Source: an uncultured Erysipelotrichaceae bacterium
GTDB lineage: Bacteria; Bacillota_I; Bacilli_A; Erysipelotrichales; Erysipelotrichaceae
Length of the DNA: 32,000 bases
Reading direction: 5' to 3'
NCBI GenBank assembly: GCA_942492995.1
Contig: OW818653.1
Span: 1,976,348-2,008,347, forward strand
In this document: one piece after another, positions 1 through 32,000 of the stretch
Layout of the letters: every line of letters starts with the position of its first letter
Position numbering within the stretch: the stretch's first letter is position 1
Notes under the pieces: generated by a model
Told to the model about the DNA's origin: nothing
The model's input: only the letters and a program-made list of their open reading frames with translations
Databases searched by the model: none
Translations under genes and position numbers: made by a program

Positions 1-972
1 TACAAATGCCATTGCGATGGATTGATTCAATGTTGGACTCTTAGTACCTGATGATACAACCCCAACTTCTATTCCATTATGATATACAGGACATTGTTCA
101 CGTGCTATACCACGATCAATGAGTTGAAGACCAATTCTACGTTTGATTGGCTTTTCGCTAAGTGCTTCTTGCGCAATAAACTTCTCTTTATTTAATTTCA
201 CAAACATCGATAATCCAGCTTCTAATGGAGTTGTTTCATCGTTCAATTCATGTCCAAATAAAGGCATTGCGGCTTCTAAACGTAATGTGTCTCGACAACC
301 CAAACCACACGGTTCTACTCCAAGATCTTTCCCGGTTTCTAAGAAAAGATTCCATAGAAATTCAGTATCAGCCGCAGCTGTATAGATTTCATATCCATCT
401 TCACCGGTGTAACCAGTACGACTAATTAATACATTCTTACCTGCAATATCCACATTCCCTTTGAAGGTATAGTATGGCATATCATTGATTGGTGTTAAGC
501 GTTTTAAGAGCTCTTGACTAAGCGGTCCTTGGATTGCGATTTGTCCACAATCTTCACTGATGTCTTGGAATAATACATCCCCAAATAAATGTTCTTTTAT
601 GTAGCTAACATCTTTATCAATATTTGCCGCATTTACAACTACCAAGTATTCTTCCTCTGCCATACGATAGACTAGTAGATCATCCACTGCCGTCCCATCT
701 TTTCGAACAAGGACACCATAGCGTGTCTTATCAATCTCTAAATCGCTAAAATCATTACTAATTAGATATTGAAGATTCGCTAATGCGTCTTTTCCTGAGA
801 AATGTAGTTCACCCATATGACTTACATCAAACAATCCTACTTTCGTGCGAACCGTATGATGTTCATGTATGATCCCATTAGAATAGTGTAACGGCATTAA
901 ATATCCACCAAATTCCACCATATTCCCATTATGATTCTTATGCCAATTGAATAGAGGAGTAATTTTATCCAT
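1..972 (-). CDS. gcvT: Aminomethyltransferase (glycine cleavage system T protein); the 3' end runs off the left edge of the window
   Basis: Absent from the ORF track because there is no stop in the window. The reverse-strand ATG at 972 gives MDKITPLFNWHKNHNGNMVEFGGYLMPLHYSNGIIHEHHTVRTKVGLFDVSHMGELHFSGKDA... I translated the first ~130 codons by hand. The last 20 codons at the window edge, in the same frame, read VVSSGTKSPTLNQSIAMAFV. Both are typical GcvT blocks. A glycine riboswitch lies directly upstream. Confidence 0.9.
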   Translation of the reverse strand, partial: MDKITPLFNWHKNHNGNMVEFGGYLMPLHYSNGIIHEHHTVRTKVGLFDVSHMGELHFSGKDALANLQYLISNDFSDLEIDKTRYGVLVRKDGTAVDDLLVYRMAEEEYLVVVNAANIDKDVSYIKEHLFGDVLFQDISEDCGQIAIQGPLSQELLKRLTPINDMPYYTFKGNVDIAGKNVLISRTGYTGEDGYEIYTAAADTEFLWNLFLETGKDLGVEPCGLGCRDTLRLEAAMPLFGHELNDETTPLEAGLSMFVKLNKEKFIAQEALSEKPIKRRIGLQLIDRGIAREQCPVYHNGIEVGVVSSGTKSPTLNQSIAMAFV

Positions 973-982
973 AGGTTCCTTT

Positions 983-1165
983 AACGCACAAAAGGCGCTT
1001 AAAAAATAAACGCCTTCGTCTTTTTACCTGAAAGATTCTCTTACGATTGCCTCTTCGGTGGATTGACTCTCTCTACGAAGCTTTGTCCAATACCGGTCCC
1101 TTTTACCTGAGCGTTTATGCGTATTTCGCCTTCGGTGTCAATTTCTTGATCTCTCCCGGAATCTT
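983..1165 (-). promoter_or_regulatory. Tandem glycine riboswitch (two aptamers) plus a terminator-like expression platform, in the gcvT 5' leader
   Basis: Aptamer 1 on the minus strand reads CGGGAGAGATCAAGAAATTGACACCGAAGGCGAAATACGCATAAACGCTCAGGTAAAAGGGACCGG. Aptamer 2 reads GTAGAGAGAGTCAATCCACCGAAGAGGCAATCGTAAGAGAATCTTTCAGGTAAAAAGACGAAGG. That is two copies of the GGAGAG...CACCGAAGxxGCAA...CTCAGGxAAAAGGAC core. The hairpin GAAGGCG-N13-CGCCTTT followed by TGTG (1017..991) overlaps the 3' end of aptamer 2, which fits a glycine-ON design. An extended -10 (TGGTATAAT, minus strand, ~1178-1186) lies upstream. Confidence 0.85.
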
Positions 1166-1200
1166 CAACCAACTATATGTTTTATTATACCAATCTTTAC

Positions 1201-2505
1201 CTAAAGCTCAAACTGTAAGTCTCTAAAAACTTCACTTAAACTTGGATGTGCATAGATAATCGTATGGATATCTCGACAATCAACTTTATTCTCCATTATC
1301 ACAAGACATGTAGCGATTAGTTCAGATGCTTCACTACTCACGATTTCTACACCAATCATCTCATACTTATCGTTCACAATGCATTTTAAGTAAGAACGTG
1401 TATTTAATTTGATTTTTTGTTTGGCTAACGAACTGATTAATATTTTTTTTATTATATACGCGATACCCATCTCTTTGGCATTTTCTTCAGTTAATCCAGC
1501 ATACGCGATTTGAAGTGGTGTATAGATTACATATGGAACAAGCTTATTTTTTATTTCAACATTGTTTGCTAAATAATCAATGAGTTGTTCACCTTGAACA
1601 CTTGCGACATGGGCTAATTGGATGGATCCAGACACATCCCCAATTGCATATACATTAGGAATGTTTGTTTCAAACGAATTATTTACTTTAATAAACCCAC
1701 GTTCAAGTTCAATATTTGTATCCTCTAGATGTAATGAATCGATATTGGCTTTACGACCTGTCGCAATAATAACTTGATCATAATGGTTTTGTGTTTGGTT
1801 AAACTCTATATGGTACTGAGTATCCTTAGACCAATTATCAATCTTAGTATTAGTAAAGATCTGAATTCCAATACGTTTAAGTTCACGATCTAAGGTTTGC
1901 GCTGCCTCTTTCGGAACTTGGCTTAATATTCTTGGCGCAACTTCGATTAATGTCACATCATGCGTCATCATACGTAAAAAGCTCGCTAACTCTACCCCAA
2001 TAACACCTGCCCCTACAATTAATATGGATTGCTTGGTAAGGAATGGTTTATGTAACACATCATAACTTGTGAGAGATCCATCAATTGAAATCGGACTTGA
2101 GGGTTTCGCACCAGTACATATAATAATCTTATCGGCAGTATATTCATTTCCATCATCGTCCATTACATGTGAATTATCACTAAAGTGGATACGTTTATGG
2201 ATGATCTCTACTTTAGATTGGATTAGAGCTTTCTCAAGATTAGTTTGTAGTTCTGATTGAACACTATTCTTATGACTATAAACAGATTCAACACTATTAA
2301 GTACATTTAATGTTTGATCCATTTCATTTACTTTATATAAATGAAAACTATCTTCTAATAAACTCTTTGTAGGGATACACCCTTCATTTAAACAAACACC
2401 ACCAAGATTTTGGTTTGTAAATAACTGGACTTCCCATTTATATTTCGCAACTTTAAACGCTGCAGAATAACCTGCAGGTCCACTTCCAATAATAATCAAT
2501 TTCAT
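1201..2505 (-). CDS. lpdA: Dihydrolipoyl dehydrogenase (E3 / glycine cleavage L protein), short form of 434 aa
   Basis: FAD motif GSGPAG at the N-terminus, redox disulfide GGVCLNEGCIPTK, NAD motif GAGVIGVELA, and C-terminal YAHPSLSE (His-Glu dyad region). Its ATG overlaps the stop of the upstream lplA (ATGA at 2502-2505). Confidence 0.85.
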   Translation of the reverse strand: MKLIIIGSGPAGYSAAFKVAKYKWEVQLFTNQNLGGVCLNEGCIPTKSLLEDSFHLYKVNEMDQTLNVLNSVESVYSHKNSVQSELQTNLEKALIQSKVEIIHKRIHFSDNSHVMDDDGNEYTADKIIICTGAKPSSPISIDGSLTSYDVLHKPFLTKQSILIVGAGVIGVELASFLRMMTHDVTLIEVAPRILSQVPKEAAQTLDRELKRIGIQIFTNTKIDNWSKDTQYHIEFNQTQNHYDQVIIATGRKANIDSLHLEDTNIELERGFIKVNNSFETNIPNVYAIGDVSGSIQLAHVASVQGEQLIDYLANNVEIKNKLVPYVIYTPLQIAYAGLTEENAKEMGIAYIIKKILISSLAKQKIKLNTRSYLKCIVNDKYEMIGVEIVSSEASELIATCLVIMENKVDCRDIHTIIYAHPSLSEVFRDLQFEL

Positions 2506-3473
2506 AGATTATCTTCCTTATGTGATAATGCGTTTATAATCGCATCAATTTTCTCATCGACATCCAATGTATTAAGTACTTTCAAGAGTTCTGTTTCATT
2601 TGGTTGATGACCAATAACCGCTTTTTCAATGGAACGACACCAATCTGTGTCCATACTATCAGTATAAATATGATTGTTCACAATCGTTCCATCTTCTACT
2701 TCCATCATCCATTTAATACAACCGTAATCAAAACATTCTTCAAAATAAACTTTTTCATTATTTGTTTTACCTAATAACCATTCAATTGAACTAAACTGTT
2801 CAATCTTCTTAACATCAAAATCATATGGAATCGGATAAATATATGAATGAGTTTGATAATATTCTTGAACTGTTTTAAACAGTGTTTCAATTAAGGTTGA
2901 AATAGTAATTGGTTTAATATCGTTTAAATTCGCGATACGTGCAGCGACAGATTCCACATTCTTACGTTGAAGTTTCTTTGGGTTCACATTTAAGTATTTA
3001 CCCAAACTTGGTTTATTCACATTAACCAATAAAGTCCCATGATGTAAATGTTGGTTCTTTAAATGTGAAAACGCATTACCTGATACTTTCGCACCATCCA
3101 CTTCAATGTCATTTCTACCATTAACTGCGGCGTTGTACCCTAAATTTCTAAGGGTTTCGGCCATCATTTCCATCTGTTTCGAGATGTTAAACAATGATCC
3201 ATACGCAATAAAGCTAAAGTTTAAATTGCCTAAGTCATGATAAACAGCACCACCCCCTGATGTTCTTCGAGCAAGTGTGCCTTTATCTTCTAATAACTTT
3301 TCATAATGAACTTCACTTAAGGCGTGTTGGTTCTTTCCAATCACAACAGTATGTTCATTTTGCCATAAGTAAAAACGCACAGTATCAACAGGACATGTTT
3401 CAAGTAAATGTTGTTCAAGGGCTAAATTATAATGAGGATTCGTATTATGAGATTGATAGAGTTCTAGTTTCAT
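2502..3473 (-). CDS. lplA: Lipoate-protein ligase
   Basis: 323 aa. The RRTSGGGAVYHDLGNLNFSF block and the catalytic-Lys region (GAKVSGNAF) are typical of LplA/LplJ, and an LplA C-terminal accessory domain is present. Adjacent to lpd and gcvT. Confidence 0.85.
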   Translation of the reverse strand: MKLELYQSHNTNPHYNLALEQHLLETCPVDTVRFYLWQNEHTVVIGKNQHALSEVHYEKLLEDKGTLARRTSGGGAVYHDLGNLNFSFIAYGSLFNISKQMEMMAETLRNLGYNAAVNGRNDIEVDGAKVSGNAFSHLKNQHLHHGTLLVNVNKPSLGKYLNVNPKKLQRKNVESVAARIANLNDIKPITISTLIETLFKTVQEYYQTHSYIYPIPYDFDVKKIEQFSSIEWLLGKTNNEKVYFEECFDYGCIKWMMEVEDGTIVNNHIYTDSMDTDWCRSIEKAVIGHQPNETELLKVLNTLDVDEKIDAIINALSHKEDNL

Positions 3474-3546
3474 GTTATCACCTATTCAAATTATAACAAA
3501 AAGCATACGTATTTATTCTTTGAATTCATTATGCTAAAATTCTTTC

Positions 3547-3807
3547 ATGAACGAACTCTATTATTTTAAATTAAAGAACTGTCCGTATTGTATACGTGTA
3601 AATGGATATTTAGATGAATTGCTTAGTGAAGAGCGCTATAGATCAATTAATATTAGACATATTGATGAAACCAAGGAAAGAGAATTAGCGAACTCCTATG
3701 ATTATTATCTTGTCCCAAGTTTCTTCCTGAATCAGGATAAATTGTTTGAAGGAATTATGTCGAAAGACGATGTAAGAATGGTATTAGACTCTGTAATAAA
3801 AAAATAA
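3547..3807 (+). CDS. Glutaredoxin-like small thioredoxin-fold protein (CPYC active site)
   Basis: 86 aa with an N-terminal beta-strand followed by NCPYC, and a later VP (cis-Pro region, YLVPSFF). Size and layout match the glutaredoxin/NrdH/YruB-like family. Confidence 0.7.
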   Translation: MNELYYFKLKNCPYCIRVNGYLDELLSEERYRSINIRHIDETKERELANSYDYYLVPSFFLNQDKLFEGIMSKDDVRMVLDSVIKK

Positions 3808-3824
3808 AGACCCGAGGGTCTTTT
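3806..3824. terminator. Bidirectional intrinsic terminator between convergent genes
   Basis: AAAGACC-CGAG-GGTCTTT hairpin flanked by A-run and T-run, overlapping the TAA of the glutaredoxin-like gene and the end of the minus-strand gene. Confidence 0.55.
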
Positions 3825-4473
3825 ATAAAATCATGATGAAATATAACAATGAAACTAAGATTGGGATAAATAAATTATCAATTCCATGTGGAGATATTGC
3901 CTCAACTAAGGTTGCGACTAGACTTAATAAGAATACTTGTACAAAGTTAACTTGACCTAATTCGATTAATTGATACGCTACGATCACAATCATCGAAGTC
4001 ACTAACATCGCTAAACTACCTTCTAAAGTCTTATGACCTTTGAATATCGTATAAGAATGTTTGCCATACTTTTGACCAATTAGAGCCGCAAAACCATCTC
4101 CATATGCCATTACTAATAAGCCTAAACCACCGACGATATGAAATGAACGAGTGTGGAAGGTTGCGGCAGTTAAGAGTAGCACCGCTACTGAATAGTAGAT
4201 TGGTCCACTATTCGAATCTCTACGTTTAGTATTAATCGAGGGTATCCAATTATAAATAACGTTTAATGTGTTGAAAATAATGAAGAGAATTGGGGCAGTA
4301 ATCGCCAACCAATAATTCTTAATTAACAATGACGCAATTAACCACCAGTTCATCACAAGGATATGTGTGAATGTACGACTAAACTCAAATGGTAAATGGG
4401 TTAAACGAGTCGAAATCGCAATAATTATAACGATGTATAAAATCGATAAAAATAGTCCGAAAGTACTTTCCAA
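3823..4473 (-). CDS. Polytopic membrane protein of the CTP-transferase-1 superfamily (CdsA / dolichol-phytol kinase-like)
   Basis: 216 aa with about 6-7 hydrophobic helices. The motif AYGDGFAALIGQKYGKH is characteristic of the CdsA/DolK/phytol kinase family. It uses a TTG start 7 nt downstream of GGAGGT. A candidate promoter, TTGTGC-17nt-TATAAT, lies on the minus strand in 4500-4545. Confidence 0.6.
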   Translation of the reverse strand: MESTFGLFLSILYIVIIIAISTRLTHLPFEFSRTFTHILVMNWWLIASLLIKNYWLAITAPILFIIFNTLNVIYNWIPSINTKRRDSNSGPIYYSVAVLLLTAATFHTRSFHIVGGLGLLVMAYGDGFAALIGQKYGKHSYTIFKGHKTLEGSLAMLVTSMIVIVAYQLIELGQVNFVQVFLLSLVATLVEAISPHGIDNLFIPILVSLLYFIMIL

Positions 4474-4552
4474 AATTTAAACCTCCATTATGCACAAGAT
4501 AAGTGTAAAACGAGCTAATTATAACTAGTTTTCACAAAAAGCACAAGTTCCC

Positions 4553-5341
4553 TTAAATATGTTTATATACATCACACTGAAAACTAAGTTCAGTCAATAA
4601 ATGAGTTAATTGATAAAATGCGTTAATATTTGATTCTTTCGCATTATATCGATATGGGGTCATATCGAGTAAATCACGGATAGAATCAGGTGTATTTAAA
4701 CTTAAATCTTGTTTAATCTGATACGATTGGACCAATTCAAAATCATTTGAATTAAGCGTAAATACTGGATTTAATTTTACCGTTTCATATAATTCTTTTT
4801 TTAATCCATATAGATGAGTAGGCATTGGATTAACAACGATAAAGATACCATTTTGTTTAAGCGCACGTTTTATCTCATCTAATTTAAAAGGTGCGAAAAT
4901 GCATAATACACAATCAACTGAATTATTCATTATTGGTAAATCGGCGATACTTGCACAAAAATAGTAAGCATTTGACTGTTTAGATGCCAGTTTAAGCGCA
5001 GTTTTCGATAAATCAAACCCAATAAATTGAATATTTTCTAATCGATTGGCTAAATGATTGGTATAATAACCTTCACCACATCCAAGATCAATACACGTTT
5101 CAAAAGTGTAGGATTTAAAAATTGTGTGGAGTTGTTCTAAAAGAAATGTATAATGACCTTCGTGAAGAAAGCGATGACGTGCTTTAATCATTAAATCATT
5201 ATCTCCATGAAGTCGTTTGGAGTTACTTAAAAATAGGTTAGTATAACCATACTTTGATCTATCAAATGTATGCTTATTCGCACATGTATATGCTTTATCG
5301 GATGCGAATAAATCGCGTTTACAGATGGGACATTGAATCAT
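4553..5341 (-). CDS. rlmA: 23S rRNA (guanine-N1)-methyltransferase, RlmA family
   Basis: N-terminal Zn-ribbon (CPICKRDL...YTCANKHTFDRSKYGYTNL) followed by the SAM motif IDLGCGEGYY. I place the start at the internal ATG at 5341 (MIQCPIC...). It has an AGGA SD 5 nt upstream and removes the overlap with exoA, whereas the track start at 5422 adds 27 unlikely residues. Confidence 0.75.
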   Translation of the reverse strand: MIQCPICKRDLFASDKAYTCANKHTFDRSKYGYTNLFLSNSKRLHGDNDLMIKARHRFLHEGHYTFLLEQLHTIFKSYTFETCIDLGCGEGYYTNHLANRLENIQFIGFDLSKTALKLASKQSNAYYFCASIADLPIMNNSVDCVLCIFAPFKLDEIKRALKQNGIFIVVNPMPTHLYGLKKELYETVKLNPVFTLNSNDFELVQSYQIKQDLSLNTPDSIRDLLDMTPYRYNAKESNINAFYQLTHLLTELSFQCDVYKHI

Positions 5342-5406
5342 ACATCCTATTTTATCATAGATGACAATTAGAGCTACATTGTTTATACTGAAGAGAGAGG
5401 TGACAT

Positions 5407-6156
5407 ATGAAATTCGTATCATGGAATGTGAATGGTATAAGAGCCATTTTTAATAAGGGTTTTGAAGAAATATTCAATAATTTTGAGGCTGACTTCGTGT
5501 GCCTTCAAGAAACAAAAATGCAAGAAGGACAGTTTGATTTTAGTCCTGTAGGATATGAGAAATACTTTAATTATGCGGAGAAGAAAGGTTATTCTGGAAC
5601 CGCAATTTATACAAAACATAAACCATTGTCGGTCAGATATGGAATACACGTAGAAGACCATAATCATGAAGGACGTGTTGTGACCCTTGAGTATGATGAT
5701 TTCTATCTTGTATGTGTCTATACACCAAACGCACAAGAAGAACTTAGACGATTAAGTTACCGTATGGAATGGGAAGATGCGTTTAGAGAATATTTAGTTG
5801 AACTGGATCAATTTAAACCAGTTATTATCTGTGGTGACTTAAATGTCGCACACAATGAAATCGATCTAAAGAATCCAAAGACAAATCGTTTTAATCCTGG
5901 ATTTAGTGATGAAGAACGTGCTAAATTTACCGAGTTATTAAATGCTGGATTCATTGATACATTTAGAACGCTCTATCCAGATACTGTCCGTTATTCATGG
6001 TGGTCATATCGCATGAATGCACGTGCTAATGGGACAGGATGGAGAATTGATTATTTCGTTATATCGAATCGCTTAAAAGAGAAGCTTAAAGAAGCTAAAA
6101 TACACGATGATGTATTTGGATCGGACCACTGTCCTGTATCCATAGAGTTGGAGTAA
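5407..6156 (+). CDS. exoA: Exodeoxyribonuclease III (AP endonuclease)
   Basis: 249 aa with MKFVSWNVNGIRA, CLQETK, GDLNVAH and the C-terminal GSDHCPV motif of the ExoIII/Xth family. Confidence 0.9.
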   Translation: MKFVSWNVNGIRAIFNKGFEEIFNNFEADFVCLQETKMQEGQFDFSPVGYEKYFNYAEKKGYSGTAIYTKHKPLSVRYGIHVEDHNHEGRVVTLEYDDFYLVCVYTPNAQEELRRLSYRMEWEDAFREYLVELDQFKPVIICGDLNVAHNEIDLKNPKTNRFNPGFSDEERAKFTELLNAGFIDTFRTLYPDTVRYSWWSYRMNARANGTGWRIDYFVISNRLKEKLKEAKIHDDVFGSDHCPVSIELE

Positions 6157-6157
6157 C

Positions 6158-7363
6158 ATGTTTGAAGAAATCGTAACCGAATTACGTTTAACACCGAGTG
6201 AATTAGAAGATATAAGAGTCTCTAAAGCACCAAAGAATCAATATTGCCCATATTTTGAAGTGTGTGGTGGATGTCAATTATTGACATGGCCATATGAAAA
6301 GCAAGTTGAATGGAAAAAGAATCAATTAAAGGATTTATTTAAATCAAAAGAGGATATTGATTTTATTGGGGCTGAACAAACAACAGCGTATCGCCATAAA
6401 AATAGTATTTCTTTTAAGCAACAAGGTCTTTCGATTATTGCGGGTTTCTATAAACCTAAATCACATCAATTGATTAACATTAATCATTGTTTAATTCAAC
6501 ATCCTGCCGCTGAGAAAATATTCTTAAGCTTAAAGGATATTATGAAGAAAAATCGTATTGAACCATTTGATGAAGATCGTGAAACAGGTGTGTTAAGACA
6601 TGCCTTAGTACGTGTTTCGAAACATACGAATCAAATACTACTAGTCCTAGTCGTAGGTCAATCACCTTATCCAGGACGCAAGAATTTTATTGCGGCAATT
6701 CGCAAAGCACATCCAGAAATTACCACAATCATCGAGAATGTACATCCAATCAAGAGTCCATTCTTAATGGGTAAAAAAGAAGAGGTTGTATTCGGTAAAG
6801 GATACATTCAAGAAAAGATGAATGAAAAAGTATTTAACATTCAATCACGAACATTCTTCCAAATTCATATCGATCAAGCTGAGAACTTATTTAATGAAGT
6901 AATTAAGTACAGTGATTTAAAACCAACTGATGTATGTATTGATGCATATGCAGGAGTTGGAGTTATAGGCATGTTGCTGGCGGATAAAGTAAACAATGTG
7001 ATTAGTGTTGAGAGTAATCCCGATTCGATTCAGATTGGTAAGCGAAATGCGGAGTTGAATGGAATTAAGAACATTAAATTCGTACATAAAGATGCGACAG
7101 AATGGTTGAAAAATAGTACAGATTCATTTGATGTATTGGTTATGGATCCACCTCGTGAAGGTGCTGGTTACGCATTTATGGACACCATCGCTACGAAGAA
7201 ACCTAACACAATTATCTATATTTCATGTAATCCTGTTACACAAGTGAAGGACTTACAACAAATCTCTAAATCCTATAAAGTGGTAAAACGCTTTGGGGTT
7301 GATCTCTTCCCACAAACAATTCATGTGGAAAGTGTTGTCATCCTTAAAAAGGTAACATTTTAA
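6158..7363 (+). CDS. 23S rRNA (uracil-C5)-methyltransferase, RumA/RlmCD (TrmA) family
   Basis: Fe-S cysteine cluster (CPYFEVCGGCQL ... C at HCLIQ), SAM motif DAYAGVGVIG, MDPPREGAG, and the catalytic-Cys motif YISCNPVT. Its start lies 1 nt after the exoA stop. Confidence 0.8.
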   Translation: MFEEIVTELRLTPSELEDIRVSKAPKNQYCPYFEVCGGCQLLTWPYEKQVEWKKNQLKDLFKSKEDIDFIGAEQTTAYRHKNSISFKQQGLSIIAGFYKPKSHQLININHCLIQHPAAEKIFLSLKDIMKKNRIEPFDEDRETGVLRHALVRVSKHTNQILLVLVVGQSPYPGRKNFIAAIRKAHPEITTIIENVHPIKSPFLMGKKEEVVFGKGYIQEKMNEKVFNIQSRTFFQIHIDQAENLFNEVIKYSDLKPTDVCIDAYAGVGVIGMLLADKVNNVISVESNPDSIQIGKRNAELNGIKNIKFVHKDATEWLKNSTDSFDVLVMDPPREGAGYAFMDTIATKKPNTIIYISCNPVTQVKDLQQISKSYKVVKRFGVDLFPQTIHVESVVILKKVTF

Positions 7364-7373
7364 TTGAATTACT

Positions 7374-7407
7374 TAACCCATGTGTAAACGTGGGTTATAC
7401 TTTTATT
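7374..7407 (+). terminator. Intrinsic terminator after the rumA-like gene
   Basis: 9-bp stem TAACCCATG / CGTGGGTTA (one G-U pair) with loop TGTAAA, followed by TACTTTTATT. Confidence 0.6.
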
Positions 7408-7417
7408 AGGAGTTATT

Positions 7418-7975
7418 ATGTTAATTAAACCATTCCCAATCTTAGAAACGAAACGATTGAATCTAATCGAAATAAGTTATGAACATATTGAAGATCTATT
7501 TTTAATGCGTAATGATATTAGAATGCATGAATTCACAGATACACAAGTAGATTTAACTAGAGAAGATACACGATTATATATTGATAAAATGATCAATGGC
7601 ATAAATCAAAGTAAATGGATTATTTTGGCAATTGAACATAAAGAAACCAATAAGATTATTGGGACAATAAGTATCTGGAATATGATAAATAATAGTGCTG
7701 AACTTGGTTATGGAATAATGCCAAGTTATCAAGGATTTGGTTATATGAAAGAAGCGTTAGGTGAAGTCATCGAATTTGGTTTAACTAAACTAGGACTATC
7801 GTATCTGGATGCATATACAGAGGTATCTAATCTTAGAAGTAAATCCTTATTAGAGAGATTGAAGTTTGAGTATATTAATGAAGTAATTGATACAGGATAT
7901 ACAAATAATCGAGACTATAGAATGTTGTGTTATCGAATACACAATAATAGCGAAAAGGAGAATGTATATGCGTAA
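7418..7975 (+). CDS. GNAT family N-acetyltransferase (RimJ/RimL-like)
   Basis: 185 aa. GNAT motif A region (IGTISIWNM...ELGYGIMPSYQGFGYMKEAL) and the overall RimJ/L-like layout. Confidence 0.8.
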   Translation: MLIKPFPILETKRLNLIEISYEHIEDLFLMRNDIRMHEFTDTQVDLTREDTRLYIDKMINGINQSKWIILAIEHKETNKIIGTISIWNMINNSAELGYGIMPSYQGFGYMKEALGEVIEFGLTKLGLSYLDAYTEVSNLRSKSLLERLKFEYINEVIDTGYTNNRDYRMLCYRIHNNSEKENVYA

Positions 7976-8534
7976 TTGTTCATGGCCAGGAAGTAATGAT
8001 TTAATGCGAAAATATCATAATGAAGAATGGTGTATACCGAGTCATGATGATCGTTTTATCTTCGAAATGTTAAATCTAGAAGGTGCACAAGCTGGATTAT
8101 CTTGGAGTACTGTAATTAATAAACGATCTGAATATCTTCTTGCGTTTCATAATTTTGATATTCAATATTGTGCGAATTTATCCGAAGAAGATTTCGAAAA
8201 TATTCGATTGAATTATGGAATAATAAAAAACCGTTTAAAAATCAAAGCGGTTCGTACAAACGCAATTCTTGCGCTAGAACTTCAAAAAGAATTTGGCAGT
8301 CTCGCGAATTATTTCTGGGAATTTGTGAATCATAAACCGATTATCAATCATTGGCAAAGTGAAACGCAAATGCCAGCCGAATCAGATGTATCACAAAGAA
8401 TCAGTCAAGATTTAAAGAAACGTGGATTTAAGTTTGTAGGATCAGTTATCATGTATTCATTTATGCAAGCAATTGGAATGGTTGATGATCATAGTGTTGA
8501 ATGTGCGTATCATACCGAAAGAAAAAGACCCTAA
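7968..8534 (+). CDS. tag: DNA-3-methyladenine glycosylase I
   Basis: CSWPGSNDLMRKYHNEEWCIP, FEMLNLEGAQAGLSWSTV, and the C-terminal MQAIGMVDDHSVECAYH (Zn-snap Cys/His). I moved the start to ATG 7968, 8 nt after AAGGAG. The track start at 7887 lies inside the GNAT gene. Confidence 0.85.
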   Translation: MRNCSWPGSNDLMRKYHNEEWCIPSHDDRFIFEMLNLEGAQAGLSWSTVINKRSEYLLAFHNFDIQYCANLSEEDFENIRLNYGIIKNRLKIKAVRTNAILALELQKEFGSLANYFWEFVNHKPIINHWQSETQMPAESDVSQRISQDLKKRGFKFVGSVIMYSFMQAIGMVDDHSVECAYHTERKRP

Positions 8535-8537
8535 GGT

Positions 8538-8837
8538 CTAAAAATGGTATCTACGATTTGTAAGATTTCTTTGGTTTACATAGAGTTTAAACAATATCCC
8601 AAATGAACTTAGAATAATTAAATTACTCATCAATAGAAACAATGTCGCATTATCAATAAAAAATGAATAGGTTAAATCTTTAGATAAGAATAATATTATC
8701 CATAATAGATAAACACCAGTTGGACTAGAATTTAAGCTAGTTGCGGTAATGGTTAGAATTGTGACTAAATCTAATTGAATAAGTATTGCTAATAAAAATA
8801 AAATGAGGGCAAATAGTATTATTAGTAATTTACGCAT
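8538..8837 (-). CDS. Hypothetical small membrane protein (about 3 TM helices)
   Basis: 99 aa and very hydrophobic, with no recognisable motif and a weak SD. It lies 51 nt downstream of the GntR quartet on the same strand. It could be real, or an artefact of T-rich sequence. Confidence 0.35.
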   Translation of the reverse strand: MRKLLIILFALILFLLAILIQLDLVTILTITATSLNSSPTGVYLLWIILFLSKDLTYSFFIDNATLFLLMSNLIILSSFGILFKLYVNQRNLTNRRYHF

Positions 8838-8888
8838 ATTATATGGACCTTTTTTACAAGTTTAACAGATTTCATACGATGTGTGTAG

Positions 8889-9596
8889 TTATTGTTTAAA
8901 GTAATCAAGAATTATCGACATATTATACCCTTGAACATAAGCTGTACTTAATTCTATGACCTTTTTTGATTTAGAATGGGTTGTACTTATAATTTTAAAT
9001 CCTGCAGATTCTTCTGGCGCATTGAATAATTTACACATTTCTTTCTCAAGTTTTATTGCGAAAATATTACGATGTGTTTGTTCAATGTTTTCTTTTAGTT
9101 TGTTTTCTTTAAAAGGTGATTTATATTCATCCAATGGTTGAATAATCTCAATATAAAACATCGTATGTCTTTCACCATAATAAATGCGTTTAGTAAAATG
9201 TACTTTGTCACCTTTATTTAATTCTAGAAGTGACATCGTCTTAGGGTTATAAGGAATAATCGTATGTTCAAGCTCAATCACATTTTCAGATAGTTCAGTT
9301 AAACTAATTTTCTCGGTTAACGGTAATACCGCTTTTAATAGATTGAAGCGTTCCTCTTTGGCTAAGACAAAACTTCCTTTCGATTTCTGACGATAGATTA
9401 AACGTTCTTCGATTAATTGTTTATACGCTTGACGAACAACTGGACGAGAAAGATTATGACTTAAACCAAGTTCTTCTTCAGTCGGTAATTTAGCGTCAGT
9501 TGGAAGTGTCCCATCATCAATAGCGTTACGAATTGAGCGAGCTAGTTGTATATGCAGAGGAATAGGGAGATTCTTATCGATCTTTATGAATTCCAT
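8889..9596 (-). CDS. GntR family regulator, HutC subfamily (wHTH + UTRA), type B copy 2
   Basis: KLPTEEELGLSHNLSRPVVRQAYKQLIEERLIYRQKSKGSFVL is a GntR wHTH, followed by a ~170 aa UTRA-like C-terminus with the SAGFKI motif shared with 10346-11083. The start at 9596 (MEFIKIDK) is supported by AAGGAG 9 nt upstream and by alignment to MDYIKLDK of the paralog. The track start is 9605. It overlaps the 3' end of the preceding gene. Confidence 0.8.
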   Translation of the reverse strand: MEFIKIDKNLPIPLHIQLARSIRNAIDDGTLPTDAKLPTEEELGLSHNLSRPVVRQAYKQLIEERLIYRQKSKGSFVLAKEERFNLLKAVLPLTEKISLTELSENVIELEHTIIPYNPKTMSLLELNKGDKVHFTKRIYYGERHTMFYIEIIQPLDEYKSPFKENKLKENIEQTHRNIFAIKLEKEMCKLFNAPEESAGFKIISTTHSKSKKVIELSTAYVQGYNMSIILDYFKQ

Positions 9597-10338
9597 AAAT
9601 TTCATCTCCTTTTTCTGTAATCTCTATTTTATGTTTATCACCGGGGAAATAGGATTGTTTATAAACGAATAGATTTTCATTCAAATCCTGTGTAATGATA
9701 ATAAATTTAAACAATGGATCACCTTCAGTTACCTCTAACAATTCCGCAAGTACCCCATTTGCTAATACTGCATTCATTGTAGTTTTAACTTCAAGTTCTA
9801 CATATCCATAACTTTCTCTTAATAAATTCGTGAAACTCGTATTATCCATAAATTGATCTTCAAAGTTCTTGAATTTATCTTGCGGTAAATAGAAGTATTC
9901 TAAAAATAATGGAATATTACTGCCTTTACGAATTCGTTTAACAAGATAAAAATCAATATTAAGTAATTGAAGTTCAAAGGGTAAATTATCCCGTTGATCA
10001 ATCTCAATACTTAGAATGCTAGATTCAGGCACTAAACCAACTTGTTTCACTTCATTCGCAAATCCATTAACGGTGTACATTAAGTTCGAAATCATAATTT
10101 TCTTATTAACATAACTGCCTTTACCTTGAATTCGATAGATTAATCCTTCTTTAAGTAACTCAGTATAGGCTTGTCTTACAACAGGTCTTGATATATTAAA
10201 TATAGAACATATTGATTCTTCGGTAGGTAATTGTTCCTTATCTTTTAAGACATTGTTTAAAATAGCGTTCTTAATAGAATCTTTTAATTGAAGATAAAGA
10301 GGTGTAGATAAAAATTTATTTAGATGAATGTAGTTCAT
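9574..10338 (-). CDS. GntR family regulator, HutC subfamily, type A copy 2
   Basis: MNYIHLNKFLSTPLYLQLKDSIKNAILNNVLKDKEQLPTEESICSIFNISRPVVRQAYTELLKEGLIYRIQGKGSYV, with a C-terminal YFPGDKH motif typical of HutC/UTRA ends. By eye, about 70 percent identical to 11070-11825 over the first ~80 aa. Confidence 0.85.
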   Translation of the reverse strand: MNYIHLNKFLSTPLYLQLKDSIKNAILNNVLKDKEQLPTEESICSIFNISRPVVRQAYTELLKEGLIYRIQGKGSYVNKKIMISNLMYTVNGFANEVKQVGLVPESSILSIEIDQRDNLPFELQLLNIDFYLVKRIRKGSNIPLFLEYFYLPQDKFKNFEDQFMDNTSFTNLLRESYGYVELEVKTTMNAVLANGVLAELLEVTEGDPLFKFIIITQDLNENLFVYKQSYFPGDKHKIEITEKGDEIYGIHKDR

Positions 10339-10345
10339 TGTGTCC

Positions 10346-11083
10346 TTAGAAATAGTTTACGGTCATGTTTGTCCCAAAACCTTTGAGATATGCGATCATG
10401 TATTCAACTCTTTTCCCATTACTTAGATAAGAAATTGTTTCAATTTTAAATCCAGCGGATCCCTTTTTAATTCCAAATCGTTCGCATATTTCTAAATTAA
10501 ATTTTATTGCGGTCATATGTCGATTCGAGGAAACAGTTTTATAATTAGGAATTTGATTCGAATAATTTTTTATAGGCTCATCTATTTTTAATTTATTTAT
10601 TGCGTCAGGATAGAGTTCAAGTGGTAAAAATACCTCCACATAGAATTGTGGTGTATCATCACCGAAATACATACGTTTAATATGTAAGACTTGAGTTGGT
10701 TCTGCATAACCCAATTTATCAAGATATTCAATTGGACAATCAATGACTTCTCTTAAGTATTCTTCGATTGTTGGATTCATATTATTCATTGAGATTTGTT
10801 CAGACAATGAATTTATGCTTTGAAGTATGGTGTATTTTGTCTTTTGCGTTAATACAAATGAACCTTTACCTTTATGTCTAAATATTAGTTCTTCTTCAAT
10901 TAACTTATTATACGCTTGACGTACAACAGGTCGTGAAATATTAAAGAACTGACAAAGTTCATCCTCGGTAGGAAGTTTATCCCCAGGGATTAAGAATTTT
11001 GCGCTAATCGCAGCCTTAATTGAAGTAAAGAGTTGTTGATGAAGAGGTGTAGGATTTGTTTTATCGAGTTTAATGTAATCCAT
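10346..11083 (-). CDS. GntR family regulator, HutC subfamily, type B copy 1
   Basis: MDYIKLDKTNPTPLHQQL...KLPTEDELCQFFNISRPVVRQAYNKLIEEELIFRHKGKGSFVL, with C-terminal SAGFKI and AYLKGF motifs shared with 8889-9596. AAGGAG lies 6 nt upstream of the ATG, inside the 3' end of the preceding gene (14-nt overlap). Confidence 0.85.
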   Translation of the reverse strand: MDYIKLDKTNPTPLHQQLFTSIKAAISAKFLIPGDKLPTEDELCQFFNISRPVVRQAYNKLIEEELIFRHKGKGSFVLTQKTKYTILQSINSLSEQISMNNMNPTIEEYLREVIDCPIEYLDKLGYAEPTQVLHIKRMYFGDDTPQFYVEVFLPLELYPDAINKLKIDEPIKNYSNQIPNYKTVSSNRHMTAIKFNLEICERFGIKKGSAGFKIETISYLSNGKRVEYMIAYLKGFGTNMTVNYF

Positions 11084-11825
11084 CGTTTTCTCCTTTTATC
11101 TCTACATCGATACTATGTCTTTCGCCTGGGAAGAAGGCGATTTTTAAGAATATTGGTACTCGGTTATGATTGAAATGCACAATATCAAAACGAATTGCGA
11201 CGGAACCTGTCTCTAATTTAAGAATACTAGCGATAGGATCATCTAACTCAATTGCACTTATTAAACATTCACCCAACAGATTGGGGAAATTGTAATTATC
11301 AGTAATCATTTTTGTGAGTGACATTTCATTATTTAGTTTTTCATCTAAATGTTTAAATAAATGAGTTGGGAAATAGAATATTTCATACGCAATTGGTACA
11401 TCGTCTGCGTTACGTACGCGTTTAATCGCATAATAACTAGGATAGTTTGGAAGTGGGAAATGAAAAGGTGGAAAATCACTAGAATCAATGACTTCGAAAC
11501 TTATGAAGTGTGAATTTGGTTGGAATCCTTTTAATATTACTTCTTCATTAAAGTTCTTCTTAAAGAAGATATTCGAAAAATTTACTTGTTTCTTAACAAA
11601 TGTACCCTTACCTTGATGACGTGTAATTAATCCTTCATCAATTAGTGTCTGATAAGCTTGTCTAACAACAGGTCTAGATATGTTAAAAACCTGCCCTATA
11701 AATTCTTCTGTGGGAAGTTTATCTTTGTCTTTTAAAACTCCATTGAGAATGGCATTTTTAATCGAGTTTTTAAGTTGTAAATACAGCGGTATTTTCGAAA
11801 ACTTATTAATTCGTATGTAATTCAT
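11070..11825 (-). CDS. GntR family regulator, HutC subfamily, type A copy 1 (first gene of the quartet)
   Basis: MNYIRINKFSKIPLYLQLKNSIKNAILNGVLKDKDKLPTEEFIGQVFNISRPVVRQAYQTLIDEGLITRHQGKGTFV, with the C-terminal FFPGERH motif. Confidence 0.85.
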   Translation of the reverse strand: MNYIRINKFSKIPLYLQLKNSIKNAILNGVLKDKDKLPTEEFIGQVFNISRPVVRQAYQTLIDEGLITRHQGKGTFVKKQVNFSNIFFKKNFNEEVILKGFQPNSHFISFEVIDSSDFPPFHFPLPNYPSYYAIKRVRNADDVPIAYEIFYFPTHLFKHLDEKLNNEMSLTKMITDNYNFPNLLGECLISAIELDDPIASILKLETGSVAIRFDIVHFNHNRVPIFLKIAFFPGERHSIDVEIKGENDGLH

Positions 11826-11876
11826 TGGGTTTTAGTGTTTATGTTATACTATGTGTATAAACATCCTTTGTGTTTC

Positions 11877-11905
11877 ATTATAACAAATCCTAGGCACATT
11901 GGTAA
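11877..11905 (-). promoter_or_regulatory. Candidate sigma-A promoter of the GntR quartet
   Basis: The minus strand reads TTACCA - 17 nt - TATAAT, with a TGT extended -10 element. Plus-strand coordinates are TGGTAA at 11900-11905 and ATTATA at 11877-11882. Imperfect palindromes lie between it and the ATG (see findings). Confidence 0.55.
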
Positions 11906-11920
11906 TGTAATAACATTAAT

Positions 11921-13102
11921 ATGACAAAACTACCTAAAGAAGCACTCACAATCTTAAATGAACTTGAAAACAATCATTTTGAGGCATTTTTAGTTGGTGG
12001 ATTTGTGCGTGATTTACTCTTAAATCGTAAAACACATGACATTGATTGTGCGACAAACGCATTACCCGATCAAATCGAATCCGTGTTTAAACACTATAAA
12101 CAATCACATGTTGGCAAGGAACATGGGACAGTAGGCGTAAAGGTAAATGATTACTGGATTGAGATTACTACGTATCGGGTGGATCATGATACACATGACC
12201 ATCGCCGACCTAAATCTGTAGTATTCACTCCATCTCTACAAGAAGATGTAAATCGTAGAGATTTTACAATGAACGCATTAGCGATTAATGCGAACCTAGA
12301 AATCATTGATTATGTAAATGGACAAGACGATATAAATGCTAAACTCATACGCTGTGTAGGTAATCCTGAAATACGTTTTTATGAAGATTCATTGCGTATC
12401 TTACGAGCAATTCGTTTTGCCTGTCAATTAGATTTTAAAATCGATGAATCAAGTCTTGAAGCGATGCATAAACATGCGTATTTATTGAACGCATTAGCGG
12501 TAGAAAGAATTTATCAAGAATTTAAATTAATACTAGAATCAGAACATATTCATACTTACTTGAGTAAGACAAAAGATATTATTTCGATATTCTTACCTGA
12601 AATTATGGATTTAAATCAAGAAGATTTCGATAAAATCGATAAATGCGATACATTATTAAAACGGTTTAGTTTGTTCTTTCTTAATAAAACAGAAGAATCA
12701 ATACGTATACGTTGTACAGCACTAAAGATGCCAAAAAAATTAATGAATGATTGTATCGCTTTCCATGCGTGCTTCAATCATGACTTCACGATTCAAACAA
12801 TTGACTTAAAACGTATGATGCAAAGTTATCCAAATGAGATTATATTAGAAGCGATGGAGATGCAGAAGTTAATTACTCCTAATCGGTATAACGATGATAG
12901 TCATCATCTCTTATTAAAATTAATCAAAGAAAATACGGTAATCGCAGTCAAAGATCTTGCGATTGATGGGCATGATTTAATGGAATTAAATATACACGGT
13001 AAAGCTATTCAAGATACTCTAAATCGGTGTTTAGAAGCTGTGATGTTGAATAAAGTAGACAATACGAGAGAAGCTTTATTAGAATGGGTCAACTTGACAT
13101 AA
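11921..13102 (+). CDS. cca: CCA-adding enzyme (tRNA nucleotidyltransferase)
   Basis: 393 aa. LVGGFVRDLLL...HDIDCAT head-domain motif, RRDFTMNALA, and LRILRAIRFA. Confidence 0.85.
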   Translation: MTKLPKEALTILNELENNHFEAFLVGGFVRDLLLNRKTHDIDCATNALPDQIESVFKHYKQSHVGKEHGTVGVKVNDYWIEITTYRVDHDTHDHRRPKSVVFTPSLQEDVNRRDFTMNALAINANLEIIDYVNGQDDINAKLIRCVGNPEIRFYEDSLRILRAIRFACQLDFKIDESSLEAMHKHAYLLNALAVERIYQEFKLILESEHIHTYLSKTKDIISIFLPEIMDLNQEDFDKIDKCDTLLKRFSLFFLNKTEESIRIRCTALKMPKKLMNDCIAFHACFNHDFTIQTIDLKRMMQSYPNEIILEAMEMQKLITPNRYNDDSHHLLLKLIKENTVIAVKDLAIDGHDLMELNIHGKAIQDTLNRCLEAVMLNKVDNTREALLEWVNLT

Positions 13103-13122
13103 AACAGTAGGATGTGTATGAT
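13094..13122 (+). promoter_or_regulatory. Candidate sigma-A promoter for the uORF + CNNM transcript
   Basis: TTGACA (13094-13099), a 17-nt spacer, then TATGAT (13117-13122). It overlaps the cca stop codon. Confidence 0.55.
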
Positions 13123-13148
13123 AAAACATATTTTCATAGGAGGATTTT

Positions 13149-13241
13149 ATGAACGACGATAGTGGTTGTGACCAGCGATGTCACACCAATACCTTAATGA
13201 TGTCTACAGAATTACTGGATTATAAGGGGGTAACTGTATGA
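13149..13241 (+). CDS. Candidate 30-codon upstream ORF / leader peptide (MNDDSGCDQRCHTNTLMMSTELLDYKGVTV)
   Basis: TAGGAGGA SD lies 5 nt upstream of ATG 13149. Its TGA stop (13239-13241) overlaps the ATG (13238) of the CNNM gene as ATGA. It is too short to appear in the ORF track. I know of no homology. Confidence 0.35.
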   Translation: MNDDSGCDQRCHTNTLMMSTELLDYKGVTV

Positions 13242-14554
13242 CAGCAGTGTTCCTATTAATCATCTTAACAGGAGTCAACGCGTTTTTTACCGCTTCTGAA
13301 ATGGCATTTATAACCATTAACGATAATAAAATACGATACCTTGCGGAAGAGGGTGACGAAAAGGCTAAGAAAGTACTTACAATCTTAGAATCACCAACCC
13401 GTTTTTTATCGACCATACAAATAGGCGTAACACTAGCTGGATTCTTAGCAAGTGCTTTTGCGTCTGAACAATTTAGTGAACCACTCGTAAAGATACTGAT
13501 AAATTATATTCCCTTAGATGCGGATGTCATAAAATCTATTTCAGTTATTATTATTACCTTATTACTTGCGTATACAACGCTTGTATTTGGTGAACTTGTC
13601 CCAAAACGAATTGCGATGAGTAAAGCTGAAGAAATAGCGTTTAGTGTAGCTGGAATTCTAAAGTTTATCTCAATTTTAGCCTTACCATTTGTTAATTTCT
13701 TAAGTTTTACAACGAACTCAGTATTACGATTGTTAGGATTTAATCCAGATGAAGAACCAAATCAAGTAACAGAAGAAGAAATTCGTATGATGGTTGATGT
13801 TGGGGAAGAAAAGGGTACAATTCGAGACACTGAAAAAGAGATGATTAACAACATCTTTGAGTTTGATAATAAATTGGTATCTGAAATCATGACACATCGT
13901 CGTGAAATATCAGGTATTCCTGTTGATGCGAAACTTGTGGAAGTTAAGAAAATATTAAAAACTGAACAATACACTCGTTTTCCAATTTATGATGAGAGTA
14001 TTGATAATATTGTAGGGATTGTACATTTAAAAGATTTATTAAAATATTATGATCAAGCTAAAACAAAAACATTTAATCTTCAAAAGATTATGCGTAAGCC
14101 TTACTTTGTGCCAGAATCAAAACATATTGATGAACTCTTCTTTGAACTCCAGAAGAAACATACACACTTTGCGGTCGTTATCGATGAATATGGTGGTACT
14201 GCGGGTATTATTACAATTGAAGACTTGATTGAAGAAATCGTTGGGGATATTTCAGATGAGTATGACGATGATGATAAACAAATCATTTTAATCTCTGAAC
14301 ATACCTTCGATGTGGATGGTAGTGTTGAACTAGATGTTCTTGAGGAACAATGTCAAATTGCTTTACCAAGTGAAGATTATGATACTTTGAGTGGATTCTT
14401 AGTTGGGATTCTTGGAAGAATACCTTTAAATCATGAATTAATCGATTTAGAGTACGATGGAATTCTATTCAAAATATTGAAGATCGATGATAAACGTATT
14501 GTGAAAGTTCGTATTGTTAAACCACATATAAAACCAGAAGAAAAGCCAGAATAA
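13238..14554 (+). CDS. CNNM/CorC-family membrane protein (DUF21 + tandem CBS + CorC_HlyC), a putative Mg2+/divalent cation efflux or homeostasis protein
   Basis: 438 aa. N-terminal DUF21 TM region (FFTASEMAFITIN...GELVPKRIA), a CBS pair (VSEIMTHRREI...IVGIVHLKDLL), and a CorC_HlyC tail (EDLIEEIVGDISDEYD...). The 'hemolysin' label sometimes given to this family is historical only. Confidence 0.85.
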   Translation: MTAVFLLIILTGVNAFFTASEMAFITINDNKIRYLAEEGDEKAKKVLTILESPTRFLSTIQIGVTLAGFLASAFASEQFSEPLVKILINYIPLDADVIKSISVIIITLLLAYTTLVFGELVPKRIAMSKAEEIAFSVAGILKFISILALPFVNFLSFTTNSVLRLLGFNPDEEPNQVTEEEIRMMVDVGEEKGTIRDTEKEMINNIFEFDNKLVSEIMTHRREISGIPVDAKLVEVKKILKTEQYTRFPIYDESIDNIVGIVHLKDLLKYYDQAKTKTFNLQKIMRKPYFVPESKHIDELFFELQKKHTHFAVVIDEYGGTAGIITIEDLIEEIVGDISDEYDDDDKQIILISEHTFDVDGSVELDVLEEQCQIALPSEDYDTLSGFLVGILGRIPLNHELIDLEYDGILFKILKIDDKRIVKVRIVKPHIKPEEKPE

Positions 14555-14568
14555 CTGGCTTTTTGTTT
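14541..14568. terminator. Bidirectional intrinsic terminator
   Basis: AAAAGCCAG-AATAA-CTGGCTTTT followed by TGTTT. It includes the TAA of the CNNM gene and sits between convergent genes. Confidence 0.65.
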
Positions 14569-15580
14569 ATTTATACGCTCTTAGATACGATTCAGGAATT
14601 AAATCTAATTGTTTATTTTGTGCATAACTTTGATTCACAAAATATGGATTACGTAAGAGTTCACGACCTAATGCGATTAAATCCGCATCATTTTTCTCAA
14701 GTACAGATTCAATTAACTCTGTATTATTTATTAAACCAACCGCAATTGTAGGAATTTGAAGTTGTTCCTTTATGCGTTTTGAGAATGGGACTTGATAGGC
14801 AGGCTTCAAATCAATTGGACGTGTTACATTACCACCAGAACTTACATGGACAAAATCAAGAATATCTTTAACAGGTTCTAATGCGGTAATGACATCATCA
14901 ACCGTCAATCCTTCTGAATCATAATCGCTTGCGGATATACGAACTTGAAACAAGACGGATTCAGGTAGCGCAGCTTTTACTTCTTGTAATACTTCACGTA
15001 ATAAACGCGCTCGATTATCAAGTGTTCCGCCATACGTATCTGTACGATGATTACTTAATGGGGATAAAAATTCATGAATTAAATAACCATGTGCTCCGTG
15101 AATCTCTATACCATCAAACCCAGCTTCTACTGATCTTAATGCGGCTTGAACGAAATGTTGTTTAAGCTCAATAATTTCATCTAATTCCATTGCGACAGGT
15201 AATTCATATTGTTCAGAGAACGAAATTGCGCTTGGCGCAACATGTGGATTAGCACTTGATTGACTCTTGCGCCCAGCATGAGCTAATTGAATGAAGGCTT
15301 TTGAGCCATAACGATGAATTTCTTCAGTAATTTGTTTAAGACCTGGTATGAATTGATCATCCCAAATCCCTAAATCATTATCGGTAATCCGACCTTCAGG
15401 GCTTACAGCTGTTGCCTCGACAATAATCATTCCAACATTTCCTACAGCACGTGTAGCGTAATGTGTTAAATGAAATGATTGAACAAATCCATTTTCGGCT
15501 TGATACATACACATCGGAGGCATAACGATTCGATTTTTTAGTTCGATATTTCTTATTTTATATGGGGTTAAACTTAACAT
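14567..15580 (-). CDS. namA: NADPH dehydrogenase / NADH:flavin oxidoreductase (Old Yellow Enzyme, YqjM/NamA type)
   Basis: 337 aa. MPPMCMYQA, HLTHYATRA, and HGAHGYLIHEFLSPLSNHRTDTYGG are hallmark YqjM-class OYE motifs. Confidence 0.85.
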   Translation of the reverse strand: MLSLTPYKIRNIELKNRIVMPPMCMYQAENGFVQSFHLTHYATRAVGNVGMIIVEATAVSPEGRITDNDLGIWDDQFIPGLKQITEEIHRYGSKAFIQLAHAGRKSQSSANPHVAPSAISFSEQYELPVAMELDEIIELKQHFVQAALRSVEAGFDGIEIHGAHGYLIHEFLSPLSNHRTDTYGGTLDNRARLLREVLQEVKAALPESVLFQVRISASDYDSEGLTVDDVITALEPVKDILDFVHVSSGGNVTRPIDLKPAYQVPFSKRIKEQLQIPTIAVGLINNTELIESVLEKNDADLIALGRELLRNPYFVNQSYAQNKQLDLIPESYLRAYK

Positions 15581-15636
15581 GGAGACTCCTTTTACTGTAT
15601 ATAGTTTAAAGTTACTTTCTAATCTTGTAAAGAGAT

Positions 15637-16530
15637 GTGATAAGCCCTATGATAAAAGAAAGTATGAAACAAATAAAACGTGTTTTATGGATAATCTTAT
15701 TTTTAAATCTAATTGTGGCAATCACTAAGCTTTTACTTGGTTATTTTAGTCATAGTAGTGCAATCTTAGCAGATGGAGTTCATTCATTAACTGATGGTAG
15801 CTCAAATATAATAGCGTTAGTCGGTGTAACATTAGCCGCAAAACCATCTGATGAAGATCATCCTTATGGACATGAAAAGTATGAAACACTGACTTCTCTC
15901 GCAATCGTTGGTATCCTATTGTTTGTAAGTTATGAAATTGTATTGAAAGCGATAAGCAATTTTCAAAATCCACAAGTTATTACATTTGAGTTCTATCATT
16001 TTATATTTATCGTGTTAACACTCATTGTTAATTTATTTGTCGTCTATTATGAAAAGAAACAATCCGTTCTTACCCGAAGTTCACTCTTAATGGCAGATGC
16101 ACTTCACACACAAAGTGATGTATTCATTAGTATAGGAGTAATCATAAGTATGGTACTTATCCAATTTGGATTACCATATTGGATAGACACAATCGTATCG
16201 TTAATCGTCGTATTATTTATCATTCATGCGGCATGGGAAATATTCAGACAAACATCTTCAATATTAGTTGATACAGCGATGGTTGATTCTACACTTATCT
16301 CTGAACATATTCTCAAACATTCAGAAATTTATGGAGTTCATAAAATACGTTCTCGTGGATCGTTGACTAAATTCTATTTAGATATGCATTTATTAGTAGA
16401 GCCAACGATGACCATAGAAAAAAGTCATGCGCTTACTCACTTACTCGAAGCAGAAGTACAGGACTTAGTGGGTCAAACAGTTCAAGTGATTTTTCATCTT
16501 GAACCTTATAATTCAGAACACAAAGACTAA
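15637..16530 (+). CDS. Cation diffusion facilitator (CDF) family metal efflux transporter
   Basis: Six TM helices with ADGVHSLTDG (TM2) and HTQSDVFISIG (TM5) metal-site motifs, plus a C-terminal cytoplasmic domain. The start is uncertain: GTG 15637 (track), ATG 15649 or ATG 15664. Confidence 0.8.
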   Translation: MISPMIKESMKQIKRVLWIILFLNLIVAITKLLLGYFSHSSAILADGVHSLTDGSSNIIALVGVTLAAKPSDEDHPYGHEKYETLTSLAIVGILLFVSYEIVLKAISNFQNPQVITFEFYHFIFIVLTLIVNLFVVYYEKKQSVLTRSSLLMADALHTQSDVFISIGVIISMVLIQFGLPYWIDTIVSLIVVLFIIHAAWEIFRQTSSILVDTAMVDSTLISEHILKHSEIYGVHKIRSRGSLTKFYLDMHLLVEPTMTIEKSHALTHLLEAEVQDLVGQTVQVIFHLEPYNSEHKD

Positions 16531-16940
16531 ATATAATACATTTCAGATTGATTTATCTGAACTAAATCTTTAATCTTAATTGATTTAAGTTTATCTGAAA
16601 CGGTATTTTCTATTGGACGATAAACTTCATTATTTAATAAATGATTTAATTTACGATCATCTATACTCTGTTCATCTTGAAATTCAGTTAATTCAGAATC
16701 CAAGGCTGATAAAACTGTATATACATCAAGATTTTCTAAATCAATCAACTTATATCCGCCACTTGGACCTTTAATCGATTCTACGACTTGGTGTGATTTT
16801 AAAAGAAAAAGTACTTGTTCAAGATATGTTTTAGATAAACCCAATCGATTTGCGATTGCGATTAGAGCTGTTGTCTCATTTTTCTCAGCTAATACCATGA
16901 CTACGGCTAATCCATATCTAACTTTTGTGGAATATTTCAT
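16527..16940 (-). CDS. cymR: Rrf2 family transcriptional regulator, CymR-like (no Cys cluster)
   Basis: 137 aa. MKYSTKVRYGLAVVMVLA...IAIANRLGLSKTYLEQVLFLLKSHQVVESIKGPSGGYKL is an Rrf2 wHTH. It lacks the three-Cys Fe-S ligands and is divergent from cysK, as CymR is in Bacillus and Staphylococcus. Confidence 0.7.
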   Translation of the reverse strand: MKYSTKVRYGLAVVMVLAEKNETTALIAIANRLGLSKTYLEQVLFLLKSHQVVESIKGPSGGYKLIDLENLDVYTVLSALDSELTEFQDEQSIDDRKLNHLLNNEVYRPIENTVSDKLKSIKIKDLVQINQSEMYYI

Positions 16941-16962
16941 TGTTTTACCTCAATCGTTTCAT

Positions 16963-17029
16963 TTGACTTTTATCCTAATAATGGATATATTATAGCATAT
17001 AAAACATAGTAAGTAACTATGCTAAGGAG
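16963..17029 (+). promoter_or_regulatory. cysK promoter and leader with an inverted repeat
   Basis: TTGACT (16963-16968), 17 nt, then TATATT (16986-16991). A 7-bp inverted repeat follows, TAGCATA (16993-16999) / TATGCTA (17018-17024), and its right arm abuts the AAGGAG SD. This is a possible CymR operator or leader hairpin. Confidence 0.5.
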
Positions 17030-17034
17030 AAATT

Positions 17035-17970
17035 ATGTCAAAAATTGTACAAAGTGCACGTGAGCTAATTGGAGAAACACCTCTATTACATCTAAATCGT
17101 TTTGCGAAATTAAATAATCTTGAAGCTGAACTATACGCTAAATTAGAATCATTTAATCCAGCGGGGAGTGTTAAGGATCGTATTGCGTTAAGCATGATCG
17201 AAAAAGCAGAAAAAGATGGTCTATTAAAAGAAGGTTCAGTAATTGTAGAACCAACGAGTGGTAATACTGGAATTGGACTTGCGGCGATTGCGGCAAGTAA
17301 AGGGTATCGTATTATCCTAACAATGCCTGAAACAATGAGTGTTGAACGTCGTAAATTACTAAAAGCATATGGTGCAGAATTGGTATTAACTGAAGGTCCA
17401 CTAGGGATGAAGGGCGCAATCGCAAAAGCGACAGAATTATTAAATACAATTCCAAATGCATTTATGCCATCACAATTTGAAAATCCTGCTAATCCAGAAG
17501 TACATTATCGTACAACTGGTAAAGAAATATTTGATGCGTTGGATGGTAAAATCGATATACTTGTTGCGGGTATCGGGACAGGTGGAACGATTAGTGGTGT
17601 TGGTAAATACTTGAAGGAAAGAATACCTGGAGTTAAGGTAATTGCGGCAGAACCATTTGATGCGCCATTGTTATCAGAAGGTCGTCCTGGTCCGCATAAG
17701 ATTCAAGGTTGGGCAGCTGGTTTCATTCCCGCAACACTTGATACAAGTATTTATGATGAAGTATTAAAAGTTAAAACAGAAGAAGCTTTTGACAAAGCGC
17801 GTAAGCTTGCTAAAATAGAAGGTGTTTTAGTTGGGATTTCAAGTGGGGCAGCTCTACATAGCGCTACTGAAATCGCATTAAGACCAGAAAATAAGGGAAA
17901 GACAATTGTTGTTATATTCCCAGATAACGGAGAACGTTATTTATCTACTGCTTTATTTGAAGCAGAATAA
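17035..17970 (+). CDS. cysK: Cysteine synthase A (O-acetylserine sulfhydrylase)
   Basis: 311 aa. PLP-lysine block LESFNPAGSVKDR, PTSGNTGIGLA, and GIGTGGTISG, plus overall CysK length and termini. Confidence 0.92.
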   Translation: MSKIVQSARELIGETPLLHLNRFAKLNNLEAELYAKLESFNPAGSVKDRIALSMIEKAEKDGLLKEGSVIVEPTSGNTGIGLAAIAASKGYRIILTMPETMSVERRKLLKAYGAELVLTEGPLGMKGAIAKATELLNTIPNAFMPSQFENPANPEVHYRTTGKEIFDALDGKIDILVAGIGTGGTISGVGKYLKERIPGVKVIAAEPFDAPLLSEGRPGPHKIQGWAAGFIPATLDTSIYDEVLKVKTEEAFDKARKLAKIEGVLVGISSGAALHSATEIALRPENKGKTIVVIFPDNGERYLSTALFEAE

Positions 17971-17978
17971 GGAGCACT

Positions 17979-18554
17979 ATGAATCAACGCCAATCAATAC
18001 AAAGGATTACACGTCTTGGGATTTTAATTGCGATAATCGTATTAATGACGTTTGTGCCTAATATTGGTTATATCCAAACAGGATTATTATCGATCACTAC
18101 GATTCATATTCCTGTAATTGTTGGGTCGGCATTATTGGGTCCAATTGGTGGACTTGTATTAGGGACAACTTGGGGTATTACGAGTTTCTTAAAAGTATTA
18201 TCCATGCCAAGTACGATAGAAACCGCAATCTTCTTAAATCCAATGGTATCTATTTTTCCGAGAATTTTAGTTGGATTAATTATTTCGTATACAACGATGG
18301 GTTTAAGTAAATTAGTTAAGAATAAAGATTTGAAATATGCATTAGTTGCTGGAATTGGGACATTATCCAATACAGTGCTTGTCTTAAGTTCAATCTTCAT
18401 TTTTGCGCAAGGTGGTGTGTTGAGTTTCAATCAAGCATTCTCGGTTATCGTAACGGTAATCATATCAACGAATGGTTTGTTAGAACTGATTTCTGCCGTA
18501 ATTCTTGTACCTATTATCATACGAGCGATATCAAAAGTAATACCTCAGCAATAA
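17979..18554 (+). CDS. ECF-transporter S component-like membrane protein, substrate unassigned
   Basis: 191 aa with about 6 TM helices. After the N-terminal RITRLGILIAIIVLMTF comes a GxxxGPxxGxxxG-like segment (VGSALLGPIGGLVLGTTWG), typical of the ECF S component (PF12822-like) family. It starts 8 nt after the cysK stop, and no ecfA/ecfT genes are in the window. Confidence 0.6.
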   Translation: MNQRQSIQRITRLGILIAIIVLMTFVPNIGYIQTGLLSITTIHIPVIVGSALLGPIGGLVLGTTWGITSFLKVLSMPSTIETAIFLNPMVSIFPRILVGLIISYTTMGLSKLVKNKDLKYALVAGIGTLSNTVLVLSSIFIFAQGGVLSFNQAFSVIVTVIISTNGLLELISAVILVPIIIRAISKVIPQQ

Positions 18555-18573
18555 TTCGCTGGGGTATTTTTTT
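18542..18573 (+). terminator. Intrinsic terminator after the cysK / S-component operon
   Basis: 8-bp stem ACCTCAGC / GCTGGGGT (one G-U pair) with loop AATAATTC, followed by ATTTTTTTT. Confidence 0.65.
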
Positions 18574-18648
18574 ATGGGCATATGTTTTGAAGTGTACGAT
18601 TAATATTGGTAAATTATGGGTAGAAATTAATCTAAGGAGATCAAATCT

Positions 18649-19254
18649 ATGAAATACACATTACCTACTCTACCTTTTGCCTATGACGCATTAGAACCAC
18701 ACATTGATACACTAACGATGACAATTCATCACACGAAGCATCACCAAGCCTATGTCGATAATTTAAATGCGGCATTGGATAAACACCCTGAATTAGAACT
18801 AACGCTTGACGCGTTATTGAAAGATCTTGATAAAGTACCTGCAGATATACAAACTGCAGTACGAAACAATGGTGGAGGAGTTTTCAATCACAACTTATTC
18901 TGGACACTCTTAACCCCAGCTCATGGACAAACACCTACTAAACCTGTTCTAGAAGCGATTGTGGCTAAGTTTGGAACGTTAGATGCGTTTAAAGCTGAAT
19001 TCGAAACAGCCGCAAAAACACGTTTTGGAAGTGGATGGGCATGGTTGGTCGTAACAGCTGATAAAACATTAAAAGTTGTATCTACTCCAAATCAAGATGT
19101 TCCATTTAATGAAGGTACTCCAATCCTAGCGCTTGATGTGTGGGAACATGCTTATTATTTGAAGTACCAAAACCGTCGTCCAGAATATGTATCTAACTTC
19201 TGGAATGTTGTAAATTGGGAAGTAGTTGAACGTTTGTACTTAGCCGCTGTATAA
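18649..19254 (+). CDS. sodA: Superoxide dismutase (Mn/Fe)
   Basis: 201 aa. [34 protein letters not shown], and [15 protein letters not shown] metal-ligand motifs. A candidate promoter, TTGAAG-17-TAAATT, lies upstream (~18590-18620). Confidence 0.92.
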
Positions 19255-19261
19255 TAGCGAC

Positions 19262-19909
19262 ATGAAAGATAAAAAAACTCTTGTAAAACTAAGTTTAGGT
19301 GAAGAGATTGGCAATAGCGTTACACATGGTGTTATGGCACTCTTGATGTTAATCGCATTACCAATTGGGGCAGTACTTGCCTATAACAGAGGTGGATGGA
19401 TTTTAACTCTTGGCATCTCTGTATTCGTGATTAGTCTGTTCCTCATGTTTCTTAGCTCATGTTTATATCACGCGATGGCGTACGATAGTAAACATAAATC
19501 AGTGATGCGAATTCTAGATCATATCTTTATTTATGTCGCAATTGCCGGTAGTTATACACCAGTTGCCTTATCCATTATCAAAGGATGGCAAGGTATTTTA
19601 ATCCTCGTTATACAATGGACAATGGTTCTATTTGGAGTGCTATACAAATCACTCTCAAAGAAATCACTTCCTAAAGCTTCTGTTAGTATTTATCTAACCA
19701 TGGGATGGGTTGCGGTATTCTTTATGCCAACTCTTATCAAAGTGGCAGACCCGCGTTTTATGATCTTGCTTGCGTTAGGTGGAATATTCTATAGTATCGG
19801 TGCTTGGTTCTATAGCCAAAAACATCGCCCATATTTCCACTTCATCTGGCATCTGTTTATAAACTTTGCGGCAATTGCTCACTTCTCAGCCATGTTGTTC
19901 TATATTTAG
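19262..19909 (+). CDS. Hemolysin III family (PAQR/YplQ-type) 7-TM protein
   Basis: 215 aa and 7 TM helices. EEIGNSVTHGV near the N-terminus, LSSCLYH, DHIFIY, and FHFIWHLF His-rich motifs of the PAQR/HlyIII family. Confidence 0.85.
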   Translation: MKDKKTLVKLSLGEEIGNSVTHGVMALLMLIALPIGAVLAYNRGGWILTLGISVFVISLFLMFLSSCLYHAMAYDSKHKSVMRILDHIFIYVAIAGSYTPVALSIIKGWQGILILVIQWTMVLFGVLYKSLSKKSLPKASVSIYLTMGWVAVFFMPTLIKVADPRFMILLALGGIFYSIGAWFYSQKHRPYFHFIWHLFINFAAIAHFSAMLFYI

Positions 19910-19923
19910 TTAACTAATCATCA

Positions 19924-19954
19924 CAAAAGTCTCAGGCATTGAGACTTTTGTTTT
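19924..19954 (+). terminator. Intrinsic terminator
   Basis: 11-bp perfect stem CAAAAGTCTCA / TGAGACTTTTG with loop GGCAT, followed by TTTTG. Confidence 0.75.
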
Positions 19955-19988
19955 GTTATAATGAAAATAACTTAAAGGGACAAAGGAC

Positions 19989-21221
19989 ATGAAATTAAAT
20001 AAATCTGAACGAAGTTGGATACTCTATGATGTAGCGAACTCAGCTTTTATTTTGATTGTTACAGCGACGATTCCCATCTATTTTAGAGCACTAGCCACAA
20101 CAGCTAATGTTCCAGATCATGAAATCTCGGCTTGGTTCGGAGGCGCAACCTCTACTGCAGTCATTATTTTAGCTATCATCTCTCCAATATTAGGTGCGAT
20201 TGCGGATTATAAGGGAATGAAGAAGAAAATGTTTGTTGGTTTCTTAGCTGTTGGTATTCTTGGCGCATTAACCATGGCGATTATGACTGATTGGATGGCG
20301 TTCTTATTCTTATTTATATTAGCTCGTATTGGATATTCCGCATGCAATATCTTCTATGATTCAATGTTAGTTGATGTCGCAGAAGATGAAAGAATGGATA
20401 TGTTAAGTTCAATGGGATATGCCTTTGGGTATATCGGAAGTACGATACCATTTATACTAGGAATCGTCTTAATCTTCACGAAACCTTTTGGGATTAGTAC
20501 AACACAAGCGACTCAATTGTCGTTCTTAATTACAGTTATTTGGTGGGGCTTACTCAGTATTCCACTACTTAAAAACGTTAAACAACAATATTACTTACCA
20601 CCCATTAAAAATGTCGTAAAAACATCATTCGAACGAGTATTCAAAACACTCGCAAAAATTCGTCAAGATAAACGTATGTTCTATTTTATCGTTGGATATT
20701 TCTTCTATATTGATGGTGTCTATACAATAATTTCTATGGCCACAACATATGGTGGTGAAGTTGGAATCGATAGTACACTTATGATTGCGGCACTATTGTT
20801 AACACAAATTATTGCCTTCCCATTTGCGATTTTAGCTGGTATGTTGTCGAAGAAGTTTGGACCAATTCGTTTAATTAAAGTCTATATCTTAATCTATATC
20901 TTTATCGCAATATTTGGTTTCCAATTAGATAAAGCATGGGAATTCTGGTTCTTAGCCATCATGGTTGCGTTAGCACAAGGTGGTGTACAATCCTTATCGC
21001 GTTCTTATTTTGGTAAGATTGTACCTAAAAATGAATCTAATGAATACTTTGGATTCTTCGATATATTCGGAAAATTCGCTGATTTCTTTGGACCACTTAT
21101 TCTATCCGTCACAGCGATATTCTTTAAATCATCACGTTATGGAATATTAGCACTTATTGTTCTATTTATCATTGGTTATTGGATGGTGCATAAAGTTCAA
21201 AAGATAGATAATGCGGCATAA
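19989..21221 (+). CDS. MFS transporter (UMF1 / Atg22-like family)
   Basis: 410 aa with about 12 TM helices. The N-terminal SWILYDVANSAF and later FFYIDGV motifs are typical of the UMF1 MFS family. Confidence 0.75.
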   Translation: MKLNKSERSWILYDVANSAFILIVTATIPIYFRALATTANVPDHEISAWFGGATSTAVIILAIISPILGAIADYKGMKKKMFVGFLAVGILGALTMAIMTDWMAFLFLFILARIGYSACNIFYDSMLVDVAEDERMDMLSSMGYAFGYIGSTIPFILGIVLIFTKPFGISTTQATQLSFLITVIWWGLLSIPLLKNVKQQYYLPPIKNVVKTSFERVFKTLAKIRQDKRMFYFIVGYFFYIDGVYTIISMATTYGGEVGIDSTLMIAALLLTQIIAFPFAILAGMLSKKFGPIRLIKVYILIYIFIAIFGFQLDKAWEFWFLAIMVALAQGGVQSLSRSYFGKIVPKNESNEYFGFFDIFGKFADFFGPLILSVTAIFFKSSRYGILALIVLFIIGYWMVHKVQKIDNAA

Positions 21222-21227
21222 AATAAT

Positions 21228-21257
21228 AGCTACTAGAGAAGTTCTAGTAGCTTTTTT
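21228..21257. terminator. Bidirectional intrinsic terminator between MFS and pepF
   Basis: 10-bp perfect stem AGCTACTAGA / TCTAGTAGCT with loop GAAGT, flanked by AAAATAAT and TTTTTTAT. Confidence 0.75.
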
Positions 21258-21258
21258 A

Positions 21259-22953
21259 TTACAACTTTGAATCGTCAATCGAGAAGAGATAATCTTCCAC
21301 GTCTTTGATAATTGAAGGTATACATTCTTTTTCAAAAGGTGAGATAAGATTCGCATCTTTGATAATATTCACAAATGATTTTGTGCCACCAATATTACAA
21401 ATCTTTAAATAGTCTTTAAATGTATTGGGATCATTATGCATTGCACGTTTCCAGAACTGCATCGCACAGACACCGGCTAATGTGTAATCAATATAATAGA
21501 ACGGTGTAGAGAAGATGTGACCTTGATTAAACCAGAAAGTACCTTTATCTAAGAATTCATTCTCAGAATAATCTTTGTGTGGTACATACATCTTTTCAAG
21601 TTTTCTCCAAACTGCTTTACGTTCTTCTGGAGTGTATTCAGGATGTGCGTATACTTCATGTTGGAAGTGATCGACAGAAACGCCATAGGGTAAGAATTTA
21701 ACGTTGTCAGCTAAGTGAGAATACTTAAACTTATCCGTATCTTCTTTAAAGAAACGATCCATCCATGGCCATGTTAAGTACTCCATACTCATCGAATGGA
21801 TTTCACAACTCTCATACGTTGGGAATGAACACTCTGGCACATCTACCCATCTTGATTGATAGACTTGGAAAGCGTGACCTGCTTCATGGGTTAGGACTTC
21901 TACATCTCCCGCAGTTTGGTTAAAGTTTGAGAAAATGAATGGTGAAGAATAGTCAGGAATGTATGTACAATATCCACCACCTTGTTTACCTTTCTTAGCT
22001 ACTAAGTCAAGTAAATCATGTTCAACCATAAACTTAAAGAATTCATCTGTTTCAGGACTAAGTTCATGATACATTTGTGATGCTAATTGAACCATTTCTT
22101 GAGGATTGAATTTTGGGATAGGATTACCTGTCTTAAAATCAAAGCTAATATCATAATAAGCTAGTTTATCCAATTCAAGACGATTGGCTTGTTTTGCATA
22201 TAATTTTTGAGCTAAAGGGACGACATATTCAAGAACTTGGTTACGATAAAATTCAACCATCTTCGCATCATAATCTAAACGATTCATTCTTAAGTAACCT
22301 AACGGAATATAGTTTTCAAAGCCTAATTTATGGGCGATATTCGTACGAACTTTAACTAAATTATCATAGATTGTATCTAGATTATTCTCATTCGTCATCA
22401 AGAAAGATGTACGTGCTTCAAAAGCGCGTTTACGGGTCAATCGATCAGGATTCTGGGTAAAAGGTGTTAATTGACTTAAGGTATAAATACCACCATCAAA
22501 CTCAATCTGTGCGCTTGCCATTAACTTGTAATATTCAGAAACAAGTTTATTTTCTTCTTGAAGTAATTCAATAATCTCTGGTTTAAATGTTTTAATTGCG
22601 TTTTCAGCTAATTGAAAAAATGTAACTGGATAGATGTCTTTAAGATCTTGTAAGTATTCAGAATTTAAAACCGCATCATAGAATTGCATCGTTAATTCAG
22701 TATAAAGTGGATTTTGATTATCCCAGTATTCATTCTCAGCTTCATAAAATGGGTCTTGTGTATTAATTGAATGTCGAATACTTGATAATTGTGACATGGT
22801 ATCGATTGTTAAGCGTATTTGGTTTATTTTGCGAAAGTATATGCGTTGTTCAGCTCCGTCGTTGGATTGTTTAAATCCTTCTAGAAGTGTAAGAAACTCT
22901 TTTTTTATAGACTCGAAATCAGGTCTTTGGTAGACATATTCATTAAATTTCAT
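21259..22953 (-). CDS. pepF: Oligoendopeptidase F family (M3B) zinc metallopeptidase
   Basis: HEAGHAF zinc motif with a downstream E (CEIHSMSMEY), and M3B length. I moved the start to ATG 22953 (MKFNEYVYQRPDF), 8 nt after AGAGGT. The track start at 23019 adds 22 residues with no SD. Confidence 0.85.
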   Translation of the reverse strand: MKFNEYVYQRPDFESIKKEFLTLLEGFKQSNDGAEQRIYFRKINQIRLTIDTMSQLSSIRHSINTQDPFYEAENEYWDNQNPLYTELTMQFYDAVLNSEYLQDLKDIYPVTFFQLAENAIKTFKPEIIELLQEENKLVSEYYKLMASAQIEFDGGIYTLSQLTPFTQNPDRLTRKRAFEARTSFLMTNENNLDTIYDNLVKVRTNIAHKLGFENYIPLGYLRMNRLDYDAKMVEFYRNQVLEYVVPLAQKLYAKQANRLELDKLAYYDISFDFKTGNPIPKFNPQEMVQLASQMYHELSPETDEFFKFMVEHDLLDLVAKKGKQGGGYCTYIPDYSSPFIFSNFNQTAGDVEVLTHEAGHAFQVYQSRWVDVPECSFPTYESCEIHSMSMEYLTWPWMDRFFKEDTDKFKYSHLADNVKFLPYGVSVDHFQHEVYAHPEYTPEERKAVWRKLEKMYVPHKDYSENEFLDKGTFWFNQGHIFSTPFYYIDYTLAGVCAMQFWKRAMHNDPNTFKDYLKICNIGGTKSFVNIIKDANLISPFEKECIPSIIKDVEDYLFSIDDSKL

Positions 22954-23027
22954 GATAGTACCTCTGTAATAGTTTAACGCGTACGTAAACAAAATAAAAG
23001 GATGACATGGTATAATCAAACATATCT

Positions 23028-23960
23028 ATGATAACGAAACGATTGTGGCTTAGTATTTTATGCTTAATGATTCTAACATCCTGTTCGATGTTTTTTCCTG
23101 AAGTAAAAGAAGATCGGCCTTTAATTATTGAAGGATTAAGTGGAAAAGATCGCCAATTTACCTTAGCGGGCTTACCAAGTTATGTCCAAGAAGATAATGT
23201 ATATCGAATCATCGATGAGAAGGAATTAGCACTACTATCAATCATTCAAGAAAGAGAAAATGTACTAAAGGTTTTCTATGTGAGTGATAATCCAATCTCA
23301 ATTGATAAAACATTTGCATATATCGAAAGTGTTATCGCATATCCATTTAATATCACAATGACCGAAATTCCTTATACACGAAATGGTGAAGTTCTAACGA
23401 CGCTCTTTTCAATCGAAATTATGCCAAATGATGAAAATTATAAATCTATATATGATATTGGGAAAACGTGGAATCAATCCATTATTAAAGATGGGATGAG
23501 TAATAAAGAAAAAATAAAAGCGATACACGATGAAATCGTATTAGTAACACAGTATGACACAAGTATACTTGACATCGACTTAAGCGCATCTGTTAGACAT
23601 CCTTCATTTGAGGCAACAGGTGTATTTAACTACAATACTGCAGTTTGTAGCGGATATTCACGAGCGTTTAATGTGTTGGCACATGATCAAGGTATTCCAT
23701 CAATCATGGTGTCTTCCATTAGCATGTTACATGCATGGAACTTAGTATACGATGGTTTAAGTTGGAAATTTGTTGATACAACATTTAATGACCCTATTCC
23801 GAATCGTGAGAATAGAGTGCTATATACGTATTATCTTTTAAACAAAAATCAGTTCATACAAGATGGGAAACATACGTTTGATAAGAGTTCTGATACGACA
23901 TTATCAGCAGAAGAATATATTGAATTCGCTGAGTATGTTTATCCTGAAACAAAGCAATAA
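23028..23960 (+). CDS. Lipoprotein with a C-terminal transglutaminase-like (Cys-His-Asp) core
   Basis: Signal peptide plus lipobox (LMILTSC). The C-terminal AVCSGYSRAFNVLAH ... MLHAWNLV ... FVDTTFND arrangement matches the transglutaminase-like cysteine peptidase core. Confidence 0.7.
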   Translation: MITKRLWLSILCLMILTSCSMFFPEVKEDRPLIIEGLSGKDRQFTLAGLPSYVQEDNVYRIIDEKELALLSIIQERENVLKVFYVSDNPISIDKTFAYIESVIAYPFNITMTEIPYTRNGEVLTTLFSIEIMPNDENYKSIYDIGKTWNQSIIKDGMSNKEKIKAIHDEIVLVTQYDTSILDIDLSASVRHPSFEATGVFNYNTAVCSGYSRAFNVLAHDQGIPSIMVSSISMLHAWNLVYDGLSWKFVDTTFNDPIPNRENRVLYTYYLLNKNQFIQDGKHTFDKSSDTTLSAEEYIEFAEYVYPETKQ

Positions 23961-23979
23961 AACTTTTCAGTGTATACGC

Positions 23980-24007
23980 TTGCAATAATAATTAAATTCG
24001 ATACAAT
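23980..24007 (+). promoter_or_regulatory. Candidate sigma-A promoter of the leader / ankyrin / EF-G-paralog operon
   Basis: TTGCAA (23980-23985), a 16-nt spacer, then TACAAT (24002-24007). A perfect tandem AAGTATA AAGTATA (24010-24023) lies at the expected transcription start. Confidence 0.5.
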
Positions 24008-24039
24008 GAAAGTATAAAGTATAGAAAGAGGTGTTCATA

Positions 24040-24135
24040 ATGACAAGGGTATTGACTGTTTTTCTTGTCACACAAGACAATCAAACAACCGAGGTTGATG
24101 TCTTCGGCTGTGAATGCTTCATGAATGATTTTTAA
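24040..24135 (+). CDS. Candidate 31-codon leader ORF (MTRVLTVFLVTQDNQTTEVDVFGCECFMNDF)
   Basis: AAGAGGTG SD ends 6 nt before ATG 24040. The TAA at 24133-24135 overlaps the first bases of the terminator's 5' arm. It is too short for the ORF track, and I know of no homology. Confidence 0.35.
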   Translation: MTRVLTVFLVTQDNQTTEVDVFGCECFMNDF

Positions 24136-24170
24136 GATGGGTCTGGTGTGTCCATCTTTTTTATTTTCTT
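24134..24170 (+). terminator. Intrinsic terminator inside the operon leader (attenuator candidate)
   Basis: AAGATGG (24134-24140) / CCATCTT (24152-24158) with an 11-nt loop, followed by TTTTTTATTTTCTTTGTTT. It sits between the promoter and leader ORF and the ankyrin gene SD (AAGGAGG at 24184-24190). Confidence 0.7.
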
Positions 24171-24197
24171 TGTTTGAAGTACCAAGGAGGAACCAAT

Positions 24198-24866
24198 ATG
24201 GATCAAACAAATCAATTATTCTGGGAAGCAGCTGCAAGTGGTGACTTTCAAAAAGTCGTCGCAGCGCTAAACCAGGGCGCGGACGTAAATGTTCGCAATG
24301 CAGAGGCTAGAACAGCTTTAATGCGTACGGCAAAACGTGGGCATGAAAAAGTAGTTCGTTACCTGATTGATCATGGGGCTGATGTGAACGCAAAAGACAA
24401 TAATGGGAAGACGGCTTTGATGGGAGCGGCTAAAAAAGGCCACAATGAGATTGTGAAGATGTTAGTTGATGCGGGTGCGGATGTAAATATTCAGGATGTA
24501 AAAGGTCGCACTGCACTAATGCGTGCAGGATTCTTAGGTCACAATGAAGTTGTGGATATGTTAATTAAAAAGAATGCGAATGTGAATGCTAAAGATGAAA
24601 TGGGTAGAACCGTTCTTATGGAAGCTTGTTTAGCCTTTAGATATGATGTAATTAAGTTATTAGTAGATAAGAATGTAGAAATAAATGAACAAGATAATAA
24701 TGGATGTACAGCTTTAATGCGCGCTGCGTATAGTGGTTATGCGGAGTTAGTACAATATTTACTCGATCATGGGGCAGACAAAGAATTAATCGATTCAGAA
24801 GGTAATAAAGCCATTCACTATGTTAGAACTGATTGTTTAACGGAACTTAAACCGTTACTGAAATAG
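24198..24866 (+). CDS. Ankyrin-repeat protein with about 6.5 ANK repeats and no signal peptide
   Basis: Six consecutive 33-aa repeats of the form TALMxAAkkGHxEvVkxLvdxGADVNakDnxGx, for example TALMRTAKRGHEKVVRYLIDHGADVNAKDNNGK and TALMGAAKKGHNEIVKMLVDAGADVNIQDVKGR, plus capping half-repeats. The start at ATG 24198 lies 7 nt after AAGGAGG. The track start at 24174 lies upstream of the SD. Confidence 0.85.
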   Translation: MDQTNQLFWEAAASGDFQKVVAALNQGADVNVRNAEARTALMRTAKRGHEKVVRYLIDHGADVNAKDNNGKTALMGAAKKGHNEIVKMLVDAGADVNIQDVKGRTALMRAGFLGHNEVVDMLIKKNANVNAKDEMGRTVLMEACLAFRYDVIKLLVDKNVEINEQDNNGCTALMRAAYSGYAELVQYLLDHGADKELIDSEGNKAIHYVRTDCLTELKPLLK

Positions 24867-24878
24867 GGGAATAAAATA

Positions 24879-26960
24879 ATGAAAGATTATGCAGCGCACG
24901 AAGTTAAGAATATCTGTTTATTAGGTCATTCAGGTTCTGGAAAAACGGCTGTTGTGGAATCAATGCTTTATTTTACAAAGGCAACTGACCGTATGGGTAA
25001 AACCATAGATGGTACATCAGTGCTTGATTATGATGCGGAAGAAGTAAAACGAGGACTATCCGTCTTTACATCTCTTGCGCCAATAGAATGGAAAGATCAT
25101 AAGATTAATTTTATCGATACACCAGGTTATTTCGATTATGCACAAGAGATGGAAGCTGGTTTAGCTGTTGCGGATAATGCACTAATTGTTGTGGATGGAA
25201 AAGATGGTGTACAAACAGGTACACTTCGCGCATTCAAACAAGTATCTAAACGTAAGCTACCAACGATATTCTTCATTAATAAATTGGATGAAGAGAATAC
25301 AAGTTTTGACAAAGTATACAATCAATTACGTGATACCTTCGGTAAATCAGTTATACCATTTGAAATTCCTATTTATGAAAATGGTCAAATCGTTGGATCA
25401 GTTAATATTCTACGTAATAAAGCATGGTATTTGAATGATCGCGAAAATGCTAAAGATGTTCCAGAAGATTTGAAACCAATCGTTGAAGATTATCTAGCTC
25501 AAATTAGTGAATCAATTGCGATGACATGTGATGAGTTAATGGAAAAATTCTTCTCAGGTGAATCGTTTGATGAAGCTGAATTGATTCAAGGTGTTCGACT
25601 TGGCGTTAGATCTGGTGAGATTAGACCAGTCTATGCAGGTAGTGCAACGAAGATGTTAGGTATTGAAAGATTGATGGATTTAATTGGAGAATACTTCCCA
25701 TCTTATGGAGAATTAGGGACAGTTGAAGCATTAAATCAAAACAATGAAATAATTAAATTGCATACGGATGAATCAGAAGTATTTAGTGCATTAGTCTACA
25801 AAACAATCATTGACCCGTTTGTTGGAAGAATCTCATTTATTAAAGTTATGAGTGGATTCTTAACAAGTGATACTCAAGTCTATAATGTTCAAAAAGATAA
25901 AGCTGAAAAAGTAAGTCAAATATTTATCATCAAAGGCAAACATCAAATCGCAGTAGGCAAATTATTTACGGGTGACTTAGGGGCAATCGTTAAACTTCAA
26001 TACACTCAAACTAACGATACACTTGCGACTAAGGCTAAACTTGTAACATATGCACCAATAAAATTCCCAGAAGGATTATTGGCAATGAGTATTTGGCCGA
26101 AGAGCAAATTAGATGAAGATAAGATGAGTACATCACTTCAACGTGTTGAAGAAGAAGATCCTTCGTTCAAGATGGTAAAGAATGCGGAAACGAATGAACT
26201 AATTGTATATGGATTAGGTGATCAACACTTAGATGTCGTAGTCAATAAACTAAAGAGTAAATACAAAGTTGAAGTTGATTTGAAAGAACCACGTATTCCT
26301 TATCGTGAAACAATTAGAGCTACGGTAACGGTAGAAGGTAAACATAAGAAACAATCCGGTGGAGCAGGTCAGTTTGGAGATGTATTCATTACATTCGAAC
26401 CATGTGATTCACTCGATATGGTCTTTGAAGAAAAAGTAGTTGGAGGAGCAGTTCCTCGTCAATACTTCCCAGCGGTTGAAGCTGGTTTACGAGAAGCGAT
26501 GTTAAAAGGTGTACTTGCTGGATATCGTGTTGTTGGTGTTAAGGCAACGCTTGTGGATGGTAAGTATCACGATGTGGATTCAAAAGAAATCGCGTTTAAG
26601 ATGGCCGCAAGACTTGCGTATAAAGCTGGTATGCCATTAGCGAAACCTGTATTACTTGAACCAATTGTTAAAGTAGATGTTATTGCGCCAGAAGAATATA
26701 CTGGTACAATAATAGGTGACTTTAATAAACGTCGTGGATTGATTCTTGGAATGGATTTAAATGAAGAAGGTGAACAAGTTGTTTCAGCTGAAGTGCCGAT
26801 GTCAGAAGTTATGCGTTATTCAACAGAATTGAGATCCTTTACACAAGGTATCGGAACATATACTCAGAAATTCGATCGATATGAAGTTGCGCCACAACCA
26901 ATCGCTGATAAAGTTATTGCGCATGCCGCACATAGTTTAGATGACGATGACGATGAGTAA
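24879..26960 (+). CDS. Elongation factor G paralog (five-domain translational GTPase) with a non-canonical G1 and G3
   Basis: 693 aa. G1 GHSGSGKT, switch I RGLSV, G3 DTPGYFDY, G4 NKLD. Domain IV loop motifs HKKQSGGAGQFGDV and GKYHDVDSKEIAFKMAA match EF-G (QSGGRGQYGHV / SYHDVDSSEMAFKIAG). Acidic tail SLDDDDDE. It starts 12 nt after the ankyrin stop. It is not in an rpsL-rpsG-fusA-tuf context. Confidence 0.85.
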   Translation: MKDYAAHEVKNICLLGHSGSGKTAVVESMLYFTKATDRMGKTIDGTSVLDYDAEEVKRGLSVFTSLAPIEWKDHKINFIDTPGYFDYAQEMEAGLAVADNALIVVDGKDGVQTGTLRAFKQVSKRKLPTIFFINKLDEENTSFDKVYNQLRDTFGKSVIPFEIPIYENGQIVGSVNILRNKAWYLNDRENAKDVPEDLKPIVEDYLAQISESIAMTCDELMEKFFSGESFDEAELIQGVRLGVRSGEIRPVYAGSATKMLGIERLMDLIGEYFPSYGELGTVEALNQNNEIIKLHTDESEVFSALVYKTIIDPFVGRISFIKVMSGFLTSDTQVYNVQKDKAEKVSQIFIIKGKHQIAVGKLFTGDLGAIVKLQYTQTNDTLATKAKLVTYAPIKFPEGLLAMSIWPKSKLDEDKMSTSLQRVEEEDPSFKMVKNAETNELIVYGLGDQHLDVVVNKLKSKYKVEVDLKEPRIPYRETIRATVTVEGKHKKQSGGAGQFGDVFITFEPCDSLDMVFEEKVVGGAVPRQYFPAVEAGLREAMLKGVLAGYRVVGVKATLVDGKYHDVDSKEIAFKMAARLAYKAGMPLAKPVLLEPIVKVDVIAPEEYTGTIIGDFNKRRGLILGMDLNEEGEQVVSAEVPMSEVMRYSTELRSFTQGIGTYTQKFDRYEVAPQPIADKVIAHAAHSLDDDDDE

Positions 26961-26983
26961 GCGTGGAGAAATCCACGCTTTTC
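26959..26983 (+). terminator. Intrinsic terminator after the EF-G paralog
   Basis: 8-bp stem AGCGTGGA / TCCACGCT with loop GAAA, followed by TTTCT. It overlaps the TAA stop. Confidence 0.65.
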
Positions 26984-26995
26984 TAAGGAGAAATT

Positions 26996-27931
26996 ATGCC
27001 AAAATTATTCGCAATAGGTGGCGCAACCGTTGATTTAGTAGGTCGTCCCTACAAAACTTTAATCTATCAAGATTCAAACCCTGGTAGTGTTAAATTGTCT
27101 TTTGGAGGCGTTGCGCGAAATATCGCAGAAAATGCGGTTCGCTGTGGGAGTGAAGTGTCGTTAATGGCGCTTTTTGGTGATGATGCATTTGGTCAATTAT
27201 GTTATCAGTACTGTCAAAATCTTGGAATAGATCTATCGTTTAGTAATGTATTAAGCAATCACAGTTCTGCGACATATCTTGCATTACTTCAAGATAGTGG
27301 TGAGATGAATTTAGCGATAGCGGATATGGAAATCCTAAAAAAAGTAGATATAAATGATTTTGATCGTGGAATTAGTACGATGAAAATAGATGATTACTGT
27401 GCAATAGACACTAATTTAAGTGTTGAGGTATTAGAAAATTTATGTGCAAAAATACCTGCAAAGATTGCGATGGATCCTATCTCAACACAAAAAGCTGTAA
27501 AGGCAAAATCAATCTTAAAGTACTTATCTGTTTTTAAGCCAAACATTATGGAAGCAGAACTCGTTTGTGGTTTTGAAATCAATGATGATGTAAGTATGAA
27601 TAAGGCATTGGATTTCTTCACAGAAAAGGGTGTCAAAGAAATATTTATTACAGGTGGTGAAAAAGGTGTTTATACCAGTAATGGTAAATACAAATACCAC
27701 ATTTTTCATCAACCAGTAGAAACAGTAAATACAACAGGTGGCGGAGATGCATTTCTAGGAGTCTATCTCAGTTATCGCTTAAAAGGGTATGATTGGATAG
27801 AAGCGTGTGAATGGGGATTATATGCTTCTTATTTAACGGTCCAAACGAATGAAACAGTTGTCCGTGATCTTAGTGACGAGCTTTTATCTGAAGTGAAAGA
27901 AAGCATAATCATTTTTAAAGAAGAGTTATAA
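26996..27931 (+). CDS. PfkB-family carbohydrate kinase, pseudouridine kinase (YeiC/PsuK)-like
   Basis: 311 aa. DSNPGSVKLSFGGVARNIAEN, SATYLALLQDSGEMNLAIADM, DPISTQKAVK, FKPNIMEAELVCG, and TTGGGDAF line up block by block with E. coli YeiC as I remember it. Confidence 0.75.
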   Translation: MPKLFAIGGATVDLVGRPYKTLIYQDSNPGSVKLSFGGVARNIAENAVRCGSEVSLMALFGDDAFGQLCYQYCQNLGIDLSFSNVLSNHSSATYLALLQDSGEMNLAIADMEILKKVDINDFDRGISTMKIDDYCAIDTNLSVEVLENLCAKIPAKIAMDPISTQKAVKAKSILKYLSVFKPNIMEAELVCGFEINDDVSMNKALDFFTEKGVKEIFITGGEKGVYTSNGKYKYHIFHQPVETVNTTGGGDAFLGVYLSYRLKGYDWIEACEWGLYASYLTVQTNETVVRDLSDELLSEVKESIIIFKEEL

Positions 27932-27984
27932 TTGCACATTCGTTTTAATCGATATAAACTTAGTGATAATACGAGGTAATGATT

Positions 27985-28446
27985 ATGTATGAAAAATGTT
28001 TGAATATGTTATATGAAAGAGGTGTTGGATTAAGTGATATTGCACAATGTGTAATCTATTTACAACGCCAACATCATCCTGAAATACAAGAAGAGGAAAT
28101 TATTGAAGTTATTAAAAGTGTGCTGAAAAAACGTGAAGTGCAACACGCGATAATTACTGGAATTACATTAGATAAACTTGCGGAATCGAATCAGTTACAC
28201 GATGATGTCTTACATGATATACTGATGAAAGACGAATCGTTGTATGGTATAGATGAGGTTCTAGCGTACGGAATATGTAACTTATATGGGTCGATCGCAT
28301 TAACCAATTTTGGTTATATTGATCGTGAAAAACCATTAATTATTAAAACGTTAAATGAACATAGTCATATGTGTCATACATTCTTAGATGATATCGTTGG
28401 AGCAATTGCGGCAGCTGCGGCTAGTCGGATAGCACATAACGCTTAG
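27985..28446 (+). CDS. PgpA-family protein (YutG / LtrC-like, phosphatidylglycerophosphatase A family)
   Basis: ERGVGLSDIAQCVIYLQ, KREVQHAIITGITLDKLAE, DESLYGIDEVLAYGICNLYGSIALTNFGY, and HTFLDDIVGAIAAAAASRIAH closely follow B. subtilis YutG as I remember it. I prefer the start at ATG 27985 (8 nt after GAGG) over the track's 27979. Confidence 0.75.
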   Translation: MYEKCLNMLYERGVGLSDIAQCVIYLQRQHHPEIQEEEIIEVIKSVLKKREVQHAIITGITLDKLAESNQLHDDVLHDILMKDESLYGIDEVLAYGICNLYGSIALTNFGYIDREKPLIIKTLNEHSHMCHTFLDDIVGAIAAAAASRIAHNA

Positions 28447-28457
28447 TAGGAGGCAAA

Positions 28458-28880
28458 ATGAAAAAAATCTTAGCACTTGCAGTAATAATTGGATTAGTTT
28501 TAGGCGGATGTAGTACTGGGGGATTAACACAAGTTAAACCAACTGAAATAACAGAAAAATTTGAGGCGAGCGAAAGTTTCGTTGTATATCTTGGTTTGTC
28601 TTATTGTTCAGCATGTAAAATATTCAGAAGTATCGTTAGTTCAGTAATCGATGAATCAGGCACAACTGTTTATTATGTTGAATACGATAAAGAAGAACCT
28701 GCTGATCTCGAAACGCTTGTATTAACACATCTTGAACAAAACGAAACATTCCCATATAGTTTCCCGATTCTATTTGTTGTAGAAGAAGGTAAAATAATTG
28801 ATCAATTTTCATTGGCGCAAACAGATACCGAAGAAGAATTCAAAGCTCGGTTAATTAAGAATGGGGTCATTGAAGAATAA
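28458..28880 (+). CDS. Thioredoxin-fold lipoprotein (CxxC)
   Basis: Signal peptide with lipobox (LVLGGC). YCSAC follows a beta-strand (FVVYLGLSYCSACK), with a later FP (cis-Pro) and the typical small thioredoxin-like size (140 aa). Confidence 0.65.
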   Translation: MKKILALAVIIGLVLGGCSTGGLTQVKPTEITEKFEASESFVVYLGLSYCSACKIFRSIVSSVIDESGTTVYYVEYDKEEPADLETLVLTHLEQNETFPYSFPILFVVEEGKIIDQFSLAQTDTEEEFKARLIKNGVIEE

Positions 28881-29661
28881 AGAATTATCTTCAGTTATCA
28901 CAATTGAAGATATTAAAAGACAACTTAAACACATCGGCATTCAAAATGGCGATGTTTTAGAAGTTCATGCATCTTTAAAATCAATTGGATATGTTTTGGG
29001 AGGTGCAAATGCACTGCTTGAAGCGATACTCGAAACCATTGGTTTTGAAGGCACACTTGTGATGAGTGCTCAATCGTCAGGGAATAGTGAACCAGCTTAT
29101 TTTCAGAATCCACCAGTTGATGTTTCCCTTTATCAAAAAGTTAGAGAATCAATCCCGACATTTAAAGGAAAATTTGATGATTTAAGCGGAATGGGTTTAT
29201 TGGCTGTGGCTTTACAAAAACGACCATCGGTGTACTTCTCAAATCATCCTCAAGTTAGCTTAATGGCACATGGAAAACATGCGAAATGGATAACTCAATC
29301 ACATCCATTAAATGATATGTTTGGATTGAAATCACCACTAGCCAAAATGGTAGAACTTAAAACAAAAGTATTATTAATCGGCGTTGATTTTGATCGTTGT
29401 ACAGGCATGCATTTGGGAGAATATCTAAGTAATAAACGTCCAATCGTTATACAAGGATCAAGAATGACAGTCGGATCAAAAGAAGACTGGGTTAAATTCT
29501 TAAGTTATGACTTTGATTCAGATGAGTTTGTTAAAGTTGGTAGAATCATGGAAATGGATAATCGCATCAATTTATCATTATTAGGGAATGCGGTTATGAA
29601 AAGTTTTGATTTAGAATATGCGGTAAGAAGTACACAGCGCTATTTTGAGGAGAACTTCTAA
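28861..29661 (+). CDS. Aminoglycoside N(3)-acetyltransferase family protein (AAC(3)/YokD-like)
   Basis: 266 aa. The N-terminal block IEDIKRQLKHIGIQNGDVLEVHASLKSIGYVLGGANALLEAILETIGFEGTLVMSAQS and the later LLIGVDFDRCTGMHLGEY are characteristic of the Antibiotic_NAT family. It overlaps the previous gene by 20 nt and the next gene by 1 nt (TAATG). Confidence 0.8.
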   Translation: MGSLKNKELSSVITIEDIKRQLKHIGIQNGDVLEVHASLKSIGYVLGGANALLEAILETIGFEGTLVMSAQSSGNSEPAYFQNPPVDVSLYQKVRESIPTFKGKFDDLSGMGLLAVALQKRPSVYFSNHPQVSLMAHGKHAKWITQSHPLNDMFGLKSPLAKMVELKTKVLLIGVDFDRCTGMHLGEYLSNKRPIVIQGSRMTVGSKEDWVKFLSYDFDSDEFVKVGRIMEMDNRINLSLLGNAVMKSFDLEYAVRSTQRYFEENF

Positions 29662-30098
29662 TGTACATAAAACTATTTAATAAAACAATTGAAGTTAAAA
29701 CGGATGATACCGGTATATATTGGGTTGAATTTTGTGATAGTAACATAGATTTTAAAGTTGATAGCGAAAATACAATCCAAAAACAATTTACAGAGTATGA
29801 AAAAGGAGTAAGAAAAGTATTTGACTTACCCCTAAATATAAAAGGAACAGAATTTCAGAAAAAAGTATGGAATGCCTTGCTTGAGATACCGTATGGCGAA
29901 ACACGTAGTTATCAAGAAATTGCGATTCGTATCGGAAATCCCAAAGCTGTTCGAGCGGTTGGTGGAGCTTGTAATCGAAATCCAATTGGAATTATTGTCC
30001 CATGTCATCGTGTAGTCGGTAAGAATGGAAGCTTAACGGGTTATGCGGGTGGCTTAGATTACAAAAAACTGTTATTAGAAAAAGAAAAGATGGGTTAG
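29661..30098 (+). CDS. ogt: Methylated-DNA--protein-cysteine methyltransferase
   Basis: 145 aa. GTEFQKKVWNALLEIPYGETRSYQEIA, NPIGIIVPCHRVVGKNGSLTGYAGG (PCHR active site). Confidence 0.9.
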   Translation: MYIKLFNKTIEVKTDDTGIYWVEFCDSNIDFKVDSENTIQKQFTEYEKGVRKVFDLPLNIKGTEFQKKVWNALLEIPYGETRSYQEIAIRIGNPKAVRAVGGACNRNPIGIIVPCHRVVGKNGSLTGYAGGLDYKKLLLEKEKMG

Positions 30099-30562
30099 TC
30101 CCATCTTTTTAATAATTCATGTACAATTTCAATAATGAACTCTTCAAGAGGTAAATCAAATCGATCTAACAATGGAGAATCTACATCCATTACACCAATC
30201 ACTTTATTCTGATGAATCATTGGTACAACACATTCTGAATTACTAGCACTATCACAAGCGATATGTCCCTCAAATAGATGAACATTTTCAATGTTTAAGA
30301 CTTGTTTTCGCTCAGCAGCAGTACCACACACACCTTTTCCAATCTGGATTCGTGTACATGCTGGTAACCCATTAAAAGGACCTAAAACTAAATCTTCACC
30401 TTTTAATAAATAGAAACCTACCCAATTAAGGTCTGGAATCATATGGTAGACAAAAGATGCTAAATTAGCCATATTCGCTAATCGATCTGGTTCGGACTCA
30501 ATCAAAGAAATTGCTTGTTTCAATAATAATTTGTAATCTTCAGTTTTATTTAGTTCGTGCAT
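30095..30562 (-). CDS. GAF-domain protein, free methionine-(R)-sulfoxide reductase (fRMsr/MsrC)-like
   Basis: 155 aa. WVGFYL, GPFNGLPACTRIQIGKGVCG, and GHIACDSASNSECVVP match the conserved fRMsr-type GAF motifs, including the Cys residues. Confidence 0.75.
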   Translation of the reverse strand: MHELNKTEDYKLLLKQAISLIESEPDRLANMANLASFVYHMIPDLNWVGFYLLKGEDLVLGPFNGLPACTRIQIGKGVCGTAAERKQVLNIENVHLFEGHIACDSASNSECVVPMIHQNKVIGVMDVDSPLLDRFDLPLEEFIIEIVHELLKRWD

Positions 30563-30604
30563 AATTTCACCTACGATATTTTAACATATAATATGATATA
30601 ATAA

Positions 30605-30720
30605 CACCGTGAACAGGGGAGCCAAATGGCTGAGATGCGTAAGCAGACCCTCATCACCTGATCTAGTTAAGACTAGCGTAGGGAGTTACACTTTCCTTAC
30701 GCCTCCCGGAGGTGTTTTTT
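30605..30720 (+). promoter_or_regulatory. TPP (THI-box) riboswitch with a terminator / SD-sequestering hairpin
   Basis: CAGGGGAGCCAAATGGCTGAGATGCGTAAGCAGACCCTCATCACCTGATCTAGTTAAGACTAGCGTAGGGAG carries the GGGGxGC...CTGAGA...ACCC...ACCTGATCTxG...CxAGCGTAGGGA core. It is followed by the ACGCCTC-CCG-GAGGTGT hairpin and T7. The GGAGGTG SD of thiT forms the 3' arm. An extended -10, TGATATAAT, lies at 30593-30601. Confidence 0.9.
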
Positions 30721-30721
30721 T

Positions 30722-31246
30722 ATGAAAAGATCTAGAGTAGTTTTGGATATGGCGTGGATTGGTTTATACGCAGCATTGTTTATCGCACTTGATTATTTAT
30801 CTAATCAAGTCCCATTCTTTAGAATGCCAAATGGTGGAACGATTGGCTTTAGCACAATCATATTATTATTAGCAAGCTATCACTTAGGATGGAAAAAGGG
30901 AATTTTGGTTGCGTTAATCACTATTCCACTACAAGGATTCTTTGCGTCATATTATTCAGTTCATTTATTCGATTTCATTTTAGAATATGTCATAGCCTTT
31001 TCGATATATGGACTTGCTTCGCTTTTTCCTAATATTTATATAAAGCGTGTTGAAATTATGACTGGAGTAATCGTGGTAAATGTAATTCGATTCCTCATTC
31101 ATCTTGTGGCAGGCGTATATTTCTGGGAAGTTCCTTGGGCAGGATCATTTGCGTATAATGCATGGTACATGGTGCCGACAATGATAGTTGGGTTAATATT
31201 TACTCCATTATTATATAAGCGAATAAAATTGATCGTAAAACATTAA
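30722..31246 (+). CDS. thiT: Thiamine transporter ThiT (ECF S component)
   Basis: 174 aa with 6 TM helices. Sits directly behind a TPP riboswitch, and its size and the C-terminal W-rich segment (YFWEVPWAGSFAYNAWYM) are typical of ThiT. Confidence 0.8.
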   Translation: MKRSRVVLDMAWIGLYAALFIALDYLSNQVPFFRMPNGGTIGFSTIILLLASYHLGWKKGILVALITIPLQGFFASYYSVHLFDFILEYVIAFSIYGLASLFPNIYIKRVEIMTGVIVVNVIRFLIHLVAGVYFWEVPWAGSFAYNAWYMVPTMIVGLIFTPLLYKRIKLIVKH

Positions 31247-31270
31247 AAAATGAATGCATATATATAATAT

Positions 31271-31316
31271 AGAAAGAGGTTTTATTTAACGTTACAAGTT
31301 AAAACTAAGCCTCTTT
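31271..31316 (+). terminator. Probable intrinsic terminator after thiT (bulged stem)
   Basis: AAAGAGG (31271-31277) pairs with CCTCTTT (31308-31314), and an inner TTTTA/TAAAA helix is present, followed by TTTTTATAT. Confidence 0.5.
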
Positions 31317-31369
31317 TTATATGAATAAAAAAACGGTATAATAATAAAGCACTTGAGGAGGAAATAAAC

Positions 31370-31903
31370 ATGAAACTTGAAGTTGGTCAGAATGTAACCA
31401 TACAAAGTTATAAACATGATGGAACTCTTCATCGCACTTGGTTGACATCAAAAATACTTGCTGTACTCCCAGATCACTTTGTCGTAGCGAATAACCGTAC
31501 ATGGGTCGTTGAGGCGGATGGCAGACGTTGGTTCACTCGTGAACCGGCAATTTGTTTCTTCTATACCAATCGGTGGTACAACGTCATCGCAATGATTCGT
31601 AAGACGGGAATATATTACTATTGTAATATTGCCTCACCGAGTCTATATGATGGAGAAGCCATAAAGAATATTGATTATGACTTAGATGTGAAGGTGTTCC
31701 CGGATGGAAAAGAAGTTATTTTGGATGAAGATGAGTATATTGATCATTCAGTCTTGATGGAATACTCTGAGGATTTAAAGGAAGTTATTGAATTAGGGAT
31801 GGATAGTATCCTAAAAGTTATTCATAAAGGAGAATATCCGTTCAATGAATCGGTAATTCAGGGCTATTATGAGCAATATATTGCCCAGAATCATCAAAAA
31901 TAG
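31370..31903 (+). CDS. DUF402 family nucleoside tri/diphosphatase (Ntdp / YgaC-like)
   Basis: 177 aa. VTIQSYKHDGTLHRTW, WYNVIAMI, YYCNIASP, and IDYDLDVKVFPDG match the DUF402 (FomD/Ntdp) pattern. A strong GAGGAGG SD is present. Confidence 0.8.
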   Translation: MKLEVGQNVTIQSYKHDGTLHRTWLTSKILAVLPDHFVVANNRTWVVEADGRRWFTREPAICFFYTNRWYNVIAMIRKTGIYYYCNIASPSLYDGEAIKNIDYDLDVKVFPDGKEVILDEDEYIDHSVLMEYSEDLKEVIELGMDSILKVIHKGEYPFNESVIQGYYEQYIAQNHQK

Positions 31904-31974
31904 TATCGCTTTCAACACTTTCATAAGCTTAATGGAAATTAATTTAAAAAGTACATGAAAAGCACGAAAAAGCG

Positions 31975-32000
31975 TTGACAGAGATAGGCATGTTTGGTAT
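31975..32000 (+). promoter_or_regulatory. Possible promoter reading out of the right edge of the window
   Basis: TTGACA at 31975-31980 is preceded by an A-rich stretch, and TAT begins 17 nt later at the very end of the window. The -10 element is truncated, so this cannot be confirmed. Confidence 0.25.

Follow-up and report, generated by a model that had tools for sequence, protein, structure and literature searches.

Described relatives and the layout of the locus

The described members of the EFG II subfamily that serve for comparison here are T. thermophilus EF-G-2 (PDB 1WDT), M. smegmatis EF-G2 (PDB 9K0Z/9K10) and B. thetaiotaomicron EF-G2 (fusA2). Other EFG II proteins are ribosome binders linked to stress or starvation; their genes, as described, have neither a conserved ankyrin partner nor a leader-peptide attenuator, and the regulator of B. 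thetaiotaomicron fusA2 is a DNA-binding activator.

Leader ORFs followed by an intrinsic terminator are known from other genes. In the enterobacterial pyrE (with the rph stop codon) and pyrBI leaders, attenuation is coupling-dependent and works by ribosome occlusion; these are systems of Proteobacteria with tight coupling, in which UTP is sensed for pyrimidine genes. A leader ORF and terminator also precede genes for ribosome-acting factors, namely the ABC-F genes msrD, vmlR and lmo0919 as well as hflXr, erm and cat, where drug-dependent arrest at defined codons is combined with antiterminator or anti-SD structures. In Tn916, the tet(M) gene, which encodes a ribosome-binding protein of the EF-G family, follows a leader with a short ORF (orf12, about 28 codons) and an intrinsic terminator. 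Its proposed logic is that a ribosome pacing the polymerase prevents termination, in a model that makes use of rare codons as well as alternative structures. A contribution of the leader peptide was later put in doubt by toeprint and mutational studies. In a synthetic E. coli series, placing the stop codon 5 instead of 28 bp upstream of the terminator tR2 lowered termination from ~90% to <10%, an effect that required the ribosome-binding site (PMC4824070).

The locus studied here lies in a window of 32,000 nt, the whole stretch of DNA that was analysed, which also holds glycine and TPP riboswitches. It is a lineage-specific, self-contained operon of two genes found in Erysipelotrichaceae, comprising gut and environmental bacteria. 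Its features are the following.

23980-24007, + strand: sigma-A-type promoter, -35 TTGCAA (23980-23985), 16-nt spacer, -10 TACAAT (24002-24007); site scan
24028-24033, + strand: leader SD GAGGTG, 6 nt 5' of the ATG; SD-like motif within 20 nt of the start in 25/25 leaders
24040-24135, + strand: leader ORF of 31 codons, MTRVLTVFLVTQDNQTTEVDVFGCECFMNDF, stop TAA at 24133-24135; ORF kept in 25/25 leaders
24134-24172, + strand: intrinsic terminator (attenuator), stem-loop 24134-24158, AAGATGGGT / loop / GTCCATCTT, T-rich tract to ~24172; pairing probability
24171-24177, + strand: TGTTTGA box between terminator tail and ankyrin SD; invariant columns in alignment A2
24184-24190, + strand: ankyrin SD AAGGAGG; AGGAGG-type motif at the same place in all related loci
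24198-24866, + strand: ankyrin-repeat-only protein, 222 aa; Pfam Ank families only
24879-26960, + strand: EF-G paralog of the EFG II subfamily, 693 aa, five domains; domain and profile matches, motif comparison
26959-26984, + strand: 3' terminator-like hairpin AAGCGTGGA-GAAA-TCCACGCTT with TTTTCT tail; z = -2.5

A sequence-only reading had proposed most of this arrangement. The promoter, the 31-codon leader ORF with a good SD (its coordinates essentially right), the 222-aa protein of ankyrin repeats only and, 12 nt after the ankyrin stop, the full-length 693-aa EF-G paralog are all borne out. That reading had also held that strong terminators bracket the unit, which stands for one side. At the 3' end, a hairpin of about -14 to -16 kcal/mol (26959-26980) shares bases with the stop codon of the EF-G gene, and the SD of the next gene comes directly after it. 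The hairpin has a short tail and was missed by a terminator consensus scan; among 23 related loci, 21 have a similar hairpin behind the EF-G stop. On the 5' side, the sequence between the end of the upstream gene (23960) and the promoter contains no terminator.

The EF-G paralog, the ankyrin protein and their conserved linkage

The EF-G paralog contains all five EF-G domains, the architecture also seen in EFG II proteins, and like EFG II genes its gene lies outside the str operon. It scores 868 bits against profile NF009381 and 639 bits against TIGR00484, under the 659.4 cut-off of the latter, and at 301 bits it falls far under the cut-off of 775 for tetracycline ribosomal protection proteins. 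Five of six EFG II diagnostic positions match exactly and the G2 motif is relaxed. The P-loop begins with the diagnostic Gly, the relaxed G2 motif contains the diagnostic Ser, and domain II has Thr at position 316, Gly at 360 and Lys at 379; position 28 is Val, not Leu. These sequence comparisons place the paralog in the known EFG II subfamily, although its raw scores, 533 bits against S. aureus EF-G but 409-434 bits against the solved EF-G2 proteins, put it nearer to canonical EF-G.

The G motifs of the paralog read GHSGSGKT (G1), RGLSV (G2) and DTPGYFDY (G3), and the protein keeps the motifs HKKQSGGAGQFG and YHDVDSKE at the tip of domain IV. The GTPase centre is altered, as had been noticed earlier, in that the catalytic His of switch II is replaced by Tyr (DTPGY), which is also the case in M. 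smegmatis EF-G2. However, this replacement is invariant in the clade and a property of the whole wider family, and is thus not specific to the locus. The paralog probably still binds GTP, with a centre that lacks the catalytic histidine. The His-to-Tyr change by itself is no proof of GTPase loss; T. thermophilus EF-G2, which we take to have Tyr at this position as well, is reported to be active.

The ankyrin protein matches Ank families alone in Pfam (Ank_2 E = 8e-48). It is a cytoplasmic protein of five full 33-residue repeats with N- and C-terminal capping repeats, and carries neither a signal peptide nor any other domain. Its orthologs are 55-86% identical and have a fixed length of 222-223 aa. 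Positions on the concave face, the putative binding face, are conserved equally with framework positions. Overall, the protein is as conserved as the EF-G paralog, and the divergence of both runs parallel.

The adjacency of the two genes, which might have been unique to this genome, recurs throughout the clade. Leaving shared ancestry uncorrected, here and in all conservation counts, we find an ankyrin gene 0-28 nt upstream of the EF-G paralog in 27/27 loci with an EF-G identity of 58% or more (range 58-88%), and in none of the ~117 assessable relatives at 51% identity or less. The 27 pair loci come from assemblies labelled Amedibacillus, Solobacterium, Anaerorhabdus, Erysipelothrix and Erysipelotrichaceae, and their flanking genes differ on both sides. 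A full-text literature search on ankyrin and EF-G in Erysipelotrichia returned nothing. The view that this is not a described system appears to hold for the ankyrin/EF-G pair, whereas the EF-G part is a known EFG II protein.

The conserved tight linkage makes it plausible that the ankyrin protein works with the paralog as a partner or adaptor, or inhibits it; adjacency of the genes does not prove that the proteins bind each other. Yeast Yar1 is an ankyrin-only dedicated chaperone of the ribosomal protein uS3. By analogy, a small soluble ankyrin-only protein with one translation-machinery client would match the one-to-one pairing seen here, although nothing sequence-specific is shared beyond the repeat fold, the present hosts are bacterial and the client is putative.

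The leader ORF and its terminator

The promoter match alone carries little information, as shuffled sequence scores equally well. A TTGnnn-16/17-TAnnnT pair is present 20-48 nt 5' of the leader ATG in 25/25 related loci and forms a conserved block in alignment A2, and transcription would start near 24013-24015. All 25 distinct leaders combine a promoter, an SD and an ORF that is 19-35 codons long. The chance of a comparable leader ORF in shuffles is ~5% per locus, and of 104 upstream regions from relatives that lack the ankyrin gene, only one has a similar leader. In the ORF listing, the same leader frame also opens at an upstream GTG (24031). The equivalent ORF of locus L005, with 34 aa, is annotated by the gene caller.

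The peptides of the 25 distinct leaders are unalignable, and what is kept is that an ORF is present, how long it is and where it ends; in the alignment, indels against L001 keep the frame. We found no sequence in the leader interior that is conserved between lineages, and no arrest motif common to the leader peptides other than a frequent C-terminal Phe in one subclade. This free drift of the interior within a kept ORF agrees with translation being under selection, and not a peptide or an aptamer. The TGTTTGA box is conserved in the closer subclade.

The terminator, whose stem at 24134-24158 has 9 bp and leads into TTTTTTATTTTC, is conserved in 25/25 distinct leaders. The leader stop touches its 5' arm, as the sequence-only reading had observed: the first two bases of the stem are the AA of TAA. 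The hairpin is modest in the window (-8 kcal/mol, 3 G-C pairs) and has a pairing probability of 0.94 when the full leader is folded. In 24/24 non-redundant leaders the stop codon overlaps the terminator hairpin or falls within it (starting 1-2 nt 5' of the stem in 18, and inside stem or loop in 6), compared with 24 of 239 ordinary gene ends (10%) drawn from the same set of loci. In the related loci, a site scan of the 28-49 nt from terminator to ankyrin start found no promoter-like site, so the ankyrin and EF-G genes must be reached by read-through.

We folded 24 leaders with a ribosome masking part of the RNA. The terminator probability is ~0.9 with no ribosome or with the ribosome elsewhere and 0 with the ribosome on the last 2-4 codons, 6-8 terminal codons block the terminator where the ORF runs into the hairpin, and mid-ORF positions leave it at ~0.9 in 21/24 leaders; the masking model partly presupposes occlusion, and what these folds really show is only the absence of an alternative structure. 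No conserved antiterminator or alternative pairing was found in the folds of the 24 leaders, nor could a conserved pause signal be identified. A T-run 5' of the hairpin occurs in the main subclade only and is absent from the L092-L096 subgroup. The leader SD pairs with the 3' part of the ORF in modest excess (0.66 vs 0.57 in shuffles), and the fold stability of the leader is about that of shuffled sequence (z = -0.2). Apart from a terminator-only resemblance, Rfam families gave no match to the leader even at E up to 10.

A candidate occlusion attenuator and its alternatives

We lean, with moderate confidence, towards a two-gene operon under a ribosome-occlusion coupling attenuator, in which the ankyrin protein is the dedicated partner of an EFG II paralog acting on ribosomes. 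Transcription would start at the conserved sigma-A promoter and meet the intrinsic terminator ~40 nt before the ankyrin gene, and both genes would be made by read-through alone. A ribosome at the stop or on the few codons before it would cover the 5' arm of the stem and block the hairpin while RNA polymerase is on the U-tract; with the ribosome not yet arrived, the hairpin would form and transcription would end. The leader would then report if the first ribosome is on the RNA and has drawn level with the polymerase, and the sensed state would be translation-transcription coupling or ribosome availability, not mid-ORF stalling. The ankyrin protein may serve the paralog as chaperone, adaptor or gate, and the pair may act on ribosomes in particular growth states, like other EFG II proteins.

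The fusion of the stop codon to the terminator, together with the observation that only terminal codons block the hairpin, points to an attenuator of the occlusion type rather than a stall sensor. A point against it is that RNA polymerase reportedly outruns ribosomes in Bacillota, as seen in B. subtilis, and a coupling-dependent device would then need a pause. The pyrE and pyrBI leaders and the E. coli series are alike in that the ORF ends at or a few nt from an intrinsic terminator, a close-following ribosome prevents the hairpin and a U-rich stretch precedes it (here in the main subclade, not in L092-L096), whereas the present host belongs to the Bacillota and the cargo is a translation-factor paralog. 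Compared with tet(M), the cargo is not a ribosomal protection protein, and the ORF is conserved across 25 lineages with its stop fused to the terminator.

The sequence-only reading had instead suggested induction when leader translation stalls. In attenuators of this kind, known from erm, cat, ABC-F genes and HflXr, an antibiotic or a defect of the ribosome arrests translation within the leader, which brings about an antiterminator and turns on a ribosome-binding cargo. The overall layout of leader ORF, terminator and translation-factor homolog agrees with this, tet(M) is another EF-G-family gene with such an upstream region, and arrest confined to the stop or the 2-4 codons before it also blocks the terminator in the folds. 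However, such a device would need an antiterminator and usually a conserved arrest peptide, and neither was found: the terminator persists with the ribosome mid-ORF, conserved alternative pairing is absent and the unalignable peptides lack an arrest motif beyond the Phe of one subclade. The paralog also scores far below the cut-off for ribosomal protection proteins. Stall induction is thus unlikely. We also doubt that the leader is unregulated, with ORF and terminator damping a strong promoter or yielding a separate small transcript at fixed read-through and constitutive low expression. The modest hairpin makes some leak likely, and stop/terminator overlap does occur at ordinary gene ends, including the 3' end of the EF-G gene itself, but a pure damper needs no translated ORF, whereas SD, start, frame and stop position are kept in 25/25 leaders and the overlap is found in every non-redundant leader against a tenth of ordinary ends.

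Protein- or ligand-controlled terminators are the common type of attenuator in Bacillota, and together with the riboswitches elsewhere in the window and the conserved TGTTTGA box this speaks for an RNA element (a riboswitch, a ribosomal-protein-type leader or autoregulation by ankyrin/EF-G2) with an incidental ORF. Against it stand the lack of an Rfam match beyond the terminator, a fold stability at shuffled level, the unconserved leader interior and an ORF kept in 25/25 leaders, which is unexpected for an incidental frame; we consider it quite improbable. The least credible account is that two functionally unrelated genes were juxtaposed by chance or recent insertion. Bacterial ankyrin genes are often mobile and lineage-restricted, but the neighbourhood analysis already contradicts this account, with pairing in 27/27 loci at short gaps among unrelated flanks. 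Parallel divergence, a fixed ankyrin length and one promoter and one attenuator common to both genes, with a hairpin after them, further oppose it. The ankyrin/EF-G layout is not due to chance.

If the occlusion attenuator operates as proposed, most elongation stalls would lower, not raise, expression of the operon. The EF-G2 family, which is poorly understood, thereby gains a candidate partner and a testable switch.

Layout and recurrence of the ankyrin/EF-G operon

The elements that a sequence-only reading had proposed for this operon, namely a promoter, a short leader ORF, a terminator, an ankyrin gene and an EF-G paralog, are all present in the window, as follows:

23980-23985 and 24002-24007, + strand, sigma-A-type promoter from the promoter scan (TTGCAA, 16-nt spacer, TACAAT)
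24028-24033, + strand, Shine-Dalgarno (SD) sequence of the leader, GAGGTG
24040 (ATG) to 24133-24135 (TAA), + strand, leader ORF of 31 codons
24134-24158, + strand, leader terminator, a 9-bp stem-loop followed by TTTTTTATTTTC
24198-24866, + strand, ankyrin protein of 222 aa, starting 39 nt past the terminator hairpin, with AAGGAGG in the gap
24879-26960, + strand, EF-G paralog of 693 aa, 12 nt past the ankyrin gene
26959-26980, + strand, 3' hairpin of the paralog, AAGCGTGGA-GAAA-TCCACGCTT, then TTTTCT (z = -2.5 against shuffles)

The first two stem bases of the leader terminator are the last two bases of the leader TAA. We further note that the stop codon of the paralog overlaps the base of its own 3' hairpin (26958-26984) in the same geometry. 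This hairpin is uncalled by the consensus scanner because its T-tract is short, and the SD of the next gene, a pfkB-family kinase (26996-27931, + strand), lies directly 3' of it, so that some read-through downstream is plausible in this genome. The operon had also been described as bracketed by strong terminators, which holds in part: the 3' hairpin is there, and on the upstream side no terminator was found between the end of the lipoprotein gene (23960) and the promoter. That upstream gene (23028-23960, + strand) is transglutaminase-core lipoprotein-like, with a weak match to the MAG6410 family. Such a gene also lies upstream in some of the related loci collected for comparison (L001, L003, L086 and L090), is not found in every lineage and falls outside the conserved unit.

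Related loci were gathered by exact-protein look-ups, a one-genome-per-species scan and a metagenome scan, and all their ORFs were screened with the ankyrin protein and the paralog of the window. The adjacency of the two genes recurs: in all 27 loci whose paralog is 58-88% identical to that of the window, a same-strand ankyrin gene ends 0-28 nt before the paralog start. We refer to these loci as the ankyrin-linked clade. Next to paralogs at most 51% identical, an ankyrin gene was found in none of 142 loci within the available flanks; for about 117 of these loci the sequence extends 800 nt or more upstream. The named carriers (Amedibacillus dolichus, Solobacterium, Anaerorhabdus and Erysipelothrix-labelled assemblies) are all Erysipelotrichaceae. 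The flanks of the operon vary on both sides between lineages, and only the leader, the ankyrin gene and the paralog stay together; of 23 loci, 21 have a terminator-like hairpin past the end of the paralog. Ankyrin-less EFG II genes showed no recurrent partner gene, the sole recurrent neighbours being rpsG and rpsJ at canonical fusA loci. Locus L024 (4308-6387), from an Erysipelotrichaceae metagenome-assembled genome, has the paralog in two overlapping pieces, ORFs of 181 and 521 aa, owing either to an assembly error or to a frameshift that made it a pseudogene; its leader and ankyrin gene are intact.

Two riboswitches lie elsewhere in the window. A glycine aptamer (Rfam RF00504, 61 bits, E = 1.5e-10) at 1084-1168 on the minus strand is placed just downstream, on that strand, of a 434-aa pyridine-nucleotide-disulfide-oxidoreductase-like ORF (1201-2505), and the gene that it controls runs towards or off the window start. 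A TPP riboswitch (RF00059, 61 bits) at 30605-30701 on the plus strand directly precedes a 174-aa ORF (30722-31246), to which a YuaJ-type thiamine transporter corresponds at the syntenic L001 locus.

The EF-G paralog and its possible ankyrin partner

The paralog contains all five EF-G domains (Pfam GTP_EFTU, EF-G_D2, EFG_III, EFG_IV and EFG_C across residues 8-678), and its best NCBIfam match is the subfamily model NF009381, at 868 bits. Its scores stay below the cut-offs of the canonical EF-G model TIGR00484 (639 bits against 659.4), of the "EF-G2" model NF009377 (565 against 890) and of NF012153, the model for tetracycline ribosomal protection proteins of the Tet(M)/Tet(O) type (301 against 775). 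It lies outside the rpsG-fusA-tuf context, which 15 distant loci do have, and the 32-kb window holds no second EF-G gene.

The EFG II subfamily, which always co-occurs with canonical EF-G (EFG I) in the same genome, has been defined by six differentially conserved positions (Gly19, Leu28, Ser64, Thr316, Gly360 and Lys/Arg379 in T. thermophilus EF-G1 numbering) and by a G2 motif relaxed from RGITI to xxxSx, with G1, G3 (DxPG), G4 and G5 kept (Margus et al. 2011, PMC3150367). We read these positions from an alignment of the paralog to T. thermophilus EF-G and from the clade alignment. Five of the six are exact, namely Gly19 (G16 of the paralog), Ser64 (S61), Thr316, Gly360 and Lys379; the sole mismatch is position 28, where a hydrophobic Val stands in place of Leu. 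The G2 motif is relaxed to RGLSV, and the other G motifs are kept (G1 GHSGSGKT, G3 DTPGYFDY, G4 NKLD, G5 GSA). Since five of the six diagnostic positions are exact and RGLSV replaces RGITI, the paralog can on its sequence features be filed as an EFG II member. The canonical catalytic His of switch II (DTPGH) is absent from it; Tyr84 takes its place, and DTPGY is invariant in the clade. The altered GTPase centre noted in the sequence-only reading is thus real. It is not specific to this locus: Tyr or Phe is usual at the position of the catalytic His across the wider family (sampled in Clostridia, Tissierellia and other groups), which makes the alteration a family trait. The clade alignment shows no variation in the motifs at the domain IV tip, HKKQSGGAGQFG and YHDVDSKE, and the part that reaches the decoding centre is therefore retained.

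The ankyrin protein gives only ankyrin-repeat Pfam matches (Ank_2, E = 8e-48; Ank, E = 1.4e-45) and comprises five tandem T[AV]LM-registered repeats with caps. Its orthologs are 55-86% identical, with a length fixed at 222-223 aa. Positions on the concave, putative binding face are as conserved as the framework (mean top-residue frequency 0.72 vs 0.74), and part of an invariant basic stripe agrees with the general ankyrin consensus. A homolog search in a set of 5.8 billion proteins was dominated by generic multi-repeat ankyrin proteins, and the known orthologs were not among the matches listed. No defence system is indicated, because the matches of the ankyrin protein to PADLOC anti-phage models are all of a generic ankyrin type (PDC-M72A, Ankyrin, MzaA); the paralog has none. 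Few free-living bacteria are known to have a cytoplasmic ankyrin-only protein with a conserved partner of the housekeeping type.

From their shared transcription, near-abutting frames, family-wide co-inheritance and equal conservation, we infer that the ankyrin protein may act with the paralog, as a chaperone, adaptor or gate. Candidate contact sites are offered by fourteen paralog positions that do not vary within the ankyrin-linked clade and whose residues are seldom seen in other relatives. They include residues 162, 183, 184, 244, 264, 268, 276, 296, 360, 363, 444, 608 and 650; seven fall in the G/G' region (residues 162-276), among them the exposed-looking pair W183/Y184. The paralog's acidic C-terminal tail was also considered as a place for the ankyrin protein to bind and was rejected, as similar tails occur in ankyrin-less relatives and the tail is absent from the subgroup of loci L092-L096.

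A conserved leader and its possible mode of control

All 25 distinct leaders follow a common plan of promoter, SD-led ORF of 19-35 codons, terminator and ankyrin gene. The promoter (TTGnnn-16/17-TAnnnT) is found 20-48 nt before the leader ORF in each of them, and the ankyrin ATG lies 28-49 nt past the hairpin. A short SD-led ORF near the promoter and an intrinsic terminator thus precede the structural genes with no further promoter in between, which is the organisation of a ribosome-mediated (leader-peptide) transcription attenuator. When the 130 nt upstream of the terminator were shuffled, an SD-led ORF ending at the hairpin arose in about 5% of trials per locus, versus 25/25 observed, and a comparable leader precedes ankyrin-less relatives in only 1 of 104 regions. 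Of 24 non-redundant leaders, 18 have a stop codon that starts 1-2 nt before the stem (offset -1 or -2), and in the other six it falls within the stem or loop (offset +2 to +14); at ordinary terminator-bearing gene ends of the same loci, the hairpin overlaps the stop in only 24 of 239 cases (10%). These three comparisons, which mark the layout as unusual, carry no correction for shared ancestry. The equivalent 34-codon ORF in locus L005 is already called by automatic annotation.

The conserved blocks of the leader are the promoter, the SD/ATG, the terminator and the ankyrin SD. The interior of the ORF is the least conserved part, even where the paralogs are 75-88% identical, and the indels between the leaders of the window and L001 are in frame. 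The peptides of the 25 leaders do not align with one another. Phe, Cys, Val and Asn are abundant in them, Asp, Glu and Ala are scarce, and there are no codon runs. The extent of this sequence turnover argues for a repeated, independent maintenance of the layout.

Two other readings of the leader region found no backing. A minus-strand ORF of 81 aa across it (23992-24237) is not conserved, any minus-strand ORF of at least 60 aa being present there in 6 of 25 loci. For a structured RNA, the whole-leader fold is no stabler than shuffles (z = -0.2), and an Rfam search of the whole window, with E up to 10 for the leader, gave the leader no match save a terminator-only resemblance to the L20 leader.

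Two local features accompany the leader in parts of the clade. A TGTTTGA box (24171-24177, + strand) lies between the U-tract of the attenuator and the SD of the ankyrin gene. It does not vary in the closer subclade, where L001, L003, L004, L006, L007, L011, L088 and L097 have it at the same position; it could extend the U-tract context, act as a standby site or bind a protein. In the AAGATGG-type subclade (the window, L001, L004, L006-L008, L010, L012, L024, L089, L090 and L097) a run of 4-6 T stands before the hairpin, which explains why Phe is usually the last residue of the leader peptide (TTT before TAA or TAG). This T-run is confined to the main subclade, the L092-L096 subgroup being without it; it may signal a polymerase pause, or its codons may be under selection.

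The sequence-only reading had proposed that stalling of translation in the leader induces the operon. We examined this by masked folding, in which each leader was folded to the hairpin end with the ribosome footprint masked at every codon in turn. The terminator probability is about 0.9 without a ribosome and with a ribosome elsewhere in the ORF, falls to 0 with a ribosome on the last 2-4 codons (6-8 where the ORF enters the hairpin), and dips partially in mid-ORF in three leaders only. The terminal drop is built into the masking, so the informative part is that nothing else changes: masked folding found no conserved antiterminator or mutually exclusive alternative structure. A stall sensor of the kind proposed is therefore disfavoured, as the alternative structure that it requires is absent from these folds and the peptides are unalignable. 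With no other change in folding, the only conserved link between translation and termination in these models is steric, in that a ribosome at the ORF end would cover the 5' arm of the terminator. Indeed, the leader ORF ends at or inside the terminator, as is expected of attenuators of the occlusion or coupling type, of which the pyrE and pyrBI attenuators are natural examples. The classical model of the Tn916 tet(M) leader follows a similar logic, with EF-G-family cargo as here; the role of the tet(M) leader peptide has since been questioned. The effect has been measured in E. coli: with the stop codon 5 bp instead of 28 bp before the terminator tR2, termination dropped from about 90% to less than 10%, and the change was lost on deletion of the ribosome-binding site (PMC4824070).

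We consider occlusion the most likely mode of control: for read-through, and with it synthesis of both the ankyrin protein and the paralog, the first ribosome would have to load on the nascent leader and arrive at the ORF end with the polymerase still at the U-tract. Most elongation stalls in the leader would then lower expression, and only an arrest on the final codons or the stop codon would increase it; this prediction differs from that of stall induction. A weak point of occlusion is that RNA polymerase has been reported to outrun ribosomes in B. subtilis, so that a pause would be needed; another is the restriction of the T-run to the main subclade. By eye, a NusG-type TTNTTT pause motif precedes the hairpin in only a few leaders. 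A further weak point is that pairing of the leader SD with the distal ORF, although visible in many folds, exceeds shuffles by only a modest margin (0.66 vs 0.57), so that sequestering of this SD by the 3' part of the ORF is at most a tentative idea.

Possible role and significance

EFG II is the most widespread EF-G duplicate in bacteria, and its role is unsettled, varying by organism from active translocase to stress-time ribosome trap to starvation-induced gut-colonisation factor. T. thermophilus EF-G2 has been reported active in GTP hydrolysis and translocation. M. smegmatis EF-G2, which carries the same His-to-Tyr change, is without ribosome-dependent GTPase activity and has been described as a stress-time ribosome trap. 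The fusA2 gene of B. thetaiotaomicron is induced 238-fold on carbon limitation and is required for gut colonisation. By analogy, the most likely role of the ankyrin protein and the paralog would be on ribosomes in slow growth or stress. A more specific reading, which we consider rather improbable, is that the two form a ribosome-parking or alternative-translocation module, in which a GTPase-impaired factor would be gated or delivered by the ankyrin protein and the leader would switch the module by sensing the physical proximity of the first ribosome and RNA polymerase. If true, the leader would represent a coupling-dependent attenuator occurring naturally in Bacillota, a phylum whose transcription and translation are regarded as mostly uncoupled. 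Expression of the module would then report a surplus of idle ribosomes or a slowdown of the polymerase (as when nucleotides are limiting), with feedback on the ribosome pool.

Taken singly, the EFG II family, ankyrin repeats and attenuation by a leader peptide are established; a full-text literature search gave no description of their combination, a family-wide ankyrin/EFG II operon behind a minimal attenuator that has its stop codon within the terminator and lacks an antiterminator. Should it act in the proposed way, the stop-fused terminator would be a minimal sensor of ribosome presence, and the leader would test the extent of transcription-translation coupling in a Bacillota lineage. The operon opens an enigmatic translation-factor paralog to direct tests of its function and its regulation. 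The obligatory co-translated ankyrin partner is a candidate binding protein and a new handle on EFG II, and read-through of the leader of about 160 nt should show which cellular state calls for the EFG II factor.

Follow-up and report, generated by a model that had tools for sequence, protein, structure and literature searches.

The window analysed here, a stretch of 32,000 nt from an uncultured Erysipelotrichaceae bacterium, carries a gene for a 693-aa paralog of elongation factor G. It is preceded by the gene of an ankyrin-repeat protein (about six repeats with a TALM(R)A..GH core) and, further upstream, by a short leader ORF that runs into a terminator-like hairpin (Table 1). The ankyrin start was placed at the ATG at 24198 and not at the TTG at 24174, as judged by the alignment of orthologs. 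The other genes around the pair code for a peptidase M3, a transglutaminase-like protein, a PfkB kinase and PgpA. Neither ribosomal protein genes nor tuf were found within the 32 kb, and the paralog lies outside the rpsL-rpsG-fusA-tuf (str) operon, as described for EFG II.

Table 1. Features of the ankyrin/EF-G locus, with positions in the window.
Feature	Coordinates	Strand	Basis or remark
Putative promoter-like site, TTGCAA-16 nt-TACAAT	23980..24007	+	Consensus scan
Leader short ORF, 31 codons (MTRVLTVFLVTQDNQTTEVDVFGCECFMNDF, then stop)	24040..24135	+	SD-like AGAGGTG just 5'
Intrinsic-terminator-like hairpin (AAGATGGGTC...GTCCATCTT, 24134-24158), then T-run	24134..24168	+	Terminator scan
GTTTGAA motif (24172-24178), then ankyrin Shine-Dalgarno AAGGAGG (24184-24190)	24172..24190	+	In most leaders compared
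Ankyrin-repeat protein gene, 222 aa	24198..24866	+	Pfam Ank families
EF-G paralog of EFG II / EF-G2 type, 693 aa	24879..26960	+	Five-domain Pfam architecture
P-loop GHSGSGKT (aa 16-23)	24924..24947	+	Aligned on AHIDAGKT
Switch I / G2 RGLSV (aa 58-62)	25050..25064	+	Aligned on RGITI
G3 / switch II DTPGY (aa 80-84)	25116..25130	+	Tyr84 at catalytic-His position
G4 NKLD (aa 134-137)	25278..25289	+	Canonical guanine-specificity motif
Domain IV loop QSGGAGQFG (aa 492-500)	26352..26378	+	Aligned on QSGGRGQYG of S. aureus EF-G
Domain IV loop YHDVDS (aa 563-568)	26565..26582	+	Same as canonical EF-G in alignment
Acidic C-terminal tail DDDDDE (aa 688-693)	26940..26957	+	Read from translation

A first-pass annotation had described the paralog as an EF-G whose catalytic switch II histidine is replaced by tyrosine, with a GHSGSGKT P-loop, RGLSV in switch I and a conserved NKLD, and all of these were recovered. 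Aligned by HMMER with EF-G of S. aureus (2xex), the protein shows no gaps across motifs G1 to G4, and the alignment sets idtpgYfdy on idtpgHvdf, GHSGSGKT on AHIDAGKT and RGLSV on RGITI. The register is thus not shifted, Tyr84 (codon at nt 25128-25130) falls on the histidine position, and a register error was rejected as the source of the tyrosine. With respect to AHIDAGKT, the P-loop changes Ala to Gly16, the gate Ile to Ser18 and the cation-binding Asp to Gly19, while in switch I Ser61 takes the place of the Mg-coordinating Thr. The G4 NKxD and G5 gSAx motifs are both retained (GSAT at aa 254-257). In the set formed by the window protein and its 120 closest homologs, the catalytic position was Tyr in 119 proteins and Phe in the other 2, so that the motifs are conserved and cannot be attributed to chance or sequencing error. 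At a wider range, the 150 nearest cluster representatives (clusters at 50% identity) included 70 with Tyr, 34 with Phe and only 5 with His.

Motifs of this kind characterize a known group. In the definition of Margus, Remm and Tenson (2011; PMC3150367), EFG II has a G1 of the form GhxxxGKT with Gly16, Ser instead of Thr in G2 (xxxSx, with RxxSI in the Clostridia subgroup), DxPG without the His in G3, and a Leu at position 25 that is 99% conserved and is Thr in EFG I. In EFGII, the name given to the group by Atkinson (2015), a Gly occupies the P-loop monovalent-cation site. The window protein has GHSGSGKT with Gly16 and a Gly for the cation-binding Asp, RGLSV with Ser at the fourth position, and DTPGY. 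It departs from the definition at position 25, which is Val (GHSGSGKTAV); this position is V or L in members of its clade and L in Clostridia-type proteins, and by sequence the Val is a conservative hydrophobic replacement that differs from the Thr of EFG I. The lack of His in 145 of the 150 nearest representatives was counted as additional support. Judged by its sequence, the product belongs to the widespread second EF-G family, EFG II / EF-G2, and the missing catalytic His is the normal, already published signature of that family. The idea that these motifs were built differently has to be abandoned, since they match the published signature (PMC3150367), including that of the Clostridia RxxSI subgroup. 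The His-to-Tyr change is not new either, as the same one occurs in T. thermophilus EF-G-2 and M. smegmatis EF-G2. On the other hand, the parallel drawn with a Bacteroides EF-G2 had indicated the right family.

Profile scores agreed with this placement. The best model was NCBIfam NF009381 (subfamily PRK12740.1-5; 868 bits, cutoff 583), whereas the canonical EF-G equivalog TIGR00484 scored below its threshold (639 bits, cutoff 659.4), all three motifs being different. Scores were also below the cutoffs of the Bacteroidota EF-G2 model NF058620 (557, cutoff 1000) and the EF-G2 equivalog NF009377 (565, cutoff 890). Among PDB entries, the G domain scored highest against the EF-G2 structures 7uvp (128.6 bits) and 1wdt. 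The best-scoring canonical EF-G representative was a Dictyoglomus protein, and the supplementary tables of Atkinson (2015) contain no Erysipelotrichia entries. A role in anti-phage defense was rejected: among the PADLOC models, none matched the EF-G paralog, the ankyrin protein had repeat-level matches only, and no match covered both proteins.

The architecture is that of a complete EF-G. Pfam GTP_EFTU (aa 8-275), EF-G_D2, EFG_III, EFG_IV and EFG_C were all identified, including the G' insertion, and the AF2 model (pLDDT 91.5) has the complete EF-G fold, with Foldseek TM values of 0.79 to 0.92 against EF-G and EF-G2 structures. Fold comparison was discarded as a way to tell the two types apart, with TM of 0.8 to 0.9 for both. 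The two domain IV motifs highlighted in the initial reading, QSGGAGQFG and YHDVDS, are present and look canonical; in a 57-sequence alignment H564, V566, D567 and S568 were invariant, while Ala496 is specific to the clade (His in Clostridia-type proteins, Arg in canonical EF-G), as is Lys569. Gly59 of switch I is likewise clade specific, with Lys at that site in the Clostridia-type proteins. The acidic tail does end the protein, and residues 691 to 693 of the model have pLDDT <50. However, it is not distinctive: tails with four or more acidic residues among the last six were counted in 27 of the 30 proteins of the clade, but also in 23 of the 47 of Clostridia type, and we discarded it as a clade-specific or ankyrin-linked trait because it is common across the wider family.

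What the altered GTPase center means for activity is harder to judge. That the chemistry is changed stands (Tyr84 for His, Gly19, Ser18, Ser61), but the suggestion that it is disabled does not follow from the tyrosine, because the biochemistry of Tyr-bearing EF-G2 proteins is split. T. thermophilus EF-G-2 was reported to have intrinsic and ribosome-dependent GTPase as well as translocation activity (PMC3150367), while M. smegmatis EF-G2, with Tyr98, was reported without ribosome-dependent GTPase (PDB 9K0Z/9K10). In the latter, Tyr98 faces away from the gamma-phosphate, and an engineered H88Y change in mycobacterial EF-G1 nearly abolished ribosome-dependent GTPase activity. By analogy, ribosome-stimulated hydrolysis by the window protein is probably much weaker than by EF-G, although this is not assured because the Thermus factor, of the same Tyr and P-loop type, is reported active. 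Alternatively, the paralog could be an additional translocase with full GTPase activity, as reported for T. thermophilus EF-G-2, working as a second and differently regulated EF-G. The shared GHxGSGKT and DxPGY motifs would fit such a factor, as would the Arg58-Gly59, NKLD, GSA and canonical domain IV loops kept in the window protein. Nevertheless, the effect of H88Y and the orientation of Tyr98 speak against it, and the P-loop cation-binding Asp and the gate Ile have been lost too, so that we regard full activity as unlikely, if a serious contender. Switch I (RG-L-S-V) and the G4 NKLD of the window protein are nearer to canonical EF-G than those of either characterized Tyr-type EF-G2.

The physiological role of EFG II / EF-G2 is still described as unknown or species specific. 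So far it has been connected with slow GTP-independent translation in Bacteroides, where B. thetaiotaomicron EF-G2 supports translation of this kind and is induced when carbon is limiting, with the trapping of ribosomes during stress in mycobacteria, and with an active GTPase in Thermus. Across 305 surveyed genomes, those with one EFG invariably had EFG I, and EFG II never occurred without another EFG (PMC3150367). By that published rule, a canonical fusA would be expected in the genomes considered here. If instead the paralog had replaced fusA as the only EF-G of the organism, no canonical P-loop or G3 should be found, and none was, either in the window or in the 87 loci retrieved; this is expected anyway for stretches of ~12 kb and is uninformative. 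Such a replacement seems extremely unlikely given the 305-genome rule, the score under the canonical equivalog cutoff, and a location outside the str operon behind a putative attenuator, an arrangement hardly to be expected of a factor that is essential and highly expressed.

In Erysipelotrichales, the paralog has a constant companion in the ankyrin gene. All 33 loci examined from this order have it immediately upstream of the paralog, in the same orientation and separated by 6 to 22 nt, and none of the 54 Clostridia-type loci has it, counts that are not phylogenetically independent, as all ankyrin-linked loci come from one order. The cultured Dubosiella newyorkensis, outside the 33-locus count, also has the pair, with 57% identity of the ankyrin protein. 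The initial reading had suggested that an ankyrin partner would be a novelty; we found the pairing strictly conserved and lineage specific, and a literature search retrieved no published description of the ankyrin/EF-G2 pairing or of its leader attenuator. Orthologs of the ankyrin protein are 86, 74 and 64% identical. Beyond them its relatives are generic repeat matches with at most 47% identity, and a PDB search returned DARPins and ankyrins only, with no functional clue. The Clostridia-type loci have no conserved partner gene of their own; their sole recurrent neighbors are divergently oriented genes that, by sequence appearance, may belong to aromatic amino acid biosynthesis.

At the junction, the ankyrin stop codon overlaps the Shine-Dalgarno of the EF-G gene, which suggests translational coupling and a roughly stoichiometric synthesis of both proteins. 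An in-frame read-through fusion was rejected: the two genes share a frame in the window, but the gap in relatives is not a multiple of three. From the gene linkage we infer that the ankyrin protein may bind or modulate the factor, or the complex that the factor forms with the ribosome.

The leader is equally conserved in its layout. The TAA stop of the leader ORF overlaps the first bases of the terminator stem. In the window the hairpin ends 39 nt before the ankyrin start codon, and 31 of 32 loci have a terminator 29 to 47 nt 5' of that codon (L029, also ankyrin linked, has no recognizable one). An SD-led ORF of 19 to 35 codons stopping at or inside the hairpin was detected in 31 of the 32 scorable ankyrin-linked loci, compared to 0 of 49 Clostridia-type loci. 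A promoter-like TTGnnn...TACAAT pair occupies a matching relative position in loci L001 and L003 to L007. While the sequence of the leader peptide diverges beyond recognition between lineages, its length and end point are kept. Compensatory changes occur at four of the eight aligned stem pairs, and in the loci that have diverged most the stem still folds from an unrelated sequence. No Rfam family matched the leader, folding of the whole leader was no better than that of shuffles (z = -0.13), so that the terminator hairpin alone is supported, and no alternative antiterminator helix was identified. With a promoter-like site and an SD-led ORF overlapping a terminator, conserved in relatives, the ankyrin/EF-G unit is preceded by the architecture of a leader-peptide transcription attenuator, and it presumably works as one.

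It could be argued that the ankyrin gene and the leader are mere neighbors held together by shared ancestry, with the leader ORF as the end of an unrelated transcription unit, and the restriction of all ankyrin-linked loci to one order would agree with that. We find it decidedly improbable. The outer genes on both sides have been replaced among relatives while the ankyrin/EF-G pair stays together at its 6- to 22-nt spacing; all 19 non-redundant loci had the leader ORF/terminator arrangement, where the shuffle control gave 0.89 as the number expected by chance, and the length and end point of the ORF have outlasted its peptide sequence; and the promoter-like site stands between the preceding gene and the leader.

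An attenuator upstream of an EF-G paralog also brings to mind an inducible antibiotic-tolerance or ribosome-protection module, in which ribosomes stalled by a drug on the leader would induce a rescuing EF-G-like factor modeled on Tet(M)/Tet(O) or on a fusidic-acid-insensitive EF-G. Leader attenuation is a known mode of regulation of the Tn916 gene tet(M) and of ABC-F resistance genes. Switch II offers a further hint, since residue 87 is Tyr in the clade against Phe in 46 of 47 Clostridia-type proteins, and the equivalent Phe88 of S. aureus is a fusidic acid resistance site (PDB titles 3zzt/3zzu). However, the protein scored 301 bits with the tetracycline ribosomal protection model (NF012153, tet_protect; cutoff 775) and its domain IV loops are of the EF-G type. 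Furthermore, the module is chromosomal and inherited order-wide, with both genes diverging in step and nothing mobile nearby. Altogether this makes a resistance role improbable.

The explanation that we favor, with a probability of roughly 60%, is that the paralog is an accessory ribosome-binding factor of the EFG II type, encoded in an ankyrin operon under a leader attenuator, and not a housekeeping translocase. By analogy with the characterized EF-G2 proteins, it would bind GTP and the factor-binding site of the ribosome, where it might either translocate slowly with little dependence on GTP hydrolysis or keep ribosomes in a certain state while ordinary elongation is impaired. In Erysipelotrichales the EF-G2 gene would be expressed as the second cistron, after the dedicated gene for the 222-aa ankyrin protein. 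Downstream of the putative promoter and the leader of 19 to 35 codons, the 5' arm of the terminator starts at the stop codon of the leader or close to it. A ribosome on the last leader codons or on the stop would cover this arm, block the hairpin and allow read-through, while transcription would terminate if no ribosome were there when the RNA polymerase reached the T-run. How ribosomes behave on the leader would therefore determine the expression of the pair. Models in which the ribosome blocks the hairpin require it to follow close behind the RNA polymerase, which is debated for Bacillota.

Going further, and only tentatively, the locus may be a two-protein system in which the ankyrin partner binds the factor, or its complex with the ribosome, and tunes its activity, and the dwell of ribosomes at the end of the leader sets the synthesis of both by feedback, as this dwell time would itself depend on the capacity for translocation, termination and recycling. 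If true, this would be the first time that a protein cofactor, and a control circuit that senses ribosomes, are described for a bacterial EF-G2.

What appears to be new in this locus is the order-wide Erysipelotrichales operon of EF-G2 and a dedicated ankyrin protein behind a putative leader attenuator. It opens two routes to experiment, through a candidate partner protein and through a candidate signal for induction, in carriers that include the cultured gut- or animal-associated Dubosiella newyorkensis, Absicoccus intestinalis and Anaerorhabdus furcosa. It also corrects an over-reading of the histidine loss, which is the rule in a very large family and by itself no predictor of GTP hydrolysis.

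Among known systems, the closest is the Clostridia sub-subgroup of EFG II, with which the window protein shares the five domains, the G1 with Gly16, RxxS[IV], DxPG without the His, NKxD and a gene position away from the str operon. Within EFG II it counts as one of the least diverged types, its domains III to V being near canonical EF-G. It differs from that sub-subgroup in Val25 and in Gly59, which restores the "RG" of RGITI, and, unlike the 54 Clostridia-type loci examined, its gene is linked to an ankyrin gene and a putative leader-peptide attenuator.

T. thermophilus EF-G-2 (PDB 1WDT/2DY1; Connell et al. 2007) has the same type of P-loop (GHAGSGKT) and the same His-to-Tyr change (DAPGYGDF), with a Foldseek TM of 0.79. 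However, it is only ~33% identical, is shorter (665 aa), lacks an RG-type switch I, has no known ankyrin partner and is reported to be GTPase-active. M. smegmatis EF-G2 (TM 0.88) also combines the His-to-Tyr change with a Gly/Ser-rich P-loop and binds ribosomes, as the window protein probably would. In the mycobacterial protein, degeneration of the P-loop (GPSGG), of switch I and of G4 (TKLD) has gone much further, and the loops of domain IV sit away from the tRNA; the window protein has retained NKLD and R58, and its own domain IV loops are canonical. B. thetaiotaomicron EF-G2 (fusA2, BT2167; PDB 7UVP/8DMF) resembles it in the Gly/Ser P-loop (GSSGSGKT in Bacteroides) and is an accessory factor under nutrient limitation, but has Ser at the catalytic position and YGYSV as G2. 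Its gene is controlled by the transcription factor BT4338 and not by a leader peptide.

For the leader, the nearest counterparts are those of E. coli pyrBI and of tet(M) on Tn916, in which a short translated ORF likewise runs into an intrinsic terminator and a translating ribosome can physically prevent the formation of the terminator hairpin. Unlike in those two systems, the genes placed behind the leader here are those of an ankyrin protein and an EF-G paralog.

The locus scan, with one genome per species, returned 80 loci carrying the EF-G paralog at 99% to 43% identity, the closest (99%) in an uncultured Erysipelotrichaceae MAG (DASSDQ010000140.1). Linkage to the ankyrin-repeat gene was counted over 87 loci, 33 with an EF-G paralog at least 54% identical to that of the window and 54 at ≤52%. 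The ankyrin gene lay upstream on the same strand, with a gap of 6 to 22 nt, in all 33 of the former, every one of them from the Erysipelotrichales (including Absicoccus intestinalis and Merdibacter), and was absent from all 54 of the latter (Clostridia, Acetivibrio, Oscillospiraceae, Syntrophomonadaceae, and others). Outside this count, the cultured Dubosiella newyorkensis also has the ankyrin gene, at 57% identity. Clostridia-type loci had no equivalent co-directional partner gene. In six relatives looked up singly (66 to 88% identity), a 222/223-amino-acid gene was kept directly upstream of the EF-G paralog even where all other flanking genes differed, and its products were orthologs of the window ankyrin protein (86, 74, and 64% identity). 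The stop codon of the ankyrin gene and the Shine-Dalgarno sequence of the EF-G paralog overlap (24864-24881 in the window; TAGGGG, TAGGAG, TGAGGA, or TAGGTG across the window and relatives L001 and L003 to L007), which suggests that the two cistrons are translationally coupled. They share a reading frame in the window and not in the relatives. In these neighborhoods, the ankyrin gene is a fixed partner of the EF-G paralog within one lineage.

Beyond its orthologs, homolog and PDB searches found only repeat-level similarity for the ankyrin protein, and PADLOC gave no support for a defense system. Every repeat has a TALM(R)A..GH core, the textbook version being TPLH..A..GH. With a pI of about 6.3, the protein is itself mildly acidic, which makes a simple charge match to the acidic tail of the EF-G paralog less than obvious.

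The pair is preceded by a predicted leader-peptide attenuator, a short open reading frame followed by a terminator-like hairpin, with the ankyrin start codon 39 nt beyond the hairpin and T-run in the window. Among 32 scorable ankyrin-linked loci, 31 have the hairpin and T-run with the ankyrin ATG 29 to 47 nt further on, together with a Shine-Dalgarno-led ORF of 19 to 35 codons that stops at the hairpin or within it; the arrangement was seen in 0 of 49 Clostridia-type loci. In a shuffle control, the leader ORF was present in 19/19 non-redundant loci versus 0.89 expected. The leader peptides are unrelated across lineages but keep their length and end point, many finishing in F or NDF immediately before the stop. 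Compensatory changes were seen in 4 of 8 aligned pairs of the hairpin stem, the most divergent loci have other, still foldable stems, and no Rfam family matches the leader. In the simplest mechanism, a ribosome that has reached the final codons of the leader or its stop codon would cover the 5′ arm of the terminator, allowing read-through into the ankyrin and EF-G paralog genes. On sequence alone, such read-through might report either fast, closely coupled leader translation or slow release at the leader stop codon.

The sole ankyrin-linked locus without a recognizable leader terminator, L029 (uncultured Erysipelotrichaceae, 58% identity), has an upstream region resembling a plain promoter and Shine-Dalgarno sequence and may have lost the attenuator secondarily. 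A GTTTGA(A/G) motif, conserved in most of the Erysipelotrichales leaders compared, lies between the T-run and the ankyrin Shine-Dalgarno sequence; it may be contacted by a protein or an RNA, or may belong to an alternative structure. The small antisense ORF in this region is most likely spurious.

Features of the EF-G paralog locus (window coordinates)
Feature	Position	Strand	Remark
GntR-family regulator genes with UTRA effector domain	8889-11825	-	four consecutive, 237-253 aa each
Promoter-like site	23980-24007	+	
ORF, TTG start	23992-24237	-	81 aa; antisense to promoter, leader ORF, and terminator
Leader ORF	24040-24135	+	31 codons, Shine-Dalgarno-led
Terminator-like hairpin and T-run	24134-24168	+	first bases overlap leader TAA
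GTTTGA(A/G) motif	24172-24178		
Ankyrin-repeat protein gene	24198-24866	+	222 aa; directly 5′ of EF-G paralog; ATG 24198 from ortholog alignment
EF-G paralog	24879..26960	+	ATG start, 693 aa
Gly59	25053-25055		switch I; clade-specific
Tyr84	25128-25130		catalytic-His position
Tyr87	25137-25139		switch II; clade-specific
Ala496	26364-26366		domain IV loop SGGAGQ; clade-specific
Lys569	26583-26585		adjoins YHDVDS; clade-specific
PfkB-family kinase gene	26996-27931		35 nt after EF-G paralog; best NCBIfam match pseudouridine kinase, far under cutoff
PgpA-like, small PedC-like, aminoglycoside 3-N-acetyltransferase-family, and O6-methylguanine-DNA methyltransferase genes	27979-30098		downstream run

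Elsewhere the window consists of ordinary housekeeping DNA of a chromosome. Neither ribosomal protein genes nor tuf occur within the 32 kb, which places the EF-G paralog outside the str operon, a position typical for EFG II (PMC3150367). By the published rule that EFG II is always accompanied by another EF-G, normally EFG I (PMC3150367), a canonical fusA would be presumed elsewhere in these genomes. No terminator-like site was detected between the EF-G paralog and the PfkB-family kinase gene; the latter is kept in the 87 to 88% relatives (L001 and L002), more distant relatives have other genes in its place, and it therefore lies outside the conserved unit. The run further downstream is syntenic in L001 and L003, and its acetyltransferase-family ORF (28861-29661) overlaps the preceding one by 20 nt. 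The GntR/UTRA genes form a tandem array of paralogous regulators.

The first-pass annotation had described an EF-G paralog with Tyr for the catalytic His, a GHSGSGKT P-loop, and RGLSV in switch I, and this description held. HMMER aligned residues 3 to 680 to Staphylococcus aureus EF-G (PDB 2xex) without gaps across G1 to G4 (GHSGSGKT/AHIDAGKT, RGLSV/RGITI, idtpgYfdy/idtpgHvdf), so that Tyr84 sits on the catalytic His and a register error is ruled out. Pfam recovered the full EF-G domain set (GTP_EFTU, EF-G_D2, EFG_III, EFG_IV, and EFG_C), and NKLD, QSGGAGQFG, YHDVDS, and the DDDDDE end were each where they had been claimed, together with GSAT. The accompanying interpretation is partly supported; the motifs are not new. 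EFG II is defined by G1 GhxxxGKT with Gly16 for Ala, G3 DxPG, G4 NKxD, and a relaxed G2 in which the Thr that coordinates Mg gives way to Ser, the Clostridia subgroup reading RxxSI (Margus et al. 2011, PMC3150367). EFG II also has Gly at the P-loop site where other translational GTPases bind a monovalent cation (Atkinson 2015). By sequence, the three odd motifs fit this definition.

Searched against the PDB, the G domain alone (amino acids 1 to 187) had two EF-G2 proteins as best matches, that of Bacteroides thetaiotaomicron (7uvp), with its own motifs GSSGSGKT and DCPGSDDF, and Thermus thermophilus EF-G-2 (1wdt), whose GHAGSGKT and DAPGYGDF share the P-loop type and the His-to-Tyr change; Mycobacterium smegmatis EF-G2 likewise has Tyr (Y98) there. 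Among NCBIfam models, the protein passed the cutoff only for NF009381 (868 versus 583), scoring below it for canonical EF-G (TIGR00484, 639 versus 659.4), two EF-G2 equivalogs, and tetracycline protection proteins (301 versus 775). HMMER was run exhaustively over 1.84 billion cluster representatives, and among its 150 best hits the catalytic position was Tyr in 70, Phe in 34, and His in 5, two of the last canonical. The protein and its 120 closest homologs (66 to 99% identity; Erysipelotrichia, Anaerorhabdus, and Erysipelothrix proteins bearing the name “elongation factor G”) had 119 Tyr and 2 Phe. An AlphaFold2 model (pLDDT 91.5, pTM 0.84) gave a complete EF-G in an extended, ribosome-bound-like shape, with TM scores of 0.92 to Escherichia coli EF-G on the ribosome and 0.88, 0.85, and 0.79 to the M. 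smegmatis, B. thetaiotaomicron, and T. thermophilus (1wdt) EF-G2 proteins; the predicted fold supports EF-G architecture and does not tell the subfamilies apart. These comparisons assign the protein to EFG II (EF-G2). As an EF-G paralog without the catalytic His, it adds one more member to an established family, and the literature had already explained the missing His.

What appears specific to the Erysipelotrichales is the predicted module of leader ORF/terminator, ankyrin gene, and EFG II gene, of which we could not find a prior description. The suspicion that the ankyrin pairing would be new was borne out, full-text searching on an operon of ankyrin and elongation factor G having turned up unrelated papers only. 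Within the protein, 24 positions carry residues that are kept at ≥90% across the ankyrin-linked clade and seldom occur in Clostridia-type EFG II. Gly59, Tyr87, Ala496, and Lys569 are among these positions, which may have co-adapted with the ankyrin protein; the domain IV loop reads SGGAGQ in the clade, SGGHGQ in Clostridia-type EFG II, and SGGRGQ in canonical EF-G. The strictly conserved partner and the predicted translation-sensing leader offer testable handles, in cultivable gut bacteria, on the still unsettled function of EF-G2.

The literature on Tyr-type EF-G2 is divided over GTPase activity. For M. smegmatis EF-G2, ribosome-dependent GTPase is reported to be lacking and Tyr98 to face away from the gamma-phosphate, and an engineered H88Y change nearly abolished EF-G1 activity. 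B. thetaiotaomicron EF-G2, with Ser at the catalytic site, is described as strongly induced on carbon limitation and as enabling GTP-independent translation. GTP hydrolysis by the window protein is probably much reduced; an active GTPase carries substantial weight, given that T. thermophilus EF-G-2, also Tyr-type, is reported to be active in translocation and to have GTPase activity both intrinsically and with the ribosome. Of the characterized Tyr-type proteins, those of T. thermophilus and M. smegmatis, each is more degenerate than the window protein, which retains NKLD, the Arg58-Gly59 of switch I, and domain IV loops of canonical type. From this we would expect it to bind GTP and the ribosome and to have some competence for translocation.
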